Origin: a virus
Taxonomy: Duplodnaviria > Caudoviricetes
Length of the DNA stretch: 64,000 nt
Virus record (IMG/VR): IMGVR_UViG_3300017780_003104
Coordinates: 32,001-96,000 of that record
Strand: one strand, 5' to 3'
In this document: in pieces, positions 1 through 64,000 of the stretch
Position numbering within the stretch: position 1 is the stretch's first letter
Layout: every line of letters begins with the position of its first letter
Notes under the pieces: model-generated
Databases searched by the model: none
Seen by the model: the letters and a program-made list of their open reading frames with translations, nothing else
Told to the model about the DNA's origin: nothing
Translations under genes and position numbers: made by a program

Positions 1-353
1 TTGTCCGGTGGTATGTTCTCAAATTCTTCTAAAATTTTAAGATCCCAATCCGGGGTTTTGAATACCATATCATCTCCAATCATAGATATAATATCCTCTG
101 TGGAATTTTCAACTAAAATATTCCATAGTTTACCAAGCCCTAAAAACTCATTATTATTATCAATCTTTATAATATTTAAAGACGGAATCCCCTCTGATAT
201 TTTTATAATTTGAGATAATGTTGGATCATCTGCATCTACTCCATAATAGATATTCACATTGTTAATATCATTAACCGTGGATAAAATGGACATTAAGAGA
301 GTGATACTATTAGATAGTCGCTCTCTGGTCGGAACTAGGATTGCAATTTTCAT
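1..353 (-). CDS. GT-A fold (GT2-like) glycosyltransferase, partial (runs off the left edge); missing from the ORF track
   Basis: Manual translation from ATG at 353 (ATGA overlap with the stop of 350..1228): MKIAILVPTRER...YYGVDADD...LGKLWN...IISMIGDDMVF. N-terminal beta strand plus DxD-like GDD motif; frame stays open to the window edge. Confidence 0.8.
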   Translation of the reverse strand, partial: MKIAILVPTRERLSNSITLLMSILSTVNDINNVNIYYGVDADDPTLSQIIKISEGIPSLNIIKIDNNNEFLGLGKLWNILVENSTEDIISMIGDDMVFKTPDWDLKILEEFENIPPD

Positions 354-1228
354 GGTTTGAGTTGTTTAATAATTTTTAAGGCTTCTTCTTCACTGACAAA
401 TGGTGGTTGATTAGGATAATGTCCGTGTTTATTTTTATAAATTTCTCTACCACCCATGACATTTTTGGTCCATTGTTCGGTATCTTCAGCTATAACGGAT
501 TGTGTAATTGCGTTTTCTTGTTCCTCCACAAGATCAAGACTATTATGTAGGTCTGCAAAATACCAAAATGGTGGGTGCATACCAGCTTTTATAATTTCAT
601 AAGTGTGATCAACATGTTCCCACGCATTGAGATAATTCTCGTCTATTAACCCAACAGTTTCTAAAGATTTCCTACTGTAATATGAAAACATGGCTACTGT
701 GTGTTCGTATAGATCGATTTTAATATCACCATAATCGATAGTCAATCTCGGATTGGGTTCACTTTTTTGATCGAGTAGATGTCTATTATGTAGATCGAAT
801 TGGATATCTTGTTTTCGATTGAATGGTGATCCGGGACCATAATTAAAATGTTGAATGCCTGATACTTTAGATGCTTCAATATATTTCTCAAATACCCGAT
901 CATCCTTAATATACATATCATCCTCAATTAAGAAGATATGATCACAACCATCACTTAAAAGTTTCTCTAGGCAAATATTTTTACATTTTCCAACCCCATA
1001 ATTAATATTATTAACTGTTGCGTCTATGTCACCACTCCACTCTAGTAAATATTTCTTGATATAAGATCGAGTATTTATCCCCACATCCCCACAGTCAACT
1101 TTACTATCCTCTGTGATGTACAGCTTATCTATTATATCACACTTCTTCAGGGAAGAAAATAACTTACTGAATGAGTCTTCTCTTGAGCATGTGATAATCC
1201 CGACTCCTATTTTTTCACCATTAATCAT
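350..1228 (-). CDS. GT-A fold (GT2-like) glycosyltransferase
   Basis: IGVGIITCSR start, GVGKCKN, HIFLIEDD (DxD-like) and VGLIDENY..AWEHVDH motifs. Confidence 0.8.
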   Translation of the reverse strand: MINGEKIGVGIITCSREDSFSKLFSSLKKCDIIDKLYITEDSKVDCGDVGINTRSYIKKYLLEWSGDIDATVNNINYGVGKCKNICLEKLLSDGCDHIFLIEDDMYIKDDRVFEKYIEASKVSGIQHFNYGPGSPFNRKQDIQFDLHNRHLLDQKSEPNPRLTIDYGDIKIDLYEHTVAMFSYYSRKSLETVGLIDENYLNAWEHVDHTYEIIKAGMHPPFWYFADLHNSLDLVEEQENAITQSVIAEDTEQWTKNVMGGREIYKNKHGHYPNQPPFVSEEEALKIIKQLKP

Positions 1229-1953
1229 TTTTTAAATTCGCTAATAATTTTATTAATTCTATCCTCATTTACAGTCTCTCTTTCCTGATCTTTTACCATC
1301 TGTTCAAGAACTTCTAAATTATTCGGATCTAATAGGCTATCCCCTTCAATTAGATCACCTTTATGGTCTATAAACTCACTAATAAACATCAATCTATCAT
1401 CAATAGAGGCAAAATGTTCATCGATACAAACTATTGCAGGACAATCATCGGATGGAAAAAATACATCCTGTTCCAAATTTTCCATATATTGGTCAAATAG
1501 TCCTTGAAAAACCTCATCAACCTGCTTAATATATTGAAGATCGGTATCTCTCATATTATCATTTACTATCTTTATAGCTGGGTTATACTTCAACCAAAAT
1601 ATAATATCCAAATCTCTCATCGACTCCTTGACAAAGGAAATTGTTGCTGCGGCAGTTTCATTTCCTATCTTCCCAAGAGCATTACCATGTAATGTATATG
1701 CTAAATTGTCTAAGGGGCATCTGTCATAGACGACCTTCGAATCTTTAGGATATTTTAACTGCTCCTCCATCATCCAATTCAATATTAACAACTGTGTTTC
1801 GTCGGAGGTGTTAGAAGAATGGGCTAAATTATTTTCCGTAATTACATCTCGATATGTTTTTTTAGGTGTTACATACATTGGCCAACGATTTAAGAAGGCA
1901 TTTAGTAATGTTGATTTTCCTTGCCCTGCGGTTCCACTTATAGCTATTCTCAT
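1225..1953 (-). CDS. P-loop nucleoside/nucleotide kinase (AAA_28 / dNMP-kinase-like)
   Basis: N-terminal Walker A ISGTAGQGKST and the VVYDRCPLD motif typical of NMP/deoxynucleoside kinases. Confidence 0.7.
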   Translation of the reverse strand: MRIAISGTAGQGKSTLLNAFLNRWPMYVTPKKTYRDVITENNLAHSSNTSDETQLLILNWMMEEQLKYPKDSKVVYDRCPLDNLAYTLHGNALGKIGNETAAATISFVKESMRDLDIIFWLKYNPAIKIVNDNMRDTDLQYIKQVDEVFQGLFDQYMENLEQDVFFPSDDCPAIVCIDEHFASIDDRLMFISEFIDHKGDLIEGDSLLDPNNLEVLEQMVKDQERETVNEDRINKIISEFKK

Positions 1954-2020
1954 ATTAGTATCAATTTACCATCATTTATTAGAATGTCAATCTCATATCG
2001 TTTCGACTCACACCACTTTC

Positions 2021-2527
2021 TTACATATTCTCTAATTTTTCAATATTCTTAATAAATCGTTTGGAGTAAATAAAATGCTTATACTCTGAATCTTCTTTAA
2101 TTTTAAAGAAGTATTTAACTTGATCATCAGATGGGCATTTTACCCACATCAGATCTACACTTGTGTCGTGTATCCTGTTTGACACGTAGTATTCTTTCAA
2201 AAAGTCGTTTAATTTAGATTCTATAACATCATCGGATAGTAATTGATCAAAATCTTTTCTCGTTCGTTTATATAAAATCTGAATTTGTGAGTATGAACTA
2301 TCTAACAAAAGATCAGCACTGGAAAAATCATTTGAGTATACCCAAATTGCACCATTACCCCTTTCTTTGTTTAAAGATCTTATAACAGACGCGAGACTAG
2401 ACGCTATCTCATCTCTAGTTCTTCTAGAGAATGGGGAGTTTAACCCTATATGTCCTCGAATTCTTAATGTGTATAAATCTGACCATTCTATTTTAGATAG
2501 TCTGTAGTATTCAGGTGAGTATCTCAT
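2021..2527 (-). CDS. hypothetical protein
   Basis: 168-aa ORF collinear with neighbours; no recognisable motif. Confidence 0.6.
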   Translation of the reverse strand: MRYSPEYYRLSKIEWSDLYTLRIRGHIGLNSPFSRRTRDEIASSLASVIRSLNKERGNGAIWVYSNDFSSADLLLDSSYSQIQILYKRTRKDFDQLLSDDVIESKLNDFLKEYYVSNRIHDTSVDLMWVKCPSDDQVKYFFKIKEDSEYKHFIYSKRFIKNIEKLENM

Positions 2528-2536
2528 TATTTTATG

Positions 2537-2571
2537 AAGTCCTTAAAGATTTGATAGATCTTTAAGGACTT
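2537..2571. terminator. 14-bp perfect hairpin (AAGTCCTTAAAGAT / ATCTTTAAGGACTT); T-tract on the + strand only
   Basis: Inverted repeat 2537-2550 / 2558-2571 with 7-nt loop, in the gap between two minus-strand genes. Confidence 0.5.
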
Positions 2572-2575
2572 TTGG

Positions 2576-3325
2576 TTAGAATGGTGTATTCTTGATGAAG
2601 TTTGAAATATCGTCTAACTTTTCTTCCATATCTAATCTTTCGTCATATAAGAAGAATATGTCACCATTTAGATCCCTTAGAGATCTATAATTTGTAGTGA
2701 ATATATTTTGATTTATGGTGGATTTCGGATAAATGAATCTCCAATCTGAGATCGAATCTTTAGATATCCACAACTCTAACAACGTGTCTATAACATCTCT
2801 AAAATCTTTAAATGGGACTAAATGTGACATAGTATCCCAATCTTCATTTTCTGGATTTATTAAATCCTTTCGAAAGACATCAAATTCTTTTAGAGTTATA
2901 TCATACTTTAAATAAAACACATACACTTTATATTTCACACATATATGTGTTTTATCATATTTTGAATGGAAGAATGATCCATCTTCCGAATCCAAGACAT
3001 CTCTCATAGAAATTGGAGTAACATTAAAATACTCATTCCAAACTCTAACTTGTTTACTTAGATCATCTATAGAACGGTCTAGTGTTTCACCAACACCTGT
3101 AAATTGGGCAAATGTCCCACTCTTACAACGCATCAATGTTAGTTCACTAAACCAATCATCTCTATAACTATCGAAGCCTATTAATATTTGATCATATCCC
3201 ATATTATCGGGATCATTCGTGAACCTTTCCCATTCTAATACTGGGAAATCCACTAATACTTCTTTAGTTTGTGTGAGTGCATAGGCATCTCGTTCCATCG
3301 CTGTTTGTTTTTTAGTTTCAAACAT
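2576..3325 (-). CDS. hypothetical protein (start revised to ATG 3325, MFETKKQ)
   Basis: Long ORF; the track's TTG at 3337 lies inside the -10 box, and ATG 3325 lies 8 nt downstream of it. Confidence 0.6.
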   Translation of the reverse strand: MFETKKQTAMERDAYALTQTKEVLVDFPVLEWERFTNDPDNMGYDQILIGFDSYRDDWFSELTLMRCKSGTFAQFTGVGETLDRSIDDLSKQVRVWNEYFNVTPISMRDVLDSEDGSFFHSKYDKTHICVKYKVYVFYLKYDITLKEFDVFRKDLINPENEDWDTMSHLVPFKDFRDVIDTLLELWISKDSISDWRFIYPKSTINQNIFTTNYRSLRDLNGDIFFLYDERLDMEEKLDDISNFIKNTPF

Positions 3326-3333
3326 ACATAGAT

Positions 3334-3361
3334 ACAATAACAGAAAAAATCGTCATGTCAA
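3334..3361 (-). promoter_or_regulatory. sigma70-type early promoter TTGACA-N16-TATTGT with TGn extension
   Basis: tgtcaa at 3356-3361 and acaata at 3334-3339 on +; same architecture as four other promoters in the window. Confidence 0.65.
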
Positions 3362-3389
3362 CCATTTTATTTTTAATTTGTCAATTGAT

Positions 3390-3395
3390 TAAATA
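3390..3395 (+). promoter_or_regulatory. gp55-type late promoter TAAATA upstream of phoH
   Basis: TAAATA 7 nt before ATG 3403; T4 late consensus is TATAAATA. Confidence 0.55.
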
Positions 3396-3402
3396 ATATC
3401 GA

Positions 3403-4140
3403 ATGACAGCAAAACGCGCACCTCGAAAGAGGAAAGAGTCGGATATCACGGATCAATTCAAAACTGAATATAAGAAAAACTTTGATTGTTCAAATATTAC
3501 AATAAAAAAACAATTACCCTTAACTGACAATCAGACAGCATTCTATTATCTATCTCAAGATGATAAAACTAATATGATATTTCTCGATGGACCTGCTGGA
3601 TCAGCAAAGTCATATATTGCAGTATACTCGGCGTTAGAATTATTAAAGGAGCGCAAAGTTGATAAAATCATCTACATTAGAACTGTTATTGAAAGTGCTT
3701 CACGTTCGATGGGATACCTTAAAGGTGATGAAAATGAAAAATTTGCAGCCTATGCAATGGTATTAAATGAAAAATGTTTAGAGACTATAGATAAGCAAAC
3801 ATATACTTCATTAACTGAGCAAGAATATATAAAAGCAATACCAGTTAATTTCGCAAGAGGTCTAACTTTCAATAATAGTTTAGTTATATTTGATGAAGCT
3901 CAAAATGCTACACGATCAGAATTAACTACTATATTAACTAGATTTGGAAGAAATACCAGATATCTAATTCTTGGAGATGCTAAACAAACAGATATCAAGG
4001 ATTCTGGATTTATGGATGTGTTAAACAAGTTCGACACAGAGTTCTCTAGGAAGAATAATATTCACTGTATACAATTCGACACCAGTGATATAGTTAGATC
4101 ACCGATATTGAAACATATCACTCAGGTTCTGGGCGTGTAA
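3403..4140 (+). CDS. phoH: PhoH-like ATPase
   Basis: LTDNQ, FLDGPAGSAKS (variant Walker A), IIYIRTVIE, RGLTFNNSLVIFDEAQN, LILGDAKQTD, DIVRSPIL. Confidence 0.9.
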   Translation: MTAKRAPRKRKESDITDQFKTEYKKNFDCSNITIKKQLPLTDNQTAFYYLSQDDKTNMIFLDGPAGSAKSYIAVYSALELLKERKVDKIIYIRTVIESASRSMGYLKGDENEKFAAYAMVLNEKCLETIDKQTYTSLTEQEYIKAIPVNFARGLTFNNSLVIFDEAQNATRSELTTILTRFGRNTRYLILGDAKQTDIKDSGFMDVLNKFDTEFSRKNNIHCIQFDTSDIVRSPILKHITQVLGV

Positions 4141-4142
4141 TC

Positions 4143-4421
4143 TTAGTTAAACCCTTGTTTCTTCCCATCCCATGAGGTTCCACCAAATGGGTCGAATGGA
4201 TGACCGTCTCTAGAATTGTCAAGAGGGGCGGCATTAGACGCAACATGAGTAGTTTCATTTGGGTTTTCACCGTTTTGTAAAGATTCAACACATTCTGTAG
4301 CTTTTTCCTCTGTATTCTTGATACAAATACGTTCGCCATCTGATGCTAGAAACTGTTCTCCAAATTTTACGGTATCGATTGTAAAATTTTCATCATTATT
4401 TGCTACTATTTCTATATTCAT
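4143..4421 (-). CDS. hypothetical protein
   Basis: 92-aa ORF filling the gap, convergent with phoH. Confidence 0.5.
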   Translation of the reverse strand: MNIEIVANNDENFTIDTVKFGEQFLASDGERICIKNTEEKATECVESLQNGENPNETTHVASNAAPLDNSRDGHPFDPFGGTSWDGKKQGFN

Positions 4422-4460
4422 AGAAACTCATAATCTCACAGAAATCATATATGTCAAGAG

Positions 4461-4949
4461 TTATTTCTTGACGGTTTTATATGGGATGGATCTAGTCCGA
4501 TTCATCCTAGTTGTCTCTTGGGCCGATGTGGTGATTATTTTGAAATTACCATTTTGATCGAAGAGAAAGCTTAATTTTTTAATGTCTGGTATTGGGTTCC
4601 CCTTTTTATCCTGACCAATTATTCGATAACCAACAGCGACTTTATTTTTACCGGAATCAATAATTCTAACATTAGGATCTATTAAATACCCAGAATCTAG
4701 TAAAATATCTCCATACTCCTTCATCAATCCTCCATACCCAACATCCCATCCTTTTCTAGCTGCTCCAGCTATGTCACGAATTCCAGCTTCAAAACTATGT
4801 AATGGTTGTGTGACCTCTGGCGCAACATAATCCAAGGCTCTTGCGGTTCCTTTAACCGCAGCACCAGCAATCCCACCAATGGCTTTAAACGGGGCTTTAA
4901 ATGCGCCCCAAAAACCTTCATCTAGTAATCTCTTTTGCGGGAATCTCAT
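4461..4949 (-). CDS. hypothetical protein, probable internal virion protein
   Basis: Short N-terminal segment ending LLDE, followed by an amphipathic Gly/Ala/Lys helix (GFWGAFKAPFKAIGGIAGAAVKG). Confidence 0.55.
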   Translation of the reverse strand: MRFPQKRLLDEGFWGAFKAPFKAIGGIAGAAVKGTARALDYVAPEVTQPLHSFEAGIRDIAGAARKGWDVGYGGLMKEYGDILLDSGYLIDPNVRIIDSGKNKVAVGYRIIGQDKKGNPIPDIKKLSFLFDQNGNFKIITTSAQETTRMNRTRSIPYKTVKK

Positions 4950-5386
4950 ATATTTACCTCTATATTTTGTTTAGCTACATCAGAAAGACCCACATCAATC
5001 AAAGCGTCTAATTCGTTTTGAATGAAATTCTTACCAATTAATACTTTGTGTGAGTTTTCAGTTCTATTTCCGATAGAAAATGGAATCTGGCGAAATATTT
5101 TATCTCCCATTTTAACATTTAGAAGAACTACTGGTCGATCCTCTTTATTCCCAGCACCTAGATTGATCGTGATATGATCAGAAATAGGTCTTTCCAATAC
5201 AACACCATTCTCTGTAGTGAATCGAACCATATCACCATCTTGTTGTATATCAATTCCATGTAATACATTAAATGCGCCATTACCTGTATCTAATTTAGCA
5301 CGTATTTGACCGACTCCATCAATATAGATGGTTTCTTCCAACCCCAATACGGTTTTTTCTACGAAATATTGTTTGAAACTTCTCAT
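4946..5386 (-). CDS. retropepsin-like aspartic protease (RimK-associated putative 'ATP-dependent Zn protease' family)
   Basis: AKLDTGNG catalytic DTG motif, EDRPVV, FSIGNR and VLIGKNF; N-terminus MRSFKQYFVE. Confidence 0.75.
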   Translation of the reverse strand: MRSFKQYFVEKTVLGLEETIYIDGVGQIRAKLDTGNGAFNVLHGIDIQQDGDMVRFTTENGVVLERPISDHITINLGAGNKEDRPVVLLNVKMGDKIFRQIPFSIGNRTENSHKVLIGKNFIQNELDALIDVGLSDVAKQNIEVNI

Positions 5387-5393
5387 TCATTTA

Positions 5394-5765
5394 TTACCAA
5401 CCATCGGGTTCATCATTATCTCGTCTAGCCTCTGCCCAATCAGACTTAATAATTTCTTCATCTGCAAGTCTAAGATTATCTGGATTAGGAGTTATTGCAG
5501 AATTGAGAGAAACATAGCGAGAGAAAATTCGATTTTTCAATCCCAATATAAATCTTAAAAATTTATCAGAATTTTGATGTATATCAACTTCAGTTAATCC
5601 TCTTTGGCCCATTTTACGAAGAAGTTCTGAATCAGTTGCCACGATTTCAGCTAATTCTTCATATGAGACAATATTATTTTCATCATTATAAGCATCCTCT
5701 GGTGAGGTATAACTTTCCCACATCAATTCATACTCCTCACTTTTTGTTAAAAATTTCTTACTCAT
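5394..5765 (-). CDS. hypothetical protein, probable virion protein
   Basis: ORF in a tightly packed minus-strand cluster; N-terminal LMWES shared with the neighbour's LMWER. Confidence 0.55.
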   Translation of the reverse strand: MSKKFLTKSEEYELMWESYTSPEDAYNDENNIVSYEELAEIVATDSELLRKMGQRGLTEVDIHQNSDKFLRFILGLKNRIFSRYVSLNSAITPNPDNLRLADEEIIKSDWAEARRDNDEPDGW

Positions 5766-5767
5766 AA

Positions 5768-6169
5768 TTATAGATCGATGTTATCGGATTGTTCAAATCC
5801 AGTATTAGCAAAATCTGCTTCGGCATCGAGTCTGTGCCAAATATCAGAAACGTAATCAGATGCTTTAATGAGTTTTGCTTGCATCCATGGTTCCAATTCT
5901 TTTTCTTTTGCTAGTCCCAAAATCCTTTTAGAATATTCTGCAAGTTTCTTAATATCTGAATAAATTACTTCATTACAACACTCTTCAGTTTCAAGTTCAA
6001 CAGATGGTTGTAATTCCATAATTGATACGGATTCATCCTCATCACCAAAACCCAATGATGGGTCTTCTGTGGTTAGATCCATTTCTTGATCTTCTGATGT
6101 TTGTGTTGCGGTATACGGATCTACATAACGTTCCCACATTAATTGATTATCTCTGCTTTTAAATCTCAT
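5768..6169 (-). CDS. hypothetical acidic protein, probable virion protein
   Basis: TAAATA (6175-6180) 5 nt upstream of ATG; C-terminal LEPWMQAKLIKASDYVS helix. Confidence 0.6.
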   Translation of the reverse strand: MRFKSRDNQLMWERYVDPYTATQTSEDQEMDLTTEDPSLGFGDEDESVSIMELQPSVELETEECCNEVIYSDIKKLAEYSKRILGLAKEKELEPWMQAKLIKASDYVSDIWHRLDAEADFANTGFEQSDNIDL

Positions 6170-6181
6170 AATAGTATTTAA

Positions 6182-6538
6182 TTAAATTTTATCTAAATCT
6201 GATTTAATATCACCAGCTTGGGTTTCAGGGCTTATTATCGATAATACCAATGGTAGAATTTCCTCTCTGGCATTGGTGTATCGTTTCATTTGAATTACAT
6301 TTTGCAGATTTAGCAATGTTCTAGCTTCCTCAACTGAGGGTTTAAATAGTGCTGCATCAACTAAGCTTGAAATGTATTCATCTTCACCCTGAGAAGTTAA
6401 GGGAGCTTCTTCCGGTGGTGCTTCTGGTTGTTGCATACTAGGATCGCTTATGTCTGGTTGTTGCATATTAGGATCTTCATCCTGTTCAGTTAAAATGCGA
6501 TTATATCTACTAATGAGTTGTAATGTTTTAGATTTCAT
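6182..6538 (-). CDS. hypothetical protein, probable virion protein
   Basis: YNRILTEQDE N-terminal motif followed by an acidic, Pro-rich linker. Confidence 0.55.
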   Translation of the reverse strand: MKSKTLQLISRYNRILTEQDEDPNMQQPDISDPSMQQPEAPPEEAPLTSQGEDEYISSLVDAALFKPSVEEARTLLNLQNVIQMKRYTNAREEILPLVLSIISPETQAGDIKSDLDKI

Positions 6539-6984
6539 TAATATGTTCTTCCCATGGTTGAGCTTTTGACTGCTTGTAATCCTTTTTCAATTCTCTGAGT
6601 TCCTTTATCGTAAGCATCCACGGCTTTTTTTGCAACATTTTGTCGTCTCGTTACAGCCTGTTTAGCTTTTTGTGCTGATGTTTTCCAAGGAGACATCTTA
6701 GCACCGAGTCCAACTAAACCTCTAGCAGCCTTATCTCCCAGTTTTTCAACTTCTTGATCTACTTCATATGTTCCGGTTCCAGCATTAATACTTTCAACAT
6801 CTTCATCTGTATTTGAAATGTTGACAGCAATTGTATCAGTTCCGGTGTCGATATATAACATATCAGTTCCACGAATCAATGATACATTAACTCCTTTAGA
6901 TTTAAGGAAATCAATCAATTTCCATTTAGGATCTTCGGTGTTTTGTGGATCGAATTGTTCTATAATATTTAGAAACTTACTCAT
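6538..6984 (-). CDS. hypothetical protein, probable virion protein (start revised to 6984)
   Basis: TAAATA (6991-6996) 6 nt upstream of ATG 6984; begins MSKFLNIIEQ. Confidence 0.55.
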   Translation of the reverse strand: MSKFLNIIEQFDPQNTEDPKWKLIDFLKSKGVNVSLIRGTDMLYIDTGTDTIAVNISNTDEDVESINAGTGTYEVDQEVEKLGDKAARGLVGLGAKMSPWKTSAQKAKQAVTRRQNVAKKAVDAYDKGTQRIEKGLQAVKSSTMGRTY

Positions 6985-6993
6985 ATTCATTAT

Positions 6994-7488
6994 TTAACAC
7001 ATAATAGCCATTTTATTCGCTATATCTTGGAAATATGAGTCTGATAAATTGGTAAATCCTTCCTTCATGAGATACTTCTTGATATGACGAAATGATTTCG
7101 GTTTATTTTCTTTATGGAGAAACAGCTCAAAATTGTCAATAATTGAAGAATCCCTATTTACCAACATTTTAAGAAATTGTTGTATGTTGGTGTATCCAAC
7201 CCAAATTTTAAATCCGAATATTCTTATTATTTTTTTGATAATGGATCTATGTAAATCACATAGGGTAAAATCATTTATATAAAAGATTAATTTATTACCA
7301 TATATTCCCACACGTTCACATAGTTTTTTAATAAAAAAATGTGTATATATAGTTTTTTGGTCTTTATTTGATAAATCAATTTCAAGTCCAAGAACTTTAC
7401 AATGATTGTAGAATTCCTCGTTGGTCGATCTAAACATTGGGTCTAAATCCTCAAAGATGTAATTATTATATTGGGATATCGAAATCAT
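6994..7488 (-). CDS. hypothetical protein
   Basis: 164-aa ORF with a 4-nt overlap to the upstream GIY-YIG gene. Confidence 0.55.
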   Translation of the reverse strand: MISISQYNNYIFEDLDPMFRSTNEEFYNHCKVLGLEIDLSNKDQKTIYTHFFIKKLCERVGIYGNKLIFYINDFTLCDLHRSIIKKIIRIFGFKIWVGYTNIQQFLKMLVNRDSSIIDNFELFLHKENKPKSFRHIKKYLMKEGFTNLSDSYFQDIANKMAIMC

Positions 7489-7931
7489 AGATTCAGCATA
7501 TCAAGAGTTCTGGGCTTGTCAACGTATCCTTTGGGAACTATCGCAATCCTACAATTTAAAATCCCATTGTAAGACTTTTCATCCATTAAAGCATTGGATA
7601 GTATCTGCCAGCAAAGCTCTGAATATGTCATATGAAATTTAGAATCGCATAGCTCTATAACTTCTCGACTAAAATGGTCAATACCATATTTTTCAATGTC
7701 TGATAATAACTCTTTTGAAGACCCCCAATACTTCATAACATCATTATCTTTGAATTGTATCCTATTTCTGGTCTTACCTTTCAATGGTTTTTTCTTTACA
7801 CGTTTCTGGCATTGTTTTTTACCGATGTAATATTTTTTAATAGAATCTGGATGATTATTTTTGATGATGTAGACAAATCCAAAAATATCTCCGTAATCGT
7901 CTGGTAGGTTTTTCCAAGGTTTTTGTTCCAT
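7485..7931 (-). CDS. GIY-YIG family endonuclease (Seg-like, catalytic domain only)
   Basis: GFVYIIKN...KYYIGKK, YWGSS, FSREVIELC, E...YNG motifs. Confidence 0.75.
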   Translation of the reverse strand: MEQKPWKNLPDDYGDIFGFVYIIKNNHPDSIKKYYIGKKQCQKRVKKKPLKGKTRNRIQFKDNDVMKYWGSSKELLSDIEKYGIDHFSREVIELCDSKFHMTYSELCWQILSNALMDEKSYNGILNCRIAIVPKGYVDKPRTLDMLNL

Positions 7932-8010
7932 TTTTCGCTATTGTTATTGTTAATTATAATTTACTATTACTTACTCTACTTATTTTTTTATTTTATTTTC
8001 AATTTACCTA

Positions 8011-8037
8011 TTGACTTCCATATATGTCATGTATAAT
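8011..8037 (+). promoter_or_regulatory. sigma70-like promoter TTGACT-N15-TATAAT pointing into non-coding repeats
   Basis: Near-consensus boxes with a short spacer; no ORF downstream. Confidence 0.45.
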
Positions 8038-8065
8038 TAAGGGGTGGTGGGCGGGCTAGGTAATA

Positions 8066-8179
8066 TTATATTAGTATAGTAATTATATTAGTATAGTAAT
8101 TATATTAGTATAGTAATTATAGTAATTATAGTAATTATAGTAATTATAGTAATTATAGTAATTATAGTAATTATAGTAA
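8066..8179. repeat. tandem repeats: 3 x TTATATTAGTATAGTAA then 7 x TTATAGTAA
   Basis: Counted directly: 17-mers at 8066, 8083, 8100; 9-mers from 8117 to 8179. Confidence 0.95.
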
Positions 8180-8379
8180 TTGATAAAAACAATAGACGCT
8201 CGCTTCGCTCGGTCCAAAACTGCGTTTTGATTTTTTGTTATTTAAATTTGTTATTGTTATTATATAATAATTATAATTAATACTAATAATTAAATATTAA
8301 TGTACAATAAAGAATAAAGAAATTGTTTTAGTTAACAATAACAATTCTATTAGGTTTTTATAACAAGTTATTATAACAA

Positions 8380-8628
8380 TTAAGGGCGCACATTCTGTGC
8401 CAACTTTACTTTTTTCTTACCTTTTTTCTTCGCCAAACCTCTACGAGTCTGAACTCCCCCTAAAATTTTAGGGATTCTGGTGTCCCCAGCCGCAAAACCA
8501 TCAACATTATCAAGACTACCACCAGAAGTTGGAGCACCACCCATGATACCCGCCACATCCATTTCAACTAGAACCTTTTCCTCATAAAGTTTTGAAAGTT
8601 TTTCCTGCTCTTCTATTGACAATCTCAT
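8380..8628 (-). CDS. hypothetical small protein, probable virion protein (start revised to 8628)
   Basis: Exact T4 late box TATAAATA (8634-8641 on minus) 5 nt before ATG; begins MRLSIEEQEKLSKLYEEK; basic C-terminus. Confidence 0.55.
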   Translation of the reverse strand: MRLSIEEQEKLSKLYEEKVLVEMDVAGIMGGAPTSGGSLDNVDGFAAGDTRIPKILGGVQTRRGLAKKKGKKKVKLAQNVRP

Positions 8629-8643
8629 ATTCTTATTTATACT
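8616..8643 (+). promoter_or_regulatory. early promoter TTGACA-N16-TATACT for the yopX-uvsY-uvsW operon; overlaps a divergent late promoter
   Basis: TTGACA 8616-8621, TATACT 8638-8643, ATG at 8653. Confidence 0.7.
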
Positions 8644-8652
8644 ATCATTATA

Positions 8653-9003
8653 ATGAATAGAGAAATAAAGTTTAAGTTCTGGGATCATGCAGAAAAGAGA
8701 TTTATTAATTTGTGTCGTGTAGATGAGAATGGGAAAGTTCGGGAGGGGAATGATTATTACGATGATGTCATCATTCTACAATACACTGGAACAAAGGATA
8801 AAAATGGTAAAGAAATTTACGAGGGAGATATATTAAAAATACATTGGAGGATTGAATCACTAAACCTAGATCATTATTTCGAAGCAGTTAAATGGGATAG
8901 TTTTGGGAATTGTTGGGGACCAATAGGGACATTGACAATTGATTCGATTGAAAACGAAGTAGTTGGAAATATTTTCGAAAATCCCGAAATACAATTATTA
9001 TGA
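8653..9003 (+). CDS. YopX family protein
   Basis: MNREIKFKFWD...ILQYTGTKDKNGKEIYEGDIL...EVVGNIFENPE. Confidence 0.85.
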   Translation: MNREIKFKFWDHAEKRFINLCRVDENGKVREGNDYYDDVIILQYTGTKDKNGKEIYEGDILKIHWRIESLNLDHYFEAVKWDSFGNCWGPIGTLTIDSIENEVVGNIFENPEIQLL

Positions 9004-9389
9004 GTTTATACGACGATTATAGAAAGCAATACACCCAATTCACCAGTATCAATGATATGAATCTGGAGGAACGCATTATGCGTGTTCCCGCAGAGAAGCA
9101 TTTCTGGGTGGAACGACTTATTGAAGCAAAAAGACTTAAATTTAAGCTACTGAAGGAACGAAAGGTTCAAAAAGATGCCAATATTAAGAAAGCTATACAA
9201 GAAGGTGTGGTGAATTTAACCAAACAAACACTTGATAAGCTGGACAATACAGAAGAAATCGAAATCATTGATGAAAAAATTCAAGATAACGATTTATTAG
9301 TCGAATACTTGGAGCATGTAGTGAAACATATTACCTATATTGCTCAGGATATCAAGAATATCCTAACTATTAAAGAAATGCAGATGTAA
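9000..9389 (+). CDS. uvsY: UvsY-like recombination mediator
   Basis: Helical protein ending LVEYLEHVVKHITYIAQDIKNIL, directly upstream of uvsW as in T4-like phages. Confidence 0.65.
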   Translation: MSLYDDYRKQYTQFTSINDMNLEERIMRVPAEKHFWVERLIEAKRLKFKLLKERKVQKDANIKKAIQEGVVNLTKQTLDKLDNTEEIEIIDEKIQDNDLLVEYLEHVVKHITYIAQDIKNILTIKEMQM

Positions 9390-10828
9390 TGGTGACATTT
9401 GATTACAATAAATCCTATAGAAAGGGAAAATTGATTTGTGATGAATCCATTTTATCGTTTATTCGTAATCATTTTTCTGTTAAGAATCTCAATGCATCAT
9501 TTATTCAAAGAAAACTAAAACTAAAAGGTTCAAATGCTAAAGTTCCCGAGCGGGAATATGCGATTCAAGAATCTGGAATGTTTGATTTAGGATTAGCGAA
9601 TGAGATAATATCATTTTTGCGTTCCGAACAACTTAATGATATTGCAGTTACTCCTGAATTTAAGGAAATTAGAAAATGTGGTTTGGACGTTCAGGAAGTC
9701 GTAGATACACTTAAGCATCCATTACGAGACTACCAGACCGAAACAGTTCTAAACGCTCTACAAAACGGTTGTGGAACGATTGTGGTGGCAACTGGTGGTG
9801 GTAAGAGTTTAATTCAAGCATCTATTCTTGAGAATTGGAAATTATCTAAAGGATCTCTCAAATGTTTATTGATTGTTCCCGGTGTTGGTCTTGTCAATCA
9901 ACTTTTAAAAGACTTTGAAGAATACGGTGTGAAATTCACACATTCTGGATGGACTGGAGAACTTGATACTAAGGGTAACTATACGATGCCCAAACGGGAC
10001 ACTGAAGTTGTTATAGTCAATACAGAATTATTATGTTCTCAATTCGGGAACTTTAAAGATCTAATTGATGTCGATCTCGTTTTACGGGATGAGTGTCATG
10101 GTTCAAAGCAAGGTAATCAGATTACAAAGGTTGTTTCGAAAATACGAACCCATAATAAGTTTGGATTCACTGGAACTCTTCCAAAAGAGAAGATCGATGA
10201 GTGGAAAATCATTGGAACCTTTGGTCCCGTAATTTACGAGAAAAATTCAAAGGAACTTAGAGATGAGGAATACCTCACAAATGTTCTAATACGAATTCTG
10301 AAGTTGAAACATAAACACGTTGTAAGAGGATATAAGAAAGAATTACAGATTATTCAGGATAGTGAAGAGAGACATTCCATTATCCGAAAACTTACAACAA
10401 AAATGAATAATAATGTTCTTATCATGGTCAATCGTTTGGATCATGGTAATAATTTATTAAATGCTTTACAGATTGTAGGTAAAGAAACATTTTTTGTTCA
10501 TGGCGAAATTCCAGTTTCCGAAAGAGCGGAGATAATAGCCAAGATGGAAGCACAAGATAATATTGTGTGTATTGCCATGTCATCCATTTTCTCAACAGGT
10601 ATCAACATTAAGAATTTGCATTATATTATTTTTACCGCTGGTGGTAAATCATTCATTCGAATAATTCAATCGATTGGTCGTGGATTAAGATTACATGATT
10701 CAAAAGAAAAACTTGTAATATTCGATTTATATGATAACTTTATATTCTCTACAAATCATGTGGAGGAAAGAAAGAAATTTTATGATGAGGAGAAGATTCC
10801 TTGGCGGGAGATATCGATAAACATATGA
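9389..10828 (+). CDS. uvsW: UvsW SF2 DNA helicase
   Basis: LRDYQ, VVATGGGKS, DECH, FGFTGT, FSTGINIKNL, IIQSIGRGLR motifs. Confidence 0.93.
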   Translation: MVTFDYNKSYRKGKLICDESILSFIRNHFSVKNLNASFIQRKLKLKGSNAKVPEREYAIQESGMFDLGLANEIISFLRSEQLNDIAVTPEFKEIRKCGLDVQEVVDTLKHPLRDYQTETVLNALQNGCGTIVVATGGGKSLIQASILENWKLSKGSLKCLLIVPGVGLVNQLLKDFEEYGVKFTHSGWTGELDTKGNYTMPKRDTEVVIVNTELLCSQFGNFKDLIDVDLVLRDECHGSKQGNQITKVVSKIRTHNKFGFTGTLPKEKIDEWKIIGTFGPVIYEKNSKELRDEEYLTNVLIRILKLKHKHVVRGYKKELQIIQDSEERHSIIRKLTTKMNNNVLIMVNRLDHGNNLLNALQIVGKETFFVHGEIPVSERAEIIAKMEAQDNIVCIAMSSIFSTGINIKNLHYIIFTAGGKSFIRIIQSIGRGLRLHDSKEKLVIFDLYDNFIFSTNHVEERKKFYDEEKIPWREISINI

Positions 10829-11040
10829 AAAAAAATAACACGGGAAGAATACTCTCAGATGAACATAGGGAGAAACTACGTCAGGCCAAATTAGGTAAGC
10901 ATCTTACGGAGGAACATAAAGAAAGATTGAAGGAAGCCAAATCCAAATCATCTTACAAACATTCCGAGGAAACCAAGATAAAGATAGGGCTTGCTAGTAT
11001 AGGTAGAACTAAAAATAGAAAGAATATAAATGAAAACTAA
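10825..11040 (+). CDS. stand-alone NUMOD3-repeat DNA-binding protein (start revised to 10825)
   Basis: Three NUMOD3-like units (LSDEHREKLRQA, LTEEHKERLKEA, HSEETKIKIGLA); ATGA overlap with the uvsW stop; no nuclease domain. Confidence 0.65.
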   Translation: MKKNNTGRILSDEHREKLRQAKLGKHLTEEHKERLKEAKSKSSYKHSEETKIKIGLASIGRTKNRKNINEN

Positions 11041-11482
11041 CAAAGAGGTGAAGGAACTTTTTTACGTGTCATCTAAAGTGTTCCGTGAACAACTGGAAAA
11101 ATACTACAATGATGATAAGATGACAAATGAATTAGCCACCAACGTAATAAAGATCGCTGAAGGTCTTAGTTATAATTGGAGATTCATTAATTATACCAAA
11201 TCATGGAAAGATGAGATGGTGGGAGATGCAATTGTTAAAATGTATTCTGCGTTGGAAGATAAGAAATTCCGAATTGAGTCAACATTCAATCCATTTTCAT
11301 ATTTCAACCGAATAGCATGGAATGCTTTTTCCAATCGTATTAAGAAGGAGAAGAAACAACACGAAGGACTTGAAGAATACAAACAAATGGTATATGAGGA
11401 TGAAATGAATGATTCTTCTCATGGTTCTGTTTATGTAAGACCAATGTTGGAACACGATTCAGAGGATGGTGGATACGAATGA
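11030..11482 (+). CDS. gp55: late-transcription sigma factor
   Basis: IAEGLSYNWRFINYT.SWKDEMVGDAI...NPFSYFNRIAWNAFSNRIKKEKK. Confidence 0.88.
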   Translation: MKTNKEVKELFYVSSKVFREQLEKYYNDDKMTNELATNVIKIAEGLSYNWRFINYTKSWKDEMVGDAIVKMYSALEDKKFRIESTFNPFSYFNRIAWNAFSNRIKKEKKQHEGLEEYKQMVYEDEMNDSSHGSVYVRPMLEHDSEDGGYE

Positions 11483-11628
11483 CATTTGAAAACATAGTAA
11501 TTGGGATTTCATCTTTTCTCTATTTCGCGGTTGCAATTAGTTTCGCAATTAAGGGAAATTGGGCTTGGTTTTTTATTTGGTTGTGCTATAGTGGCGCAAA
11601 CGTTGGATTAATAATTGTAAAGAAATGA
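11479..11628 (+). CDS. 49-aa two-helix membrane protein; missing from the ORF track
   Basis: Manual translation MTFENIVIGISSFLYFAVAISFAIKGNWAWFFIWLCYSGANVGLIIVKK*; ATGA overlap with the gp55 stop; fills the gap exactly. Confidence 0.65.
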   Translation: MTFENIVIGISSFLYFAVAISFAIKGNWAWFFIWLCYSGANVGLIIVKK

Positions 11629-11631
11629 AAT

Positions 11632-12654
11632 ATGTTAAAGAAATCTAAAGTATCAATATTCTCTGATCTTCATTTGGGAATTTATGGTAATTCTGAATCA
11701 TGGCACAAAGTAGCATTACAGTGGGCCGAATGGATTGCAAAGGAATTGGATAAAAAGAAAATCAAGGATGTATTTTTCCTTGGTGATTTCTTTCATAATA
11801 GATCCGAAATCAGTGTTCAAACAATTCATGTGGCTTCTCAGATACTGGATAAGTTGTCAGATTTCAACATAATCATGATCGTGGGAAACCATGATGCATA
11901 TTACAAGAACAGATCGGATATTCATAGTCTTGCTCTTTTAAATGGTCACAAAAATTTAACGATTGTTGACAAAAACTTAACGATTTCTGAATTTGATAAA
12001 GAGTTGTTGTTTATTCCTTGGAACTCCGAGTTATCTGATGGTAAATTCGACTATATATTCGGTCATTTTGAGATTCAGAACTTTAAGATGAATAATTTCA
12101 AAGTTTGTGACCATGGATTGACTGCTATCGACTTCTTAGGTGGTAAAACAGACACGGTATTCTCTGGTCATTTTCATCATAGAAATTCGAGAAAATATAA
12201 CGAAGGGAATATTCACTATATTGGAAATACTTTCCCTATGGATTTCGCAGACGCTGAAAATATCAAAGGTTATCATATTCTAGATCTGGAAGATGGTGAT
12301 TTAGAGTTTTATGAAAATACAGTATCCCCAAAATTCAAGAAGATTACCTTCTCAAAAATAAAAGATTATACAAAGGATGATTTCCAAAACAATGTGGTCA
12401 AGTTGATCGTAGATATTGATGCTTCTGAAAAACAAGTTGAAAAGGTTCAGACTTATATCTCCAAATTCAAACCATTCCAGTTTAATACGGAATATAATAC
12501 CACATCTAAAACTGTGGAGGATGTTGAAACAATTGATTCCATTGATTTGGTTGAATCGATGGAAGAGTTCTTAACCCAATTGAAATTTGAAGCAGATAAA
12601 CAAGCGAGGATCGATAAAATAGTAAAGGATTTATATGAAAAAAATAAAATTTAA
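11632..12654 (+). CDS. gp47: Mre11/SbcD-like recombination nuclease
   Basis: FSDLHLG, FLGDFFH, IVGNHD, FGHFE and SGHFH metallophosphoesterase motifs. Confidence 0.92.
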   Translation: MLKKSKVSIFSDLHLGIYGNSESWHKVALQWAEWIAKELDKKKIKDVFFLGDFFHNRSEISVQTIHVASQILDKLSDFNIIMIVGNHDAYYKNRSDIHSLALLNGHKNLTIVDKNLTISEFDKELLFIPWNSELSDGKFDYIFGHFEIQNFKMNNFKVCDHGLTAIDFLGGKTDTVFSGHFHHRNSRKYNEGNIHYIGNTFPMDFADAENIKGYHILDLEDGDLEFYENTVSPKFKKITFSKIKDYTKDDFQNNVVKLIVDIDASEKQVEKVQTYISKFKPFQFNTEYNTTSKTVEDVETIDSIDLVESMEEFLTQLKFEADKQARIDKIVKDLYEKNKI

Positions 12655-14428
12655 AACATTATCTATTCAGAATTTTCTCAGCATCGGGAACGATACTGTA
12701 GTAATCGATTTCCAAAATGGTCTTAATCTGATTACTGGAACCAACCTCGATAATCCAGAAAGAAGAAATGGAACAGGCAAATCCGCAATCATTGAGGGGT
12801 TCTATTATGCCTTGTTTGGAACCACCATTCGTGACATCAAAAAGGAGTTTGTGATTAATAATTGCACCAAAGGTAAAGGCTCAATTGATCTATCGTTCGA
12901 TATTCAAACAGATACAGGCACAAACTCGTATAGAATTGTAAGACAACTCAAACCTTCAACTGTTGAGTTATATAAAGTCGGTGAAACTGATCCAATCACG
13001 AAAGATTCGATAGCAAACACCAATAGATATATTTGCGACCTAATTGGATCAAATCCGGTCATTTGTAAATCGTGTGATATTCTATCCCTTAGTGATAACA
13101 CACCATTTATGGGTAAAAAACCTGAAGATAAGCGTAAGTTTATCGAGGATATTTTCGCTTTAGAGATTTTCGGTAAAATGTTGAAGGAGTTGAAGGAGTT
13201 GATCAAGGATAATAAGGCTGAAGTTTCGGTGGTCAATGCTACTCTAATTGAGATTTCTAATTCTCTCGATAATTTAATAAAATTATCAGATGAGCAGAAA
13301 GAAGAGATCGCAGAAAGAGACGAATTACTTAAAAAAAGAAAAGAAGAGTTACAAACCAAAATAGATACCCTTCAAGCACAATATGATGATTTGAAATCAA
13401 TTTCTATTGATCACATTCAAGACGAAAATATTAAGCTGGATAACGCATGGGTTAATATTGATGGAAAACTTTCTAAATTAGTTTTTAAGATATCAGAGGA
13501 AACTGCTTTATTGAAGGTTAAAAATTCCGAATTGAGTAAAGCTGATGGTGTTGATGGTGCATCTTGTGATAAATGCTTACAGAGCATTCCTGAATCCCAT
13601 ATTGAACATATTAAACGTATCAAAGATGATCTTGGGATTGAAATTGCTAGAATAAAAGAAGTGATATTATCACTGAACATTGATAAAGATGAATGGAATG
13701 TTAAGAAATCTAGAATTCAGTCTAAATTGGGTTCAAACTCAGATATATTAAAGGCTGCTAAAAAAATTGAAGACGAAAAAGAAACAATTTTAGCTGCAAT
13801 TGATCTTCAGAAAAATATATTAGAAAATATCGATTTCAAACAACCGGATATGAAGTCTTTTGAAGGTATAATCAACGAAACCGTCGAAAGGCAGACACTA
13901 CAATCGGATGTTCTAAAAAATCTAAAGCAAAATTCTGAAGATTTAGAGGTATGTAAATTTATTTTTGGAGAAGAGGGTATTAAATCATTCATCATTAAGA
14001 GATTGTTGGATATGTTGAACTCCAGTATTCAGAAATATATCACGGATCTTGGGATGACCATGCGATGTAAATTTGATGAGTATTTTGATGAAAAAATAAC
14101 CAATGATAAGGGTGTAGATATCTCATATTGGAACTTTTCCGGTGGTGAACGTAGGACAGTTGATCTTGCTTGTGCATGGGCATTTAAGGATATCAAGAAA
14201 AAGATTTCCGGGGTATCATCCAATGTAGAATTTCTTGATGAGATGTTTGACTTAGCATTCGATGAACGTGGAGTAGATTTACTAATAGAAGTTTTAAAAA
14301 ATAGGATCGAGAAAAACAATCTCTCATGCTATGCGATTTCCCATAGAAAAGAAACATTGAAACATGTTGATGGTGAAATTGTCAATATCCAAAAAGAAAA
14401 TGGTATAACTACTAGAATAATTGATTGA
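12635..14428 (+). CDS. gp46: Rad50/SbcC-like recombination ATPase
   Basis: NGTGKS Walker A, coiled coil with CDKC zinc hook, FSGGE signature, FLDE Walker B, ISH. Confidence 0.93.
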   Translation: MKKIKFKTLSIQNFLSIGNDTVVIDFQNGLNLITGTNLDNPERRNGTGKSAIIEGFYYALFGTTIRDIKKEFVINNCTKGKGSIDLSFDIQTDTGTNSYRIVRQLKPSTVELYKVGETDPITKDSIANTNRYICDLIGSNPVICKSCDILSLSDNTPFMGKKPEDKRKFIEDIFALEIFGKMLKELKELIKDNKAEVSVVNATLIEISNSLDNLIKLSDEQKEEIAERDELLKKRKEELQTKIDTLQAQYDDLKSISIDHIQDENIKLDNAWVNIDGKLSKLVFKISEETALLKVKNSELSKADGVDGASCDKCLQSIPESHIEHIKRIKDDLGIEIARIKEVILSLNIDKDEWNVKKSRIQSKLGSNSDILKAAKKIEDEKETILAAIDLQKNILENIDFKQPDMKSFEGIINETVERQTLQSDVLKNLKQNSEDLEVCKFIFGEEGIKSFIIKRLLDMLNSSIQKYITDLGMTMRCKFDEYFDEKITNDKGVDISYWNFSGGERRTVDLACAWAFKDIKKKISGVSSNVEFLDEMFDLAFDERGVDLLIEVLKNRIEKNNLSCYAISHRKETLKHVDGEIVNIQKENGITTRIID

Positions 14429-14456
14429 CAGTGGGAGTGGACATACTAATTATAGT

Positions 14457-15659
14457 ATGTTTAATAAACATCCATTTACCAATCCATTCCCAGAGTCACC
14501 TTTTCATAATTCACCAATTCCTAAAAAGGAACCAGAAGCTAAAGAGGGTGGTAATAGATATATAAATTTCAATGCTGGAAATGATGGGTGTATGGCATAT
14601 CGTAGAGGATTTGTATCCAATCATATTAAACTTTCAGGATATGGTGATGTTACCGACTTAACTAAGATGATAGGTGATAAGAATTTTTATTCAGATATCA
14701 AGTCCATATCACTTCAAAGACAAGCAGCAGCACACCAAAAGCAGTTTATGCAATTCTTAAAATCCATTCAACCAGAATTTGGATTTAAATTGATCTATGA
14801 AGTGGATGATGTTGTATTTAGAGAAGAAATACCAAATCATAACGCTTCTAAACATGGATTTGATTCCGATGAAATTCGACAAAATTGTGTCGATATGATC
14901 AATATGGTTGATGAAGTTACTGTGACTTGTCAATATATGAAAGACTTATATATCGAAAAGACCGGACAAGAAAGAATCACCGTAGTTCCAAACTTTATGC
15001 CTCACTGGTGGATTGGTCATCAATATGATTATCGGGCAATTTGTGATAATCTCGACAAAAATAAGAAAAAACCAAGAATTGTATATGCTGGTTCGGGAGC
15101 ACATTTCGATGTGAAGGGAAATGCGGGTGGTCAAGATGACTTTTCACATATATTGAAGTTTATCATCGATAATAGACATAAATATCAATTTGTTTTTATT
15201 GGTGCGTATCCTCCAGCATTGCATAATTATATTCAATCGAAGGAGATTGAATTTCATGTGTGGAAATCTATATTAGAGTATCCAAATTTCTTAGCATCGT
15301 TGAATGCTCAATTATTCATTGCACCATTAATGGATATACCATTCAATAGAAGTAAGTCAGATATTAAATTTATGGAAGCTGCACAATTGGGAATTCCATG
15401 TATTTGTCAGGATATGGTCACTTATAGTTCTGCGCCTGATCTCTTGAAGTTTACAACTGCCGAAGAATTGGCAGATAAGATTGAAATCTTAACTAATTGG
15501 AAAAATAGATCAAAATATTACAAATTGGTTCCTGAATTGAGAAAACTTGGAGAGACTAGGTTCTTAGAACACCCACAAAATATTGGATGCTTCTTGGAAG
15601 CGTTAGATACTCCATGGGGATCGAACCAAAGACACTATTTGAAGAAGTGGAATCCTTGA
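14457..15659 (+). CDS. GT-B fold (GT4-like) glycosyltransferase (track start 14421; ATG 14457 preferred)
   Basis: YEVDD, DEVTVT..YMKDLY, TVVPN, RIVYAGS..H, FIAPL...FNRSKSDIKFMEAAQLGIPCI. Confidence 0.8.
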   Translation: MFNKHPFTNPFPESPFHNSPIPKKEPEAKEGGNRYINFNAGNDGCMAYRRGFVSNHIKLSGYGDVTDLTKMIGDKNFYSDIKSISLQRQAAAHQKQFMQFLKSIQPEFGFKLIYEVDDVVFREEIPNHNASKHGFDSDEIRQNCVDMINMVDEVTVTCQYMKDLYIEKTGQERITVVPNFMPHWWIGHQYDYRAICDNLDKNKKKPRIVYAGSGAHFDVKGNAGGQDDFSHILKFIIDNRHKYQFVFIGAYPPALHNYIQSKEIEFHVWKSILEYPNFLASLNAQLFIAPLMDIPFNRSKSDIKFMEAAQLGIPCICQDMVTYSSAPDLLKFTTAEELADKIEILTNWKNRSKYYKLVPELRKLGETRFLEHPQNIGCFLEALDTPWGSNQRHYLKKWNP

Positions 15660-15683
15660 CATTTCTCAGATTTGGGGTATATT
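15656..15683 (+). promoter_or_regulatory. early promoter TTGACA-N16-TATATT upstream of the DNA polymerase
   Basis: TTGACA 15656-15661, TATATT 15678-15683, ATG at 15693. Confidence 0.65.
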
Positions 15684-15692
15684 TGAATCGAT

Positions 15693-18263
15693 ATGTATCG
15701 GAACTGTGTTTACAACAATAAAACCAAATCAATCCATCTTTGGACTTGGGATGCCAATGGTAATAGGGTATTCCAAGAATTGGATTATAGTCCATATTTA
15801 TATCTTGAAAGTAAATCGGGTGATTCTAAATCGATTTATGGAACTCTCCTCAAAAAGAAAGAGTTCCAAACACTATGGGATCGAAATAAATTCGTAAAGG
15901 AGAGTGGGATTAAAAGAATATTCGAAGATCTCCCACCATACCAACATTTTTTAATTGATAATTATTATCATCTCAATGAAGATGATGACTTTGCGAAGAA
16001 TCCATTGAAGATAATGTATTTCGATATTGAGTGTCCCGGCACTGGCGACTTCCCAGAGCCTGAGTTTGCGAAAAATGTAATAAATTTATTAACATGTTAT
16101 GATTCTTTATCTAAAAAGTATACAGTATTTGGTTTAAAAAATTATATACCGAAAGATGAGTCAGTTAAATACCATCACTGTAAATCTGAAGAAGACTTAC
16201 TCAAGAAATTTATAGGTCATTTTTCTTCAGACTATCCAGATTGTTTAGTTGGATGGAATAGTGGTGGGTTTGACATCCCATATCTGATCAATAGAATCAC
16301 CTTCCAATTGGGAAAGGAATGGGCAGATGAGTTATCACCACTTGGTAGAATTTACGAAAAAATTAATGCTACTGGTAAGTTCGGGCAACCCTCAAAGGAA
16401 TATGTCATCGAAGGAATTTCATGTGTTGACTACCTAATTTTATATAAAAAGTTTGCTATGAATCCACAGGAGTCGTATAAATTGGATTATATAGGAGAGA
16501 TTGAATTAAATGACCAGAAAATATCATATGAGGGATCGTTATGGGATTTATCTGTGAATGATTGGGAGAAATATGTAGATTATAATATTCAAGACGTTAA
16601 ACTTGTCATCGATTTAGATGACGAATTAAAATATCTAGATTTATTGAGATTTATAGCATATCTTGGATTATGTAATTTAGAAAATGCCATTAAAACTGTT
16701 CCAGTTATTAATGGTGCAGTCGCTATTCGTGCAAGGCATAGGGGAGAGAAAATACCAACCTTCATTAGACCAAGAAATGATGATAAGATCCCCGGAGGAT
16801 ATGTGGCTAAACCGAAATTGGGGTTCTCACAGAACGTTGTAAGCTTCGATGCGAACTCTCTTTACCCAAGTGTGATGATATCGTTGAATATGTCACCAGA
16901 AACTAAACTTGGATCACTTGAGAAGATTGATGATATTTACAGAATAAAACATGTATCCGGTAAGACTTTTGATTTATCTGGTCCAAATTTTGTGGAATTT
17001 ATAAAGAGTGAAAAGGCATCTTTATCTAAATCTAATATATTATTTTCTCAGAAGAAGATTGGGATTATGCCAGAATTCTTAGATTTCTTATATACTAAGA
17101 GAAAAGAAATGAAGTCTAAAATGTTTAAAGTTAAACGACAATTAGATGAATCAAAACTCTCCAAAAAGGAAATAATAGAATTAAAAACACAAATTAAGAA
17201 ATTTGACACATTCCAAAATGCTTATAAGATTACCTTAAATTCTACATATGGGTATTGTGCTAATAAGTTTGCACCATTGGGGGATGACGAGATTGGAAGT
17301 TCGGTTACACTGACTGGTCAAGCGGTTATTAAAAAAAGTAACGAATTATTTGAAAGATTTATCTCAGAATTCTACCCAGATTTATCTGGTAAATGTGATA
17401 ATGCACTTATATATAATGATACTGATTCTATATATATTTCGATGAAGTTATTCGAAGATGTGGGAATTAATTTAAAAAAAGATGGTAAGATATCTGATGA
17501 GTTTTTTCAGTTATGTGATAGATTTGAGAACTATCTTAATGATGGAATGAATTCTTGGTCTGAAAAATCTCTATTAAGTAAGGATTCTAGATTTGTATTT
17601 AAGAGGGAGTGTATATGCGATAATGTTACATTTGTCAGTGGTAAAAATTATGTTTTACATATTTTAGATGATGAGGGAATGGAAGTTGATAAATTTAAAT
17701 ATAAAGGTGTATCTGTAGTTAAAACTACAATGCCTAAAGTCCTCAAGCCTTATGTGAAAAAGATTATTGAAACCATGGTTATGAGTCAATCCATGTCTGA
17801 GACTAATAAAGCTTTCATAGATGCATATGATATATTTAAAAGTCTAGATGTCGATTCCATATATCAAAATTGCACAATGAATAAGTATGAGAGTCATAAG
17901 CCTAGAATGGATCGGTACACTTTAACTAAAGGAAAACCATCAATTCCAAATCATGTCGGTGCTGCTCATTTCCACGATACTTTAATTGATGAATTGGGAA
18001 TCTCTAATAAATATGAAAAGTTTAAATCTGGGGATAAAGTTAAAAAGGTTTATCTTAAAAACCCTAATCGGTATGGTATTAGTGTTATAGGATTTAAAGG
18101 TAAGTATCCACCTGAATTTAGTGAAATATTTGAGATTGATTATGAGAAAATGTTTGGTAAATTACTATACAATGCAATTGAGGTGTTCTATAAATCTGTT
18201 AATTGGAAGCTTCGAAAGCCAAATGAAAATATCAAAATAGAGTTGGAGGATTTTTTTAATTAA
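15693..18263 (+). CDS. gp43: family B DNA polymerase with 3'-5' exonuclease; no intein seen
   Basis: YFDIE, GWNSGGFDIPY, YNIQDV, SFDANSLYPS, KITLNSTYG, YNDTDS. Confidence 0.96.
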   Translation: MYRNCVYNNKTKSIHLWTWDANGNRVFQELDYSPYLYLESKSGDSKSIYGTLLKKKEFQTLWDRNKFVKESGIKRIFEDLPPYQHFLIDNYYHLNEDDDFAKNPLKIMYFDIECPGTGDFPEPEFAKNVINLLTCYDSLSKKYTVFGLKNYIPKDESVKYHHCKSEEDLLKKFIGHFSSDYPDCLVGWNSGGFDIPYLINRITFQLGKEWADELSPLGRIYEKINATGKFGQPSKEYVIEGISCVDYLILYKKFAMNPQESYKLDYIGEIELNDQKISYEGSLWDLSVNDWEKYVDYNIQDVKLVIDLDDELKYLDLLRFIAYLGLCNLENAIKTVPVINGAVAIRARHRGEKIPTFIRPRNDDKIPGGYVAKPKLGFSQNVVSFDANSLYPSVMISLNMSPETKLGSLEKIDDIYRIKHVSGKTFDLSGPNFVEFIKSEKASLSKSNILFSQKKIGIMPEFLDFLYTKRKEMKSKMFKVKRQLDESKLSKKEIIELKTQIKKFDTFQNAYKITLNSTYGYCANKFAPLGDDEIGSSVTLTGQAVIKKSNELFERFISEFYPDLSGKCDNALIYNDTDSIYISMKLFEDVGINLKKDGKISDEFFQLCDRFENYLNDGMNSWSEKSLLSKDSRFVFKRECICDNVTFVSGKNYVLHILDDEGMEVDKFKYKGVSVVKTTMPKVLKPYVKKIIETMVMSQSMSETNKAFIDAYDIFKSLDVDSIYQNCTMNKYESHKPRMDRYTLTKGKPSIPNHVGAAHFHDTLIDELGISNKYEKFKSGDKVKKVYLKNPNRYGISVIGFKGKYPPEFSEIFEIDYEKMFGKLLYNAIEVFYKSVNWKLRKPNENIKIELEDFFN

Positions 18264-18293
18264 TTATGAACGATTTAAATTGGAGAGAGTATA

Positions 18294-18662
18294 ATGACGA
18301 TACAAGAAGCATATAATAAGGGACTTGATGTTGCTGAAAATGAAGTATTTGAGAACTTATCAAGTGCTATAGACGGTAATGATATGGGTTCATTTTCTAG
18401 TCCCAAGATGGAAGAATTACGGCAAAAAATATTAAATTTAAAACCTGAATTATTACCCACAAATTATGTATTGGGAACCTTGTTGGGAGACTCTACCACA
18501 TTCCAAGATCTTACAGATTTAGATAAGAAAGTAATCGAGATATTGAAATATATTCGATCACTAGTTGGACCTAAACCTAGAAGCAGGATATCAGTTAAGA
18601 TAAAACAATTACTTACTGAACTTGAGGTTGACATTATACGAAATCATGATAAATTAAATTAA
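18294..18662 (+). CDS. hypothetical protein
   Basis: 122-aa ORF in the replication operon; GGAG upstream. Confidence 0.6.
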   Translation: MTIQEAYNKGLDVAENEVFENLSSAIDGNDMGSFSSPKMEELRQKILNLKPELLPTNYVLGTLLGDSTTFQDLTDLDKKVIEILKYIRSLVGPKPRSRISVKIKQLLTELEVDIIRNHDKLN

Positions 18663-18664
18663 CT

Positions 18665-19006
18665 ATGAAAGAAAAACATACAGTAATAATAGATCAGATC
18701 GGTAGAACCATTCTGGGAGTCGAAACACATCGAAGTGAAACAGAAATTGGATTGTATAATCCAATTATTCTACATTTCCAACCATCACAAAACGGGCAAC
18801 TAGAACTTCAGGTGTTCCCGTTATTCTTCTTTGAACTTCTCGATAAGGATAAGAGAAATACCAATACTTGGGTCTTTAATAGAAATTCAATCGCTATAAG
18901 TGATGTTGAACTGAATGCAGATATCTTATCTCGTTATGCTCAAATCAATACACCACCAGCACCTGTTACCAATAATCCAAAGGTTATTTCGATAGACGAT
19001 TTATGA
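18665..19006 (+). CDS. hypothetical protein (possibly Sm-like beta fold)
   Basis: Beta-rich pattern (IIDQIGRTILG, LYNPIILH, LQVFPL); fold is a guess. Confidence 0.5.
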   Translation: MKEKHTVIIDQIGRTILGVETHRSETEIGLYNPIILHFQPSQNGQLELQVFPLFFFELLDKDKRNTNTWVFNRNSIAISDVELNADILSRYAQINTPPAPVTNNPKVISIDDL

Positions 19007-19311
19007 AAGACACCCAAGATCGGGAATACCCCATAAAAGAGAAATGTCCGGTAGAGACAACTTCTAGTGGTGAGATTATAACCTATTTAGAACGCATCGA
19101 GAAAGAACTTGAGGTTCAGTATCAAGGATTATCACAATTAGAGTCTGAAATTGGACCAATTATTCGTGAACAATATCCATCATGTGATGAAGTTTGTGTT
19201 ACTGGTGATATGCCAGAAACAAAAGTTGGTGTAATATTATCAAAGATTTTATCAAAAATATCAGATAGGAACCATTATATAGACAATTTAATTAACAGAG
19301 TAAGATTATGA
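19003..19311 (+). CDS. hypothetical protein
   Basis: 4-nt overlaps with both neighbours. Confidence 0.55.
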   Translation: MKDTQDREYPIKEKCPVETTSSGEIITYLERIEKELEVQYQGLSQLESEIGPIIREQYPSCDEVCVTGDMPETKVGVILSKILSKISDRNHYIDNLINRVRL

Positions 19312-20537
19312 GTAAGGAAGATAAAGAATTTTTTAAATTAATGGATAGCATCGATGATGTCAATCCATACGCCACATATCTAAGCGAGTCCACATTTTCT
19401 AATGTGGACGAGTGGATTGACACTGGATCTTTAGCTTTAAATGCTATTATTTCTGGTTCAATGTATAAAGGTATTCCAGTGGGACGAGTTGTTCAATTTG
19501 CTGGTCCTTCAATGACAGGTAAAACATTCTTCATTCAGAAGATCATAGCCAATGCCCAAAAGATGGGTAAGTATGTTGTGGTATTTGACAGTGAGAATGC
19601 TATTGATGCAGAAGGTGCCATGGGATTTGGTATCGATCCTACTAAGGTGAAATACGTCCCAACTACTACAATCGAAAATACCCGAAACGCCATCAAGCAG
19701 TTCTTGGAGAAGGTCGCTGCTGCTGGTGCTCAAGGTAAGTTTGTTATCATTGTGGATTCTTTGGCTCAGATGGAATCTGAATTGGGGGAAAAGAGAATGT
19801 CGGAAGATAATAATGCTGCTGACATGGGAACATTCGCTAAGTCTATCAAGTCTTTCTTGAAGACCTGTATTAATTGGGGTAAAATTAGTAAAACTACTAT
19901 TGTTTTCACTAACGAAGTCTATGATAATCCTGCCCAAATGTATCCATCATTGGAGAAAAATATGCCGGGAGGTCGTGCAGCAGTTTATAAACCATCTGTA
20001 ACTGTTCAACTAGCCAGAACACCAACTAAAGTTGATGATGCAACTATTGATAATTCAAAATTAGCTGCTGGACAGAAGAATTTCGGTGGAGTATTCTTGA
20101 GTTGCTTAACTGTTAAAAATCGTTTTGTTAAACAGTTCTTAGAAGTTAAACTTTATCTATCATTCGCTACTGGATTAGACAAATATTATGGTCTTCTCGA
20201 TGTAATGAGAGGTCTTGGTGTTGTTGTCCTTGAAGGTAAGACTTATAAGGATTGGACAGGTGAATCTCTTGGATTTGCTAAAGTTTGGAGAAAGAAAAAG
20301 GATGTTTGGGGTAAACTATTACCTGAATTGGAAAGTAGAATTCAAACAGAATGGAAATACTCAAACGAAGAAGCTCCATTTGAAGATGACGAAGACGATA
20401 CCGAAGAAGAAACTGAGGAAGTCGAAGAAACACCTTTAGAGAAACTTAAGAACACTAAGAAAAAGGTAACTGCTAAACTCGACAAGATCGAAGAAATTGA
20501 AGGTTGTATTGGATTATCTGGAGATGATAATTGCTGA
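19308..20537 (+). CDS. uvsX: RecA-like recombinase
   Basis: IDTGSLALN, FAGPSMTGKT, VFDSENA, IIVDSL, VFTNEVY, PGGRA; acidic tail. Confidence 0.92.
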   Translation: MSKEDKEFFKLMDSIDDVNPYATYLSESTFSNVDEWIDTGSLALNAIISGSMYKGIPVGRVVQFAGPSMTGKTFFIQKIIANAQKMGKYVVVFDSENAIDAEGAMGFGIDPTKVKYVPTTTIENTRNAIKQFLEKVAAAGAQGKFVIIVDSLAQMESELGEKRMSEDNNAADMGTFAKSIKSFLKTCINWGKISKTTIVFTNEVYDNPAQMYPSLEKNMPGGRAAVYKPSVTVQLARTPTKVDDATIDNSKLAAGQKNFGGVFLSCLTVKNRFVKQFLEVKLYLSFATGLDKYYGLLDVMRGLGVVVLEGKTYKDWTGESLGFAKVWRKKKDVWGKLLPELESRIQTEWKYSNEEAPFEDDEDDTEEETEEVEETPLEKLKNTKKKVTAKLDKIEEIEGCIGLSGDDNC

Positions 20538-20555
20538 TTTTCAATTTGAATAATT

Positions 20556-20594
20556 AAAAAAGCCCGAAGGACTTATTCCTTCGGGCTTTTTTTT
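20556..20594. terminator. bidirectional intrinsic terminator
   Basis: AAAAAAGCCCGAAGGA-cttat-TCCTTCGGGCTTTTTTTT between convergent uvsX and 20593..22197. Confidence 0.9.
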
Positions 20595-22197
20595 ATTTAA
20601 TATTTCTACCTTCCCAATAGTTATTGGGTTTTTTAAATCCACGATCTTTGAAATCACCTTTTGGTTTATTTAAATTATCCTTGTGAACTTGCTCCATCAT
20701 ATATTTCATAGTATATGATTCTTTTAATTTTTTAGATTTTGCAGCAATATAGTCGTCTCCGATATCTTCTGGAGATAGATTAAATTTTTTCAGAACATCG
20801 TCATCGTCATTAACTCTTAGACTAGCGGCATAATTTTTCTGTTTATCTTTATTAATCTTACCCCATTTAGCTGTAAATTCTGCGAAATTTCTTCTCAATT
20901 CTGGTAGCATACCCTGATATTCCGAGTAACCGCTTTTCATATATTCCAATTCTTCCTTAGATTTTTCTAATTTATCTTGTAGATTGTTGATGTACCATTG
21001 ATAATATCTATCAAATGAATTCTTTTCCTCTGGTGTTGTTATATATTGTTTCAATATCCCCGAATCATATCCCGGATATTCATCAGTCCCACTTTCGTTG
21101 CTGTTAACACTATTCAATATTAAATTTAATACTGGATGGATTTCATTTGGAGTGTATGACATAACATCATTGATTTCACTTTGGAATTCTTCCATGGGTA
21201 TGCCACTATCTTTCAAATCTGAGAACTGTTCAATTAAATCTTCTATGATTGTATTTCCAGTTTTATCCCTCGGTAGAATTGCTAAAGATGCTATTTCTGC
21301 TTCAGATAATGGTCGCTCAAGCATTTGATTAAATTGTAATGCTTTTAGGAAAATTCCTCGTTGATCCTCATCCTCATTACCCATATCAACGTTAGATTGA
21401 GTTATTCGATCTAAAATCTTTTTAAATATAGATAATTCGTCTAAGGAATTTAAAATATTTTGAATATTTTCAGTGAAATCATTTACAATACCCGAAGGCT
21501 CACTGACTGCTTGACCTTTAGTAGTATCTTTACGTCTTTTATAACCCATTGCTTTATGGATTTTGGTTATAATGTCCTTGATATCCATCTGGGAGGAGTG
21601 AACATCCTCAATAGGAGCACCATATTTTTCTTCTTGCTCCTTCGCCTTATTTATGGAATAACTGGTTTGTCCTGTTCTCCCCGCCCTCATATAATCTGCA
21701 ATTGTTTGGGTATCTAATACTTTGGCTCTAAATTCTGGAGACTTGACATAATCTGGTTGAGTTTCAATGGACTTCATTATGGCTGCACTAAACAATGCAC
21801 CGGGATTCATATATCCATAATTCTTAGATTGATCGTCTAGTGGTATCCCTAATACCTTTTTAGCTAAGTTGGTCAATCCATCCTTACTTCTAACTTTAGA
21901 AAATCCCGATTCTGATTCTACATCGTCATCTATATTTTCCCCCAAATGTTCATTTAACGTATATAGGAAGTATCTTAATACTCTATTTTTATGGACATTT
22001 AATGGTAATCCGGGAACTGTGTTACCTTCCGAATCCTCAATATTTCCATCTCTCATTATTTTACCGACTTGATCAAATAACTGTTTTCCAATAACCCCAT
22101 GTTCACCCAATTTAGTTAATGGGCTAGGTCGAGCCATCTCATTTAATAGTTCTGCTCGTTTGATGAAATAATTGAATCCATATTTAGACATACTCAT
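20593..22197 (-). CDS. hypothetical late protein, probable internal virion protein
   Basis: TAAATA (22203-22208) 5 nt before ATG; N-terminal ELLNEMARP; helical and acidic. Confidence 0.6.
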   Translation of the reverse strand: MSMSKYGFNYFIKRAELLNEMARPSPLTKLGEHGVIGKQLFDQVGKIMRDGNIEDSEGNTVPGLPLNVHKNRVLRYFLYTLNEHLGENIDDDVESESGFSKVRSKDGLTNLAKKVLGIPLDDQSKNYGYMNPGALFSAAIMKSIETQPDYVKSPEFRAKVLDTQTIADYMRAGRTGQTSYSINKAKEQEEKYGAPIEDVHSSQMDIKDIITKIHKAMGYKRRKDTTKGQAVSEPSGIVNDFTENIQNILNSLDELSIFKKILDRITQSNVDMGNEDEDQRGIFLKALQFNQMLERPLSEAEIASLAILPRDKTGNTIIEDLIEQFSDLKDSGIPMEEFQSEINDVMSYTPNEIHPVLNLILNSVNSNESGTDEYPGYDSGILKQYITTPEEKNSFDRYYQWYINNLQDKLEKSKEELEYMKSGYSEYQGMLPELRRNFAEFTAKWGKINKDKQKNYAASLRVNDDDDVLKKFNLSPEDIGDDYIAAKSKKLKESYTMKYMMEQVHKDNLNKPKGDFKDRGFKKPNNYWEGRNIK

Positions 22198-22202
22198 ATG
22201 TT

Positions 22203-22240
22203 TATTTATCGTTTGACAAAAACTTTCGGCATGGTAAGCT
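22203..22240. promoter_or_regulatory. back-to-back late (minus, TAAATA) and early (plus, TTGACA-N16-TAAGCT, TGn-extended) promoters
   Basis: tattta 22203-22208; TTGACA 22213-22218; TAAGCT 22235-22240; ATG 22246. Confidence 0.65.
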
Positions 22241-22245
22241 GAGAA

Positions 22246-22953
22246 ATGGAAATCGAAAACTTCAAATATTGCATCGTTTCGGCGGATTCAAAACCATTAA
22301 TAGGGGAATCTTTGAAAAAATACGATCTTTGGGATAAAGCGGTTCAATATCTTAATAATAACTTGGCGTTATGTCAAATTTATAATTATGAGATAGAGAA
22401 AGCATTAGAAAATGATCTGGATTGTCTAATATTAGTCCACGGTGATGTTATTCTTGAGGAAAACCCTATACCCAAACTTGAAAAGTTATTTGATGATTAT
22501 GATTTGGTTGGAGTTGCTGGGACATCTAAGATCGAGTTGAAGAGTCCCGCATTGTGGCATTTGATGGGTGGTGGGTTCTATGATGGAACTAAACCTAGTA
22601 ATTTACACGGCGCAGTCCAACATATAGTAACGAAATCACCACAATCTGGTGTGGGTATGGTGTATCGAGAAAAGCAATTAACTAATTTTGGATTTTATCC
22701 TCATCGGGCAGTGATGATTGATGGAGTTTTCATGGCACTGAATCGTAAAGCGATGGAGAATATCCAATTTGATAGGTATAATCCTTGTCGTTATCATTTT
22801 TATGACTTGATGGCAAGTCTTGACTTCCATTTATCTGGTGGTAGAGTTGGGGTTGGTGACATTCTAATCACACATGCGTCTCCGGGATTACGAGAATACA
22901 CCGAAGATTGGAAGCGCGGCGAAAAATACTTTTTGAACAAATATGAAAACTAG
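22246..22953 (+). CDS. GT-A fold glycosyltransferase (Glyco_tranf_2_5-like)
   Basis: LCQIYN, LILVHGDV, DLVGVAG, VMIDGVFMALN, YHFYD...ITHASPG. Confidence 0.75.
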   Translation: MEIENFKYCIVSADSKPLIGESLKKYDLWDKAVQYLNNNLALCQIYNYEIEKALENDLDCLILVHGDVILEENPIPKLEKLFDDYDLVGVAGTSKIELKSPALWHLMGGGFYDGTKPSNLHGAVQHIVTKSPQSGVGMVYREKQLTNFGFYPHRAVMIDGVFMALNRKAMENIQFDRYNPCRYHFYDLMASLDFHLSGGRVGVGDILITHASPGLREYTEDWKRGEKYFLNKYEN

Positions 22954-23146
22954 AGTCAGACAATATAAAAATTGGAGAGGTGATGATGAATTTGAGCCTC
23001 AGTGGAAACTTTTATGGTGGCATCCGTATCGATGTAGTTATGATTGTCCAATAAATTTTAAAAGTTTGAAAGAAGCTGAAGAATTTGCGGATAAAGCCGA
23101 AGAATCCCCTAGTGATGCTGATATAATTCATGATAGATTTAACTGA
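22943..23146 (+). CDS. small hypothetical protein
   Basis: 67-aa ORF overlapping both neighbours; phage-typical EPQWKLLWW...FKSLKEAEEF. Confidence 0.5.
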   Translation: MKTRVRQYKNWRGDDEFEPQWKLLWWHPYRCSYDCPINFKSLKEAEEFADKAEESPSDADIIHDRFN

Positions 23147-24440
23147 ATACGAAAAAATAATATGCTATAAGTCGATGACCGACAGCACATACTTGGCATC
23201 TATTGCTGATTATGTGAAGTCTGAATACTTTGAACAGCCAAATATTGCTAATTATTTTCAAATTGTTAAGGACTTTTACGATAAACGTCAAAAGTTACCA
23301 ACGATAACTGAGATTAAGCCCTATTTGACCACTGAAGGTCAGAGAGTTGAATTTAAAAAACTTGTTGAGTCGTTTAAAACGATGGACAAGCTCTACGACC
23401 ACGATGAATTGTATGAAAATACCGAAAGATTTCTAAAAGAACGTGCTACATGGTGTAATATCTTAGATATTGCAGAAAATTCCGAGAAAAAGGTTAAGAA
23501 TCCATCAGAAGTTCTCGAAGCATTTGAAGATATATGTAAAATATGTCTAGATACTGAACGTGGTATTGAACTATTTGAAGATGTCGATAAGCTTATTGAT
23601 GATATTCTAAATGAAGATATATACATATCATCTGGTTGGCAATGGGTCGATGAACATTTGGGGGGCGGTTATAGAGAGGATGGCAAGGCACTTTATGTCT
23701 TTGCTGGACAGGCTAACATCGGTAAGAGCATCTTCCTTGGTAATGTGGCAGCAAACATCGCAGAACAGGGTAAGAACGTTCTTGTGGTGTCTCTGGAGAT
23801 GTCTGAGATGCTTTATGCAAAGCGTATTGCCTCCAATGTGACCAAAATACCTCTAAAAAACTTCAAACAGGATGCCCACACCCTTCGATATGCCTTAAAA
23901 GAAGAAGGTAAAACCAGTGGAAAGCTTTTTATTAAGGAATTTCCCCCTTCTACTATCACACCAAAGAAATTATCAGCATTTATTAAAAAATTAATCGATA
24001 CTGGTGTCCATTTGGATGCCGTGGTGATCGATTATGTATCCTTATTGCATACGGAGAGGGGAGCTAACTCATATGAACGTATTATGTATATATGTGAGCA
24101 AGTTAGAGCAATGTCTTACATCTTTCATTGTCCATTTATAACAGCGATCCAGTTAAATCGAGGAGAATTTGGAAAAGAAAATCCCGGAATGGAGGGAATT
24201 GCTGGCAGTATCGGTGTTGCGGCAACTGCTGATGTAATATGGTCTATTTTTCAATCAGATGAAGATATGGAAATGGGATTAATTAAACTTGGAGTTATGA
24301 AAAACCGATTCGGTCCCCGTGGTATGGTCCAAGCTATGAAAATTCTATACGACACACTTACTATTATACAGTCGGATGAAGAAGAGGAAAGTTTTGCGGA
24401 TGATGATCTATCATTCTTGGAAAAGCTTGCAAAACAATAA
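23130..24440 (+). CDS. gp41: DnaB-like replicative helicase
   Basis: FAGQANIGKS, VSLEMSE, IKEFPP, VVIDY, TAIQLNR, MKNRFG. Confidence 0.93.
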   Translation: MIDLTEYEKIICYKSMTDSTYLASIADYVKSEYFEQPNIANYFQIVKDFYDKRQKLPTITEIKPYLTTEGQRVEFKKLVESFKTMDKLYDHDELYENTERFLKERATWCNILDIAENSEKKVKNPSEVLEAFEDICKICLDTERGIELFEDVDKLIDDILNEDIYISSGWQWVDEHLGGGYREDGKALYVFAGQANIGKSIFLGNVAANIAEQGKNVLVVSLEMSEMLYAKRIASNVTKIPLKNFKQDAHTLRYALKEEGKTSGKLFIKEFPPSTITPKKLSAFIKKLIDTGVHLDAVVIDYVSLLHTERGANSYERIMYICEQVRAMSYIFHCPFITAIQLNRGEFGKENPGMEGIAGSIGVAATADVIWSIFQSDEDMEMGLIKLGVMKNRFGPRGMVQAMKILYDTLTIIQSDEEEESFADDDLSFLEKLAKQ

Positions 24441-24457
24441 TAAAAAGTAATTATAAA

Positions 24458-25309
24458 GTGAGTAAAATTTTTTGCTGGGCTAATTCTGATTTAGATGGAG
24501 CATGTTCTACCATCTTATTAGGGAATATGTTTCCCACGATGGAGTATAAGTCCGTGTTCTTTGGTGATTTCTTGAGCCAATACACTGATTGGGAGTCCGA
24601 TTTAGAGAATTATGACAAGGTTTTCGTCATTGGTATGGTATTAGATCAGTCAATAATCAATAAAATCGATGACCCCCGTGTTGTTTTCGTCTCTGATCGT
24701 GGAGAAAAGCTTAATATCTTTGATTCAACCATGATTTCAGAGGAATATTCTTCATGTTGCAAGCTTTTATATAAAAAGTTTAAGGATAAGTTCGAAATTC
24801 CTACAGATTTAAAGAAATTAATATTATATGTGGATGATTATAACTTTTATTCTCTAAAATATAAGGAATCCGAGTATCTGAACGCAATTTATAGAAATAC
24901 ACGTTATAATCGTTTTAAAGTATTCGTTAATAGGTTCTGGTATGGTTATGACGGTCTTACCGATAAGGAAATGGAGTCTGCTGAAGCATTTTTCAATGCT
25001 ATTGACAACGAATACGCTAATTTGGATCTATATGAGGGAACATTCAAGGATTGGTCGGTGATTGCCACTTTCTCCAAGTTCTCCGTGAACGAAATAGCGA
25101 AGAAACTGATTGACAATCACAAGAAAGATGTCATGATAGTGATCAATCCCGACACACAGTTCGTCTCCTTCCGAAAACCAGAAGGGTCCAAGGCCGATAT
25201 AGCATTTATTGCTGAAAATCTCTGTAGTGGTGGGGGCGGTGAAAGGGCTAGTGGTGGAAAGATCACTCAAAAGTTCTTAGATTTTACAACAAAATTAATA
25301 CAATTATGA
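24458..25309 (+). CDS. DHH/DHHA1-fold protein with degenerate catalytic motifs
   Basis: Motif I SDLDG retained; DHH position reads SDRG; DHHA1 VSFR and GGGGERASGG (no His); GTG start. Confidence 0.7.
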   Translation: MSKIFCWANSDLDGACSTILLGNMFPTMEYKSVFFGDFLSQYTDWESDLENYDKVFVIGMVLDQSIINKIDDPRVVFVSDRGEKLNIFDSTMISEEYSSCCKLLYKKFKDKFEIPTDLKKLILYVDDYNFYSLKYKESEYLNAIYRNTRYNRFKVFVNRFWYGYDGLTDKEMESAEAFFNAIDNEYANLDLYEGTFKDWSVIATFSKFSVNEIAKKLIDNHKKDVMIVINPDTQFVSFRKPEGSKADIAFIAENLCSGGGGERASGGKITQKFLDFTTKLIQL

Positions 25310-25536
25310 AGGACGCACATTTTAATAGAAATTTTATACGTTTTAACCTTCTCAGGCTTAAAACTAATCAACCATATTCATATGAACAATTTCCGGGTGA
25401 GGTAATCCTAAATCTAGATAACATTATGCATATATCGAAAAATAGTGGGGATGATATTTATTGCGTTCATATGGGTAGTTCCTCATCTTATCTTATTGAT
25501 GCGGAACAATATGATAAACTTTGTGAAATGTTATGA
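25306..25536 (+). CDS. hypothetical protein
   Basis: 4-nt overlaps with neighbours. Confidence 0.5.
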   Translation: MKDAHFNRNFIRFNLLRLKTNQPYSYEQFPGEVILNLDNIMHISKNSGDDIYCVHMGSSSSYLIDAEQYDKLCEML

Positions 25537-25805
25537 ACTACGACCCATCAGCGAATCTTATAGACGAGGAATCCACACATTTATTTTTATGTTTCTGCAC
25601 ATTTGTAATGAACGTGAAAGGTAAAAAGCTTTCAATTCAAAATGTGTTCATCCAAACACTTTCCAGTGATAAGTTGAAAACCATTATAAAAGAAATTTTA
25701 AACCTTGACACTGACTATGAACTTGTTAAGGTGTTTTTGGATTTCGATCCGATGATTGCTAAATCGAAATACGTGACCAAATACCTTAATAGTAAGAATA
25801 AATGA
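25533..25805 (+). CDS. hypothetical protein
   Basis: 4-nt overlap with upstream gene; 90 aa. Confidence 0.6.
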   Translation: MNYDPSANLIDEESTHLFLCFCTFVMNVKGKKLSIQNVFIQTLSSDKLKTIIKEILNLDTDYELVKVFLDFDPMIAKSKYVTKYLNSKNK

Positions 25806-25969
25806 GAATTATTAGAAAAACTATTCATAAATTTATACTGTGGTATACTAGATCCTATTCAGGTGGGGATTTCCACACAAATCCATATGGAGTCGATGGA
25901 AGATATATTGTATGTATGAACGAAACACAATATCACGAATATATGAAGATTCATTATGATTTTAAGTGA
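25802..25969 (+). CDS. 55-aa hypothetical protein; missing from the ORF track
   Basis: Manual translation MRIIRKTIHKFILWYTRSYSGGDFHTNPYGVDGRYIVCMNETQYHEYMKIHYDFK*; fills the gap with overlaps on both sides. Confidence 0.5.
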   Translation: MRIIRKTIHKFILWYTRSYSGGDFHTNPYGVDGRYIVCMNETQYHEYMKIHYDFK

Positions 25970-26594
25970 ATTCGAAAAACAAATTTATAATAACCACTTG
26001 GTATCATCTCGAAAGGCCAAGGGAGAAGCTTTTAAACTTAAAAAAGATTTCTCTAATTTAGAAGAGGATAAAGTAGTTTTTTTACAGAAACTTTCAAGAT
26101 TGTTTAATACCTATCCTAATTTAATACAAGAAGATTTTTTCATGGCTCCTCATACACTATATCCTGATGAGTCATACTATCCTTTAGAATTTTATACCAA
26201 ACCGAAGGCGATCAAGTGTTATACACAGTATGTAAAACAATTAGAGATTCAAGATCCAGATTCTGCCGATAGTCTTAGGAGACTAGCTGAAAGTCTCAAA
26301 TTTGTGGTGAAATATTGTATAGAAAATAACTTGCAATTATCGGAATATGAGGTAAATATTGAGAAGTCGATGCCGTGTTTTGTGCAACATTTAAAAGATC
26401 ACAAGATCAATTATTACACACTTCACAGCTTGACTTTCAAAAAACCTCAGATAGAATCACGAATATTGGATTTCATCTTTCCTGATTTTTATGAGGTTTT
26501 TCAGAAATCGAAAAACAAATTCTATTCATCTAAAAAGATGAAGGAATTTGCAAAACAAGCAAGAATAAAACTAGAAAATAAAATAAAACAATGA
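25956..26594 (+). CDS. hypothetical protein, possibly a gp59-like helicase loader
   Basis: Size and position just upstream of gene 32 match T4 gp59; helical and aromatic-rich; no diagnostic motif confirmed. Confidence 0.35.
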   Translation: MILSEFEKQIYNNHLVSSRKAKGEAFKLKKDFSNLEEDKVVFLQKLSRLFNTYPNLIQEDFFMAPHTLYPDESYYPLEFYTKPKAIKCYTQYVKQLEIQDPDSADSLRRLAESLKFVVKYCIENNLQLSEYEVNIEKSMPCFVQHLKDHKINYYTLHSLTFKKPQIESRILDFIFPDFYEVFQKSKNKFYSSKKMKEFAKQARIKLENKIKQ

Positions 26595-26821
26595 GTAATA
26601 AAAATGTAACTGTGTCCCAATCTGGCGGGATAGGATTTTGTGGTATATTGGCTATAATATTCATCCTACTTAAATTATTCGGATTAACTGCTGTGGCAAC
26701 TTGGAGTTGGCTGTGGGTATTATCCCCTCTGTGGCTCCCAATCACAATCGTATTATCAATCTTTTTAATTGGATTGGTTATCGGTTTACTTGGATTATTG
26801 ATTGCGACTAAAATAAAATAA
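26591..26821 (+). CDS. small two-TM membrane protein
   Basis: GIGFCGILAIIFILLKLFG...WSWLWVLSPLWLP hydrophobic pattern common in phages. Confidence 0.7.
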   Translation: MSNKNVTVSQSGGIGFCGILAIIFILLKLFGLTAVATWSWLWVLSPLWLPITIVLSIFLIGLVIGLLGLLIATKIK

Positions 26822-26840
26822 AATAAAATAAACTAAAAAT
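26809..26840 (+). promoter_or_regulatory. (TAAAA)4-TAAAC-TAAAAAT unstructured tract abutting the gene 32 start; putative autogenous operator
   Basis: Read directly upstream of ATG 26841. Confidence 0.45.
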
Positions 26841-27728
26841 ATGACTAAAAAATACAATGCGAGTATGTTTGACAAGATTAAAGATGCTCTTAAGAAGACA
26901 GAAAGAACAACCAGTGGTACATTCACTAATATTATTAAATTCCCAGCAGGGCATACATATACAATTAGATTGATTCCAAATACGGATAATGTAGATGACA
27001 CATTCTTTCATCACTATCTCAATCAGTGGTCTTCTAAGAAGGATGGATCATTCGTATCTGCAATTTCTCTCAAGACATTCGAGGAACGTGATCCAATTAA
27101 TGAAGTTCGTTGGAAGCTTTATAAGGAATGGAAGAGTAGCGAACCTGCAAAGGATGCAAAGTTTGAAAATCCAATCCGTGAGAAGGAAGCATGGTTCGTC
27201 AACGTATATATTGTTGAAGATCCTGCTAATCCAGAAAATAATGGAAAGGTTAAGATCCTTAATATGGGTCCACAACTTAAAGCCATTGTTGATGATGCAA
27301 TGACTGGTGATAGTTCCGATGAATTCGGTGCTGCTATCTTCGATCTGAGTAAAGATGGTGCTGATTTCAAAATCAAGGCTGAAGAACAAGGGGTATTTAC
27401 CACTTACATCAAGTCTCGTTTTTCGAATAAGACTTCATTGGATCTTAGTGATGATGAAATTGATGCTATCTATGAAAATGTTCATGATTTGAAACAAGTT
27501 CATGTAACTAAAACATTTGATGAGCTTCAATCATTATTGGATGAACATTTTTCAGTTGATGAACCAGTGGTTAAACGAGAAGATCGCAAACCACTCCAAC
27601 AGAAGGTGACTAAACCTATTGTTAAACCTGTAGACGAAGATTTGGATGATGAAATCCCAATGTTCCATGGAAAAGATGAACAAGATCCAGATGTAGATGA
27701 ACTTCTAAAAGAATTAGATCTAGATTAA
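26841..27728 (+). CDS. gp32: single-stranded DNA-binding protein (lacks the T4 Zn-binding cysteines)
   Basis: IRLIP, DPINE, WFVNVYIVEDPANPENNGKVKI, GADFKIK, YIKSRF; acidic C-terminal tail. Confidence 0.9.
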   Translation: MTKKYNASMFDKIKDALKKTERTTSGTFTNIIKFPAGHTYTIRLIPNTDNVDDTFFHHYLNQWSSKKDGSFVSAISLKTFEERDPINEVRWKLYKEWKSSEPAKDAKFENPIREKEAWFVNVYIVEDPANPENNGKVKILNMGPQLKAIVDDAMTGDSSDEFGAAIFDLSKDGADFKIKAEEQGVFTTYIKSRFSNKTSLDLSDDEIDAIYENVHDLKQVHVTKTFDELQSLLDEHFSVDEPVVKREDRKPLQQKVTKPIVKPVDEDLDDEIPMFHGKDEQDPDVDELLKELDLD

Positions 27729-27729
27729 T

Positions 27730-28209
27730 ATGGATAACGGATTTGTACCACCTATGACTCCAGATGATTTTGCGGCATTAGCTGCATTCGCTGGACCTAT
27801 GTATCAAGAGTCTAGGACTATTGAATCATTTACTTCAAATAATCCTATACCGAATGCCCATGACAATTATGGTAGTATGAATATCAAGCAAGGGCTTGAG
27901 CAAGCACAAAGGCTTGCTCAAGCCTCAGTTGCTCGTCAACAGCCCATATATGTTCCACCTGCTGTTCCTCTAGAACCGCCCGATAATGTTACTGAAATAT
28001 ATACTCCATATATTGCTACCATTACAACTGCGGTCCCTCAACCGGAACCATCTAATCAGTTAGAGTTTTCGTTTAATATTAATGAACAGAAGATATCTAA
28101 CGATTTATTAAAAGAAATTTCTAAGAAATTATCTAAACTTATTACATTATTGGAGAAGGAGGATAAGATCCCAAAGTCGAAACCGAATGTCAAACAAAAT
28201 CAAGTTTAA
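27730..28209 (+). CDS. hypothetical Pro/Gln-rich protein
   Basis: 159-aa ORF between gp32 and gp45. Confidence 0.55.
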   Translation: MDNGFVPPMTPDDFAALAAFAGPMYQESRTIESFTSNNPIPNAHDNYGSMNIKQGLEQAQRLAQASVARQQPIYVPPAVPLEPPDNVTEIYTPYIATITTAVPQPEPSNQLEFSFNINEQKISNDLLKEISKKLSKLITLLEKEDKIPKSKPNVKQNQV

Positions 28210-28903
28210 TAAAGAGGATTTTAAGAATTTTCTCGAAGGATTATCAAAAGTAAGTGATACATCAATTCTTAATATTGAAACCGATAAGATATTTGCTATC
28301 TCTTCTTCTGAAGATAGAAGTATGTTTTTATGGTCTACATTGGAAAGTGATTACGAATCACCCCAAGTTTTAAATTTACCATCAATCAAGAAATTATCAA
28401 AATCTCTTGATTTGATTAGTGGATCAGATGTAGAATTCATTTTAAATTCTAATAATTTGGAATATAAAGGATCTAAGGTTAAATTTAAGTATCACTTATA
28501 TTCTGATGGTATATTAGTTGCTCCTAAATTGACGTTATCTAAAATAACATCTCTCAAATATGAATATGAGTTCGATGTGTCGAAAGCATTTTTAGATTCT
28601 ATCGTAAAACAATCATCCGTATTTAAAGATACTAATAAGTTATACATCTTCACAGAAGATGGTAAATTGTATTGGTCATTAGGTGATAGGACTATGATGA
28701 ATACTGATGTATTAACTGTTGAAGGTGAAGATGTAGATTTTGAGATGGATGAATTCATTCTAAATCTAGATAATATTAGATTGTTATCGTTTGGCGATTC
28801 GAAAGTATTCACATTTAAAATTAATAAGATGGGAATTGGAAATATTATCTTGAAAAATGGTAATGTTGAACTAAATTATATATTATCAAGCCTAACTAAA
28901 TGA
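28187..28903 (+). CDS. gp45: sliding clamp (gp45/PCNA-like)
   Basis: 238 aa, two repeated beta-alpha domains (FLEGLSKVSD...LNLPSIKKL...KFKYHL...FILNLDNIRLL), replication-operon context. Confidence 0.65.
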   Translation: MSNKIKFNKEDFKNFLEGLSKVSDTSILNIETDKIFAISSSEDRSMFLWSTLESDYESPQVLNLPSIKKLSKSLDLISGSDVEFILNSNNLEYKGSKVKFKYHLYSDGILVAPKLTLSKITSLKYEYEFDVSKAFLDSIVKQSSVFKDTNKLYIFTEDGKLYWSLGDRTMMNTDVLTVEGEDVDFEMDEFILNLDNIRLLSFGDSKVFTFKINKMGIGNIILKNGNVELNYILSSLTK

Positions 28904-29415
28904 GTGTTCATGACGAAACATGGGACAAATGTTCTAAATGTAATCAAACCATAAAAACCTTTCATGGTGATTATCATGATTCGGGTGCATGTTCTCTGTA
29001 TAAGACATGGTATGAGTGGAATGACACATTTAAACCTATAGGTGAGGTAGACTTATCACCAATATTCAAAAATATGAAAGCAAAAAGTAAAAACAATATT
29101 ACAACGGGAGGCTATTTTTTAAATAGATTGAGGGATAGTGGATTTATTGCTATTCGACTGTTTAAGGATTATCCGATTCATGATCCTCGTAAGTGGACTA
29201 TTATGGTAGATCCAAGTGGTCATTCCCTTATGATCACTTGTTATGTAAACAAAGAAGGTCCGGGGGATGTGTATTTCGAATTTAATGATGGTGGAAATAA
29301 GTTTTTAAATAATTATAAGTTAAAAACTCAATCCATGGAGATTATTATAACAACTTTAATCGAAAAGGGTGTTCCACAAAAACAAGATAATAGTAATTAC
29401 ACTAAGAGTGATTAA
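28900..29415 (+). CDS. hypothetical protein
   Basis: 4-nt overlap with gp45; N-terminal CSKC..H...C segment may be separate from the core starting MKAKSK. Confidence 0.55.
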   Translation: MSVHDETWDKCSKCNQTIKTFHGDYHDSGACSLYKTWYEWNDTFKPIGEVDLSPIFKNMKAKSKNNITTGGYFLNRLRDSGFIAIRLFKDYPIHDPRKWTIMVDPSGHSLMITCYVNKEGPGDVYFEFNDGGNKFLNNYKLKTQSMEIIITTLIEKGVPQKQDNSNYTKSD

Positions 29416-29423
29416 ATATATTA

Positions 29424-29726
29424 ATGGATGATGATAAGGAGACACCAAACTTCCAAGAATTTAGTGATGATGATGTTAAGAATCTCTTAAAAGAAGCACT
29501 CTCATTACAATTAAAGGAAAAGAGAAAAGTTCCAAAGAGAAATGAATTAAATAATGCATTAATTGGAACTCTAGGTGAGTTTTTAACATGTTTCAAACTT
29601 ATTGGTTATGATTTAGATGGAAATCCAATTAACATGACAGTATATAAAGAGAAGATTGAAAAATCTGCATTGGATAATGCATTCATGGAAGAGATTGGAC
29701 GATTTATGAGCAGTAGAATTGGATAA
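29424..29726 (+). CDS. hypothetical protein
   Basis: TAAATA (29413-29418) 5 nt before ATG. Confidence 0.55.
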   Translation: MDDDKETPNFQEFSDDDVKNLLKEALSLQLKEKRKVPKRNELNNALIGTLGEFLTCFKLIGYDLDGNPINMTVYKEKIEKSALDNAFMEEIGRFMSSRIG

Positions 29727-29986
29727 TGTTTTTTAAAAGGATTAAACTTGGTGATATGTATGCATGTCGAGTTGGTGATTATGCTGGTAAGATGTTAATA
29801 TACATTGATAAAAATAAGCATGAGTATGGATTCTTGGCTTCACCAACCATGGAAAATATATGGGTGCCTATCGATAAATTTGATTTTGGTATTAAAGGTG
29901 GTATAATAAATTATGTCGAAAGAGTTCCTAAAGAGGTTAGAACGGTTGCCAAAGTTAAATTCTGGGACAACAAAAAAGTTATTTGA
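29726..29986 (+). CDS. hypothetical protein
   Basis: 86-aa ORF with stop/start overlap. Confidence 0.55.
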   Translation: MFFKRIKLGDMYACRVGDYAGKMLIYIDKNKHEYGFLASPTMENIWVPIDKFDFGIKGGIINYVERVPKEVRTVAKVKFWDNKKVI

Positions 29987-30998
29987 CCTTCCCACTGATT
30001 ATAGTATAGCTAAATTTTATGAATTAGGCTATAAAGTATCGTATAATAATTATAATAATACTTATAATTCTTGTTGTCCTATATGTAAAGAGGGTAAGAG
30101 TTGGGGTAGAAAGAAACGTTGTTTCTATATTCCAGAGAATGATAATATTTTTTGTCATAATTGTGGTTCAAGTTTAAAACCATATAATTGGATACGACAA
30201 GTATCTGGTATGAGTGATTTAGATATCCGCAATGATATAGGTAACAACCAAGTATCAGTAGAATTGAACTTTGATGTCTTTAATATACCGAAGAAATTAC
30301 CATCATTGCCTGATGATAGCATTAATTTGAGTGATTCTACACAATTATCTTATTATAAGGATAATCATATAGTCCAAACGGCACTAGCTTACTTAAAGGG
30401 ACGCAGATTGAACACTGCAATCAATAAATGTAACTTTTACATCTCCCTAAAGGATTATACACATAAAAATAGGTTAGTTATACCATTTTTAGATACTTCT
30501 GGTAATTTTATTCACTATCAGACTAGACGATTGTTTGAATGGGACGAAAAACCCAATTACCTTACTAAATTCAACTCCGATAAATCGATTTTTGGGATAG
30601 ATAGAGTTGATCCGACACTAGATGACGTTTTTATCTTTGAAGGACCACTAGACGCCTGTTTTATGCGAAATGGAGTGGCTGTGGCAGGTATCAATGAAGG
30701 TCATCACAAGTTTACACCAATTCAATTAGAACAATTAGAAGAATTGAAACTCTATACTAAGGTTTGGGTGCTCGATAATCAGTGGATTGATAAGGCAGCA
30801 CGTTTAAAGACTAAAGTTTTACTCGAAATGGGAGAGTGTGTCTTTATTTGGCCTGAGAAGTTCAAAAAGTTCAAGGACTTTAATGAGTTGTGCGTTCATT
30901 GTGGACTTGATGAGATAAAACATTCCTTTATAAAGAAAAACAGCACCTGTGGGAAAGGTGCTGTTGTCAAGTTTAAGGTTTTGTTTGGGAAGTTATAA
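29913..30998 (+). CDS. gp61: DNA primase (exact start uncertain)
   Basis: CCPICKEG...FCHNCG zinc domain, RLVIPF, YQTR, TOPRIM FIFEGPLD and VLDN. Confidence 0.9.
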   Translation: MSKEFLKRLERLPKLNSGTTKKLFDLPTDYSIAKFYELGYKVSYNNYNNTYNSCCPICKEGKSWGRKKRCFYIPENDNIFCHNCGSSLKPYNWIRQVSGMSDLDIRNDIGNNQVSVELNFDVFNIPKKLPSLPDDSINLSDSTQLSYYKDNHIVQTALAYLKGRRLNTAINKCNFYISLKDYTHKNRLVIPFLDTSGNFIHYQTRRLFEWDEKPNYLTKFNSDKSIFGIDRVDPTLDDVFIFEGPLDACFMRNGVAVAGINEGHHKFTPIQLEQLEELKLYTKVWVLDNQWIDKAARLKTKVLLEMGECVFIWPEKFKKFKDFNELCVHCGLDEIKHSFIKKNSTCGKGAVVKFKVLFGKL

Positions 30999-31163
30999 AT
31001 AATTATCTTTAAAATTTTCTTCCCCTTGTTTGAGAGATACTTCAAACATTTTTATTACATGTTTTAGACTTTCAATTGTTTCATCTAAATCAAAACTTTC
31101 CATTTGCTCTAATGTTTGTTTTAATAAACCTTTATTCTTACTAGGTTTGATGAAAAAAGTCAT
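30993..31163 (-). CDS. 56-aa hypothetical protein; missing from the ORF track
   Basis: Manual translation MTFFIKPSKNKGLLKQTLEQMESFDLDETIESLKHVIKMFEVSLKQGEENFKDNYL*; fills the gap. Confidence 0.45.
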   Translation of the reverse strand: MTFFIKPSKNKGLLKQTLEQMESFDLDETIESLKHVIKMFEVSLKQGEENFKDNYL

Positions 31164-31184
31164 AACTCGTTGATTATCAACAAC

Positions 31185-31625
31185 TCAAACATACTTGAAT
31201 CTTGCGTTGGATGTTTGCGCCATAAACCCTAAGAAGTTCTGGTGAAGGGAAGCTAAGTCGGATGCAACACGACTAATTTTAGTTTGTTGTGATTGTTTCA
31301 TCTTATCCATAACGGTATCTGGTTCAGCAGCAGCCAAACGAGATTGCACACTGTTAGGATCTTCACTATTTAAGAAGTTTAAAAATGTTTCAACTTGATC
31401 AATCCAACCCTGAAGTTCATTAATGATCTGTTGGTTACGTTTTGACATAGCATCGGCAACTTCATCAGTGACTTGCATTTCTTCTGGACTCATTTCGAGA
31501 TTTGTATCAAATTCTGATGGATCAACACCATCATCCAATGACGATTCCATTGCTTTTCTCTCAAGATCACGATCAAGATCTTGTTCTCTTAATACTTTTA
31601 CGAAATTTCGGGCAAATTTGCTCAT
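31185..31625 (-). CDS. hypothetical late protein, probable virion protein (start revised to 31625)
   Basis: TAAATA 5 nt before ATG; begins MSKFARNFVKVLREQD. Confidence 0.6.
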   Translation of the reverse strand: MSKFARNFVKVLREQDLDRDLERKAMESSLDDGVDPSEFDTNLEMSPEEMQVTDEVADAMSKRNQQIINELQGWIDQVETFLNFLNSEDPNSVQSRLAAAEPDTVMDKMKQSQQTKISRVASDLASLHQNFLGFMAQTSNARFKYV

Positions 31626-31662
31626 ACAGTTATTTAGTGTTTTAATACTAAATATATACATG
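31623..31662. promoter_or_regulatory. 40-bp bidirectional late promoter cassette
   Basis: CAT-N5-TATTTA-N5-TTAATA-N-TAAATA-N5-ATG; identical layout at 55143-55182. Confidence 0.7.
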
Positions 31663-32037
31663 GCCGAGTCCCCATATTCAACAAAATTCGCATCCGGTGA
31701 GATTGATCACGATCACGATCCAAGAACTCAGATGAGAAATTGGAAAAAAGAAGAGAAAGAAACGCATTATGCACCTAATGTTTTACCATATGAAATGGCA
31801 AATTTGCCTGAATATTATGGAAATATGGTTGATAATGGTATTCAAGCGTGTAAAACCCTTGAAATTGCTTTAAAGAGTAAGGAATTTAAGAATAAAAAAC
31901 AACTTTTAAAACTTAAAGATAATACCGAGAAGATGGTTGTATATCTTTTACAAAATGTAGACTCTGTGTTGGAAAAACATACGATTGGATCGAGACATCT
32001 TGGTGATCGAGACTTAGATTTTGAAGAAATGGATTGA
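31660..32037 (+). CDS. hypothetical late protein (start revised to 31660, MAESPYS)
   Basis: TAAATA 5 nt before ATG; the track's longer N-terminus is antisense to the neighbouring gene. Confidence 0.6.
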   Translation: MAESPYSTKFASGEIDHDHDPRTQMRNWKKEEKETHYAPNVLPYEMANLPEYYGNMVDNGIQACKTLEIALKSKEFKNKKQLLKLKDNTEKMVVYLLQNVDSVLEKHTIGSRHLGDRDLDFEEMD

Positions 32038-32061
32038 CATTCACTCCTTTTATGATATTTT
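32034..32061 (+). promoter_or_regulatory. early promoter TTGACA-N16-TATTTT (TGn-extended)
   Basis: TTGACA 32034-32039, TATTTT 32056-32061, ATG 32068. Confidence 0.6.
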
Positions 32062-32067
32062 ATCTAG

Positions 32068-32523
32068 ATGAAGACGTTTGTAAAACATAATTGGGTTAAT
32101 ATATTGGTCGGAGTTATCGTAGCTGGCTGTGTTTCATATGGAATTAGTGGTTACGTCCCATATGATAAATCCTTAGCTTTATCAATCCCATTAATTTTAA
32201 TGGGATTGTATTTCTTCGATAATAAAACCGTAGTTACTGAAGAATCGTCTAAATTACTTGAGATTTTAGATGAAACGGTTAAGGAACAAGCCACTATATT
32301 AGACGAATACGAACAAATTTTCGATTCCCAATTGGTTAAATTGCCCTGTGTGTGCGGTGGAAATACCTTCGAAGGGTTATTTTCCCCAAATACCGAAAAT
32401 GTGGTTGAATGTGAAAAATGTAAAAATATGTATCGAGTAAATATCAATTATGATACGGTATTAGTATCTAAGCCTTTGGATTTAAACCAAACCTTTGAGG
32501 ATCTCGTTGGAAAAACTGATTAA
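32068..32523 (+). CDS. membrane protein with two N-terminal TM helices, coiled coil and C-terminal Zn ribbon
   Basis: Two hydrophobic segments; CVC...CEKC. Confidence 0.6.
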   Translation: MKTFVKHNWVNILVGVIVAGCVSYGISGYVPYDKSLALSIPLILMGLYFFDNKTVVTEESSKLLEILDETVKEQATILDEYEQIFDSQLVKLPCVCGGNTFEGLFSPNTENVVECEKCKNMYRVNINYDTVLVSKPLDLNQTFEDLVGKTD

Positions 32524-32549
32524 TTAAAACCGAGTTATAATAAGACCAT

Positions 32550-32780
32550 ATGATAACGATAGAGAAGAAAAATGGTGAAGTTGTTGAGATGACAACAGAT
32601 GAATTCAGCAGATGGATGTGTTTAGCTGAAGCATTCTACTTCATTGAAGAAAAAGCAAATGAACTTAAAATAGATGTATCAGATTTATTGAAACCTTTAG
32701 CCATTGATGGATATATAAAGGAACGATTTGATGCAATGCGTCATGATATTGGTTGTGAGTTGGCACTTGGTAATCTATAA
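32550..32780 (+). CDS. hypothetical protein
   Basis: 76-aa helical ORF. Confidence 0.5.
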   Translation: MITIEKKNGEVVEMTTDEFSRWMCLAEAFYFIEEKANELKIDVSDLLKPLAIDGYIKERFDAMRHDIGCELALGNL

Positions 32781-33607
32781 ATAGATTCCAATTCTAAATC
32801 GATTGAACTTATGTAATCTTGTGTGATTACTGATTTAAACTCATTTAATAATTGGGTTTTATCTAAACCAAGCTCAGTAAACCCAATATAAAAGTTTCTA
32901 AATCTTTCTTTTAAATTATTTGGATAAGTTGTACCATTCGGTCTTTCGAATTTATGCATCCATCGTAAAAATGGTAAGCATATTACTTTCTTACCATTTT
33001 TTCTATATTTTTCGTGGATATAGCCTTCCTCACCACCGAATCCTGTAAAATTCTTGTTGAAACCCAGCCAAGAATCAGTTCTACACGAAAAAAGACCCAT
33101 TCCTTGTGCTGGAATCTCAAATGGGGAGTCATCTATATTCATGCCCTTACCATCACTAGCCCATTTCCCCCACATATAACTCCCCCAATGACTTAAATCA
33201 AAATAAGTGCTGACGGTCTTATTATCATCGTATAATAATGGACCATGTAATAGATTTCCATCATCTTCACCAGATTCATAGTAATCTATTAATTTTTTCA
33301 AAGATCCCGGTTCAAGTAAAACGTGGGAATCGATACACATTGTATATGGAGTGTCTGATAATGCAAAAACTTTACCTTTTAGCATACTTGACTGGTAATT
33401 AACAAATGGAAGATACTGAATTGGCTCAGTTACCCAATTTAAAAGTTTTTTAACGGATTCGCCATGTTTACCAGTTGGATTATTATCAACTATTACAAAT
33501 TCGATATCATCCAACACTTCTTTATGATACATTCTAATCGATTGAATTGTAAAATAAAGTCCGTCAAAGTCATCGTGGGTTGCCACACCAATAGTAAGCT
33601 TTCTCAT
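32741..33607 (-). CDS. GT-A glycosyltransferase with polypeptide GalNAc/GlcNAc-transferase-like (GT27/GT60) motifs
   Basis: D93-S94-H95, PAQGMGLFS, GFNKNFTGFGGEE, RWMHKFERP; TAAATA 6 nt before ATG. Confidence 0.75.
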   Translation of the reverse strand: MRKLTIGVATHDDFDGLYFTIQSIRMYHKEVLDDIEFVIVDNNPTGKHGESVKKLLNWVTEPIQYLPFVNYQSSMLKGKVFALSDTPYTMCIDSHVLLEPGSLKKLIDYYESGEDDGNLLHGPLLYDDNKTVSTYFDLSHWGSYMWGKWASDGKGMNIDDSPFEIPAQGMGLFSCRTDSWLGFNKNFTGFGGEEGYIHEKYRKNGKKVICLPFLRWMHKFERPNGTTYPNNLKERFRNFYIGFTELGLDKTQLLNEFKSVITQDYISSIDLELESIYRLPSANSQPIS

Positions 33608-33619
33608 TGGTGATATTTA

Positions 33620-34483
33620 TTAAAATTTTAATGTTTTACAAGAATATAAACACACTGTGGTATTTGATGTAGTAGTGACCAGTGTTGGTGGTTGTGTGGT
33701 TGTTGTTTCTGGTGGTAATGTAGTGGTTACAGTTATATTTGAGAAATTATTCCCATCTCTCTCATTAGTATTGAATATTAAAGGTGTTGGAGAATTTGGT
33801 GATATCAGAATATTAGTTACATCATAGTTAGGCGAGACTATAAGCGTAGTTGGAACGGGCCAAGCACAACAATCCCTATCATCATCAATAGTCCCCCAGC
33901 TATCTTCACCTGATAATGGTATAGATGGGGTAGTAGTAGGACTATTAGGATCTATAGTTGTTGTAGTTGTTGTAGTGGGAGCTACAGTAGTAGTTGTAGT
34001 GGGAGCTACAGTAGTAGTTGTAGTGGGAGCTACAGTAGTAGTTGTAGTGGGAGCTACAGTAGTAGTTGTAGTGGGAGCTACAGTAGTAGTTGTAGTAGTT
34101 GTGGGTGAAGGAATCTTCAATACATTCCAAAGATCTATTAGATTTTTATCAAAGTCATATACAGAACTTAATGGGATTGCTGACCCCATTCCAAATGCTC
34201 CAAATTTAGTAATACTAAATTCGAGGGGGTAACGTCCACTCCTTCTTCCATTGCTCGCCATGAAATACATATTAGCAAGTGGAGGATCGAATATTGGAAC
34301 ATATGACGAACTTAATAATATATTACCACTGAGACTTGTACTTACATTATATACATAATGAGTGTCAGAATTAACTATGCTATTAATTACACCATCACTA
34401 CTAGATAATAAAGACGAAGCTGTTTGGGACCATCCAAAAGCTGATCCAGACGAAGTAGAAGTTTTGAATATACCAAATGCCAT
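33620..34483 (-). CDS. mucin-like Thr/Pro-rich virion protein, C-x3-C-x2-LKF family member 1
   Basis: Five tandem PTTTTTVA-type units, DCCAWPVP, ends TTVCLYSCKTLKF*. Confidence 0.7.
   Translation of the reverse strand: MAFGIFKTSTSSGSAFGWSQTASSLLSSSDGVINSIVNSDTHYVYNVSTSLSGNILLSSSYVPIFDPPLANMYFMASNGRRSGRYPLEFSITKFGAFGMGSAIPLSSVYDFDKNLIDLWNVLKIPSPTTTTTTTVAPTTTTTVAPTTTTTVAPTTTTTVAPTTTTTVAPTTTTTTTIDPNSPTTTPSIPLSGEDSWGTIDDDRDCCAWPVPTTLIVSPNYDVTNILISPNSPTPLIFNTNERDGNNFSNITVTTTLPPETTTTQPPTLVTTTSNTTVCLYSCKTLKF
33971..34090. repeat. 5 perfect 24-bp tandem repeats TGTAGTGGGAGCTACAGTAGTAGT
   Basis: Counted units at 33971, 33995, 34019, 34043, 34067. Confidence 0.95.
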
Positions 34484-34486
34484 TAT

Positions 34487-35614
34487 TTAATATGGTGTTT
34501 CAACAAATAGTTGAGCCGTATTTTTAAATGATAGGACTTTATTTACTGGTATATTTACTGGTGTATCGTAATTAATCACATTGATAATTGAGGTTGTAGA
34601 ACCAGAAAAATATCCAAGTATTATTTGTGATATATCACTACCTCCAACAGTAACCAGTCCATATACGTTTGTATTAGCTGTTGAATTGTTGGTAATAGTT
34701 GGTAATCTATCAGATGTAATATCTAAAGCCGTAATGGTTTCAGTTGGGATATTACTGGCAGCTACGTATATAGTTGAGCTGTAAGGAATACCTGAAATTG
34801 ACGATACTTTGTTAGCATTATTCATTAGTAATATTCTATTTGGAATATTACTAGCTGTGCTTATATCTGTGGTTAAATGGAGAAATCTTTGGAGTGTTCC
34901 ACTCCCACTTAAACCTTGTATGTAATCATCATTTGTAAAGGGTCTAGGTATTCCAATGTCAATAGTAAATGTATTTTTAAAATCACGTATAATTAGAGAA
35001 TCTCCGATACTTAAAGTAATAGCTGGGGTTAGCATGATATAAGCACTAATACTTTGAGTCGGAGCGTATACGATAGTATTAATGGTTTGTGGGACAACTA
35101 CTGGGGCAAATAATCCAGATAACGATCTAGACACTGAACTAGGTGTTGTGGTTAGTGTATTTGAGAAAACTGCTGCTTGGTAAGAACCAGTAACCTCACC
35201 ACCATTAAATGGATTAGTTCCAGTTTTATTACGTATTAATTGTGATGGAGTTGTTACACTACCAGATAGAGATATCTGAATAGTGCTTAGATTTCTAACT
35301 AATACGTAAGCTTTTTCACCTGATGGGAATTGCACATGATCCCCAACATTCATACCAGATGCGCTATTGAATATCACATTACCAGTCTGTCTATATACTG
35401 TATTACCCGATAATGTATAAGTTCCAGTCAATAATTCACTTCCGAGTTGGTTGTGGGTCCAGAAGAGAGTATTATTGATACCCATATATATTTGGCGACC
35501 TGCATTAACTGCCCAACTAGACCATATATTATGTCTTTTACCATAATCAACTATAGTTCCATCCTTTTTTAATATCGCCAAATCGATAACTGCTCCTAAT
35601 ATTGGATCTTTCAT
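34487..35614 (-). CDS. putative tail/baseplate appendage protein; paralogue of 35652..36803
   Basis: TATAAATA (35622-35629 minus); shares LGAVID..KxDG..V.YGK.HN start, GSG..QR and YDTP...VETP with its neighbour. Confidence 0.6.
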   Translation of the reverse strand: MKDPILGAVIDLAILKKDGTIVDYGKRHNIWSSWAVNAGRQIYMGINNTLFWTHNQLGSELLTGTYTLSGNTVYRQTGNVIFNSASGMNVGDHVQFPSGEKAYVLVRNLSTIQISLSGSVTTPSQLIRNKTGTNPFNGGEVTGSYQAAVFSNTLTTTPSSVSRSLSGLFAPVVVPQTINTIVYAPTQSISAYIMLTPAITLSIGDSLIIRDFKNTFTIDIGIPRPFTNDDYIQGLSGSGTLQRFLHLTTDISTASNIPNRILLMNNANKVSSISGIPYSSTIYVAASNIPTETITALDITSDRLPTITNNSTANTNVYGLVTVGGSDISQIILGYFSGSTTSIINVINYDTPVNIPVNKVLSFKNTAQLFVETPY

Positions 35615-35651
35615 ATATTCTTATTTATAATTAATGTTTATATAGTAAACC

Positions 35652-36803
35652 TTATGGAGTTTCAACGTCCAATTTTAAAGTTGAGTAAATAGTTAAGTTT
35701 CTACTACCCGCTGCTATTGCTATTGGTGTATCATATTCGATTATACATGATATTACGGGTGGTACTGATGCATCACCGACCAATATTTGTTTAATTGGAG
35801 TTGCATCAGATGTGAATGCTCCAAATGCACTTAATAGACTGGTTGCATTATAGTCAATATCAGCTAGGTTATTTCTGGTGGTTGTGCTTATTGTATATTT
35901 CGCAGTCACACTTGGTCTATATGTGGTGGATCGCATCGCTGATAAAAATGGTACTTTATTTGCATCAGTTAGTAGATAAATTCTAGTATTGACCCCAGTA
36001 TGTCCTGTGCCAAGAGAGTATTCATCTCTATCATATGGAATGGTTCGTTGCATTTTACCAGATCCCACCAATCCAGTTATGGGTGATACCGCAAATACTC
36101 TCGGAGCGTCTACATTAAATGTTATTGAATACTGGTAGTCTGGTATCACAAGAGCATCACCCACATCCAACCTTATAGGTGGAACGATATCTATATACCC
36201 TCCATGGAAACTAGTATCATGATATGTTATTCGATATATATCATATGTCGAGAATGTCGGTGGGAATTGGGCAGATAAATTTACACTATATATTCCAGAT
36301 GTGCTTAATGAGGTATAATATGGATCAGTAGTAATTACACCTAGGTTTGTTTGCTTCACTAAAGTATTCGATGTCATATTAATTCCATATCCAACGGATT
36401 CTGTTTTGTGTAATCGAACTATCGAACTTGGTTCAGATCCAGTTACACTAATAGGACAAGATGAGAATGTTGTCGTTCCAGTAGTTTTGTAACATTTAAA
36501 ACCAGATGGGAATTCGAACAACGACCCATTGGGGATAGTTAAAAGTGATACGGGGTTGATACCATATAATATTTTGCCTGTTACATAGTAAGTTCCAGAT
36601 AATGTCGAGGAACCATACCCAAGATCATCGGTGTTATCATATGTTGAGAAGGTTCTAGGGTCAGACATGTAAAGTCTTCTCCATGTTAAACCCTTATTCA
36701 CTAATCCCCCCAATACGTTATGGTATTTTCCATAATTCACCAATGATCCATCATTTTTTATGACAGATATATCTATAACCGCTCCTAATTTCGCATTATT
36801 CAT
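35652..36803 (-). CDS. putative tail/baseplate appendage protein; paralogue of 34487..35614
   Basis: Whole-length motif correspondence with 34487..35614; beta-rich, Thr/Ser-rich. Confidence 0.6.
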   Translation of the reverse strand: MNNAKLGAVIDISVIKNDGSLVNYGKYHNVLGGLVNKGLTWRRLYMSDPRTFSTYDNTDDLGYGSSTLSGTYYVTGKILYGINPVSLLTIPNGSLFEFPSGFKCYKTTGTTTFSSCPISVTGSEPSSIVRLHKTESVGYGINMTSNTLVKQTNLGVITTDPYYTSLSTSGIYSVNLSAQFPPTFSTYDIYRITYHDTSFHGGYIDIVPPIRLDVGDALVIPDYQYSITFNVDAPRVFAVSPITGLVGSGKMQRTIPYDRDEYSLGTGHTGVNTRIYLLTDANKVPFLSAMRSTTYRPSVTAKYTISTTTRNNLADIDYNATSLLSAFGAFTSDATPIKQILVGDASVPPVISCIIEYDTPIAIAAGSRNLTIYSTLKLDVETP

Positions 36804-36810
36804 CTTATAA

Positions 36811-37389
36811 TTATGTCAATCTTCCAGCTAAGTTCCATATTGCTCCAGTATTATCACTCAAGGAATCGAATATAACATCACCCATAATACCAGATAATCC
36901 ATATACCATACCAGAAGTATCAGTCTCTGTCACATCATATGTATTCCCCATAATACCAGATAATCCATATACCATACCAGAAGTATCAGTTAATATAATA
37001 TCGGATTCGTTTTGACCAACTCCATATAATGTCCCATTTTGCGGGGATTCTAAAACTAATGAAAATACATGAGTGCTACTAACTCCCAAATAGGCTGATG
37101 AGGATTTACCACTATCAAAGTATTGAGAAGACCCATTACCCATAACATACCCACTAATACTATGAGTTGCACTATTTGGATAAGACCCACTGGTACCAGT
37201 TTTTAAACATATCGAATTTGCAGTCGCATTTCCCCAAACTGGGAACCACATAAAGTTATGTAAAGACCATCTACCAGATACTTTCTCGGCAAAAATGAAA
37301 TAATCAATGGCACTTATTTTAAATTCTGGAACCGCTGATCCCATAGCACTTTCAATTGCAGCTACATATATGAGAGTTTCGGGTTCCAT
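36811..37389 (-). CDS. putative tail-associated protein with an internal duplication
   Basis: Structural-block context; TDTSGMVYGLSGIMG occurs twice. Confidence 0.55.
   Translation of the reverse strand: MEPETLIYVAAIESAMGSAVPEFKISAIDYFIFAEKVSGRWSLHNFMWFPVWGNATANSICLKTGTSGSYPNSATHSISGYVMGNGSSQYFDSGKSSSAYLGVSSTHVFSLVLESPQNGTLYGVGQNESDIILTDTSGMVYGLSGIMGNTYDVTETDTSGMVYGLSGIMGDVIFDSLSDNTGAIWNLAGRLT
36881..36990. repeat. exact 44-bp direct repeat, period 66 nt
   Basis: Copies at 36881-36924 and 36947-36990. Confidence 0.9.
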
Positions 37390-37391
37390 TT

Positions 37392-38591
37392 TTAGAATTT
37401 AAGTTTTTCACATCCATCATCACACTTTATTATAGTGGTTGTTGTGGTTGTAGTGGTTGTAGTGGTTGTAGTTGTCGTAGTTGTCGGTGCTAATGTAGTT
37501 ATGATAGGTTTAAACTTATCAATATTTAATGGTGGGTTGGTTGATATCAACTGAGGATTAGATAACTGGGATTTTGGTAATATATATTTTGGATATTCTG
37601 TATTATATTCTGGAACTCTTTTAGAGCATGGGCATGCTATATTAGTAGGTTCTGGTGTTGTTGTTGTAGTAGTAGTAGGTTCTGGTGTTGTTGTTATTGT
37701 TGTTATTGGTGTAGGATCTACTATACAAATTTTATTAATCCAAAGATTACCTTGTGGGACGTAATGAGTTCTCTGATATAGTCCCGTATAGGTCCATATA
37801 GCACTTATATGATTATTGGTGAAAACTTCGCTTTCACCATATAGAGTTTCATTGAAGGATGGTAATACTATAATGGTTGGTGTTGGTATTGGTGCTGGGT
37901 TAACGTTTTGTAACACATAGTCATAAGATATATTTGCTAATACGAACCCCACTCCAACAGTCCTTTCAATTAATTCATCCCCATAAGAAGGGTTATATAC
38001 ATCACCTTTATATAAGCTTATTGTAGGCCCCAAACTCCTATACCAAGTTTCATCTGGTTTTGGAAATCCTCCCTCAGTGTTTTCTGGTACGAATGTAATT
38101 TCAACATAGTGTGGAGATGAGATCACTCCACTAACAGATCTTGCATAGTACAATATCGGGTAATCATCTAGTATATTGACAGTAACTGGTAATCTAACTT
38201 CAATATAATTTGGGTTAAACACCTCCCAACCCAACCCAACCCCAACAGTTTGAGTGATGGTAACATCTCCTAAATTATAAGTGTGACCAGCAGTAACATG
38301 TATTGATGGATCTGTAGGTATAAGAAATTGATACTCATTATTAATACCATCAATATTAAGTAGATCGTATGTCCCATCGGCGCAATACTTAACACCTTCC
38401 ACTGTTATCGTTGTATTCTCAATGGTATCGTCATAACCAAGTGCAACTTGGCCATCTATAGCCACAGTCATGATAGACATTTCACCATTAAGATAGCTAA
38501 TATCTGTAGATATAAATGATCGAATAACCCCATAATTACAATAATGGTAATCTTTTGGATCTGGGTATTGTATACTAGGATCTGTTGGCAT
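37392..38591 (-). CDS. mucin-like Thr-rich virion protein, C-x3-C-x2-LKF family member 2
   Basis: TTTPEPTTTTTTTPEP, CPCSKRVP, long poly-Thr run, ends KCDDGCEKLKF*. Confidence 0.7.
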   Translation of the reverse strand: MPTDPSIQYPDPKDYHYCNYGVIRSFISTDISYLNGEMSIMTVAIDGQVALGYDDTIENTTITVEGVKYCADGTYDLLNIDGINNEYQFLIPTDPSIHVTAGHTYNLGDVTITQTVGVGLGWEVFNPNYIEVRLPVTVNILDDYPILYYARSVSGVISSPHYVEITFVPENTEGGFPKPDETWYRSLGPTISLYKGDVYNPSYGDELIERTVGVGFVLANISYDYVLQNVNPAPIPTPTIIVLPSFNETLYGESEVFTNNHISAIWTYTGLYQRTHYVPQGNLWINKICIVDPTPITTITTTPEPTTTTTTTPEPTNIACPCSKRVPEYNTEYPKYILPKSQLSNPQLISTNPPLNIDKFKPIITTLAPTTTTTTTTTTTTTTTTTIIKCDDGCEKLKF

Positions 38592-38594
38592 AAT

Positions 38595-39773
38595 TTAAAA
38601 CTTTAAAACTTTACAATTATTTAAACATTCGGTAGTTGGTATTAGGGTTGTGGTGGTTGTGGTGGTTGTAGTGGTTGTAGTTGGCTTTAGTGTAGTTGTT
38701 ACGATTATACCCGTATATATCTGTTTCTGGGGAGGATTATTTAAATTTATAATGGGTTGATCAATATATATTGAGTTATCGAATTTAAAATTTGGATTTC
38801 CAGATGGTGTCGATGGAACCTCTGGTAAACATACCTCACAAGGACCAGATGATGGGGAGGGTGTAGTAGTGGTAGTAGTGGTAGTAGTAGTAGTTGGTAT
38901 TGGGGTGGTACCAATAGGCGGAATAACATCACAATTCACCGTCATATCACCAACCGAACATGCAAATCTTGAATGATTATATATTGGTAGCCCTTGTGGT
39001 GGTTGTACATCCCATCCAAGATCACCTTCACCATATACATGAATATATATGGTGTAAGGTAAGTATACTTGCTTAGTTAAATATCCATCGGGCCTAGCTC
39101 CTTCAATGTCTACTTGATTTGTATACGGTATAGTTACCCTAACTGTTGTATTAGTGGTTTCACATGGATGTAATGATTTTAGATTAATCGATTGTAAAGT
39201 TCCTTCGGGGTCATCTAGTAAACCCCCCGAATGGCTAAAAATTACAAAAGATGATGTTCCGCCTATTGTTGGGGTTATCGTCGCTTCCTCTACTAATTCT
39301 GCCGCATAATTATTGTAAGAACTACCAAATGTTGGATTATTATTATTAATATTTCCAGATATTGTCATGACAATATACACAAGATATTCAACTCTATCGT
39401 ATTTTGCACCACCATTGAATCCTTCGCCGAATTCATCGCCAAGGTAGTACTCGTAATCATGATCCGGTAGAGGTATACTGGTTGTGGTTGGCGGATTTAG
39501 TGGTGTATTTACACCATAATCTGTTTTATATATCCAGTAGTTAAATCCTCCGTATATAAGATTAAGAGAATTTATTAATCCATCCCTTATATATTTCGTA
39601 CCTACTACATCTATCGTGGTGTCGGTATGGGGGCCATATAAGGGATCACCGGGAGCTACACATGGTTCAGATGTGAATGCTGTGATGCGCTGGTCTATTA
39701 ATGCATTATAATTTCCATCAGTTGGGTGGAGCCAACTAACTTCGGGTCTATGCACTATAAATGTCGAAGGCAT
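38595..39773 (-). CDS. mucin-like Thr-rich virion protein, C-x3-C-x2-LKF family member 3
   Basis: Two poly-Thr runs, CEVCLPEVP, ends ECLNNCKVLKF*; N-domain similar to member 2 (TTI.V.G.KY..DG). Confidence 0.7.
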   Translation of the reverse strand: MPSTFIVHRPEVSWLHPTDGNYNALIDQRITAFTSEPCVAPGDPLYGPHTDTTIDVVGTKYIRDGLINSLNLIYGGFNYWIYKTDYGVNTPLNPPTTTSIPLPDHDYEYYLGDEFGEGFNGGAKYDRVEYLVYIVMTISGNINNNNPTFGSSYNNYAAELVEEATITPTIGGTSSFVIFSHSGGLLDDPEGTLQSINLKSLHPCETTNTTVRVTIPYTNQVDIEGARPDGYLTKQVYLPYTIYIHVYGEGDLGWDVQPPQGLPIYNHSRFACSVGDMTVNCDVIPPIGTTPIPTTTTTTTTTTTPSPSSGPCEVCLPEVPSTPSGNPNFKFDNSIYIDQPIINLNNPPQKQIYTGIIVTTTLKPTTTTTTTTTTTTLIPTTECLNNCKVLKF

Positions 39774-40472
39774 TTACACTGGATTTGCTGTTATACCAGA
39801 TATTGTGGTATATTGATTAATTATATACGAACTTAGCGGTATATATGGAATCGTCTCATACGTTGGGGCTATTATACCTCCTTGAGCATGGAAATCTTTA
39901 ACGAACATAGTCGATGGAGTTACAACAGTATTAATCGGGGAGCAGAATGTGAATCCGGGGTGAAGTGGAAGACTTAAATTTGGCGAAGTTAACGCCACAC
40001 TGGTCAATGTTATATAATTGGATGTTCCAACCCTATAATCGACAGATATTTTCTTTCCACCATTAGTATATCTAAATCTGAGAGTCTGGAATGTTTTATC
40101 TGGTTGTGTTAATATAAAATCTTTAGATAATGATGATAGAGACTCATTTAAAATGACTTCATTGCTAGAATTTCTTATAATTAAGGCATTTTGCTTAATT
40201 GCACTTAGAGCAACACCCGGATGCGGACCTATTGGTAGAGCAAACCTGCCAGTTGTATCAAAAGCAACTGCAAATATACCATTTGGCACGTTTGTATTAC
40301 TATAATAACCTAGTGAATCACCCCCAACGCACGATAATGCGGTGTTACTTAGACTTAAAAATGATGTAAATCCATGTTCCTCACCAGATAATGAGAATGT
40401 GAAACTCCATGCTATATCCCAATGTGGATTATAGTCGTATTTACTGTCTAAAAATCCATATAATTTATCCAT
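39774..40472 (-). CDS. legume (L-type) lectin / ConA-like domain protein
   Basis: WSFTFSL, HGFTSFL, GGDSLGY, IFAVAFDT (cf. legume-lectin VAVEFDT). Confidence 0.55.
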   Translation of the reverse strand: MDKLYGFLDSKYDYNPHWDIAWSFTFSLSGEEHGFTSFLSLSNTALSCVGGDSLGYYSNTNVPNGIFAVAFDTTGRFALPIGPHPGVALSAIKQNALIIRNSSNEVILNESLSSLSKDFILTQPDKTFQTLRFRYTNGGKKISVDYRVGTSNYITLTSVALTSPNLSLPLHPGFTFCSPINTVVTPSTMFVKDFHAQGGIIAPTYETIPYIPLSSYIINQYTTISGITANPV

Positions 40473-40473
40473 T

Positions 40474-41559
40474 TTAGAAATCTATGGTTAGGCATATATT
40501 AGCATTTTTAGTCACACCAGAAGAATTTATAACTTTAATTTCACATGATGATAGATCTGTTGCCGTCACTCTGGCCGAACAATCCAAGGCATCAGAACCA
40601 ACTATAGTAGCCATTGGGATATAATTAGTAGTTATAGGGAGGAATGTGACTTTATAATGACCAGTGGCTAGTGTTGAGTAACTTATAACATGTCTACTAA
40701 ATACACCACCTCCAGATAATGCATTATACTTAAATAAAAGTTTACTACTACGAATGGTTACATTATTAGTTAATGTTGAGATTTCTGTCCCAGTTGATGT
40801 TAATCCGTTAACCAATGAATATAATCCATGTTCGATAGTGACAGTTTTATCTGATACGAGACTTGCAGGAATATTACCCAAAGCAATCTTCCCATTTTGG
40901 ATATATAACGGTGATGATAGAGCATCTTGGGATATACTATAAGAAGATAATGGATTTAGTGCTATTTTTCCACCAATAACTGATAGGGGTGAGGTTACTG
41001 CGCTATTCGATATATAACCAGCAGGAATACTACCCAATACTATCTTACCATTTTGGATATATAAAGGTGCTGAAAGGGCATCTTGTGATATGCTATAAGC
41101 CGATAATGGATTTAGTGCTATTCTTCCACCACTAACTGATAGGGGTGAGGTTAATAAATCCTGAGATATTGAATTGGCTGATAATGGATTTAAAACTATA
41201 GAATTAGCTGATGATATGGATATGAAACGAGAACCACTATATGATCCCCCAATTGATTTCCAATCACTGATAGTTGCACCATTATTAGCCGATAAAACAT
41301 ATAATGTATTATGTTGAGATGAAAATCCAAAGTCTCCAATAATTGCGGGTTGGATCGCAGAATCCGTTATCAATGGTGATATACCTTTGAACTTATTTCC
41401 TGCGATAACACCACCAACGGTGTAACCATTACCCACAAATAATCGTTCTTGATCTGTTGTAAACCCTAATTCCCCCGAATCTAGGGTAATTTGAGTTCGA
41501 TCAAAATTCGAACCTTGACGAACCTTTAATTTAATAATTGAATTGTTTAAAATTTCCAT
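40474..41559 (-). CDS. tail fibre-like protein with Mtd_N-like N-terminus and 52-aa internal repeats
   Basis: LKVRQG...LDSGELGFTTDQERLFVGNG; repeated LNPLS.YSISQDALS.PLYIQNGKI. Confidence 0.6.
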   Translation of the reverse strand: MEILNNSIIKLKVRQGSNFDRTQITLDSGELGFTTDQERLFVGNGYTVGGVIAGNKFKGISPLITDSAIQPAIIGDFGFSSQHNTLYVLSANNGATISDWKSIGGSYSGSRFISISSANSIVLNPLSANSISQDLLTSPLSVSGGRIALNPLSAYSISQDALSAPLYIQNGKIVLGSIPAGYISNSAVTSPLSVIGGKIALNPLSSYSISQDALSSPLYIQNGKIALGNIPASLVSDKTVTIEHGLYSLVNGLTSTGTEISTLTNNVTIRSSKLLFKYNALSGGGVFSRHVISYSTLATGHYKVTFLPITTNYIPMATIVGSDALDCSARVTATDLSSCEIKVINSSGVTKNANICLTIDF

Positions 41560-41565
41560 AATATA

Positions 41566-42864
41566 TTAGTAAGCGAATATTGGTATTGCAAATCTACCCA
41601 CTTGTTGACCGGATCTAGTTGTAGTATTTCCTTCAAATGTGATAAATCCAGCAGAAGATAATGTTATAACAGATCCATTTGATGATAACGCAGTAAATTG
41701 AGTTATCATCACACCAGTTAGAGGTCCATTTATAGTATGTGATGGACTACCATTAAATAATGCAGATAATGAGTTACTAGAATTGAATGAACTTAATGCG
41801 GAGTTACCGGACAGTGTTCCATATATAGAAGATACTTGAGATGTTACTCTACCAAACGTATCTACTACAATTTGTGGTAGCTGATTAGTTCCAGAAGAAT
41901 TTAAGGTACTTAAGCTTATAACACCAGCATCAGTTTTAACTATAGTATTATTATCTACGTTAGTTAGTGTAGTAGAAATCGAAGATGTGGTGGTGCTGTA
42001 AGTTAAACCACTTCCAAACCACGATGAACTTAAATCAGTGAATCTTAGACTATATGGTAATGGAATATCAGTTTTTAAGCTTATAACACCAGCATCAGTC
42101 TTTATTATAGTAGCATTATCTACGTTAGTTAGTGTGGTCGATAATGAAGATGTTGTTAAACTATAAGTTAAACCACTTCCAAACCACGATGAACTTAAAT
42201 CAGAGAATCTTAGACTATATGGTAAGGGAGTATCAGTTTTCAATGATATAAAATTACCATTAAACTTTAAGAAATTTGTATCTAGATCTACATTTACTAT
42301 ACTTCCAGATCCACCACTCAATCCAAGTCCAAAAGAAGACGATAACATCTCAACTTCTGTTACACCACCAGCTGCTAATTTTAATTTATTAGTGCTTATA
42401 GTGAAATCACCAGTGTCGTAATTCAGTTGTAATATATCTGAGTCTATTTTAATCCCATTACTGATTGTAGTTGGATCTAAATATTTAGATTTTATGGATG
42501 ATAAATTTATTACCAATTGATTGTTTGCATCATAACTAAAAATCGAAGGATCTGCCGATAATCGACCTATAATGGTCCAAGAATTTATATTACTATAATC
42601 TGGAGATGTTAATTGATATAATGTACCTTCAACCGGAACGACATCTCCGATTTCAGATTTAATTGCCAACATCGAAGAGACGGTATATCCATATGGGAAT
42701 ATTTTACTCCCGGTGGGTTTACCACCAAGAGTGACTCCATCACCAACATAAAGTCTGGTAGTGTCCAGTGTGTGTGCTAACTCGCCTTGATCAAATACTA
42801 TTAATTTTCTTTGATCATCGGTGCCTCTTCTGGCTTTTATCTTCGATATTTTAATTTCTGGCAT
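41566..42864 (-). CDS. tail fibre-like protein with Mtd_N-like N-terminus and two 55-aa repeats
   Basis: IKARRG...FDQGELAHTLDTTRLYVGDG; 165-nt period repeat at about 41910-42240; VDTFGRVT fibre motif. Confidence 0.6.
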   Translation of the reverse strand: MPEIKISKIKARRGTDDQRKLIVFDQGELAHTLDTTRLYVGDGVTLGGKPTGSKIFPYGYTVSSMLAIKSEIGDVVPVEGTLYQLTSPDYSNINSWTIIGRLSADPSIFSYDANNQLVINLSSIKSKYLDPTTISNGIKIDSDILQLNYDTGDFTISTNKLKLAAGGVTEVEMLSSSFGLGLSGGSGSIVNVDLDTNFLKFNGNFISLKTDTPLPYSLRFSDLSSSWFGSGLTYSLTTSSLSTTLTNVDNATIIKTDAGVISLKTDIPLPYSLRFTDLSSSWFGSGLTYSTTTSSISTTLTNVDNNTIVKTDAGVISLSTLNSSGTNQLPQIVVDTFGRVTSQVSSIYGTLSGNSALSSFNSSNSLSALFNGSPSHTINGPLTGVMITQFTALSSNGSVITLSSAGFITFEGNTTTRSGQQVGRFAIPIFAY

Positions 42865-42879
42865 ATTGAATATATCTAA

Positions 42880-43542
42880 TTACGCTGTTCTCTTCCAAAT
42901 ATATAGACCAAATGATGGTGGCATGTTATTATGTGCGCCACTACCACCAGCACTTGGTAACACTCCCATATATCTTCCATCCTTTGAATCGTCCGGTCCA
43001 TCGCTTCTAAATCTCGACTCAGTGGTTGGACTTGATTCATTACGATCATTGAACAAATAGAACTGTTCTCCATCTGAAGCTTTAAGACTATGAGTGTGTG
43101 ATGGCATTTCCGATTCGGAAAGGGTGTGTCTATATTCTCCAGAATTTTCCCCCCCGGCTATAGTTACACTAACCCCATTAGAATCAACTCCAGTGCCAAT
43201 CCCTGCGACAAACATCCCCTCACTTATACGAACCCATGTTCCACCCATCGAGTAACCGGGATTTAAATCAACCGCTGTGAAATACACAGTATGGACTGGA
43301 AAAAAACGATTTAAAAGTGTCGTATACTCAGCCTCTGTGTCTACATTTTCGATAACTAACGATCCCACTGTTAATTGTCCACAAATTCTAGCCCCATTAC
43401 AAGTTCTACCTAGACTGAAGGAACTTTCGTTGCCAAGACCATCATACATGGGGGTAAGCCCAGTTTCAGGTAAAGGTTGACCCCCTGAATGTAATAAACC
43501 ATCGAAGGTATCTGCGATATATGTATCTGATAAAGAACTCAT
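42880..43542 (-). CDS. baseplate/tail-collar protein (gp10 C-terminal-like)
   Basis: FPVHTVY...NPG..MGGTW, HTLSESEMPSHTH, HNNMPP..GLYIWKRTA; TAAATA upstream. Confidence 0.7.
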   Translation of the reverse strand: MSSLSDTYIADTFDGLLHSGGQPLPETGLTPMYDGLGNESSFSLGRTCNGARICGQLTVGSLVIENVDTEAEYTTLLNRFFPVHTVYFTAVDLNPGYSMGGTWVRISEGMFVAGIGTGVDSNGVSVTIAGGENSGEYRHTLSESEMPSHTHSLKASDGEQFYLFNDRNESSPTTESRFRSDGPDDSKDGRYMGVLPSAGGSGAHNNMPPSFGLYIWKRTA

Positions 43543-43571
43543 TGTTTTTATTTAGTTTAAGAACTGTTTTT

Positions 43572-45362
43572 TCAAGTTAATGGGATTGTTTTAGATTGTA
43601 AATTCGTAACAGATTGTGTTATTCTCTGAATTGCTGTGACATTAAAAGTTTCATTTCCATTAATATAAAAATCCTTAACATTATAATCCAAATCTGTGAT
43701 AGGTATTGTGGATACTTTAAATTCTTCAAATTTGAAAGACCCAGATGATTTATTGAAAATATTTAAAGTATCTTTCGTGTTATTTATAATAATTGTATTA
43801 AAATACACCCCCAGTGAACTATTACAGCATTTAACTGGATTTGTATATTTTATCAAGTCAATTGGAATATTTGTCATATATCTTTCAGATAATGGTTGGT
43901 GTAAAGTATATAATCTACCTATATTATGATGCAACATATACATTTTTCCATTTTTTACAGTTTCACAACTAATGATATTGTTGTAAGTATTCGACTCATG
44001 AATAGTAGATCCAAATATTATAGATGTTTGACTAAACTTTTCAAAGGCTTCATTCCATTTAAATGCGTCATGATATAACAATCTACCATTCTCCAGTCTT
44101 CCATATGGATATGATGGATGTGTTAAATATCTAGCTTGATATTCTTTACTATTATAAATATAAAAAATATTAGAATCTATTTCTGAAAATTTTATAACAT
44201 ACCAAGGCATATCCAACGATATACTTTCAAGGAGTGTATTTATTGGTGTATTATCACTTATGTTTTCAACATCTAATACCATTATATATAATTTATCAGA
44301 TATTTTATTTAATATTAAAATATTATCATCAACTGGATTGATGGATAACTCTAATATTTCCCCCACATCAAATAATGACAGATCTATGGTTTTATAAACT
44401 GTTGATGAGTATTTGACTATGATAGATAAGATACTTCCGTTAAGTGATGTTCTTATATTTTTTCCAAATTTTATAAATTTAGGATTATTATCATTGACTA
44501 TTGTATATCTATCGCCCCATTTTGCAGTAGTCCCCGAAAATTTAAAATTAACATTATTCCAAAAATATTCAGTCGTATCGGTTGGTATTAATTTTATTTT
44601 ATCTATTAATGGTAGATTATCACAATCATAAAAATTGGAAGAGTCATATATTTCTATAAAATCATCATTCACAAACACAACTTTGGAGTCTTCAACATCA
44701 TGATATATAGAATGTGTATAGTCGGGGGTTGTTGTGAAGTCTGGGTGTAGATATTTTGGATATCCATCCAAAATAGTTATTGGAGTGTCACCAATAAAAT
44801 CCCCTTTAATTATATAATTAACAAGACCTGTTGAGCATATATATTTAAATTTACCATCTCCATCCACTACAAATTCCCCAGATTTAATTCTATCTAGGAA
44901 TTCCCATTTTGTTGTATATGAAAATGGGATACTATCTGTTAATTGTGTATTAGTGTGTAAAGTCTCTAAGTCTACATCAGTGTCGGAAAATCCATAGAAA
45001 TGATTATTATTCCTCTCCATATTATAGAGATATGGATTTCCCATAATACCACCCCCAAACATTTTTAAATTATTATATTCTATAGATGTTGATAATCTAT
45101 CTATTTCTTGTTTGTTGATCAAATCAAAAACATTAGAGTAGTATGGGATTGTTTTGTTTATATTTTTATAAACATTATCTAGTTCTAATTTATTTGAGTA
45201 TACATCGGATAGTAATGTATGCTTTTTTACCAAAGGTTCCGATTTAATTGATGATAATTTCCCAGTAAACACGTTTTCATTTTCAACACTAAAAAACCCA
45301 TGATAATCGGTATCATTTAATGTAAAACTCTCACCAGATGTGTATTTATAGTATGATTTCAT
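43572..45362 (-). CDS. putative baseplate/tail structural protein
   Basis: 596-aa beta-rich ORF in the late structural block. Confidence 0.5.
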   Translation of the reverse strand: MKSYYKYTSGESFTLNDTDYHGFFSVENENVFTGKLSSIKSEPLVKKHTLLSDVYSNKLELDNVYKNINKTIPYYSNVFDLINKQEIDRLSTSIEYNNLKMFGGGIMGNPYLYNMERNNNHFYGFSDTDVDLETLHTNTQLTDSIPFSYTTKWEFLDRIKSGEFVVDGDGKFKYICSTGLVNYIIKGDFIGDTPITILDGYPKYLHPDFTTTPDYTHSIYHDVEDSKVVFVNDDFIEIYDSSNFYDCDNLPLIDKIKLIPTDTTEYFWNNVNFKFSGTTAKWGDRYTIVNDNNPKFIKFGKNIRTSLNGSILSIIVKYSSTVYKTIDLSLFDVGEILELSINPVDDNILILNKISDKLYIMVLDVENISDNTPINTLLESISLDMPWYVIKFSEIDSNIFYIYNSKEYQARYLTHPSYPYGRLENGRLLYHDAFKWNEAFEKFSQTSIIFGSTIHESNTYNNIISCETVKNGKMYMLHHNIGRLYTLHQPLSERYMTNIPIDLIKYTNPVKCCNSSLGVYFNTIIINNTKDTLNIFNKSSGSFKFEEFKVSTIPITDLDYNVKDFYINGNETFNVTAIQRITQSVTNLQSKTIPLT

Positions 45363-47635
45363 TTATAATTTTCGAAAGTTACGGTATTTATGATAGTCGT
45401 TGATGGGAGAAATGATGCTTCATCATTTCTTATATGTTGTTCGATATTATTTTTCATATCGGGTGTTGCATTATATAGATTCTTCAATACTATATTTATA
45501 CTATTCGTTTTGAAGGTGGAATTACTACATATTTGTTGAATCGACTCAACATTATCAGTGCTATTTCTAGTACCAGATGGTAGAGTTAGGTATAATGCAT
45601 CAACTTTCGTATTACCGTTTAAAATTGGATATATTGCAGTCGCATCCAATGGAATATATGTATTCTTTAATACAATATTATCAAATCCGTCTGGTGTGTA
45701 TAATGTGATATTAATCGGTTTATCATCATTTTTATAATAATAGAAATCTCCATATAATATATTTTTATTTATATACTTATATGGCGTAACAGTGAATGTA
45801 TATATTAATGTAGTGTTTAAGTATACATACCCAATTCCATTATAACCATCAAATGAAATTGATATAAAATTAGTTTTTAGGGATTTTATAGATGCCGTAG
45901 TTGTGAATGTATCTATTTGTAAATCTGGATATAATGGATCGAATATAATATATTCAAATGATAATAACTCTCCATTTTTAATTATAGTTACACCACATGG
46001 TATTTCATTTCTATTACTTTGGACTTTCCATGATGTGTCATCTCCTTCAAAATAGAAAGATAGTGTGAATTTACTAGTATCATTAATTGATTCGAAAAAA
46101 TTACTAGGATATGTTAATTCATCCTCGGTCCTACAAATAGTATTTGGTATATTTGTTACGGAATTTTCAGATATTCTTTGATATTTATATTTTCTATTTG
46201 GTGAAAATGCTAAATCACTTCGTTTATCAAAAAATTTAGTTTGTGTTATACTGGATGAAATTCCTAAATTTCCATCTATTATAGATTCGATATAAGAATC
46301 TAATGGAGATTTAATATACATCGAGTATGCTTGCATAGCTTCTTCTTTTTCTATTAGATCTGGATAATAATATCTATCAACCCATGATATCTCTTTAGTA
46401 TCTGGATTTCTATATAGCCAAGTGCATAATAAGTGTTGATTATTATTTAAATGTGTTGAATTTTCATCTAATTTATATATTTTATCGGCATATTCTGGTG
46501 TATAATATGGGAATGCGCCAGCTTCTATAAATTTACAATCATTTATATTTATTTTAGAAAATGGATACATATTAGATGGAGTTTCAATTATATTATCACC
46601 TTCAAATATTTTATATGTTTGATTTGCGAAAGAATAATTCAATTCTAATTCATCGGATGCTTCCTTTTTAATATTTTGAAATATTGAAGTATAGTTTCTA
46701 AAGTTATCCACAAATGTAGTGTAAGTATTTCCAGATAATAATATATTTGAATTTGAAAAAGTGTCCAATGGAGTTAATTGATTTTTCAATACTATAATAT
46801 CAGTTAAATAACTATCATCTGAGTATTTCCTATGTAATAGATAGTTATTCTTTAGGTTAAATTCACTTTTATCTACATCGATGGTGTTATTATTATTATA
46901 TGTTATAAATGATGTATTGAGTAATGTATCTGGTGTCGTATATACATTTCTAGAGATTTGAAATGGATTTGAAATATAATCACTAGTATTTGAGACTAAT
47001 ATTAGTGTTGAATTATTTTTAATTAACGTGTAATTGCCTATGTTAGTCGATTTAAAAAATAATATTTTATTAGATGATTCAGAAAATAAATATGTGAAAT
47101 CTTGTGGATTTATATATTCTTCATCGAAAGATAATTTAAATTCATTTATGAAAATTATCTTGTTATCAATGTCGGAAGCCAAGTAATATGTAATATTATT
47201 TGAGGATTTATAGTATATTCTACATTTATTATCATCTAATAATTCTATATTAAATTTTATATCAGATGGGGTATTGGTGAAAATGGGTACCCCATAATTT
47301 TTAGAATCTCTAATATCCCCCTTTAATACATATGGAGTGATATCAATTTTGGAAAAATTTAAATAATAATTACCAATTATTATATCTGTGATTATATTTG
47401 TCGCTTTAAATCTTTCGGATAAAAGAGGAAATATATCGGAGAATAGGTAATTATTAGTTAGATAGAAATTACTATAGTTATTAACTTTAAAATCCTTTGA
47501 ATTGGATAAACATAATGGGAAATTCAAAGTGTAGTTTCCAAAATTTCTCTCAAATTGTAAAAAGTTAACGCCATCCACCGTAGATTGTAAAGTGGGTGAT
47601 GTTAATGCGGATAATGGATATTCTACGGAAGTCAC
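45359..47635 (-). CDS. putative baseplate/tail structural protein (possible C-terminal LamG-like domain)
   Basis: GTG start with TAAATA 5 nt upstream; Asn/Tyr-rich; FTLSFYF...FISISFDG...VYLN. Confidence 0.5.
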   Translation of the reverse strand: MTSVEYPLSALTSPTLQSTVDGVNFLQFERNFGNYTLNFPLCLSNSKDFKVNNYSNFYLTNNYLFSDIFPLLSERFKATNIITDIIIGNYYLNFSKIDITPYVLKGDIRDSKNYGVPIFTNTPSDIKFNIELLDDNKCRIYYKSSNNITYYLASDIDNKIIFINEFKLSFDEEYINPQDFTYLFSESSNKILFFKSTNIGNYTLIKNNSTLILVSNTSDYISNPFQISRNVYTTPDTLLNTSFITYNNNNTIDVDKSEFNLKNNYLLHRKYSDDSYLTDIIVLKNQLTPLDTFSNSNILLSGNTYTTFVDNFRNYTSIFQNIKKEASDELELNYSFANQTYKIFEGDNIIETPSNMYPFSKININDCKFIEAGAFPYYTPEYADKIYKLDENSTHLNNNQHLLCTWLYRNPDTKEISWVDRYYYPDLIEKEEAMQAYSMYIKSPLDSYIESIIDGNLGISSSITQTKFFDKRSDLAFSPNRKYKYQRISENSVTNIPNTICRTEDELTYPSNFFESINDTSKFTLSFYFEGDDTSWKVQSNRNEIPCGVTIIKNGELLSFEYIIFDPLYPDLQIDTFTTTASIKSLKTNFISISFDGYNGIGYVYLNTTLIYTFTVTPYKYINKNILYGDFYYYKNDDKPINITLYTPDGFDNIVLKNTYIPLDATAIYPILNGNTKVDALYLTLPSGTRNSTDNVESIQQICSNSTFKTNSINIVLKNLYNATPDMKNNIEQHIRNDEASFLPSTTIINTVTFENYK

Positions 47636-47643
47636 AATATTAT

Positions 47644-48147
47644 TTAATTACCACTACGAAGTTCCAAGATTGTATTATCTACAAATGTTGATAATTGGTA
47701 TTCTTTTGGGTTCCCTTCCATTGGTAATATGTTGACATTATTCAATTGTAAATCACCAATGGACTCAAAGAAGTCATAAGTTCTAACTGATACTGGTAGT
47801 TTAAACCAAGAATAATCACCATTTGAATAACTTATATATAATTGCACATATAAATTTTTATATAATGATGTAGACGATGGATATATTTTTGTAGAATATA
47901 TTGTATTTAATACTGTATTATTATTCGCTATATTCACATTACTTGCTGTAGTCGTTGTATATACATCATTATCATAAAGTATTGGTAAACCATCTCCCCA
48001 ATCTATTTTGATAAAAATCGGAATTATATTAGAATATATACCTGAAATGTTCAATGATAATTCAGTGAAATCATCTAAATCTATTTGAGGTAGAGTTTGA
48101 ATAATATTCGAAGATGCCGAGGATATCGATACGGTGTAAGTATTCAT
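47644..48147 (-). CDS. small PKD/Ig-like structural protein
   Basis: IKIDWGDG PKD-type motif. Confidence 0.5.
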   Translation of the reverse strand: MNTYTVSISSASSNIIQTLPQIDLDDFTELSLNISGIYSNIIPIFIKIDWGDGLPILYDNDVYTTTTASNVNIANNNTVLNTIYSTKIYPSSTSLYKNLYVQLYISYSNGDYSWFKLPVSVRTYDFFESIGDLQLNNVNILPMEGNPKEYQLSTFVDNTILELRSGN

Positions 48148-50846
48148 AAAATTAATTCAGTATCTAAATAAGAAACCGATTGAGATAGAGTGGATTTTAT
48201 ATTTATTGGTATAATATTATCAAATATTGAGGTGAATGATACACCTCCGAAATTATAACTTTTTTTAGTGATGAATGTTGGATCTGGTGCTAGGTAATAA
48301 TCTAGAGTATGTAGTTGTGCTACAAAGTTTTGATCTTTCAATAAGTATGATATGCTATATACATCATTTTTACTATTATGAGTTAAGATAACATCTGATG
48401 CAGTTATATACCTAATATCCCCACCCGATACACCGAAAAAGTCAGTGATATTTTCGGGTGTTCTGGTATATATTATATTATTTGATAAATTTGCTGGATT
48501 GAATTTATAAATAATTGGGTATACATAGAAGTCGGTTGGGCTTTGTCCGGGAATGTATGCAATTTTGCAATAGGTTATTATATTATCAACCTTTAATCTA
48601 TTTGATATATGATCGAAGTCATTTTGATTATGTGTTATATAATTTAAACTGGTTTTTGGGTCTGCGTATACACCATTGCTATATATGATTTTATCAAATG
48701 TTAGATAATTATCAGTTTCGATCATCAGAATATCATTCACTATTTCAAATCGATTGATCGAAGTTTCCAATTCTGATTTTATATATTCTGAATATCTAGA
48801 ATTTAAAAATTCTAGAGAATCTAATAATGGTGCTATAGTTCTAGTTGTATTATTTCTAATCATCAGAACACTACCTTCTTGAAATTTCTCTAATGGTGAT
48901 AACTCAGTATATTCGACAAAACTATCATCATATGCATATTCTGAATAATAATCAACTGATGTATCGAATGGAACTCCAAATTTTTCACCATCTACATAAT
49001 TAATAATATCTCTATCATAATCAATAAAGGTTGCAGATAGTTGTGGGTATAGTGGATCTAATAATGCACGTTGGGTAGTGTTATATATACCACCTTCTAT
49101 TAAATCAGTATAGTAGAAGGTTCCAACAGACATTTCAAAAGCAGATAAATCCGAGGATATCGCATCTGGATATATATCATTGGTAGGGGTTGTTATAAAC
49201 CCACCTTCTAGTATTTCATATATCGTAACTAATTCATCAGATGTTGGGGTAATTGGTTGTGGATATTGTATAAATTCCGCTCCAGCAAAACTACCAAACT
49301 TTCCAAAAAATAAAGTATCAGTGGCAATAGATGATAGATTATACCCACTTACGGTAACACCAGTTCTTACAATTTCCGAATATGTGGAATAGTCCTCAAT
49401 ATCATAGTCAAACGAAAACCCACTATTATATAGATCATCATAAAATTTATATCCATCGAATATGATATTGGATTTTATTGTTGAAGATATATCGACATTG
49501 ATTGATTCCGGGGAATATATAACACCATGATCATCACTGTTTTTAAATAACCCATAGAGATTTCCATATACATCACATTTAGAATCTGAGATAATTCCGA
49601 AGTTACTCATACTATCTAAATATTTGTTATAATTTAAATCAATTTTAGATACATATCCGTAATATTTTGAATCATATTCGGATGTGGTAGGTTCATTTAT
49701 AGCATTTCCTGAAGAGGCATTCTTCTTCAGGTATGCATCATCGACATTGAATATTAGAACATCGCCATTAACTCCAATTATACTTGGATCTGGGAAGAAA
49801 TATAGAGAATTTGGTAGTAGATTATCGTAATTAAACTCAAAATTCTTTTGCAGCCCATCTAAAACGACAATTGATACTTTAGATGGTCTAAAAAATCCAT
49901 GATCTCTATGAGTTGTAAAATATTCGGTCTGTCCAGTAGATGCTGTTGTTGGATGATATCTATTTACAAAATTTAGAATCCCATTATCAACTTCAAATAA
50001 TTTACCAGATAATATATCAGTGACGGATGATCCGGTTGAAAGGAAATAATAATCAGTATATAGATATTTTTCTGTTAGTTTTCTCTTATTTTCAAATAAA
50101 AGATCAACTTCTTTAATACTCTTTAAAGTATCTGAAAATCCTGAAAATACATCTTCTATAAGATCAACATCATCTCTCAAGAAAATATTAAGTCCGTAGT
50201 CTAAATCTTTATTATCATTGATTGTATCATTTGATGGTTGATCGAAATATGTTGGATATGTGTCATATAATTCATCAATATCGACTGAGAATTTTGTCAA
50301 TACCTCGTCAAAATCGATCAACATTTTACTATCATCTAATGTTTTTAGGTATGCTAGTGATAGATCGTAAATTGTTTTAATCGACCCATAATTTGATCCA
50401 ATAAGTTTATTTCTAATATTACTAAATTTTATAGTAGATCTTCGTTCATTATAATAAGAACATAAATCAATCAACTTTTTACTATAAAACCCTAATATCA
50501 CATCCAGATCGAGGGGATCATTAAAATCTACATTGCTTAAGAATTTCTTTTCTTCTAGAGTAGAATATTGAATAATTATATCTTGTATAAATTCTCTATA
50601 TTTTTCAATTATTAAATCTTGCTCATTTACTTTTTTAGATAGATTTAAAGAATTCCAACTCTTCACATATGTATTGTAATAGTTTTGGAGGGTATCTGGA
50701 TCGAAGGATACAATTATCAATTTTATAAATTGTAAAAATGACATTGGAGATGCAACATCTAAAGCATTATGTCGATCAACACTAGGATTAGTTATTGATT
50801 TCGGAACATCTGGGAATCCTAATTGTAATGATAGTGACAATGCCAT
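48144..50846 (-). CDS. large putative baseplate wedge/structural protein
   Basis: Exact TATAAATA upstream (TAAATA core 50854-50859); 900 aa; first gene of the structural block. Confidence 0.5.
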   Translation of the reverse strand: MALSLSLQLGFPDVPKSITNPSVDRHNALDVASPMSFLQFIKLIIVSFDPDTLQNYYNTYVKSWNSLNLSKKVNEQDLIIEKYREFIQDIIIQYSTLEEKKFLSNVDFNDPLDLDVILGFYSKKLIDLCSYYNERRSTIKFSNIRNKLIGSNYGSIKTIYDLSLAYLKTLDDSKMLIDFDEVLTKFSVDIDELYDTYPTYFDQPSNDTINDNKDLDYGLNIFLRDDVDLIEDVFSGFSDTLKSIKEVDLLFENKRKLTEKYLYTDYYFLSTGSSVTDILSGKLFEVDNGILNFVNRYHPTTASTGQTEYFTTHRDHGFFRPSKVSIVVLDGLQKNFEFNYDNLLPNSLYFFPDPSIIGVNGDVLIFNVDDAYLKKNASSGNAINEPTTSEYDSKYYGYVSKIDLNYNKYLDSMSNFGIISDSKCDVYGNLYGLFKNSDDHGVIYSPESINVDISSTIKSNIIFDGYKFYDDLYNSGFSFDYDIEDYSTYSEIVRTGVTVSGYNLSSIATDTLFFGKFGSFAGAEFIQYPQPITPTSDELVTIYEILEGGFITTPTNDIYPDAISSDLSAFEMSVGTFYYTDLIEGGIYNTTQRALLDPLYPQLSATFIDYDRDIINYVDGEKFGVPFDTSVDYYSEYAYDDSFVEYTELSPLEKFQEGSVLMIRNNTTRTIAPLLDSLEFLNSRYSEYIKSELETSINRFEIVNDILMIETDNYLTFDKIIYSNGVYADPKTSLNYITHNQNDFDHISNRLKVDNIITYCKIAYIPGQSPTDFYVYPIIYKFNPANLSNNIIYTRTPENITDFFGVSGGDIRYITASDVILTHNSKNDVYSISYLLKDQNFVAQLHTLDYYLAPDPTFITKKSYNFGGVSFTSIFDNIIPINIKSTLSQSVSYLDTELIL

Positions 50847-50933
50847 TTGATATTATTTATATCAAAGATCTGAATATCGTTTGGATATGAAATTATTTAG
50901 TTGAAAAACAACAATTTGGAGTAAATACGATAA

Positions 50934-51146
50934 ATGAATACTAAATTGTTTAAAAAGCTAAGGGATAAAGAGGAAAAATTATTAGACATCATCTATGAAA
51001 TTCAAGAATTACTGGATTCAACTGAAGATGAAGAGCTTTCTTCAATGGGGGTCGAATTTTGTGAAATAATGGTCGACTTCATACATTCCAATGATACAGT
51101 ATCTTTAAATGACATCAAAGAATTCATCGAAGAAAATATATCGTAA
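50934..51146 (+). CDS. small acidic hypothetical protein
   Basis: TAAATA (50922-50927) 6 nt before ATG. Confidence 0.55.
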   Translation: MNTKLFKKLRDKEEKLLDIIYEIQELLDSTEDEELSSMGVEFCEIMVDFIHSNDTVSLNDIKEFIEENIS

Positions 51147-52020
51147 TATTTTAATATTAGGTAAGGGATATATAGGTGCTGAATTGGCTAACTTTTTATC
51201 AAAAGTCCAAGATATTAAAATATTCCATATTTCTAGGTCTGATATAGATTATCATAATATCGATATTATGAGAAAGTATATATTAAACAATGAAATCAGA
51301 TATGCAATAAATTGTTCGGGCTTTACTGGTAGACCTAATGTTGATGAAGGGGAAATTAAATCTGAAGAATGCTGGAATTTAAATGTGGTAGTCCCATTAA
51401 GACTCTCCATATTAATGGAGTCTATGGGTGTTAAATATACTCATATTAGCAGTGGCTGTATATATACTGGATATGAAAGGATTTATACGGAGACAGACGC
51501 TCCAAATTTTGGAATGTTTGATATCAGTAGCTTTTATAGTAAAAGTAAACACGCATTCGAAACCTTAGTTAAGGATATCAATATCAAAATATTAAGAATT
51601 AGAATGCCCATATGCTACAATTTAAATAATCCTAGAAATTATCTAAAGAAAATAATGGAATATCCAAATTTGATCGATTATAGAAATTCTAAAACTCTTA
51701 TACCTGAATTATGTATGTTCATTCAATCATTATTGACTGACCAAAAAACTGAGTGGTATAATGGATGTGACATTTACAATGTTGTCAATCCAGATCCATT
51801 GACAACTATGGAGGTTGTGGACCATTTAAATTATATGAACGAGGAAAATTGGAAGATGTTGAATCCTAATTGGGTAAAGATTGAAGATTTATCTATAGTG
51901 GCTCCTAGAAGTAACTGTATATTAGATAATACGAAAGCTGATAACATATTCAAACTTAGTCCAGAGAAAATAGCAATGAATAAAGTCTGCAACTATAACA
52001 ACGGGATTCAGGGAATATGA
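51109..52020 (+). CDS. NDP-4-keto-6-deoxyglucose 3,5-epimerase/4-reductase (NRS/ER, UER1-like; RmlD-superfamily SDR)
   Basis: ILGKGYIG, GFTGRPNVD, SSGCIY, FYSKSK (YxxxK), LRIRMPI..NLNNPRNYLKKI, VAPRSNCILD. Confidence 0.75.
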   Translation: MTSKNSSKKIYRNILILGKGYIGAELANFLSKVQDIKIFHISRSDIDYHNIDIMRKYILNNEIRYAINCSGFTGRPNVDEGEIKSEECWNLNVVVPLRLSILMESMGVKYTHISSGCIYTGYERIYTETDAPNFGMFDISSFYSKSKHAFETLVKDINIKILRIRMPICYNLNNPRNYLKKIMEYPNLIDYRNSKTLIPELCMFIQSLLTDQKTEWYNGCDIYNVVNPDPLTTMEVVDHLNYMNEENWKMLNPNWVKIEDLSIVAPRSNCILDNTKADNIFKLSPEKIAMNKVCNYNNGIQGI

Positions 52021-52751
52021 AAGGTATTATTCTTAGCGGTGGGCGTGGATCAAGGTTATTCCCATTAACATATGGGATTTCGAAGCAATTACTTCCGGTA
52101 TATAAACAACCCATGGTTTTTTATCCACTCAAAACTCTTATCGATATGGGTATCCATGAAGTTTTGATTATTGTCGCCTCAAAACTTCAAAAACAATTAT
52201 TTTTTGAATATTTGGGTGATGGATCTAAGTTTGGAGTTAAATTAGAGTATATCATACAAGAAAATCCAAATGGATTGGCCGAGGCATTTATAATAGGTGA
52301 AAAATTCATAGGTGGTGATGATGTCACTTTGATTTTGGGCGATAATGTATTTTTAACGAATAAAAAAATCGAAACTCAACAAAATGCTATCTTCACATAT
52401 AAAGTAAAAAACCCATCAGATTATGGTGTCATAAAACATGACGAACACGGAAACATTGAGAAGATCATCGAGAAGCCGACAGAATTTGTAAGTAATGACG
52501 CTGTAGTTGGGCTTTATGTGTTTTCAAACATGGCTATTAGCCTAGCCAAAAAGGTTAAACCATCTAAGCGTGGGGAATTGGAAATTGTAGATCTGATAAT
52601 GTTGATGGATATGTATGAGGGTGTATACTCTCAAGAATTTGATGGGGTGTGGTTTGATTGTGGAACACATGATGATTTATTAGAGTGTTCGGAGTTCGTT
52701 CGCGCTCTTGACAAGAGAACGACCCGTGATATATTTCTAAAAGAAATATGA
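52017..52751 (+). CDS. rfbA: glucose-1-phosphate thymidylyltransferase (RmlA), short form
   Basis: GIILSGGRGSRLFPLT...SKQLLPVYKQPMVFYP, QENPNGLAEAF, LILGDN, KPSKRGELEI, WFDCGT. Confidence 0.92.
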   Translation: MKGIILSGGRGSRLFPLTYGISKQLLPVYKQPMVFYPLKTLIDMGIHEVLIIVASKLQKQLFFEYLGDGSKFGVKLEYIIQENPNGLAEAFIIGEKFIGGDDVTLILGDNVFLTNKKIETQQNAIFTYKVKNPSDYGVIKHDEHGNIEKIIEKPTEFVSNDAVVGLYVFSNMAISLAKKVKPSKRGELEIVDLIMLMDMYEGVYSQEFDGVWFDCGTHDDLLECSEFVRALDKRTTRDIFLKEI

Positions 52752-53662
52752 ATATCTGGGTAGAAAAATATAGACCACAAAAGTTAGACGATTTATGTAT
52801 TTCACCAGAAATACGGGAAATTATAGTCAATTTCAATACAAACATACCAAATCTATTATTTTGTGGTATTCAAGGGACGGGTAAAACTACATTAGCTAGA
52901 ATTATAGTTACTGATATTCTAAAGTGTGACTATTTGTATATAAATGCGTCTGATGAATCTGGTGTGGATACAATCCGAACAAAAGTTACTGGATTCTCCC
53001 AAACTAAAAGTCTAGATGGTAATATTAAAGTTGTTATACTTGATGAAGCAGACTTCTTAAGTGGCGCATCCCAAGCAGCACTTAGAAATTTAATGGAATC
53101 GTATTCAAATACTACCAGATTCATTCTTACTGGTAATTATAGACACAAAATAATTCCAGCACTACAATCAAGATGTCAAAGTTTGGATTTTAAACCATCT
53201 TTAAAGGATTCGTTTCTGAGATGTTTGAATATCCTTACTTCAGAAGGTATTCCCACAACATCTGAACAGAAAAAGCAGGTAGTAGCTCTAGTTAAAAGAT
53301 TCTCTCCTGATTTAAGGAAATGTATCAATGAGCTTCAGAAACAATGTATTGATGGAGTCTTGAAAATTAAAGAGATATCTGACAATACTGAAACTCTACA
53401 TAGAATTTGGGACAATATAATGTCAGAACAGGGATTAAAGACTAGAAAGTATCTAATTGAAAATGATGCAGTCTTTAATTCGGATTGGGATCAGTTATTG
53501 GTCGATATGTTGAATTACATATACGATGAACCTATTGATGAATCAATCAAAAAAATGATGATAATCACGATAGCTGAACACTTAGATAAAGCTACAAGAG
53601 TTAACGATAAAGAGATAAATTTCTCTGCGTGTATGCTCAAATTAGAGCAATGCTTACATTAA
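52748..53662 (+). CDS. gp44: clamp loader large subunit (RFC-like AAA+)
   Basis: WVEKYRP, LLFCGIQGTGKTT, INASDE, VILDEAD, RFILTGN, ALQSRC, PDLRKCIN. Confidence 0.92.
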   Translation: MNIWVEKYRPQKLDDLCISPEIREIIVNFNTNIPNLLFCGIQGTGKTTLARIIVTDILKCDYLYINASDESGVDTIRTKVTGFSQTKSLDGNIKVVILDEADFLSGASQAALRNLMESYSNTTRFILTGNYRHKIIPALQSRCQSLDFKPSLKDSFLRCLNILTSEGIPTTSEQKKQVVALVKRFSPDLRKCINELQKQCIDGVLKIKEISDNTETLHRIWDNIMSEQGLKTRKYLIENDAVFNSDWDQLLVDMLNYIYDEPIDESIKKMMIITIAEHLDKATRVNDKEINFSACMLKLEQCLH

Positions 53663-54306
53663 GCTGGTTGTCTAGCACCTTGGAATGCTTTCTTAGCAGC
53701 ACCACCAATTCCAGCAGTCACGCCTCGTTGTGCCGATGCAGCAGCATTACTAGCTGATACATCGCTTGATCCTTGTAGATATTCAATTAATTCAGAGATG
53801 CTCATATCTTCAAAGTTTTGACCACCTTGTAACACACCATCTTGTTCAGCTTGTTGAATGAAACCTCTCAATTGTTCAATTGCATTAAGACCTTTAGTGA
53901 GTGCTTGTGATTGTCTATGTTGGATTTGACCCTTTTGGTATATATCCCCCACATTACTAGCTACTTGTTGAACTCCTGCTTTCCCAGCAGCTACAGCACC
54001 TCTCCCAACATTTGCTGCGGATTGTGCTGCGTTCCCAACAGCAGACTTGGCGGCATTGCCAGCAGACTTCAAACCACCACCTACAGCAGACCCTACATTT
54101 TTAAGACCTGCCATCGCGCCTTGTCCCCAAAACTCATTAAGAATTCTGTCCATGACAGTGTTGATATAAGTTAATTCAGATTCTGACATCAAATGAATCC
54201 TTTTTTCTAATTGAGGAATTGTTAAATTTGGTGCCTGTTCTCTTAAAAGTCTTACATTGTAAGCCTCTTCTAAAAGAGACATATCTGATTTTGTGTATAC
54301 TGACAT
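53659..54306 (-). CDS. Ala/Gly-rich late protein, probable internal virion protein
   Basis: TAAATA 5 nt before ATG; repeated LxE motifs (LLEE, LLRE, ILNE) then an amphipathic Gly/Ala helix. Confidence 0.55.
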   Translation of the reverse strand: MSVYTKSDMSLLEEAYNVRLLREQAPNLTIPQLEKRIHLMSESELTYINTVMDRILNEFWGQGAMAGLKNVGSAVGGGLKSAGNAAKSAVGNAAQSAANVGRGAVAAGKAGVQQVASNVGDIYQKGQIQHRQSQALTKGLNAIEQLRGFIQQAEQDGVLQGGQNFEDMSISELIEYLQGSSDVSASNAAASAQRGVTAGIGGAAKKAFQGARQPA

Positions 54307-54341
54307 ATTATTATTTAGTGGAGTTGTTTTAATATTTGAGA

Positions 54342-55145
54342 TTACAGTTTTTCAATGTAATCTAAAATGTATTTATAAATATTTTGAGCATGTGTTCTAT
54401 AGTCACCACCAAATGACTTACTAACATCTTTTCCAATTTCCAATGCTGATGATTGGGCAAAATGTTGGGCTTGTCCTTGTTTTTGGAGAGGATTTGATCT
54501 GAAACCTCCCGCGAATTTAGTTGCAATTCTACGAAGAAGACCTTCATCTAGTAATACTTTTTCGTATATTAGTGTGAAATCTATATCATTCACTTTTTCA
54601 TATAATGTAGCAATATTATCATTATCCATCTTCAATCTGGTTCCTTCACCAGCTAATTTTAGATCTGTTGGTGTATTCTTACCATTACCTTTATCGGTAA
54701 CTCTGGTGATGTTTTGTTGATCGGCTTTCCACTCTTCAGGTTTTCCATTTAAGTATTTCTCATCATCTCTATAAAATTGATCTGGAATGTCAGGAGTTGG
54801 ATTGCTAGCATCAGCGATATCAATCATCTCTGGTGAAACGGTGATAGAACCGAAATGACGCCCACCACCATGATCTCCTGCAATTGTAATTACAACATTA
54901 TCGGCTGTTTTATGATCATTAGCTGAAGATTGGTTATAAGTCTTCGATCCGACTTGAATAACTTTAATATTGAGTCCACTATTAGCTAAGTCATCGAGTT
55001 CCTTCTGCATTACTGAATGCATCGCCTTATAAGTTGGTGTAGATTTGTAGTTTGATCTAAATTTTACAATATCACCCGGAAGATAACCTCCGACTTGATA
55101 TCTAGAATTGACCGCTTCAAAAATTTTATCAAATTTCTTTCCCAT
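54342..55145 (-). CDS. hypothetical late protein (start revised to 55145, MGKKFDKIFEA)
   Basis: TAAATA 5 nt before ATG; the track's extension is antisense to the neighbour. Confidence 0.6.
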   Translation of the reverse strand: MGKKFDKIFEAVNSRYQVGGYLPGDIVKFRSNYKSTPTYKAMHSVMQKELDDLANSGLNIKVIQVGSKTYNQSSANDHKTADNVVITIAGDHGGGRHFGSITVSPEMIDIADASNPTPDIPDQFYRDDEKYLNGKPEEWKADQQNITRVTDKGNGKNTPTDLKLAGEGTRLKMDNDNIATLYEKVNDIDFTLIYEKVLLDEGLLRRIATKFAGGFRSNPLQKQGQAQHFAQSSALEIGKDVSKSFGGDYRTHAQNIYKYILDYIEKL

Positions 55146-55182
55146 GATACTATTTATCGAATTAATAGTAAATATGTATATG
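55143..55182. promoter_or_regulatory. 40-bp bidirectional late promoter cassette (second copy)
   Basis: CAT-GATAC-TATTTA-TCGAA-TTAATA-G-TAAATA-TGTAT-ATG. Confidence 0.7.
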
Positions 55183-56823
55183 AAGTTTGATAAACTCGTT
55201 AAAATTATTAAAGAATCACTTTCTTCACCTAAAAATAAAGGTGGGACCAGAGTATATGCGGCACAGCAATCAGCTGGTCCAAGTGGATATTCCTCTAGTC
55301 CAGTTGGTAAAACTGATGCATTAGAGTTAGCCAAACCTCTGGACAAGTGGGAGTTTAATCCAAATGAAGATATGGATAAGGGTGGTGTTAAAAAACAAGC
55401 AAAGGCTTGGAGAATACTATTTAATGCATTTTCTCTATTATCGAACGATAAAAACTTCCAAGATGAAGTTAAAACTATTTCAGATAATTTTGATAAACGT
55501 AGAGATAGTTATAAAAATATTTTGGGTATTGATGATGAGGAGGGTAATCGTGTTGGATATCAAAAATATGATGAGGAAAGTAGAGTCAATACCCTCCCAG
55601 CAACTTTAGATAAACAGAAGAGTCGAAGAACTGGATATGAAGCCGAGATATCCAAAAGACGAACCATTATCAACTATAGTAAGATGGGGCCAAGTGCTAA
55701 ATTTGATCTTGAAAGAAGTATAAAGTCGATGCAAGGTGAGAGACAGGCTATTTTAGATGAATTGAACAAAGATAAAATATCGAATATTAGAAAAACTAAA
55801 TTGGAAGGTGAACTACAAGGTATCAATAATCATATTGATAAATTGGAGACTAGATTGCAATATGCTAATATAGGAAGCACCGAATCTTTAAAATCCGACA
55901 TTGTGGATTATCAAGACAAGATAAAGGAACTTGATAAGAAAATCGAAAAGAATGAAGAGGAATTAATGATATTGACCGACAGAACAACTAAAATTCAGTC
56001 GAACAATGAGGAAAATAATGATAAAGCTATAGATGAACTGAAAGATCAGGTGAACATCAGTGCCAAAAAAATTAAAAATTCTATAATGGAGGATATTAAG
56101 GATTTGCAGCTAATGAATGATGTATCTGACATTAATTGGGATGATGTTCCTAAAGATTTCTCAACTAAAATAAAAATGTTGGAATCTCTTGAATCCACTG
56201 ATCCAAAAGTAAATCCAATATTTGGATATTTGGATTCTTTTAATAATTGGTATTACGAAACATTGGATGATAACACAAAGGGTAGAGTCAAAGACTTAGA
56301 CTCAAGAGAATTTAATCCTCAACTCAATATTACAAAAATTAGGGATTATATGTCATTGCCATTCGTTCGTGCAATGAGTATGTATGCTAGTTCAGCTATT
56401 CCAAAGATGTCACTCAAACCTGATGTGAATCTAGTTAGACACGAAGAGACATTTAATAATTTTATATCATATATTGATCAATTTCCATCTAGTAAAAATC
56501 CAGTTGATGTAGAAGCTTCGAGAAAAGCGTGGAACGACCCAGAAACTAAGGATATGCTTAGAAGTTTTATAGCTGGTATGGGTATTGAAAATAAAGATAC
56601 ACAATATAGCTTAGTCAATCGACCATTCAATATTTCAAGAAGCGGTGCCAATAACTTCTTACAGTTAAAATCATCAATAACTTCGGATATGAAGCGTTTT
56701 TATCCAAAAACAGAATCATTTGATAATATTTACAATAAAATTATAACTGAAAAGATGTGGTGTGAAGACGATTTCAAAATCGATACCATGGAACTACTAT
56801 CTTTAGTTAAACAGCGTAAATAA
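55180..56823 (+). CDS. coiled-coil late protein, probable virion protein (start revised to 55180, MKFDKLVKIIKES)
   Basis: TAAATA 5 nt before ATG; long heptad-rich central region. Confidence 0.6.
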   Translation: MKFDKLVKIIKESLSSPKNKGGTRVYAAQQSAGPSGYSSSPVGKTDALELAKPLDKWEFNPNEDMDKGGVKKQAKAWRILFNAFSLLSNDKNFQDEVKTISDNFDKRRDSYKNILGIDDEEGNRVGYQKYDEESRVNTLPATLDKQKSRRTGYEAEISKRRTIINYSKMGPSAKFDLERSIKSMQGERQAILDELNKDKISNIRKTKLEGELQGINNHIDKLETRLQYANIGSTESLKSDIVDYQDKIKELDKKIEKNEEELMILTDRTTKIQSNNEENNDKAIDELKDQVNISAKKIKNSIMEDIKDLQLMNDVSDINWDDVPKDFSTKIKMLESLESTDPKVNPIFGYLDSFNNWYYETLDDNTKGRVKDLDSREFNPQLNITKIRDYMSLPFVRAMSMYASSAIPKMSLKPDVNLVRHEETFNNFISYIDQFPSSKNPVDVEASRKAWNDPETKDMLRSFIAGMGIENKDTQYSLVNRPFNISRSGANNFLQLKSSITSDMKRFYPKTESFDNIYNKIITEKMWCEDDFKIDTMELLSLVKQRK

Positions 56824-56828
56824 TAATA

Positions 56829-57314
56829 GTGAGTATTAAATTAAAATCTATTGAATCCGATTCTTTAACTAAAAAATCCCTAGATCGTGATTTTTTATAT
56901 AAGGATGTATCATTAGATTTACGTCCAACCGTTTATCTGAATAGACAATTAAATAAAAAGGAACCTTTAAAGGATATCGATGCTATATATGATGTTGAGG
57001 CAGTTAAAAATAGTATTATGACAGCTCTTACGACCTCTCCCGGTGATAAAATATTAACCCCTAAATATGGTATAGATTTGAGAAGGTATCTATTTGAACC
57101 AATAGATGATTTTATATTAGATATTATTAGAGATGATATTGAAATTCAATTACCAATAATGGAACCTAGAGTTCAGGTGGTTAATGTGGATGTTCAAGGT
57201 GAAGAGGATGCCAATGAGATCCATATAACAATGCAAATAAATATAGTTTCATTAAATGTATATGGATTGAGTATAAAATCCGTAATAAATTCCACTGGTT
57301 ATATGGTCCTCTAA
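56829..57314 (+). CDS. gp25: baseplate wedge subunit (gp25/GPW family)
   Basis: DVEAVKNSI...TSPGDKILTPKYG.DLRRYLFEP...EPRV; GTG start with TAAATA upstream. Confidence 0.85.
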   Translation: MSIKLKSIESDSLTKKSLDRDFLYKDVSLDLRPTVYLNRQLNKKEPLKDIDAIYDVEAVKNSIMTALTTSPGDKILTPKYGIDLRRYLFEPIDDFILDIIRDDIEIQLPIMEPRVQVVNVDVQGEEDANEIHITMQINIVSLNVYGLSIKSVINSTGYMVL

Positions 57315-57326
57315 TTAAATATAACT

Positions 57327-59135
57327 GTGGATAATAAAAGTATAGAATATAACTTACCCCAGAATGCTTACGTTAACTTTGATGCATTATCATTAAAGTC
57401 ATTCATGATTGATCAACTCAACCGAGGTGGTGTATTCGTTGATCAAAATTATAATGGAAGTAATATATCTGGAATATTGGAGATACTTGCATATTATACG
57501 CATGTTTTGATGTTTTACTTAAACCAAACATCATCTGAATCCATGTTTTCACAGACTACCGTTTATGAAAACATGAACCGAATTGTTAAACTAATAGATT
57601 ATAAACCAACTGGGAGGCAAACGTCATTAGCGTCATTGACATGTAATGCTACATCTGATCTTGTTATAGGTAGTTATAATATTAGAAAGTATAGTTATTT
57701 TCTATTGGATAATATCCAATATACATTTATCGATGATTATCCATTTGAAAAAAAACTTAGTGGGGATGAATTTATTGAGTCATTAAGCGAAACAGCAATT
57801 CTATACCAAGGAACAGTCGGTGAATATCCCACATATATATCAGAAGGATTAGATTATGAAACCATTCCAGTTGTTGTGGATAATCTAGTTTCCTCTAATG
57901 ACACTAGATTTATATCACATGGAACCATAAGTGTATATGTTAAAGAAGAAAATACAAACACTTGGTATGAATATGCTGAAGTTGAAAGTATTTTCCTAAC
58001 CACTCCAACAGATAGAATATATGATGTTAGGTTAAATGAAAATGGACATTATGAAGTTAAGTTTGGTAATGGAATTTTTGGTAGAAAATTGAATAAAGGT
58101 GATAGTGTTGCAATATATTACATATTAAGCGATGGTGATAGTGGTTTGATAAGTTCAAATGTGCTCAATGGTAAAAAATTAATGATATTCAATAGCACCA
58201 GATTCCAAGAGGTATATAGTGATGTAGTATCAAGTGACTTAACGTATACCATCACAAAATATAATAATTCATATTTAACTTTTGATAATCCTACAAATTC
58301 TACAACCATACATGATGGAGAGACGGTAGAACAGATACGAGAAAATTCACCAATATTTCTATCATCACAACTAAGATTAGTCACGGAATCTGATTATGAG
58401 AGATTTATCAAAAAAAGTGTTCCAAATATCATAAATGATGTTCGAGTTGTAGATAATAACACATATATTGGTGAATATATAAAATATTTCTACGATATTT
58501 GCGTAGATCCAAATAAAGTAAATAGAGTTATTATAAATCAAGTCAATTTCGCAGATTCTTGTGATTTTAATAATGTTAATATATTTTGTGTTCCTTCCTT
58601 CACTATAACCAAAGATGGACAATATCCAGATTTCTTAAATGATGCATTTAAGACTCTAATAAGAGATATAACTAAAGATAAGAAAATAATAAGCAATGAA
58701 GTTGTTCCGAGAGATCCCATATATATGGCACTAGATATAGGATTCACGAATGGTGTAGCTGCCAAAAGTATATCCTCTCAGTCTAAACTAGTAATAGTAA
58801 GAGATTCAAATAATAAAACAAATAAGGATAAATTAAAAAATAAGGTTGCATCTGCTATCATTGAATTCTTCGATCCATCGAATGTAAAACTTGGACATAA
58901 AATTGATTTAAATATCCTATCATCAAATATTCTAAAAATCGAAGGAATTAAGTATGTAAAGACTGTGAATGGTGATAGTTTTATTAACACCTTATCATTT
59001 GTTATGTGGAATCCAATGTTTGATGGAGTTGATGAGACGTTAGTATCTCAAACTATAACATTACCATTTTTCAAATACCCATATCTATATAATCCAGTTT
59101 CGTTGACAACAAAAATTGAAGTAATAGACGAATGA
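57327..59135 (+). CDS. gp6: baseplate wedge subunit
   Basis: NFDALSLK..., DQNYNGSNIS.ILEILAY...ESMF...IDYKP, YEVKFGNG..G, RLVTESDY. Confidence 0.85.
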   Translation: MDNKSIEYNLPQNAYVNFDALSLKSFMIDQLNRGGVFVDQNYNGSNISGILEILAYYTHVLMFYLNQTSSESMFSQTTVYENMNRIVKLIDYKPTGRQTSLASLTCNATSDLVIGSYNIRKYSYFLLDNIQYTFIDDYPFEKKLSGDEFIESLSETAILYQGTVGEYPTYISEGLDYETIPVVVDNLVSSNDTRFISHGTISVYVKEENTNTWYEYAEVESIFLTTPTDRIYDVRLNENGHYEVKFGNGIFGRKLNKGDSVAIYYILSDGDSGLISSNVLNGKKLMIFNSTRFQEVYSDVVSSDLTYTITKYNNSYLTFDNPTNSTTIHDGETVEQIRENSPIFLSSQLRLVTESDYERFIKKSVPNIINDVRVVDNNTYIGEYIKYFYDICVDPNKVNRVIINQVNFADSCDFNNVNIFCVPSFTITKDGQYPDFLNDAFKTLIRDITKDKKIISNEVVPRDPIYMALDIGFTNGVAAKSISSQSKLVIVRDSNNKTNKDKLKNKVASAIIEFFDPSNVKLGHKIDLNILSSNILKIEGIKYVKTVNGDSFINTLSFVMWNPMFDGVDETLVSQTITLPFFKYPYLYNPVSLTTKIEVIDE

Positions 59136-61189
59136 GCACACCACAAACTTATATAGATTATAGTATAATTGGATATAATGGAGTTGAGACATTATCAACT
59201 TATTCATTATCAGCAACTCCATTATTATTCGTTCCAGATATTAACCAAACAGTTGGGAATAATAATCGAGTGTTGTGGGAATTTGGAGATGGTACATCTT
59301 CTAGATCATTTTCAGCCTATAAGGTATATACAACTCCCGGTGTATATACCACTAGCATGATTATCACTGATTGTTTTAACAATGCGAAGGAATCAACATT
59401 TAAGAAAGATGTCACGGTATATGATTACATTCCAATGACATTTAGATTTTCCCTGAATGATTCCGATTATTTGAGTAGTATTGAGTTCAAATGTGGTGAA
59501 ATTTCTGGACCATTTAATATCGAATCATTCTACCCAAGTTACCAAGGGGCATCAGATATTTATTATAATATTCTTGGCAGTGCTAGTTACAATTACTGGG
59601 ATATAAACTCCAATAAATTTTCACACCTAGAGAATTATTATTCATTATATGATAAGATTTTCAATTTTGCAATTGGAGATTATCAATATCGAGAAATTGA
59701 TAAAATAACATTCACACCAGATAGATTATACGCTAAGATTCAAAACAATACAGTCATCAGATGTGGGGAGAAAGATAGTGGGGCATTTTATGTCGGATTA
59801 TCGGCTATAACACCCGTATATTTTAAAGATGATAGTTTAAGTGATATTATAGTTCTAAATTTATTTTTCGATAAACTTAACTATGATTTAAACTCTGATA
59901 ATTCAAAACCAAAATATATAAACAATTTAGGTTTATCATTATCCGCCATAGTTTTAAGAAATGACGCTAATGCATTATCCATAACATCAAATGGATTGGA
60001 CGGTGAAGGATTACTAATCGATTCTTTCAATATAAACAATTCAAAATTTGCAAAGACTTCTATACCTTTTGTTGTTAAAATAAAAGATGAAAATTGGTTT
60101 TCTGTTAAGAATTTTGAAAAAATTGAAATTGGTGATATCAATATATCTGTCCTACGCTTAAGTGGCGCAGTTCCCAGTTATACATTATCATCTATAAATT
60201 ATACACTATCATCTCAGGGTTCTGGTGGTGCATTTAGGGGTATATTATACTTTCCAAATACTACTGATGTTGTAATAGATAACTTGAAATTATCAGCTAG
60301 TGGAACATTCTCGAATGGATTGTCCACATACAATTTGAGTGGTGAATCTAATTATTTTAATATATATCCAATTGATTACTATGAGATGTATAAGAAAAAT
60401 GAAGATTTCAACGCATCTAACACATTGAGGGATATAACATTCCAAGAATCTATAGCATCTAATGATTCATTATATGATGATTTCTTTGGAGATTTATTAG
60501 GTAATGATGAATATAATCATGAGACTATTGGAGTTAAGATATATGAAAAAATTTCAAATTTCCTACAAAATACGCAAGATGTGGATACATGTGGTGTTGA
60601 TTTCTTAAATTCACTCGAAACATATTCAAATTTCAGTAATATAGATGAAGAAAACCATATATATCCAGAAACTATAAAGAGATTAGTAGATTTAGGTTCT
60701 ATAAGTCGATATAAATTATTTGGAACCCCGAATAAGTTTAAAGAAAATTTAGATATTAGAAGTAATTCCCATAAGGATGTGTATGGTAAAAATATAGGAA
60801 ATCAACTTGATACATTATCGTATCGTGTCAGTGCTGGTGTTGATATTGTTGCATTAGAAAAATTTAGCAATACATATTCTGTATTAAATACATGGCAACC
60901 CGTTTCAGCCGTAGAGACTACGATATATCCACTATCTGATTATTCTATAGATTGGGGTTGGCCGTTGGTATTGCCATTATCGATGGATTTTGGGGATATG
61001 TCGAAATATTATATATTCTTCGAATATGATTCCCAATACGATAATACACTATTGGATGGAGTTATAGATTTCGATAATGATAAAACCACAATAGCTTCCA
61101 ATCTATCATACTCAGAATTTTATTCAAATAATGGTGTATTGGATCAAATGTTTTTAAACACTCTATATAAATCGTTATCGATTATTTAA
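59132..61189 (+). CDS. baseplate-associated protein with N-terminal PKD domain
   Basis: LWEFGDGTSS...VYTTPGVY PKD motif; follows gp6 with a 4-nt overlap. Confidence 0.6.
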   Translation: MSTPQTYIDYSIIGYNGVETLSTYSLSATPLLFVPDINQTVGNNNRVLWEFGDGTSSRSFSAYKVYTTPGVYTTSMIITDCFNNAKESTFKKDVTVYDYIPMTFRFSLNDSDYLSSIEFKCGEISGPFNIESFYPSYQGASDIYYNILGSASYNYWDINSNKFSHLENYYSLYDKIFNFAIGDYQYREIDKITFTPDRLYAKIQNNTVIRCGEKDSGAFYVGLSAITPVYFKDDSLSDIIVLNLFFDKLNYDLNSDNSKPKYINNLGLSLSAIVLRNDANALSITSNGLDGEGLLIDSFNINNSKFAKTSIPFVVKIKDENWFSVKNFEKIEIGDINISVLRLSGAVPSYTLSSINYTLSSQGSGGAFRGILYFPNTTDVVIDNLKLSASGTFSNGLSTYNLSGESNYFNIYPIDYYEMYKKNEDFNASNTLRDITFQESIASNDSLYDDFFGDLLGNDEYNHETIGVKIYEKISNFLQNTQDVDTCGVDFLNSLETYSNFSNIDEENHIYPETIKRLVDLGSISRYKLFGTPNKFKENLDIRSNSHKDVYGKNIGNQLDTLSYRVSAGVDIVALEKFSNTYSVLNTWQPVSAVETTIYPLSDYSIDWGWPLVLPLSMDFGDMSKYYIFFEYDSQYDNTLLDGVIDFDNDKTTIASNLSYSEFYSNNGVLDQMFLNTLYKSLSII

Positions 61190-61968
61190 TAGTAATCTCC
61201 GTAAATATCATTACTCGTATTATCCATATTATATACAGTATCTTCACTAATCACATCGATATCAAATTGGTAAACCTTTGCATCGGTAGATATAGTTGGG
61301 AATAGTGTAGATTCGGACTTACCACTGAATTTATTGTCATATACTTGATCATTTCCAGATTCCATAGGTGCATTTGTCTCGTATGATGTTTCGTAACGTT
61401 TCGCTTTGAGTCTCCAGACATAATGTCCCATAACTGGATTGAGTCCATCTTGAACACTTTGATCTAATGCTTCAGTTATTCTAAAGATCTTCGATCCACG
61501 ATCTCCCGGTCTGTCACAGCCAAGTGCCGTGACTTCTATTAAATCATCTGATTTTGGTTCTATGCGTTGACCATTATCTGTAAATATAGATGCTGATTGT
61601 GAAAATATAGTAGTGAAGTCTTTAATTGCTATATATGCTGTGAGTTCATCATCCGAATTAATCCCAAATTGTGATAATGAAATACTCTCTTCCAATTCTA
61701 GATATATTTTGATAATGAATGGTCCATTATATACTTGAGTTGGATGCTCTCCATATAGCATATTCATAGCAGATAGGTTAAATCCATTTACATAATAATT
61801 AGCCTCAACTCCATAATTGTTGATCAATTCTTGAAACGCTGATCCCATTATACCTCTCTCAGCTTTAAATTTACTTGGGTCTGCAAATCCACCACAATGT
61901 GGATTATATACACCCGCAAATATATTAACGGGTTCTAGGCAAGATAGTGGTGTAGTTGGGCATCCCAT
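61186..61968 (-). CDS. gp14: neck protein (start revised to 61968)
   Basis: ELINNYGVE..YY...LYGE...LSQFGI.SDDELT.YI...EPKSDDLI...LFRIT-like segment, YVWRLKA; TAAATA 5 nt before ATG. Confidence 0.75.
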   Translation of the reverse strand: MGCPTTPLSCLEPVNIFAGVYNPHCGGFADPSKFKAERGIMGSAFQELINNYGVEANYYVNGFNLSAMNMLYGEHPTQVYNGPFIIKIYLELEESISLSQFGINSDDELTAYIAIKDFTTIFSQSASIFTDNGQRIEPKSDDLIEVTALGCDRPGDRGSKIFRITEALDQSVQDGLNPVMGHYVWRLKAKRYETSYETNAPMESGNDQVYDNKFSGKSESTLFPTISTDAKVYQFDIDVISEDTVYNMDNTSNDIYGDYY

Positions 61969-61972
61969 ATAG

Positions 61973-62296
61973 TTATTTAATAGAAGATTTGAAAACTCTT
62001 CCAACTGGTTGTCCATTGATGCTAGTCATCTCTATACCCATCCCACTATTTTTAATATTGTTGAACACTTTACCATGCTCATATGTGATACCAAGATCTA
62101 ATAATTCATTTGGGGTTAATATACTTCCCGGAATATTCATCTTGGGGTTGGTTTTTTTATATGGTCCAACTGTATGAATATACTTCTTATCAAGTCTATT
62201 TGGGTTTTTACTATTATTCACCTGTATAGATTGGGATGGAGTATCGTCTCCTAGATTATGTCTATATTCTAAAAAGAATTGTAAGAATGATTTCAC
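61973..62296 (-). CDS. small late protein with a capsid-targeting-like N-terminus
   Basis: GTG start, MKSFLQFFLE; TAAATA 6 nt upstream. Confidence 0.55.
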   Translation of the reverse strand: MKSFLQFFLEYRHNLGDDTPSQSIQVNNSKNPNRLDKKYIHTVGPYKKTNPKMNIPGSILTPNELLDLGITYEHGKVFNNIKNSGMGIEMTSINGQPVGRVFKSSIK

Positions 62297-62310
62297 TATA
62301 TCTATTTAAC

Positions 62311-62342
62311 AAAAAAGCCTATCGATTAAGATAGGCTTTTTT
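62311..62342. terminator. intrinsic terminator (A6/T6-flanked, bidirectional type)
   Basis: AAAAAAGCCTATC-gattaa-GATAGGCTTTTTT downstream of 62366..63283. Confidence 0.85.
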
Positions 62343-62365
62343 GGTTGAATTTTGTTATCTATATA

Positions 62366-63283
62366 TTACTTGAAGTAATCAGATGATTTCTTTAGAGTTG
62401 AACCGGGAACTTGGTTGTTCTTGCCTTGGAGGGCAGAGAAGTTTGGAGCACCATCTTTAGTTCCAGTTTCATCAGTCACATCTGTTTTGGCTTTCCCGCT
62501 TTTTGGTGCAGGATGACCGGAAACTTTATTTGACTTAGCTTGAAAGACTTTCTTCTTATCTGGTGCGACTTTAGTTCCTTCTTCTTCATCTTCATCAAAT
62601 GAGAAGTCATCACCTTCATCTTCGAATTCATCACCACCTTCGTCTCCGAAGTCTAGGTCATCACCTTCATCACCGAAGTCTTCTTCGCCACCTAGAGCAC
62701 CTTGAAGGACATCAATTAATTGTTGGGCAACATCTTTAGGTAATGTGAATGTTACTTCTCCTCCACCTTCTTCGTCTCCAACCTCATCATCACCAAAATC
62801 ATCTCCGAATTCGGAGTCTGGTGAGGCATCGTCTAGCCCAAGGGCATCGACATCGTTATTATCATCTTGACCGAAGTTCTCTTTGAGGACTTTATTGTAT
62901 AGTTTATCGAACACTGATTTGCTCATGGTATTATTTACCATCGAACGTATGTTTTTTTTGTTTTCTTTAATAAATTCTTCCTCTTCCGCTTCTTCTGCTG
63001 TCATTAATGATATTTGTCTTTTAATTTTTTTATTTTGATCATCTGACAAACTTCCACTATCTATTTTATCTTGAAGTTTTTTAACGGTTTTTTGACGTTT
63101 TGATTTAGGCTTACCTAAATCATCCTCTAATGCATCATTATAGCCATCTGTTTTTGGACCATTTCCTACTAATTCTGGGTGATCACCAAAAGCATTCTTA
63201 TTAGATTCTTTTAAGTTATATTTGAATGTATTCAACATTTTACCATACATATCACCTATAGATGTAGCGTCTTGTTTCTTCAT
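62366..63283 (-). CDS. highly acidic late protein, possible prohead core/scaffold-type (start revised to 63283)
   Basis: TAAATA 7 nt before ATG; LKES/LKEN motifs, long D/E/G-rich tracts, basic C-terminus. Confidence 0.5.
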   Translation of the reverse strand: MKKQDATSIGDMYGKMLNTFKYNLKESNKNAFGDHPELVGNGPKTDGYNDALEDDLGKPKSKRQKTVKKLQDKIDSGSLSDDQNKKIKRQISLMTAEEAEEEEFIKENKKNIRSMVNNTMSKSVFDKLYNKVLKENFGQDDNNDVDALGLDDASPDSEFGDDFGDDEVGDEEGGGEVTFTLPKDVAQQLIDVLQGALGGEEDFGDEGDDLDFGDEGGDEFEDEGDDFSFDEDEEEGTKVAPDKKKVFQAKSNKVSGHPAPKSGKAKTDVTDETGTKDGAPNFSALQGKNNQVPGSTLKKSSDYFK

Positions 63284-63316
63284 ATAATTATATTTATCCA
63301 TAAATAGTAATATATT

Positions 63317-64000
63317 ATGACCAAAGATAAAAAAGATAAGTTTTATATGGGTAATCCGAATGTCCCTGCAAGGGGAGCGGAATTCGTATACACCAGAGAA
63401 ATGGTGAGTGAACTTGAAAAATGTAAAAAAGATATTTTATACTTTGCTGAAAATTACTTCTTTATTTTAATTCCCGGTAAAGGTAAAGAGAAAATTAAAT
63501 TATATTCGGCACAGAAGAGAATTTTGAAAAAAATGAGAAAAGATAGATTTTTCATTTTGTTGGCGTCAAGACAAGTTGGTAAATCTACTCTTATGACCAT
63601 TTATCTATTGTGGACTGCATTATTCTTCAACGATGAGCGTATATTATTAGTAGCGAATAAAGAAGCAACAGCTATTGAAATTTTCGGAAGAATTAGAATG
63701 TCTTATGAATTAATGCCAAATTGGATTAAATCTCCAATTGCCGAAACGTATGGTAAGACTGGAATGGATTTAGAGAATGGTAGTAGAATCCAGATATCAA
63801 CCACAACTGGAACAGCCGCCCGTGGACAATCGGTTTCTATATTGGTTATTGATGAGTGTGCTTTCATTGAAGAACATTTAATGGACCCCTTCTGGGCATC
63901 TGTGTTTCCTATTGTATCAGCATCATCAACATCTAAAGTGTTCATATGTTCTACCGCGAACGGGACGGGAAATCTATTCCACACTTTATATACGGATTCG
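63317..64000 (+). CDS. gp17: terminase large subunit, partial (runs off the right edge); missing from the ORF track
   Basis: Manual translation MTKDKKDKFYMGNPNVP...DILYFAENY...LLASRQVGKST...ANKEATAIEI...ENGSRI...TGTAARG...LVIDECAFIE...ICSTANG. Confidence 0.95.
   Translation, partial: MTKDKKDKFYMGNPNVPARGAEFVYTREMVSELEKCKKDILYFAENYFFILIPGKGKEKIKLYSAQKRILKKMRKDRFFILLASRQVGKSTLMTIYLLWTALFFNDERILLVANKEATAIEIFGRIRMSYELMPNWIKSPIAETYGKTGMDLENGSRIQISTTTGTAARGQSVSILVIDECAFIEEHLMDPFWASVFPIVSASSTSKVFICSTANGTGNLFHTLYTDS

What the first reader, a model, noticed from the sequence alone, without database searches (positions are those of the whole stretch)
32741..39773. Candidate phage-encoded mucin-type protein O-glycosylation system for virion appendages
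Seen: three late structural genes (33620, 37392, 38595) encode long Thr/Pro-rich stalks. The gene immediately downstream on the same strand (32741..33607) is a GT-A enzyme with polypeptide-HexNAc-transferase-like motifs, and its own TAAATA late box overlaps the preceding stop codon. The window also has four more GTs, RmlA, an NDP-rhamnose epimerase-reductase and an L-lectin-like gene next to the stalk genes. Known: Thr/Pro-rich tracts are the acceptors of GT27/GT60 enzymes, and giant viruses (Mimivirus, chloroviruses) glycosylate their virions with self-encoded pathways. Inference: this tailed phage may build glycan-coated, mucin-like appendages with its own initiating enzyme, extending GTs and sugar donors. 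Possible roles are shielding, adhesion or host-surface mimicry. I do not know of a described T4-like system with this acceptor-plus-enzyme linkage.
Basis: partly seen in the sequence, partly recalled or inferred. Interest (0 to 1): 0.9.

Follow-up and report, generated by a model that had tools for sequence, protein, structure and literature searches.

The report
Phage fibre sugar-coating gene cassette
A large uncultured freshwater T4-like phage carries, at the end of its tail-fibre genes, a conserved cassette (lectin-like protein, threonine-rich proteins, and an enzyme shaped like the animal enzymes that start mucin glycosylation), so it probably sugar-coats its own appendages, although no sugar has been measured.

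Summary
Three minus-strand ORFs (33620, 37392, 38595) carry poly-Thr/Pro tracts. They are the only such ORFs in the complete 211.7-kb genome. All three end C-x3-C-x2-L-K-F.

A 288-aa GT-A enzyme starts 12 nt after the last one. Its model (pLDDT 93.8) matches polypeptide GalNAc-transferases (GT27) best, ahead of all other solved GT-A enzymes. D-x-H and a distal His are invariant in the family.

- **Synteny:** in 83 related viral loci, 69 have a Thr-rich ORF with the same C-terminal signature ending next to the GT start.
- **Cassette:** a legume-lectin-fold gene usually heads it (lectin, Thr-rich protein(s), GT).
- **Co-occurrence:** anchored on the lectin gene, GT and Thr-rich tails appear together (25/2/4/18; odds ratio 56).
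- **Bacterial relatives:** at 43-51% identity, these are often fused to PqqD peptide-binding domains. They lie beside small proteins with poly-Thr tails.

Best reading (about 0.6): late, cytoplasmic O-glycosylation of the Thr tracts of fibre-module proteins. Glycosylation itself, the donor sugar and virion location are all inferred.

The "four more GTs" are only weakly supported. No paper in the searched library describes this system. Unchecked notes of this scan report the same pairing on other genomes. I class it as a new variant of phage virion glycosylation.

The parts
32741..33607 (-). Stand-alone GT-A glycosyltransferase (288 aa) with a GT27-like fold. D93-x-H95, FGGEE (191-194) and H218 are invariant in the family. 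It has no signal peptide or membrane segment.
33614..33621 (-). AATAAATA box overlapping the stop codon of the preceding gene, 6 nt before the GT start. It is a candidate late-type promoter or coupling element.
   Evidence: Sequence. The same box at the same spacing precedes four other genes. It is conserved in 29 of 46 distinct related loci, against 0 of 46 in a control window.
33620..34483 (-). Thr/Pro-rich protein 1 (287 aa). It has PTTTTTVA repeats, a second Thr tract and the C-terminal tail C-x3-C-x2-L-K-F. It is the putative acceptor directly upstream of the GT.
   Evidence: Homologous position and tail in 69 of 83 viral loci.
33963..34096 (-). 24-nt tandem repeat (5.6 copies, 99% matches) encoding the PTTTTTVA units.
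   Evidence: Contigs from other metagenomes break here.
34487..35614 (-). Fibre-module protein of unknown fold, paralogue of 35652-36803. Its middle (about 34665-35522) is replaced in other strains. It has a TATAAATA box 7 nt upstream.
   Evidence: Paralogy at 32% identity, E 5e-38. Variable segments. Box.
35652..36803 (-). Paralogue of 34487-35614, function unknown.
36811..37389 (-). Small fibre-module protein (192 aa) with no family match.
37392..38591 (-). Thr/Pro-rich protein 2 (399 aa). It has two Thr tracts (one a run of 17) and the tail C-x3-C-x2-L-K-F. The N-terminal roughly 290 aa are orphan.
   Evidence: Length polymorphism of the first Thr tract between strains.
38595..39773 (-). 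Thr/Pro-rich protein 3 (392 aa). It has two Thr tracts and the tail C-x3-C-x2-L-K-F. The N-terminal roughly 285 aa are orphan.
39774..40472 (-). Legume (L-type) lectin-fold protein that heads the cassette.
   Evidence: Model pLDDT 90.3. Foldseek PDB top 50 are all legume lectins, best E 4e-7, TM 0.57. It lies directly upstream of the Thr-rich gene(s) in 31 GT loci.
40474..42864 (-). Two fibre-like proteins with an Mtd_N N-terminal domain and internal 156-165-nt duplications.
   Evidence: Pfam PF18454. Tandem repeats.
42880..43542 (-). Baseplate gp10 C-terminal-domain protein. It marks the start of the fibre module.
   Evidence: Pfam PF21939, E 8e-18.
51109..52751 (+). RmlD-family reductase/epimerase gene and RmlA (glucose-1-phosphate thymidylyltransferase). 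They are a possible donor supply.
   Evidence: Two 4,6-dehydratase-family genes lie outside the window. The genome has no RmlC.

Best explanation
The block 39774 to 32741 is a conserved three-part cassette at the distal end of the tail-fibre module of a complete 211.7-kb freshwater T4-like phage. It comprises an L-type lectin-fold protein, one to three proteins, and a soluble GT-A enzyme. Each of those proteins has a variable N-terminal domain, a poly-Thr/Pro tract and a fixed C-terminal tail (C-x3-4-C-[NK]-x-L-x-[FY]).

Most likely mechanism: the enzyme is made late together with the fibre genes. It uses a Mn2+-bound nucleotide sugar (D-x-H plus a distal His) to attach sugars to hydroxyl groups of the Thr tracts in the host cytoplasm. 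This would turn the tracts into stiff, protease-resistant, mucin-like stalks on virion appendages.

The Thr tract, not the Cys tail, is the probable acceptor. It is the one feature shared with the bacterial systems that use the same enzyme family. The Cys tail is more likely a folding, trimerisation or docking element.

Shown:
- gene order and its conservation;
- co-occurrence of GT and Thr-rich tails;
- the fold and the invariant residues;
- the bacterial parallel.

Inferred:
- that the transfer happens at all;
- that Thr is the acceptor;
- the donor sugar and the anomeric linkage;
- late timing;
- that the proteins sit on the virion.
For: **1. Fold.** The GT model has pLDDT 93.8.
- The Foldseek PDB top 50 and the Swiss-Prot AFDB top 30 are all polypeptide GalNAc-transferases.

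**2. Residues.** D93-x-H95, H218 and G191/E194 of the FGGEE block are invariant in 40 relatives; D-x-H and the distal His are also invariant in a further set of 70.

**3. Linkage.**
- Of 83 viral loci, 70 have a Thr-rich ORF ending 10-13 nt before the GT, and 69 carry the C-terminal signature.
- 75 of 1662 ORFs carry the signature, against 0 in a shifted control. All 75 are Thr-rich and lie upstream of the GT.
- The partners range from 65 to 2058 aa, and their N-terminal parts do not all match one another.

**4. Co-occurrence.** In 49 loci anchored on the lectin gene, the counts are GT+tail+ 25, GT+tail- 2, GT-tail+ 4 and GT-tail- 18, giving odds ratio 56, p 1e-7.

**5. Whole genome.** The three Thr-rich ORFs are the same three that carry the signature, and there is one GT of this family.

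**6. Independent bacterial parallel.**
- 17 of 70 representative relatives carry a fused PqqD peptide-recognition domain.
- Their neighbourhoods hold HprK-related kinase A, PqqD and nucleotidyltransferase genes.
- They also hold small proteins with a twin-arginine-like leader and a poly-Thr tail.
- Thr-rich frames number 36 within 3.5 kb of the GT against 4 beyond it.

**7. Virion context.**
- The cassette follows gp10-like and Mtd_N fibre genes on one strand with tiny gaps.
- Large partners in relatives have tailspike-type beta-helix regions.

**8. Timing.** The GT has the late-type box rather than the TTGACA seen before early genes.

**9. Donor supply.** The genome has RmlA, an RmlD-like gene and two 4,6-dehydratase-family genes.
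Against: - There is no chemical or proteomic evidence of glycosylation, and no cultured relative. The GT has no match in 50,697 GenBank phage records.
- Sequence identity to GT27 is only 13-17%. Sequence searches of the PDB hit only the generic N-terminal half of GT2 enzymes. The fold match therefore shows likeness, not acceptor specificity.
- Linkage within one large phage clade may partly reflect inherited gene order. The statistics are not corrected for relatedness.
- Exceptions exist. Four lectin-anchored loci have the tail protein without a GT within 10 kb, and two have the GT without it. Two fragmentary records with a CNKLGF-tailed protein have no GT.
- Fourteen of 83 GT loci lack the signature partner.
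- The phage has no PqqD domain, so substrate recognition must differ from that in the bacterial systems.
- The complex prediction of GT with the tail gave no answer.
Confidence: 0.6

Rival explanations
1. The GT remodels a host surface glycan (O-antigen, capsule or teichoic-type polymer), for example to block superinfection. This is the published reading for glycosyltransferases found among the tail-fibre genes of pelagimyophages. Its position next to the Thr-rich genes would then be inherited gene order with no enzyme-substrate relation.
Against: - The full-length fold is closest to protein-directed GT27.
- The enzyme is soluble and has a late-type box rather than an early promoter.
- GT and Thr-rich tails come and go together.
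- Bacterial relatives carry peptide-binding PqqD domains and lie by poly-Thr peptides. A glycan-directed enzyme would not need these.
Confidence: 0.13
2. The GT does act on the neighbouring proteins, but not on the Thr tracts. It would modify the conserved C-terminal tail, for instance by S-glycosylating one of the two Cys residues as glycocin GT2 enzymes do, or it would use the tail only as a docking peptide.
For: The tail C-x3-4-C-[NK]-x-L-x-[FY] is the most conserved feature of the partners. It ends 10-13 nt before the GT gene. Established knowledge: the glycocin S-glycosyltransferases SunS and ThuS are GT-A enzymes acting on Cys.
Against: - Bacterial partners of the same GT family have poly-Thr but no Cys tail.
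- Some phage GT loci have Thr-rich partners without the tail, namely L006, L007 and L067.
- Complex prediction gave no answer.
Confidence: 0.12
3. The Thr-rich tracts are unmodified structural linkers or beta-rich fibre shafts. The GT serves an unrelated acceptor such as another phage protein or a small molecule. The pairing would then be a neutral consequence of where new genes are tolerated at the end of the fibre module.
For: Thr/Pro linkers occur in many unglycosylated bacterial and phage proteins (established knowledge). The ends of fibre modules are hot spots for gene insertion (PMC7029224). Fourteen of 83 GT loci have another gene upstream.
Against: The same association arises independently in bacteria in a quite different gene context. 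The co-occurrence odds ratio is 56. Thr-rich ORFs occur nowhere else in this 211-kb genome.
Confidence: 0.1

Closest known systems
Polypeptide N-acetylgalactosaminyltransferases (CAZy GT27), initiators of mucin-type O-glycosylation in animals and apicomplexans
   Different: Identity is only 13-17%, with no significant sequence match. The phage enzyme has no ricin-type lectin domain and no membrane anchor or secretory pathway. It would act in the bacterial cytoplasm. Donor and linkage are unknown. The separate lectin here has a different fold (legume type) and is a separate gene.
Mycobacteriophage virion glycosylation (Che8, Corndog, Myrna; Freeman et al. 2023, Cell Host Microbe, cited in PMC12801897; details from my own knowledge because the paper is not held)
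   Same: Phage-encoded glycosyltransferases next to structural genes are proposed or shown to O-glycosylate virion proteins on C-terminal Ser/Thr-rich stretches.
   Different: There the acceptors are capsid and tail-tube subunits of siphoviruses of actinobacteria, and glycosylation was measured. Here the acceptors would be fibre-module proteins of a T4-like myovirus, carrying a distinct Cys tail and accompanied by a lectin-fold gene. The enzyme is of a family with no match among the GenBank phage records searched, and nothing has been measured.
Bacterial PqqD/HprK-related-kinase-A ('HPr-rel-A'-type) peptide-modification clusters that contain the same GT domain
   Same: The GT domain is 43-51% identical. 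A poly-Thr sequence is encoded within about 3 kb.
   Different: The bacterial partners are small (70-130 aa) proteins with a twin-arginine-like leader. They come with PqqD, kinase and nucleotidyltransferase genes and often extra GT, methyl- or sulfotransferase domains. The phage has no PqqD, and its acceptors are large fibre-module proteins. I found no paper on this bacterial system.
Giant-virus virion glycosylation (Mimivirus fibrils, chlorovirus capsid)
   Same: Virus-encoded sugar-nucleotide synthesis plus glycosyltransferases are used on the virus's own surface proteins. The genome here has RmlA with an RmlD-family gene but no RmlC.
   Different: Those are eukaryote-infecting viruses with different enzyme families and glycan types. 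No Thr-tract/Cys-tail acceptor module is known to me there.

Membership tests
CAZy GT27 (polypeptide GalNAc-transferase) | GT-A catalytic domain structurally closest to GT27 | tested here: met
CAZy GT27 (polypeptide GalNAc-transferase) | Mn2+ triad: D-x-H plus a distal His | tested here: met
   D93-x-H95 and H218 are invariant in 40 and in 70 relatives. Spatial equivalence to the GT27 ligands was not checked residue by residue.
CAZy GT27 (polypeptide GalNAc-transferase) | Gal/GalNAc-T motif (WGGEN-type block) | tested here: inconclusive
   A conserved FGGEE block (G191 and E194 invariant; F190, G192 and E193 invariant or nearly so) lies at the corresponding place in the order of motifs. The comparison with WGGEN rests on memory.
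CAZy GT27 (polypeptide GalNAc-transferase) | Significant sequence similarity to GT27 members | tested here: not met
   phmmer against all PDB chains found nothing at E up to 10. The profile search hits only the N-terminal half of TarP, TarS and K4CP. Structural alignments show 13-17% identity.
CAZy GT27 (polypeptide GalNAc-transferase) | C-terminal ricin-type lectin domain and type II membrane anchor | tested here: not met
   The protein is 288 aa with a single Pfam domain, and the model is one globular domain. The sequence shows no hydrophobic N-terminus.
CAZy GT27 (polypeptide GalNAc-transferase) | Transfers GalNAc from UDP-GalNAc in alpha linkage to Ser/Thr of a polypeptide | not testable with these tools
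   Needs an enzyme assay.
Pfam Glycos_transf_2 (PF00535) | Score above the curated cut-off | tested here: met
   29.7 bits against 23.3, E 7.4e-7. 30.8 bits in the genome search.
Phage virion O-glycosylation systems (mycobacteriophage type) | Phage-encoded GT next to structural genes whose products carry Ser/Thr-rich stretches | tested here: met
Phage virion O-glycosylation systems (mycobacteriophage type) | Glycans detected on virion proteins | not testable with these tools
   No isolate. The GT has no match in GenBank phage records.
Bacterial PqqD-associated peptide-modification clusters with this GT domain | GT domain homologous over its full length | tested here: met
   E down to 7e-95 at 42-54% identity over residues 2-280. 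462 stretches in species-representative genomes.
Bacterial PqqD-associated peptide-modification clusters with this GT domain | PqqD (RiPP recognition element) fused or adjacent | tested here: not met
   No PF05402 match in the complete phage genome at E up to 0.1.
L-type (legume) lectin fold, for 39774-40472 | Legume-lectin beta-sandwich fold | tested here: met
   pLDDT 90.3. PDB top 50 are all legume lectins, E 4e-7, TM 0.5-0.58. Pfam Lectin_legB is only sub-threshold (E 0.059). Sugar binding was not tested.

The most novel reading that the evidence does not exclude
A widespread enzyme family that I could not find described, with the fold of the animal mucin-initiating transferases, makes poly-threonine glycoconjugates in two settings. 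In bacteria it would act on small exported poly-Thr peptides, guided by PqqD domains. In large aquatic T4-like phages it would act on fibre proteins. In the phages the cassette's own legume-lectin-fold protein may bind the glycan the enzyme installs, so that a sugar-lectin contact would help assemble or position the appendages.
Probability: 0.25. Interest if true: 0.88.

Novelty: new variant of a known kind. Interest (0 to 1): 0.72.

Why it matters
- **Reinterpretation.** It would show that tailed phages of Gram-negative aquatic bacteria build mucin-like, glycan-coated appendages with their own GT27-like enzyme. The many glycosyltransferases seen among the fibre genes of aquatic T4-like phages have so far been read as host-surface modifiers. 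This would reinterpret at least some of them.
- **A testable pair.** It gives a compact enzyme-acceptor pair (288-aa soluble GT plus a short Thr repeat) for cytoplasmic protein O-glycosylation in bacteria, which is of interest for glycoengineering.
- **A bacterial lead.** It points to a bacterial poly-Thr peptide modification system on which I found no paper.
- **Ecology.** Glycan coats could affect adsorption, protease and grazing resistance, and particle stickiness in water.

Tried and rejected
- **Complex prediction.** GT with the last 50 residues of the 33620 protein scored 0.00 with no verdict. This is evidence neither for nor against.
- **GenBank phages.** blastn of the region and tblastn of the GT and of the 38595 protein found no match. 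Comparison with cultured phages was therefore impossible. The DNA polymerase is only about 30% identical to the best records.
- **Family libraries.** PHROGs and NCBIfam gave nothing for the cassette proteins.
- **ESM Atlas.** Searches with the N-terminal domains of the 38595 and 37392 proteins gave no usable hit. Their folds remain unknown.
- **First adjacency count.** The count of 60 of 83 was an undercount. Greedy ORF picking sometimes chose the long antisense frame of the ACN repeats. A frame-aware count replaced it.
- **Late promoter.** The exact T4 late promoter TATAAATA as the explanation for the GT box was rejected as not enriched. It was replaced by the looser ATAA[AT]TA box at fixed spacing.
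- **Reverse search.** Searching for CNKLGF plus a stop codon gave 24 stretches. Only 10 were real long ORFs: 8 with the GT adjacent and 2 without.
- **RNA evidence.** No RNA run holds the stretch, so expression and timing are untested.
- **Literature.** I found no description of this phage system or of the bacterial poly-Thr clusters. Freeman 2023 is not held.
- **DNA glycosylation.** I considered and set aside a DNA-directed role for this GT. The fold, the late-type box, the PqqD-fused relatives and the linkage to Thr-rich ORFs all point to a peptide acceptor.

Full report
**What is there**

The window is part of a complete 211,724-bp virus record with direct terminal repeats. It has 34% G+C. 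It is T4-like: gp32, clamp loader, DnaB-like helicase, RecA/UvsX-like protein, gp25, gp6-like, gp10-like, large terminase and PhoH are all present. Its DNA polymerase is only about 30% identical to the nearest GenBank phages. Near-identical contigs occur in freshwater and riverine metagenomes of at least ten studies besides the probable source sample.

From 50846 down to 32741, all genes lie on the minus strand with gaps of a few bases. In order they are:
- large unknown proteins;
- a gp10 C-terminal-domain protein (42880-43542);
- two Mtd_N fibre-like proteins;
- the block of the finding.

**Observation**

The three ORFs at 33620, 37392 and 38595 do carry long Thr/Pro tracts. One tract is encoded by a nearly perfect 24-nt tandem repeat. 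In the whole genome they are the only ORFs with 8 or more Thr in 12 residues. They are also the only ORFs that end C-x-x-L-x-[FYW]; here all three end C-x3-C-x2-L-K-F. Their N-terminal parts are barely alike and match nothing.

The GT gene starts 12 nt after the 33620 stop. An AATAAATA box overlaps that stop.

**The enzyme**

Pfam places it in Glycos_transf_2, a model that does not separate CAZy GT2 from GT27. About 1,600-1,700 relatives exist in metagenomes.

Alignments of 40 and 70 relatives show these invariant residues: D41-N42, D93-x-H95, G191, E194, and W216-x-H218-x-F220; the rest of the FGGEE block is invariant or nearly so.

The AlphaFold model is confident (pLDDT 93.8, pTM 0.90).
- Foldseek against the PDB returns only polypeptide GalNAc-transferases in the top 50 (E 6e-14, TM 0.70 by query).
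- Against Swiss-Prot models, the top 30 are the same family.

By sequence the enzyme is not a GT27 member. Identity is 13-17%, and PDB sequence searches find only the generic N-terminal half of TarP, TarS and K4CP. There is no ricin domain and no membrane anchor. So it works like a GT27 catalytic domain in architecture, but I do not file it in that family.

**Linkage in phages**

IMG/VR holds 539 contigs with a relative, and I examined 84 loci.

A frame-aware count shows the following among the 83 loci that have upstream sequence:
- 70 have a Thr-rich ORF on the same strand ending next to the GT start;
- 69 of the upstream ORFs end C-x-x-L-x-[FYW];
- 67 have both features.

Over all 1,662 ORFs of these loci, 75 carry the signature, against 0 for the same pattern shifted six residues. 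All 75 are Thr-rich and lie upstream of the GT within 5 kb.

The consensus tail is a poly-Thr tract, then about ten residues, then C-x3-4-C-[NK]-x-L-x-[FY] at the very C-terminus. The partners range from 65 to 2,058 residues, and their N-terminal parts do not all match one another. The largest contain right-handed beta-helix regions typical of tailspikes.

A reverse search for DNA encoding CNKLGF plus a stop found ten real ORFs. Eight had the GT directly downstream. Two, on fragmentary records, had none.

**The lectin and the cassette**

The protein of 39774-40472 folds confidently (pLDDT 90.3). Its 50 best PDB matches are all legume lectins.

Its homologue lies directly upstream of the Thr-rich gene or genes in 31 of the GT loci. 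The recurrent unit is therefore lectin, Thr-rich protein(s), GT.

I used the lectin gene as an independent anchor. The 49 loci with at least 9 kb downstream split as follows:

| | tail present | tail absent |
|---|---|---|
| GT present | 25 | 2 |
| GT absent | 4 | 18 |

Fisher odds ratio is 56, p 1e-7. The loci are related to each other, so this p-value overstates independence.

**Independent support from bacteria**

Relatives at 42-54% identity are mostly domains of 400-1,280-residue proteins.
- Of 70 sampled, 17 carry a PqqD domain, the peptide-binding element of RiPP pathways (established knowledge).
- Thirteen carry a GT25 domain, and others carry methyl- or sulfotransferase, TPR or HprK-like parts.
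- Species-representative genomes contain 462 such stretches across several bacterial phyla.
- Neighbourhoods hold HprK-related kinase A, PqqD and nucleotidyltransferase genes.

In 29 of 79 loci, a Thr-rich frame lies within 3.5 kb. There are 36 such frames near the GT against 4 in an equal amount of more distant DNA.

About twenty of these are small, often tandem genes. Their products share a twin-arginine-like leader ending P-A-H-A-A-A-S, followed by an almost pure Thr tail.

So the same enzyme family sits beside poly-Thr sequences in two unrelated genomic settings. The shared feature is the Thr tract, not the Cys tail. This is why I place the acceptor on Thr.

**Timing and donors**

The GT is preceded by ATAA[AT]TA plus 5-6 nt before the start codon. 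The same box at the same spacing precedes four other genes in the window, including one exact TATAAATA. Many plus-strand replication genes instead show TTGACA.

The box is kept in 29 of 46 distinct related loci, against 0 of 46 in a control window. Late co-expression with fibre genes is therefore likely but not shown. No RNA run holds the region.

The genome encodes RmlA, an RmlD-family enzyme and two 4,6-dehydratase-family proteins, but no RmlC. Other GT candidates are weak: three in the window, all below the Pfam cut-offs. Whether any of these feed or extend the putative glycan is open.

**Population data**

Contigs from other studies are about 99% identical over the GT. They break at each Thr tract.

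One strain has 441 letters where the window has 75, at the first Thr tract of the 37392 gene. The middle of the 34487 gene is replaced between strains. Variable stalk length and a diversifying neighbour fit a host-contact apparatus.

**Verdict**

- The most likely mechanism is late cytoplasmic O-glycosylation of the Thr tracts of fibre-module proteins by a soluble GT27-like enzyme. The Cys tail would serve as a folding or docking element, and the lectin-fold protein would be a conserved partner of unknown role.

Rivals keep a combined weight of about 0.35. They are host-glycan remodelling, modification of the Cys tail, and unmodified linkers.

Phage virion O-glycosylation is known from mycobacteriophages, and virus-encoded glycosylation is known from giant viruses. 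This is therefore a new variant of a known kind. In the library I could search, I found no paper describing it for T4-like phages or describing the bacterial counterpart.

Unchecked notes of this scan report the same pairing on at least 36 other genomes. My IMG/VR survey agrees with them.

Noticed in passing
L113, L138, L149, L151, L158, L160, L170, L171, L179, L183, L085, L086 (alignment A4): Bacterial family of small (70-130 aa), often tandem proteins. They have a twin-arginine-like leader ending PAHAAAS and an almost pure poly-Thr tail. They lie 1-3 kb from the GT domain, together with PqqD, HprK-related kinase A and nucleotidyltransferase genes. This looks like a peptide glycosylation system on which I found no paper.
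   Followed up: partly
window 34665-35522: The middle of the 34487-35614 gene is replaced by unlike sequence of similar length in contigs from three other metagenome studies, while the flanks stay about 95-99% identical. This pattern is typical of a diversifying receptor-binding protein.
   Followed up: no
window 37642-37716: Length polymorphism of a Thr tract. A contig of run X3 has 441 letters where the window has 75, while runs X8 and X12 resemble the window. Assemblies also break at every Thr tract.
   Followed up: no
window 33614-33620, 35622-35629, 36808-36814, 50854-50861, 22203-22209 (approximate): The box ATAA[AT]TA, followed by 4-7 nt and the start codon, precedes five genes. Many plus-strand replication genes instead carry TTGACA upstream. 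It is probably this lineage's late promoter, with almost no leader.
   Followed up: partly
window 51109-52751 and genome 25251-26838 (outside the window): RmlA, an RmlD-family gene and two 4,6-dehydratase-family genes are present, but no RmlC anywhere in the complete genome. This suggests either a bifunctional epimerase-reductase or a 6-deoxyhexose other than L-rhamnose.
   Followed up: partly
window 40865-41153 and 41910-42240: Internal tandem duplications of 156 and 165 nt (88-89% matches) lie in the two Mtd_N fibre-like genes.
   Followed up: no
L210, L218: In these relatives the GT starts 4 nt after the lectin-fold gene, with no Thr-rich gene between them. This is a minimal lectin-GT pair and could be a useful natural control.
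   Followed up: no
L111, L127: GT relatives lie on contigs binned into Flavobacterium (68% identity, 3.6-kb contig) and Polaribacter metagenome-assembled genomes. This could be a host hint or a binning artefact.
   Followed up: no
window 32741-33607: This GT family is present on 539 IMG/VR contigs but has no tblastn match (E 1e-3 or better) in 50,697 GenBank phage records. No cultured phage appears to carry it.
   Followed up: partly

Follow-up and report, generated by a model that had tools for sequence, protein, structure and literature searches.

The window, a 64,000-nucleotide stretch of a 211,724-bp phage genome, raises the question of what is encoded by three minus-strand ORFs that all terminate in C-x3-C-x2-LKF-stop, and what this ending is for. 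The endings reported for them by an earlier, sequence-only reading (CLYSCKTLKF, CDDGCEKLKF and CLNNCKVLKF) were confirmed in proteins A, B and C, respectively (Table 1). The layout described there was likewise recovered: a head, Thr/Pro stalk 1, a Cys pair followed by (V/I)P, a spacer, I-x-TTT-L-x-P, Thr stalk 2 and the tag. The spacer between the Cys pair and I-x-TTT-L-x-P is ~45 aa in the three proteins and contains P-x-[FY]. A six-frame scan of the whole genome yielded these three tagged ORFs only. Searches of the three proteins against Pfam (above cut-off) and PHROG gave no match, with sub-threshold Mucin and DUF1961 only; eight further family members searched against Pfam gave a single match, a sub-threshold Beta_helix in a 1,359-aa member. 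A PDB profile search with the C-terminal module gave no match (best E 6 and 8.6), and no match to the tagged family was found in the literature. The three ORFs are best explained as paralogous members of a family, so far undescribed, of late proteins from the structural operon in an uncultured T4-like phage clade.

Table 1. Features of the tagged locus and its neighbours (window coordinates)
Feature	Positions	Strand	Remarks
GT2-family glycosyltransferase (GT), 288 aa	32741..33607	minus	Pfam Glycos_transf_2, E 7e-7
Tagged protein A, 287 aa	33620..34483	minus	directly upstream of GT; conserved head; inner pair DCC-x-WP-VP
C-terminal module of A	33623..33871	minus	terminal tag 33623-33652
Stalk 1 of A	33963..34096	minus	24-bp tandem repeat, 5.6 copies, 99% matches
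Three genes of unknown function: 192 aa, 383 aa, 375 aa	34487..37389	minus	last two paralogues; between tagged copies
Tagged protein B, 399 aa	37392..38591	minus	position 2; inner Cys pair CPC-x-K-R-VP
C-terminal module of B	37395..37634	minus	terminal tag 37395-37424
Tagged protein C, 392 aa	38595..39773	minus	position 1, directly after lectin-like gene; head ~290 aa, stalk 1, inner module, tag
C-terminal module of C, Cys pair 1 to last residue	38598..38840	minus	terminal tag 38598-38627
Legume-lectin-fold protein (predicted), 232 aa	39774..40472	minus	AF2, Foldseek, synteny
Two Mtd_N fibre proteins	41566-42864, 40474-41559	minus	upstream operon members
Gp10_C baseplate protein	42880-43542	minus	upstream operon member

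Related phages were surveyed for the ending. Among 4,111 ORFs from 177 related loci, 123 (98 distinct) were tagged, all on the strand of the operon and none on the opposite one. The sequence-only reading had named lack of conservation in homologues from related phages as a refutation; the motif was kept in about 100 homologues, so this outcome was not observed. Its family-wide form is C-x(3-9)-C-[N/K]-x-L-x-[F/Y/W]-stop, with an invariant core of Cys at -6 (101/101), Leu at -3 (100/101) and Phe, Tyr or Trp at -1 (101/101); the second Cys lies 3-9 residues upstream. The LKF ending, present in all three window proteins, proved to be a lineage or minority variant across the family, since position -2 mostly holds other residues (G 41, K 24, N 16 and Q 11 of 101 members). 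When 1.84 billion representatives were searched with a profile, six true members were recovered, which have unrelated heads. The tag was absent from unrelated poly-Thr proteins (0/77). The family is widespread and undescribed, and its membership, conservation, synteny, protein-level selection and head modularity are matters of observation.

Chance, a low-complexity artefact or a constraint on the DNA or RNA (e.g. a ribosome-binding site serving the gene that follows) might produce such an ending; pairwise BLAST between the C-terminal modules was weak (E 0.02-0.07), and in most loci the tag sits just before the GT start. Chance and artefact are refuted by the counts. The strict motif is expected at 5e-8 per protein, or 1.6e-5 in 300 proteins, against three observed in the genome, and about 0.1 tagged ORFs are expected among the 4,111 surveyed (an estimate from the residue frequencies of the genome-level calculation) against 123 found, all on one strand. 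A nucleotide-level constraint is opposed by the free variation of synonymous codons and stop codons. In 91 distinct family tails, Cys(-6) was encoded by TGT (38) or TGC (53), Leu(-3) by every one of its six codons, and each of the three stop codons occurred; moreover, the GT does not follow copies B and C. The probability left to this explanation is negligible. Codons also differ between the window copies while the residues stay, as the sequence-only reading had noted, and the selection on a shared protein element that it suggested is strongly supported by free synonymous-codon use and conservation across loci.

Outside the tag, the proteins vary greatly. Members are 64-2426 aa long, with heads ranging from absent to about 2,300 aa. 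Minimal members consist of Thr/Ser/Pro from residue 2 to the last ~20 aa, leaving the tag as the sole non-repetitive part. Runs of five or more Thr/Ser were present in 94 of 101 members, and the median peak Thr density was 0.60 in 30 aa. The tandem repeat in stalk 1 of A encodes a Thr-rich unit of eight residues five times over; its copy number and match rate (Table 1) point to recent slippage expansion. Heads had been proposed to be interchangeable. This held at the two positions that follow the lectin-like gene, where they are swapped or absent: relatives carry heads of 311, 135, 176 or just 10 aa at the position orthologous to C, and the slot of this 392-aa protein is filled in relatives by headless members of 94-124 aa. 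It did not hold for the GT-adjacent copy, whose head is conserved (64% identity to its orthologue, with 46% for the module).

Most genomes carry a single tagged gene. The window phage is a rare expanded state with three, each having an extra inner Cys pair, and the three-gene insert between its tagged copies was seen solely in the three-copy state. The inner pair and spacer, which had been read as part of the common design, are present in the window proteins but are a subgroup trait, many members having the terminal pair only. Orthologues of B were found in loci L139 and L019 with the same pair-1 subtype, and orthologues of A in L139 and L011. Pair-1 subtypes are position-specific, three per genome, and conserved between the window phage and L139.

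These features bear on whether the tag, with the inner pair in the window subgroup, is an oligomerisation knot that registers and covalently staples several chains at the C-terminal ends of the stalks, in the manner of collagen cystine knots or the T4 fibritin foldon, and has no docking role. A Cys pair follows each stalk in the window proteins, and the variable Cys spacing (0-3 in the inner pair, 3-9 in the terminal pair) suits inter-chain bonds. The distance from inner pair to tag was 68-76 aa in 12 of 13 members, across all three position-specific subtypes, although the stalks evolve by slippage, a length constraint that also counts in favour of anchoring; three subtypes per genome, shared with L139, are compatible with a heterotrimer. 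However, the stalks (poly-Thr/Pro) have no Gly-X-Y repeats or Gly periodicity and no coiled-coil periodicity, the L011 orthologue has a spacing of 129 aa, and neither the members with a terminal pair only nor the prevalence of single tagged genes fits a knot well. As the sole function of the tag, a knot seems unlikely; it is compatible with anchoring.

The operon order is conserved as p900-p167-p758-p596-Gp10_C-Mtd_N fibres-(lectin-like)-tagged-GT, with gene junctions of 0-5 nt and the tagged gene or genes last before the GT. The lectin-like gene is optional and, where present, always directly precedes the first tagged gene. Its 232-aa product is predicted to have a legume-lectin jelly-roll fold. 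The AF2 model had a pLDDT of 90 and a pTM of 0.83, and every one of the best 50 Foldseek matches in the PDB was a legume lectin or lectin-like module (lowest E 2.6e-7, TM 0.34-0.58). The Pfam Lectin_legB score was 13.3 bits, below the 26.3 cut-off. By inspection, the conserved strand has the sequence A-V-A-F-D-T, with Ala in place of the usual legume-lectin Glu.

This setting was also weighed against a non-virion role, in which the products are released or secreted glyco-polypeptides (decoys, glycocin-like products or host-surface modifiers) and the tag serves processing or export. Small minimal members beside a GT2 enzyme recall glycocin clusters such as those of sublancin and glycocin F. Glycocins are recognised by a leader-bearing small core peptide, a nested pair of C-x6-C disulfides and a cluster that includes thiol-disulfide oxidoreductases and an export/peptidase gene. 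A glycocin-type bacteriocin was rejected on the range of member lengths, the Cys spacing of 3-9, the frequent presence of only one pair, the absence of a thioredoxin and the baseplate-fibre operon setting. Against any non-virion role, the genes are the last of that tightly joined operon, the longest member has 2,426 aa, a search for transporter, peptidase, thioredoxin or radical SAM genes came back empty, and inspection of members revealed no signal peptide or leader at their N-termini. We regard such a role as very improbable.

The sequence-only reading had also suggested that the tag recruits the GT. In its fullest form, the tag would be a docking peptide that tethers the downstream enzyme to the C-terminus of its substrate while it works along the poly-Thr chain. 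At least 500 GT relatives were found in IMG/VR. A tagged ORF lay ≤400 nt upstream of the GT in 90 cases, with 11-14 nt from stop to start in 71 of them, and one to three tagged ORFs were present in 49 of 54 (91%) non-redundant fibre-to-GT intervals. The GT was present in every lectin-less tagged locus examined, and the frequent Thr/Ser runs likewise speak for docking. The GT2 enzyme is presumed to O-glycosylate the Thr-rich stalks. Recruitment through the tag is weakened by a double dissociation: Thr-richness tracks GT presence and the tag does not. Five distinct tagged, Thr-poor proteins occur in loci without the GT (L145, L179, L181, L183 and L208), with peak Thr densities of 0.20-0.40 versus a median of 0.60 with the GT (Mann-Whitney p 1.7e-4, not phylogeny-corrected). 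A GT could be encoded elsewhere in those genomes. Conversely, GT homologues adjoin Thr-rich proteins without the tag in L012/L241, L014, L015, L016, L274/275 and L297, and window copies B and C keep the tag though 4-6 kb from the GT. The tight stop-to-start coupling suits a GT-related role and anchoring equally well, and we consider GT docking doubtful.

The reading we favour, to which we give an even chance, is an O-glycosylated mucin-like virion appendage with a C-terminal stapled hairpin as anchor or assembly element. We infer that the tagged proteins are glycosylated, reside on the virion and are anchored there by the hairpin fold. Each member would comprise an optional N-terminal head, a Thr/Ser/Pro-rich mucin-like body and a C-terminal tag of ~20 aa. 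The GT2 enzyme whose gene follows immediately downstream would probably add O-glycans to the body. The tag, a short hydrophobic stretch followed by C-x(3-9)-C-[N/K]-x-L-x-[F/Y/W]-COOH, may adopt a small hairpin fold held together by a disulfide or metal. Leu(-3) and the terminal aromatic would then lie on the same side of the last strand of this hairpin, facing a pocket of a putative baseplate/fibre partner, and insertion would fix the glycosylated chain, plus any head, to the virion. Because particles assemble in the reducing cytoplasm and neither a sulfhydryl oxidase nor a thioredoxin is encoded in the phage genome, any tag disulfide would have to form after lysis. A more specific 'plug-and-display' version falls somewhat short of even probability. 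Here, a 10-20-aa Cys-loop/L-x-F tag would serve as the plug that holds a mucin-like, O-glycosylated tether in the baseplate-fibre complex; the N-terminus of the tether would be bare (a glycan brush) or loaded with interchangeable heads of about 100 to over 2,000 aa, and the dedicated GT would be translationally coupled to the last tagged gene.

To our knowledge, phage virion glycosylation has been documented so far for very few groups. If the favoured reading is right, tailed phages belonging to a widespread uncultured T4-like lineage make their own mucin-like glycoproteins and decorate their particles with them, and the short tag would be a compact, transferable attachment signal. The plug-and-display version would give tailed phages their first described class of mucin-like glycoprotein appendage and a new type of virion attachment signal. 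The end-anchored C..C-x2-L-x-F pattern would be a simple handle for finding such genes in metagenomic data, as annotation pipelines may overlook them; a 96-aa family member was missed altogether by gene calling. With its natural range from bare tether to 2,400-aa head, the family lends itself to studies of N-terminal cassette exchange in the evolution of host-range or adhesion modules.

Several known systems resemble parts of this arrangement. In T4 Hoc, a C-terminal capsid-binding domain displays N-terminal domains, and the foldon of T4 fibritin is a C-terminal folding nucleus. Like these, the tagged proteins are encoded among the late structural genes of a T4-like phage and would have a conserved C-terminal attachment or assembly element from which the rest projects outward. 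No sequence similarity to Hoc or fibritin was found (no Pfam match to them at E 0.1 in the window proteins, Fibritin_C included), the tag is just 10-20 aa and Cys-based, and the body is of low complexity where Hoc and fibritin have Ig domains or a coiled coil.

Class II PDZ ligands and the C-terminal aromatic-x-Phe signal of OMPs read by DegS have hydrophobic residues at 0 and -2 and bind by beta-strand addition into a groove. The tagged proteins likewise end in L-x-F/Y/W at a free C-terminus (Leu at ligand position -2 in 100/101, an aromatic last residue in 101/101). Unlike those signals, the tag has an invariant Cys at -6, and no PDZ_2, PDZ_6 or other PDZ-like receptor domain was detectable in the phage genome. 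A periplasmic reader is unlikely before lysis because the tagged proteins have no signal peptide. The C-terminal cystine knots of type III and FACIT collagens, in which a closely spaced Cys pair ends a Pro-containing rod, share the Cys pair immediately at the end of an extended rod; the tagged stalks differ in having no Gly-X-Y repeats, and a trimer of the tagged chains would be hypothetical.

Mucin-type O-glycoproteins and their polypeptide GalNAc-transferases have a Thr/Ser/Pro-rich tandem-repeat body that evolves by slippage and a dedicated GT-A/GT2-type enzyme, presumed in our case. By composition, the tagged proteins have the Thr/Ser/Pro-rich repetitive body of a mucin. The setting differs, being that of a bacteriophage in the cytoplasm; the phage GT has no lectin domain, and the tag has no mucin counterpart.

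A phage precedent comes from mycobacteriophages Che8 and Rita, whose virion proteins are glycosylated, giving the particle a glycan coat (Freeman et al., 2023, cited in PMC11256854). In both cases, phage GTs are paired with phage structural proteins thought to be modified. The mycobacteriophages are not known to have dedicated mucin-like polypeptides, a C-terminal Cys-loop/L-x-F tag or swappable heads. Glycosylation is demonstrated there, whereas for the tagged family we infer it. The substrates in Che8 and Rita are capsid and tail-tube subunits with the GT genes far away, whereas here the GT adjoins the tagged gene.

Proteins A, B and C, the three tagged ORFs, end in C-x3-C-x2-LKF and have the layout that the sequence-only reading had described (head, stalk, inner Cys pair, spacer, second stalk, terminal motif). 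This ending was found in 3 of the 802 six-frame ORFs of the genome, which are these three, and its chance occurrence was calculated from the genome's own residue frequencies as 5e-8 per protein. The modules (inner Cys pair to last residue) matched one another weakly in pairwise BLAST (E 0.02-0.07). The three proteins matched no Pfam or PHROG family, eight further members matched no Pfam family above cut-off, and a sequence-profile search of the PDB gave no relative of the module. ESM Atlas look-ups for protein C and the heads of A and B returned nothing usable. AlphaFold2 modelling of protein C from its single sequence gave a pLDDT of 28, which is evidence neither for nor against a fold.

The source record is 211,724 bp long with direct terminal repeats. 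The genes for replication are of T4 type (family-B polymerase, UvsX/RecA, gp41-type helicase, gp46/47-like nuclease, primase) and have diverged far: no polymerase of a GenBank phage is more than 30% identical to this one, and the closest belong to Microcystis, Synechococcus, Pelagibacter and Caulobacter myoviruses. The tagged genes sit within a long late operon. Its order, p900-p167-p758-p596-Gp10_C-fibre-fibre-(lectin-like)-tagged gene(s)-GT, is conserved in relatives, where two conserved genes on the opposite strand lie downstream. With 15 occurrences in the window against 17.8 expected, the T4-type late promoter box TATAAATA showed no enrichment; two of the occurrences lie directly upstream of gene starts. 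No GenBank phage matched the region, protein C, the 900-aa baseplate protein or the GT.

Features of the operon, in transcription order, and of related loci
Feature	Position	Strand	Remark
Late-promoter box TATAAATA	50854-50861	-	Few bases upstream of 900-aa gene start (operon's first gene)
900-, 167-, 758-, 596-aa proteins, then Gp10_C baseplate protein		-	
Two Mtd_N-domain fibre proteins		-	
232-aa lectin-like protein	39774-40472	-	
Protein C	38595-39773	-	Subtype after lectin-like gene, inner pair C-x2-C-[LF]-P-x-[VI]-P
Protein B	37392-38591	-	Second-position subtype, inner pair CPC-x-K-[RK]-[VI]-P
192-aa protein	36811-37389	-	Near-perfect internal duplication of ~15 residues near C-terminus
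383-aa protein	35652-36803	-	32% identical to 375-aa protein (E 5e-38)
Late-promoter box TATAAATA	35622-35629	-	Few bases upstream of 375-aa gene start
375-aa protein	34487-35614	-	
Protein A	33620-34483	-	Subtype before GT, inner pair DCC-x-WP-[VI]-P
Long ORF in another frame of poly-Thr DNA	33945-34232		
GT2 glycosyltransferase (GT)	32741-33607	-	
L011, protein A orthologue	393-1457	+	Tag C-x4-C-KTLTF
L144, 96-aa tagged ORF	10817-11107	+	Thr/Ser-rich; ends C-x7-C-NKLGF
L014, ~360-aa ORF	8917-9999	+	Just upstream of GT
L297, L276, ~360-aa ORFs		+	Just upstream of GT
L182, L187, L188, L273, L283, L286, giant tagged proteins		+	1,900-2,430 aa; end C-x9-C-NVLK-[F/W]

To gather relatives, IMG/VR was scanned using the GT and a profile built on the 232-aa neighbour, and longer contigs were then retrieved. 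IMG/VR searches with protein C or the lectin-like protein as single query gave no related loci. Single-protein searches gave one Logan match among 5.8 billion proteins. It lies on a syntenic contig of 1.9 kb and joins a module sharing 70% identity with C's to a 135-aa head of unrelated sequence. Five further true members with differing heads were recovered when a profile built from four modules was run against 1.84 billion representatives; the sole false positive of this search (P0008) was a Thr-repeat gene read out of frame, and poly-Thr DNA also yields long ORFs in other frames in the window. A word-indexed search with protein A mainly drew in poly-Thr proteins unrelated to the family. Of these low-complexity matches, 77 were inspected as a negative control, and none had the tag. 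DNA-pattern scans of IMG/VR and metagenome contigs with fixed TGT/TAA codons returned, among the matches listed, only chance ones in short ORFs; these scans were uninformative because TGC and other stop codons are common in the codon census. At the related locus L144, the source gene caller had overlooked the tagged ORF that separates the lectin-like gene from the GT, and had called an opposite-strand 88-aa ORF instead. Small members may be systematically missed in this way.

All ORFs of at least 60 aa from 177 related loci were surveyed, and residues were counted by position over 101 distinct proteins including the window copies. The ending C-x(1-10)-C-x2-[L/P]-x-[F/Y/W] was present in 123 ORFs (98 distinct) of 4,111, all on the operon strand and 0 on the other; we estimate about 0.1 chance matches. 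Cys occupied position -6 in 101/101 proteins and Leu position -3 in 100. Position -5 was mostly Asn (65) or Lys (29), position -2 Gly (41), Lys (24), Asn (16) or Gln (11), and the last residue Phe (76), Tyr (20) or Trp (5). The spacing to the upstream Cys was 3 (37 cases), 4 (28) or 5 (23) residues, otherwise 6, 7 or 9. Given the variation at position -2 and the last residue, "LKF" represents the variant of one lineage within a more general tag, and it is in this general form that the motif first noticed is kept across the family. The invariant residues use every synonym (Cys TGT 38 and TGC 53, six Leu codons, three stops). This codon usage indicates that constraint acts on the protein and not on the DNA, and bears out the selection that had been suggested from the three window copies.

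Among 54 non-redundant intervals from the last fibre gene to the GT, a set that excludes the window, 44 held one tagged gene, four held two, one held three and five held none. The three-copy state was found in the window and in contig L139, together with extra 192-, 383- and 375-aa genes; its copies are position-specific subtypes told apart by the inner Cys pair. The extra genes were seen only with this state (window, L139 and fragment L011). Those of 375 and 383 aa are adjacent paralogues with no family match, and a homologue of the 192-aa protein is conserved after the second tagged gene in L139 and the related locus L019.

Tagged proteins are 64-2,426 aa long (median 250). Minimal members (~100-215 aa, for example the L255 protein of 215 aa) are Thr/Ser/Pro-rich from residue 2 to the last ~20 residues, which comprise a short hydrophobic Pro-containing stretch and then the Cys loop and L-x-F; judged from sequence, the tag is the only part of these chains likely to form a specific structure. 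Interchangeable heads had also been proposed. This held at the first position, after the lectin-like gene, where heads are 311, 135, 176 or only 10 aa long depending on the phage, and where L139 has, in place of the 392-aa protein C, a complete 94-aa gene without a head; it did not hold for the head of A, which is better kept than its module (64% vs 46% identity). In the giant members the tag may carry true fibre or depolymerase-like heads. One tagged member (L013) had a sub-threshold match to a right-handed beta-helix (Pfam E 5e-5). The stalk of A is built from a 24-bp unit (5.6 copies, 99% identity) and those of B and C have a 9-bp periodicity; despite such slippage-prone repeats, 12 of 13 members have 68-76 residues between the inner Cys pair and the tag. 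The L011 orthologue of protein A has 129, which may stem from internal duplication of the spacer.

Peak Thr density had a median of 0.60 in tagged proteins with a GT in the locus and was 0.20-0.40 in five distinct tagged proteins without one (at least 2 kb sequenced downstream); the difference (Mann-Whitney p 1.7e-4) comes from a test that ignores relatedness. One of the five is Pro-rich instead. The Thr-rich body thus compared goes with the GT. That the tag is a docking element for this downstream enzyme keeps real weight, as the tagged gene is coupled to the GT at 11-14 nt in 71 loci, but the tag persists in all five Thr-poor, GT-less proteins, and GT homologues also adjoin Thr-rich proteins that lack it. 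In some distant GT loci without a tagged gene (L014, L297, L276), the ORF preceding the GT has a Cys-rich end and is, by eye, a SPASM/radical-SAM-like candidate.

The 232-aa neighbour was modelled confidently from a 41-sequence alignment (pLDDT 90), with a predicted legume-lectin jelly-roll fold; the best 50 PDB matches to the model were without exception legume lectins or lectin-like modules, and several of these structures contain GalNAc or Tn antigen. In a viral library it resembled the head regions of uncharacterised fibres, among them a protein carrying an Mtd_N domain. Its Pfam Lectin_legB match was sub-threshold, and the canonical metal-binding Glu of the lectin conserved strand is Ala. 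Homologues in metagenomes number at least 58, and the gene, when present, always lies between the second Mtd_N fibre gene and the tagged gene. It is dispensable: many tagged genes directly follow a fibre gene. A lectin gripping the phage's own glycosylated stalk is an attractive notion, but it fails as a general rule: some tagged loci have no lectin-like gene, and one locus with lectin and tag has neither GT nor Thr stalk.

With the tag kept without a GT, GTs beside untagged proteins and the 232-aa neighbour dispensable, the tag follows neither glycosylation nor the lectin-like protein; it goes with being the last product encoded in the baseplate-fibre operon. Because of this position, and because it is the only structured element of minimal members, we read it as an element that would attach or assemble the chain on the particle. 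An oligomerisation knot, a possible role in which the tag would join chains to one another, is compatible with such anchoring. The alternation of L(-3) and aromatic(-1), the beta-branched and Pro-rich residues leading up to the first Cys, and a variable inter-Cys loop that is hydrophilic and turn-like suggest a stapled beta-hairpin, whose final strand would be added to a sheet or groove of a partner. Searches of the phage genome for genes that would favour one chemistry or reader gave no Erv1/Alr sulfhydryl oxidase, thioredoxin, radical SAM protein or PDZ domain. CaaX-type prenylation was rejected (Cys six residues from the end, not four), as was an OMP beta-signal (no signal peptide, no alternating hydrophobic pattern beyond -3).

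Neither a tag of this kind nor mucin-like fibre proteins of phages were described in the literature searched. The tag is new in itself: it has no Pfam, PHROG or PDB relative, no GenBank phage has the GT or tagged proteins, and no paper in that literature reports it. Among known phenomena, the glycosylation of mycobacteriophage virions comes closest; it concerns other substrates and lacks such a tag (PMC11256854). Phage self-glycosylation and C-terminally anchored decoration, which this system would combine, are kinds already known.
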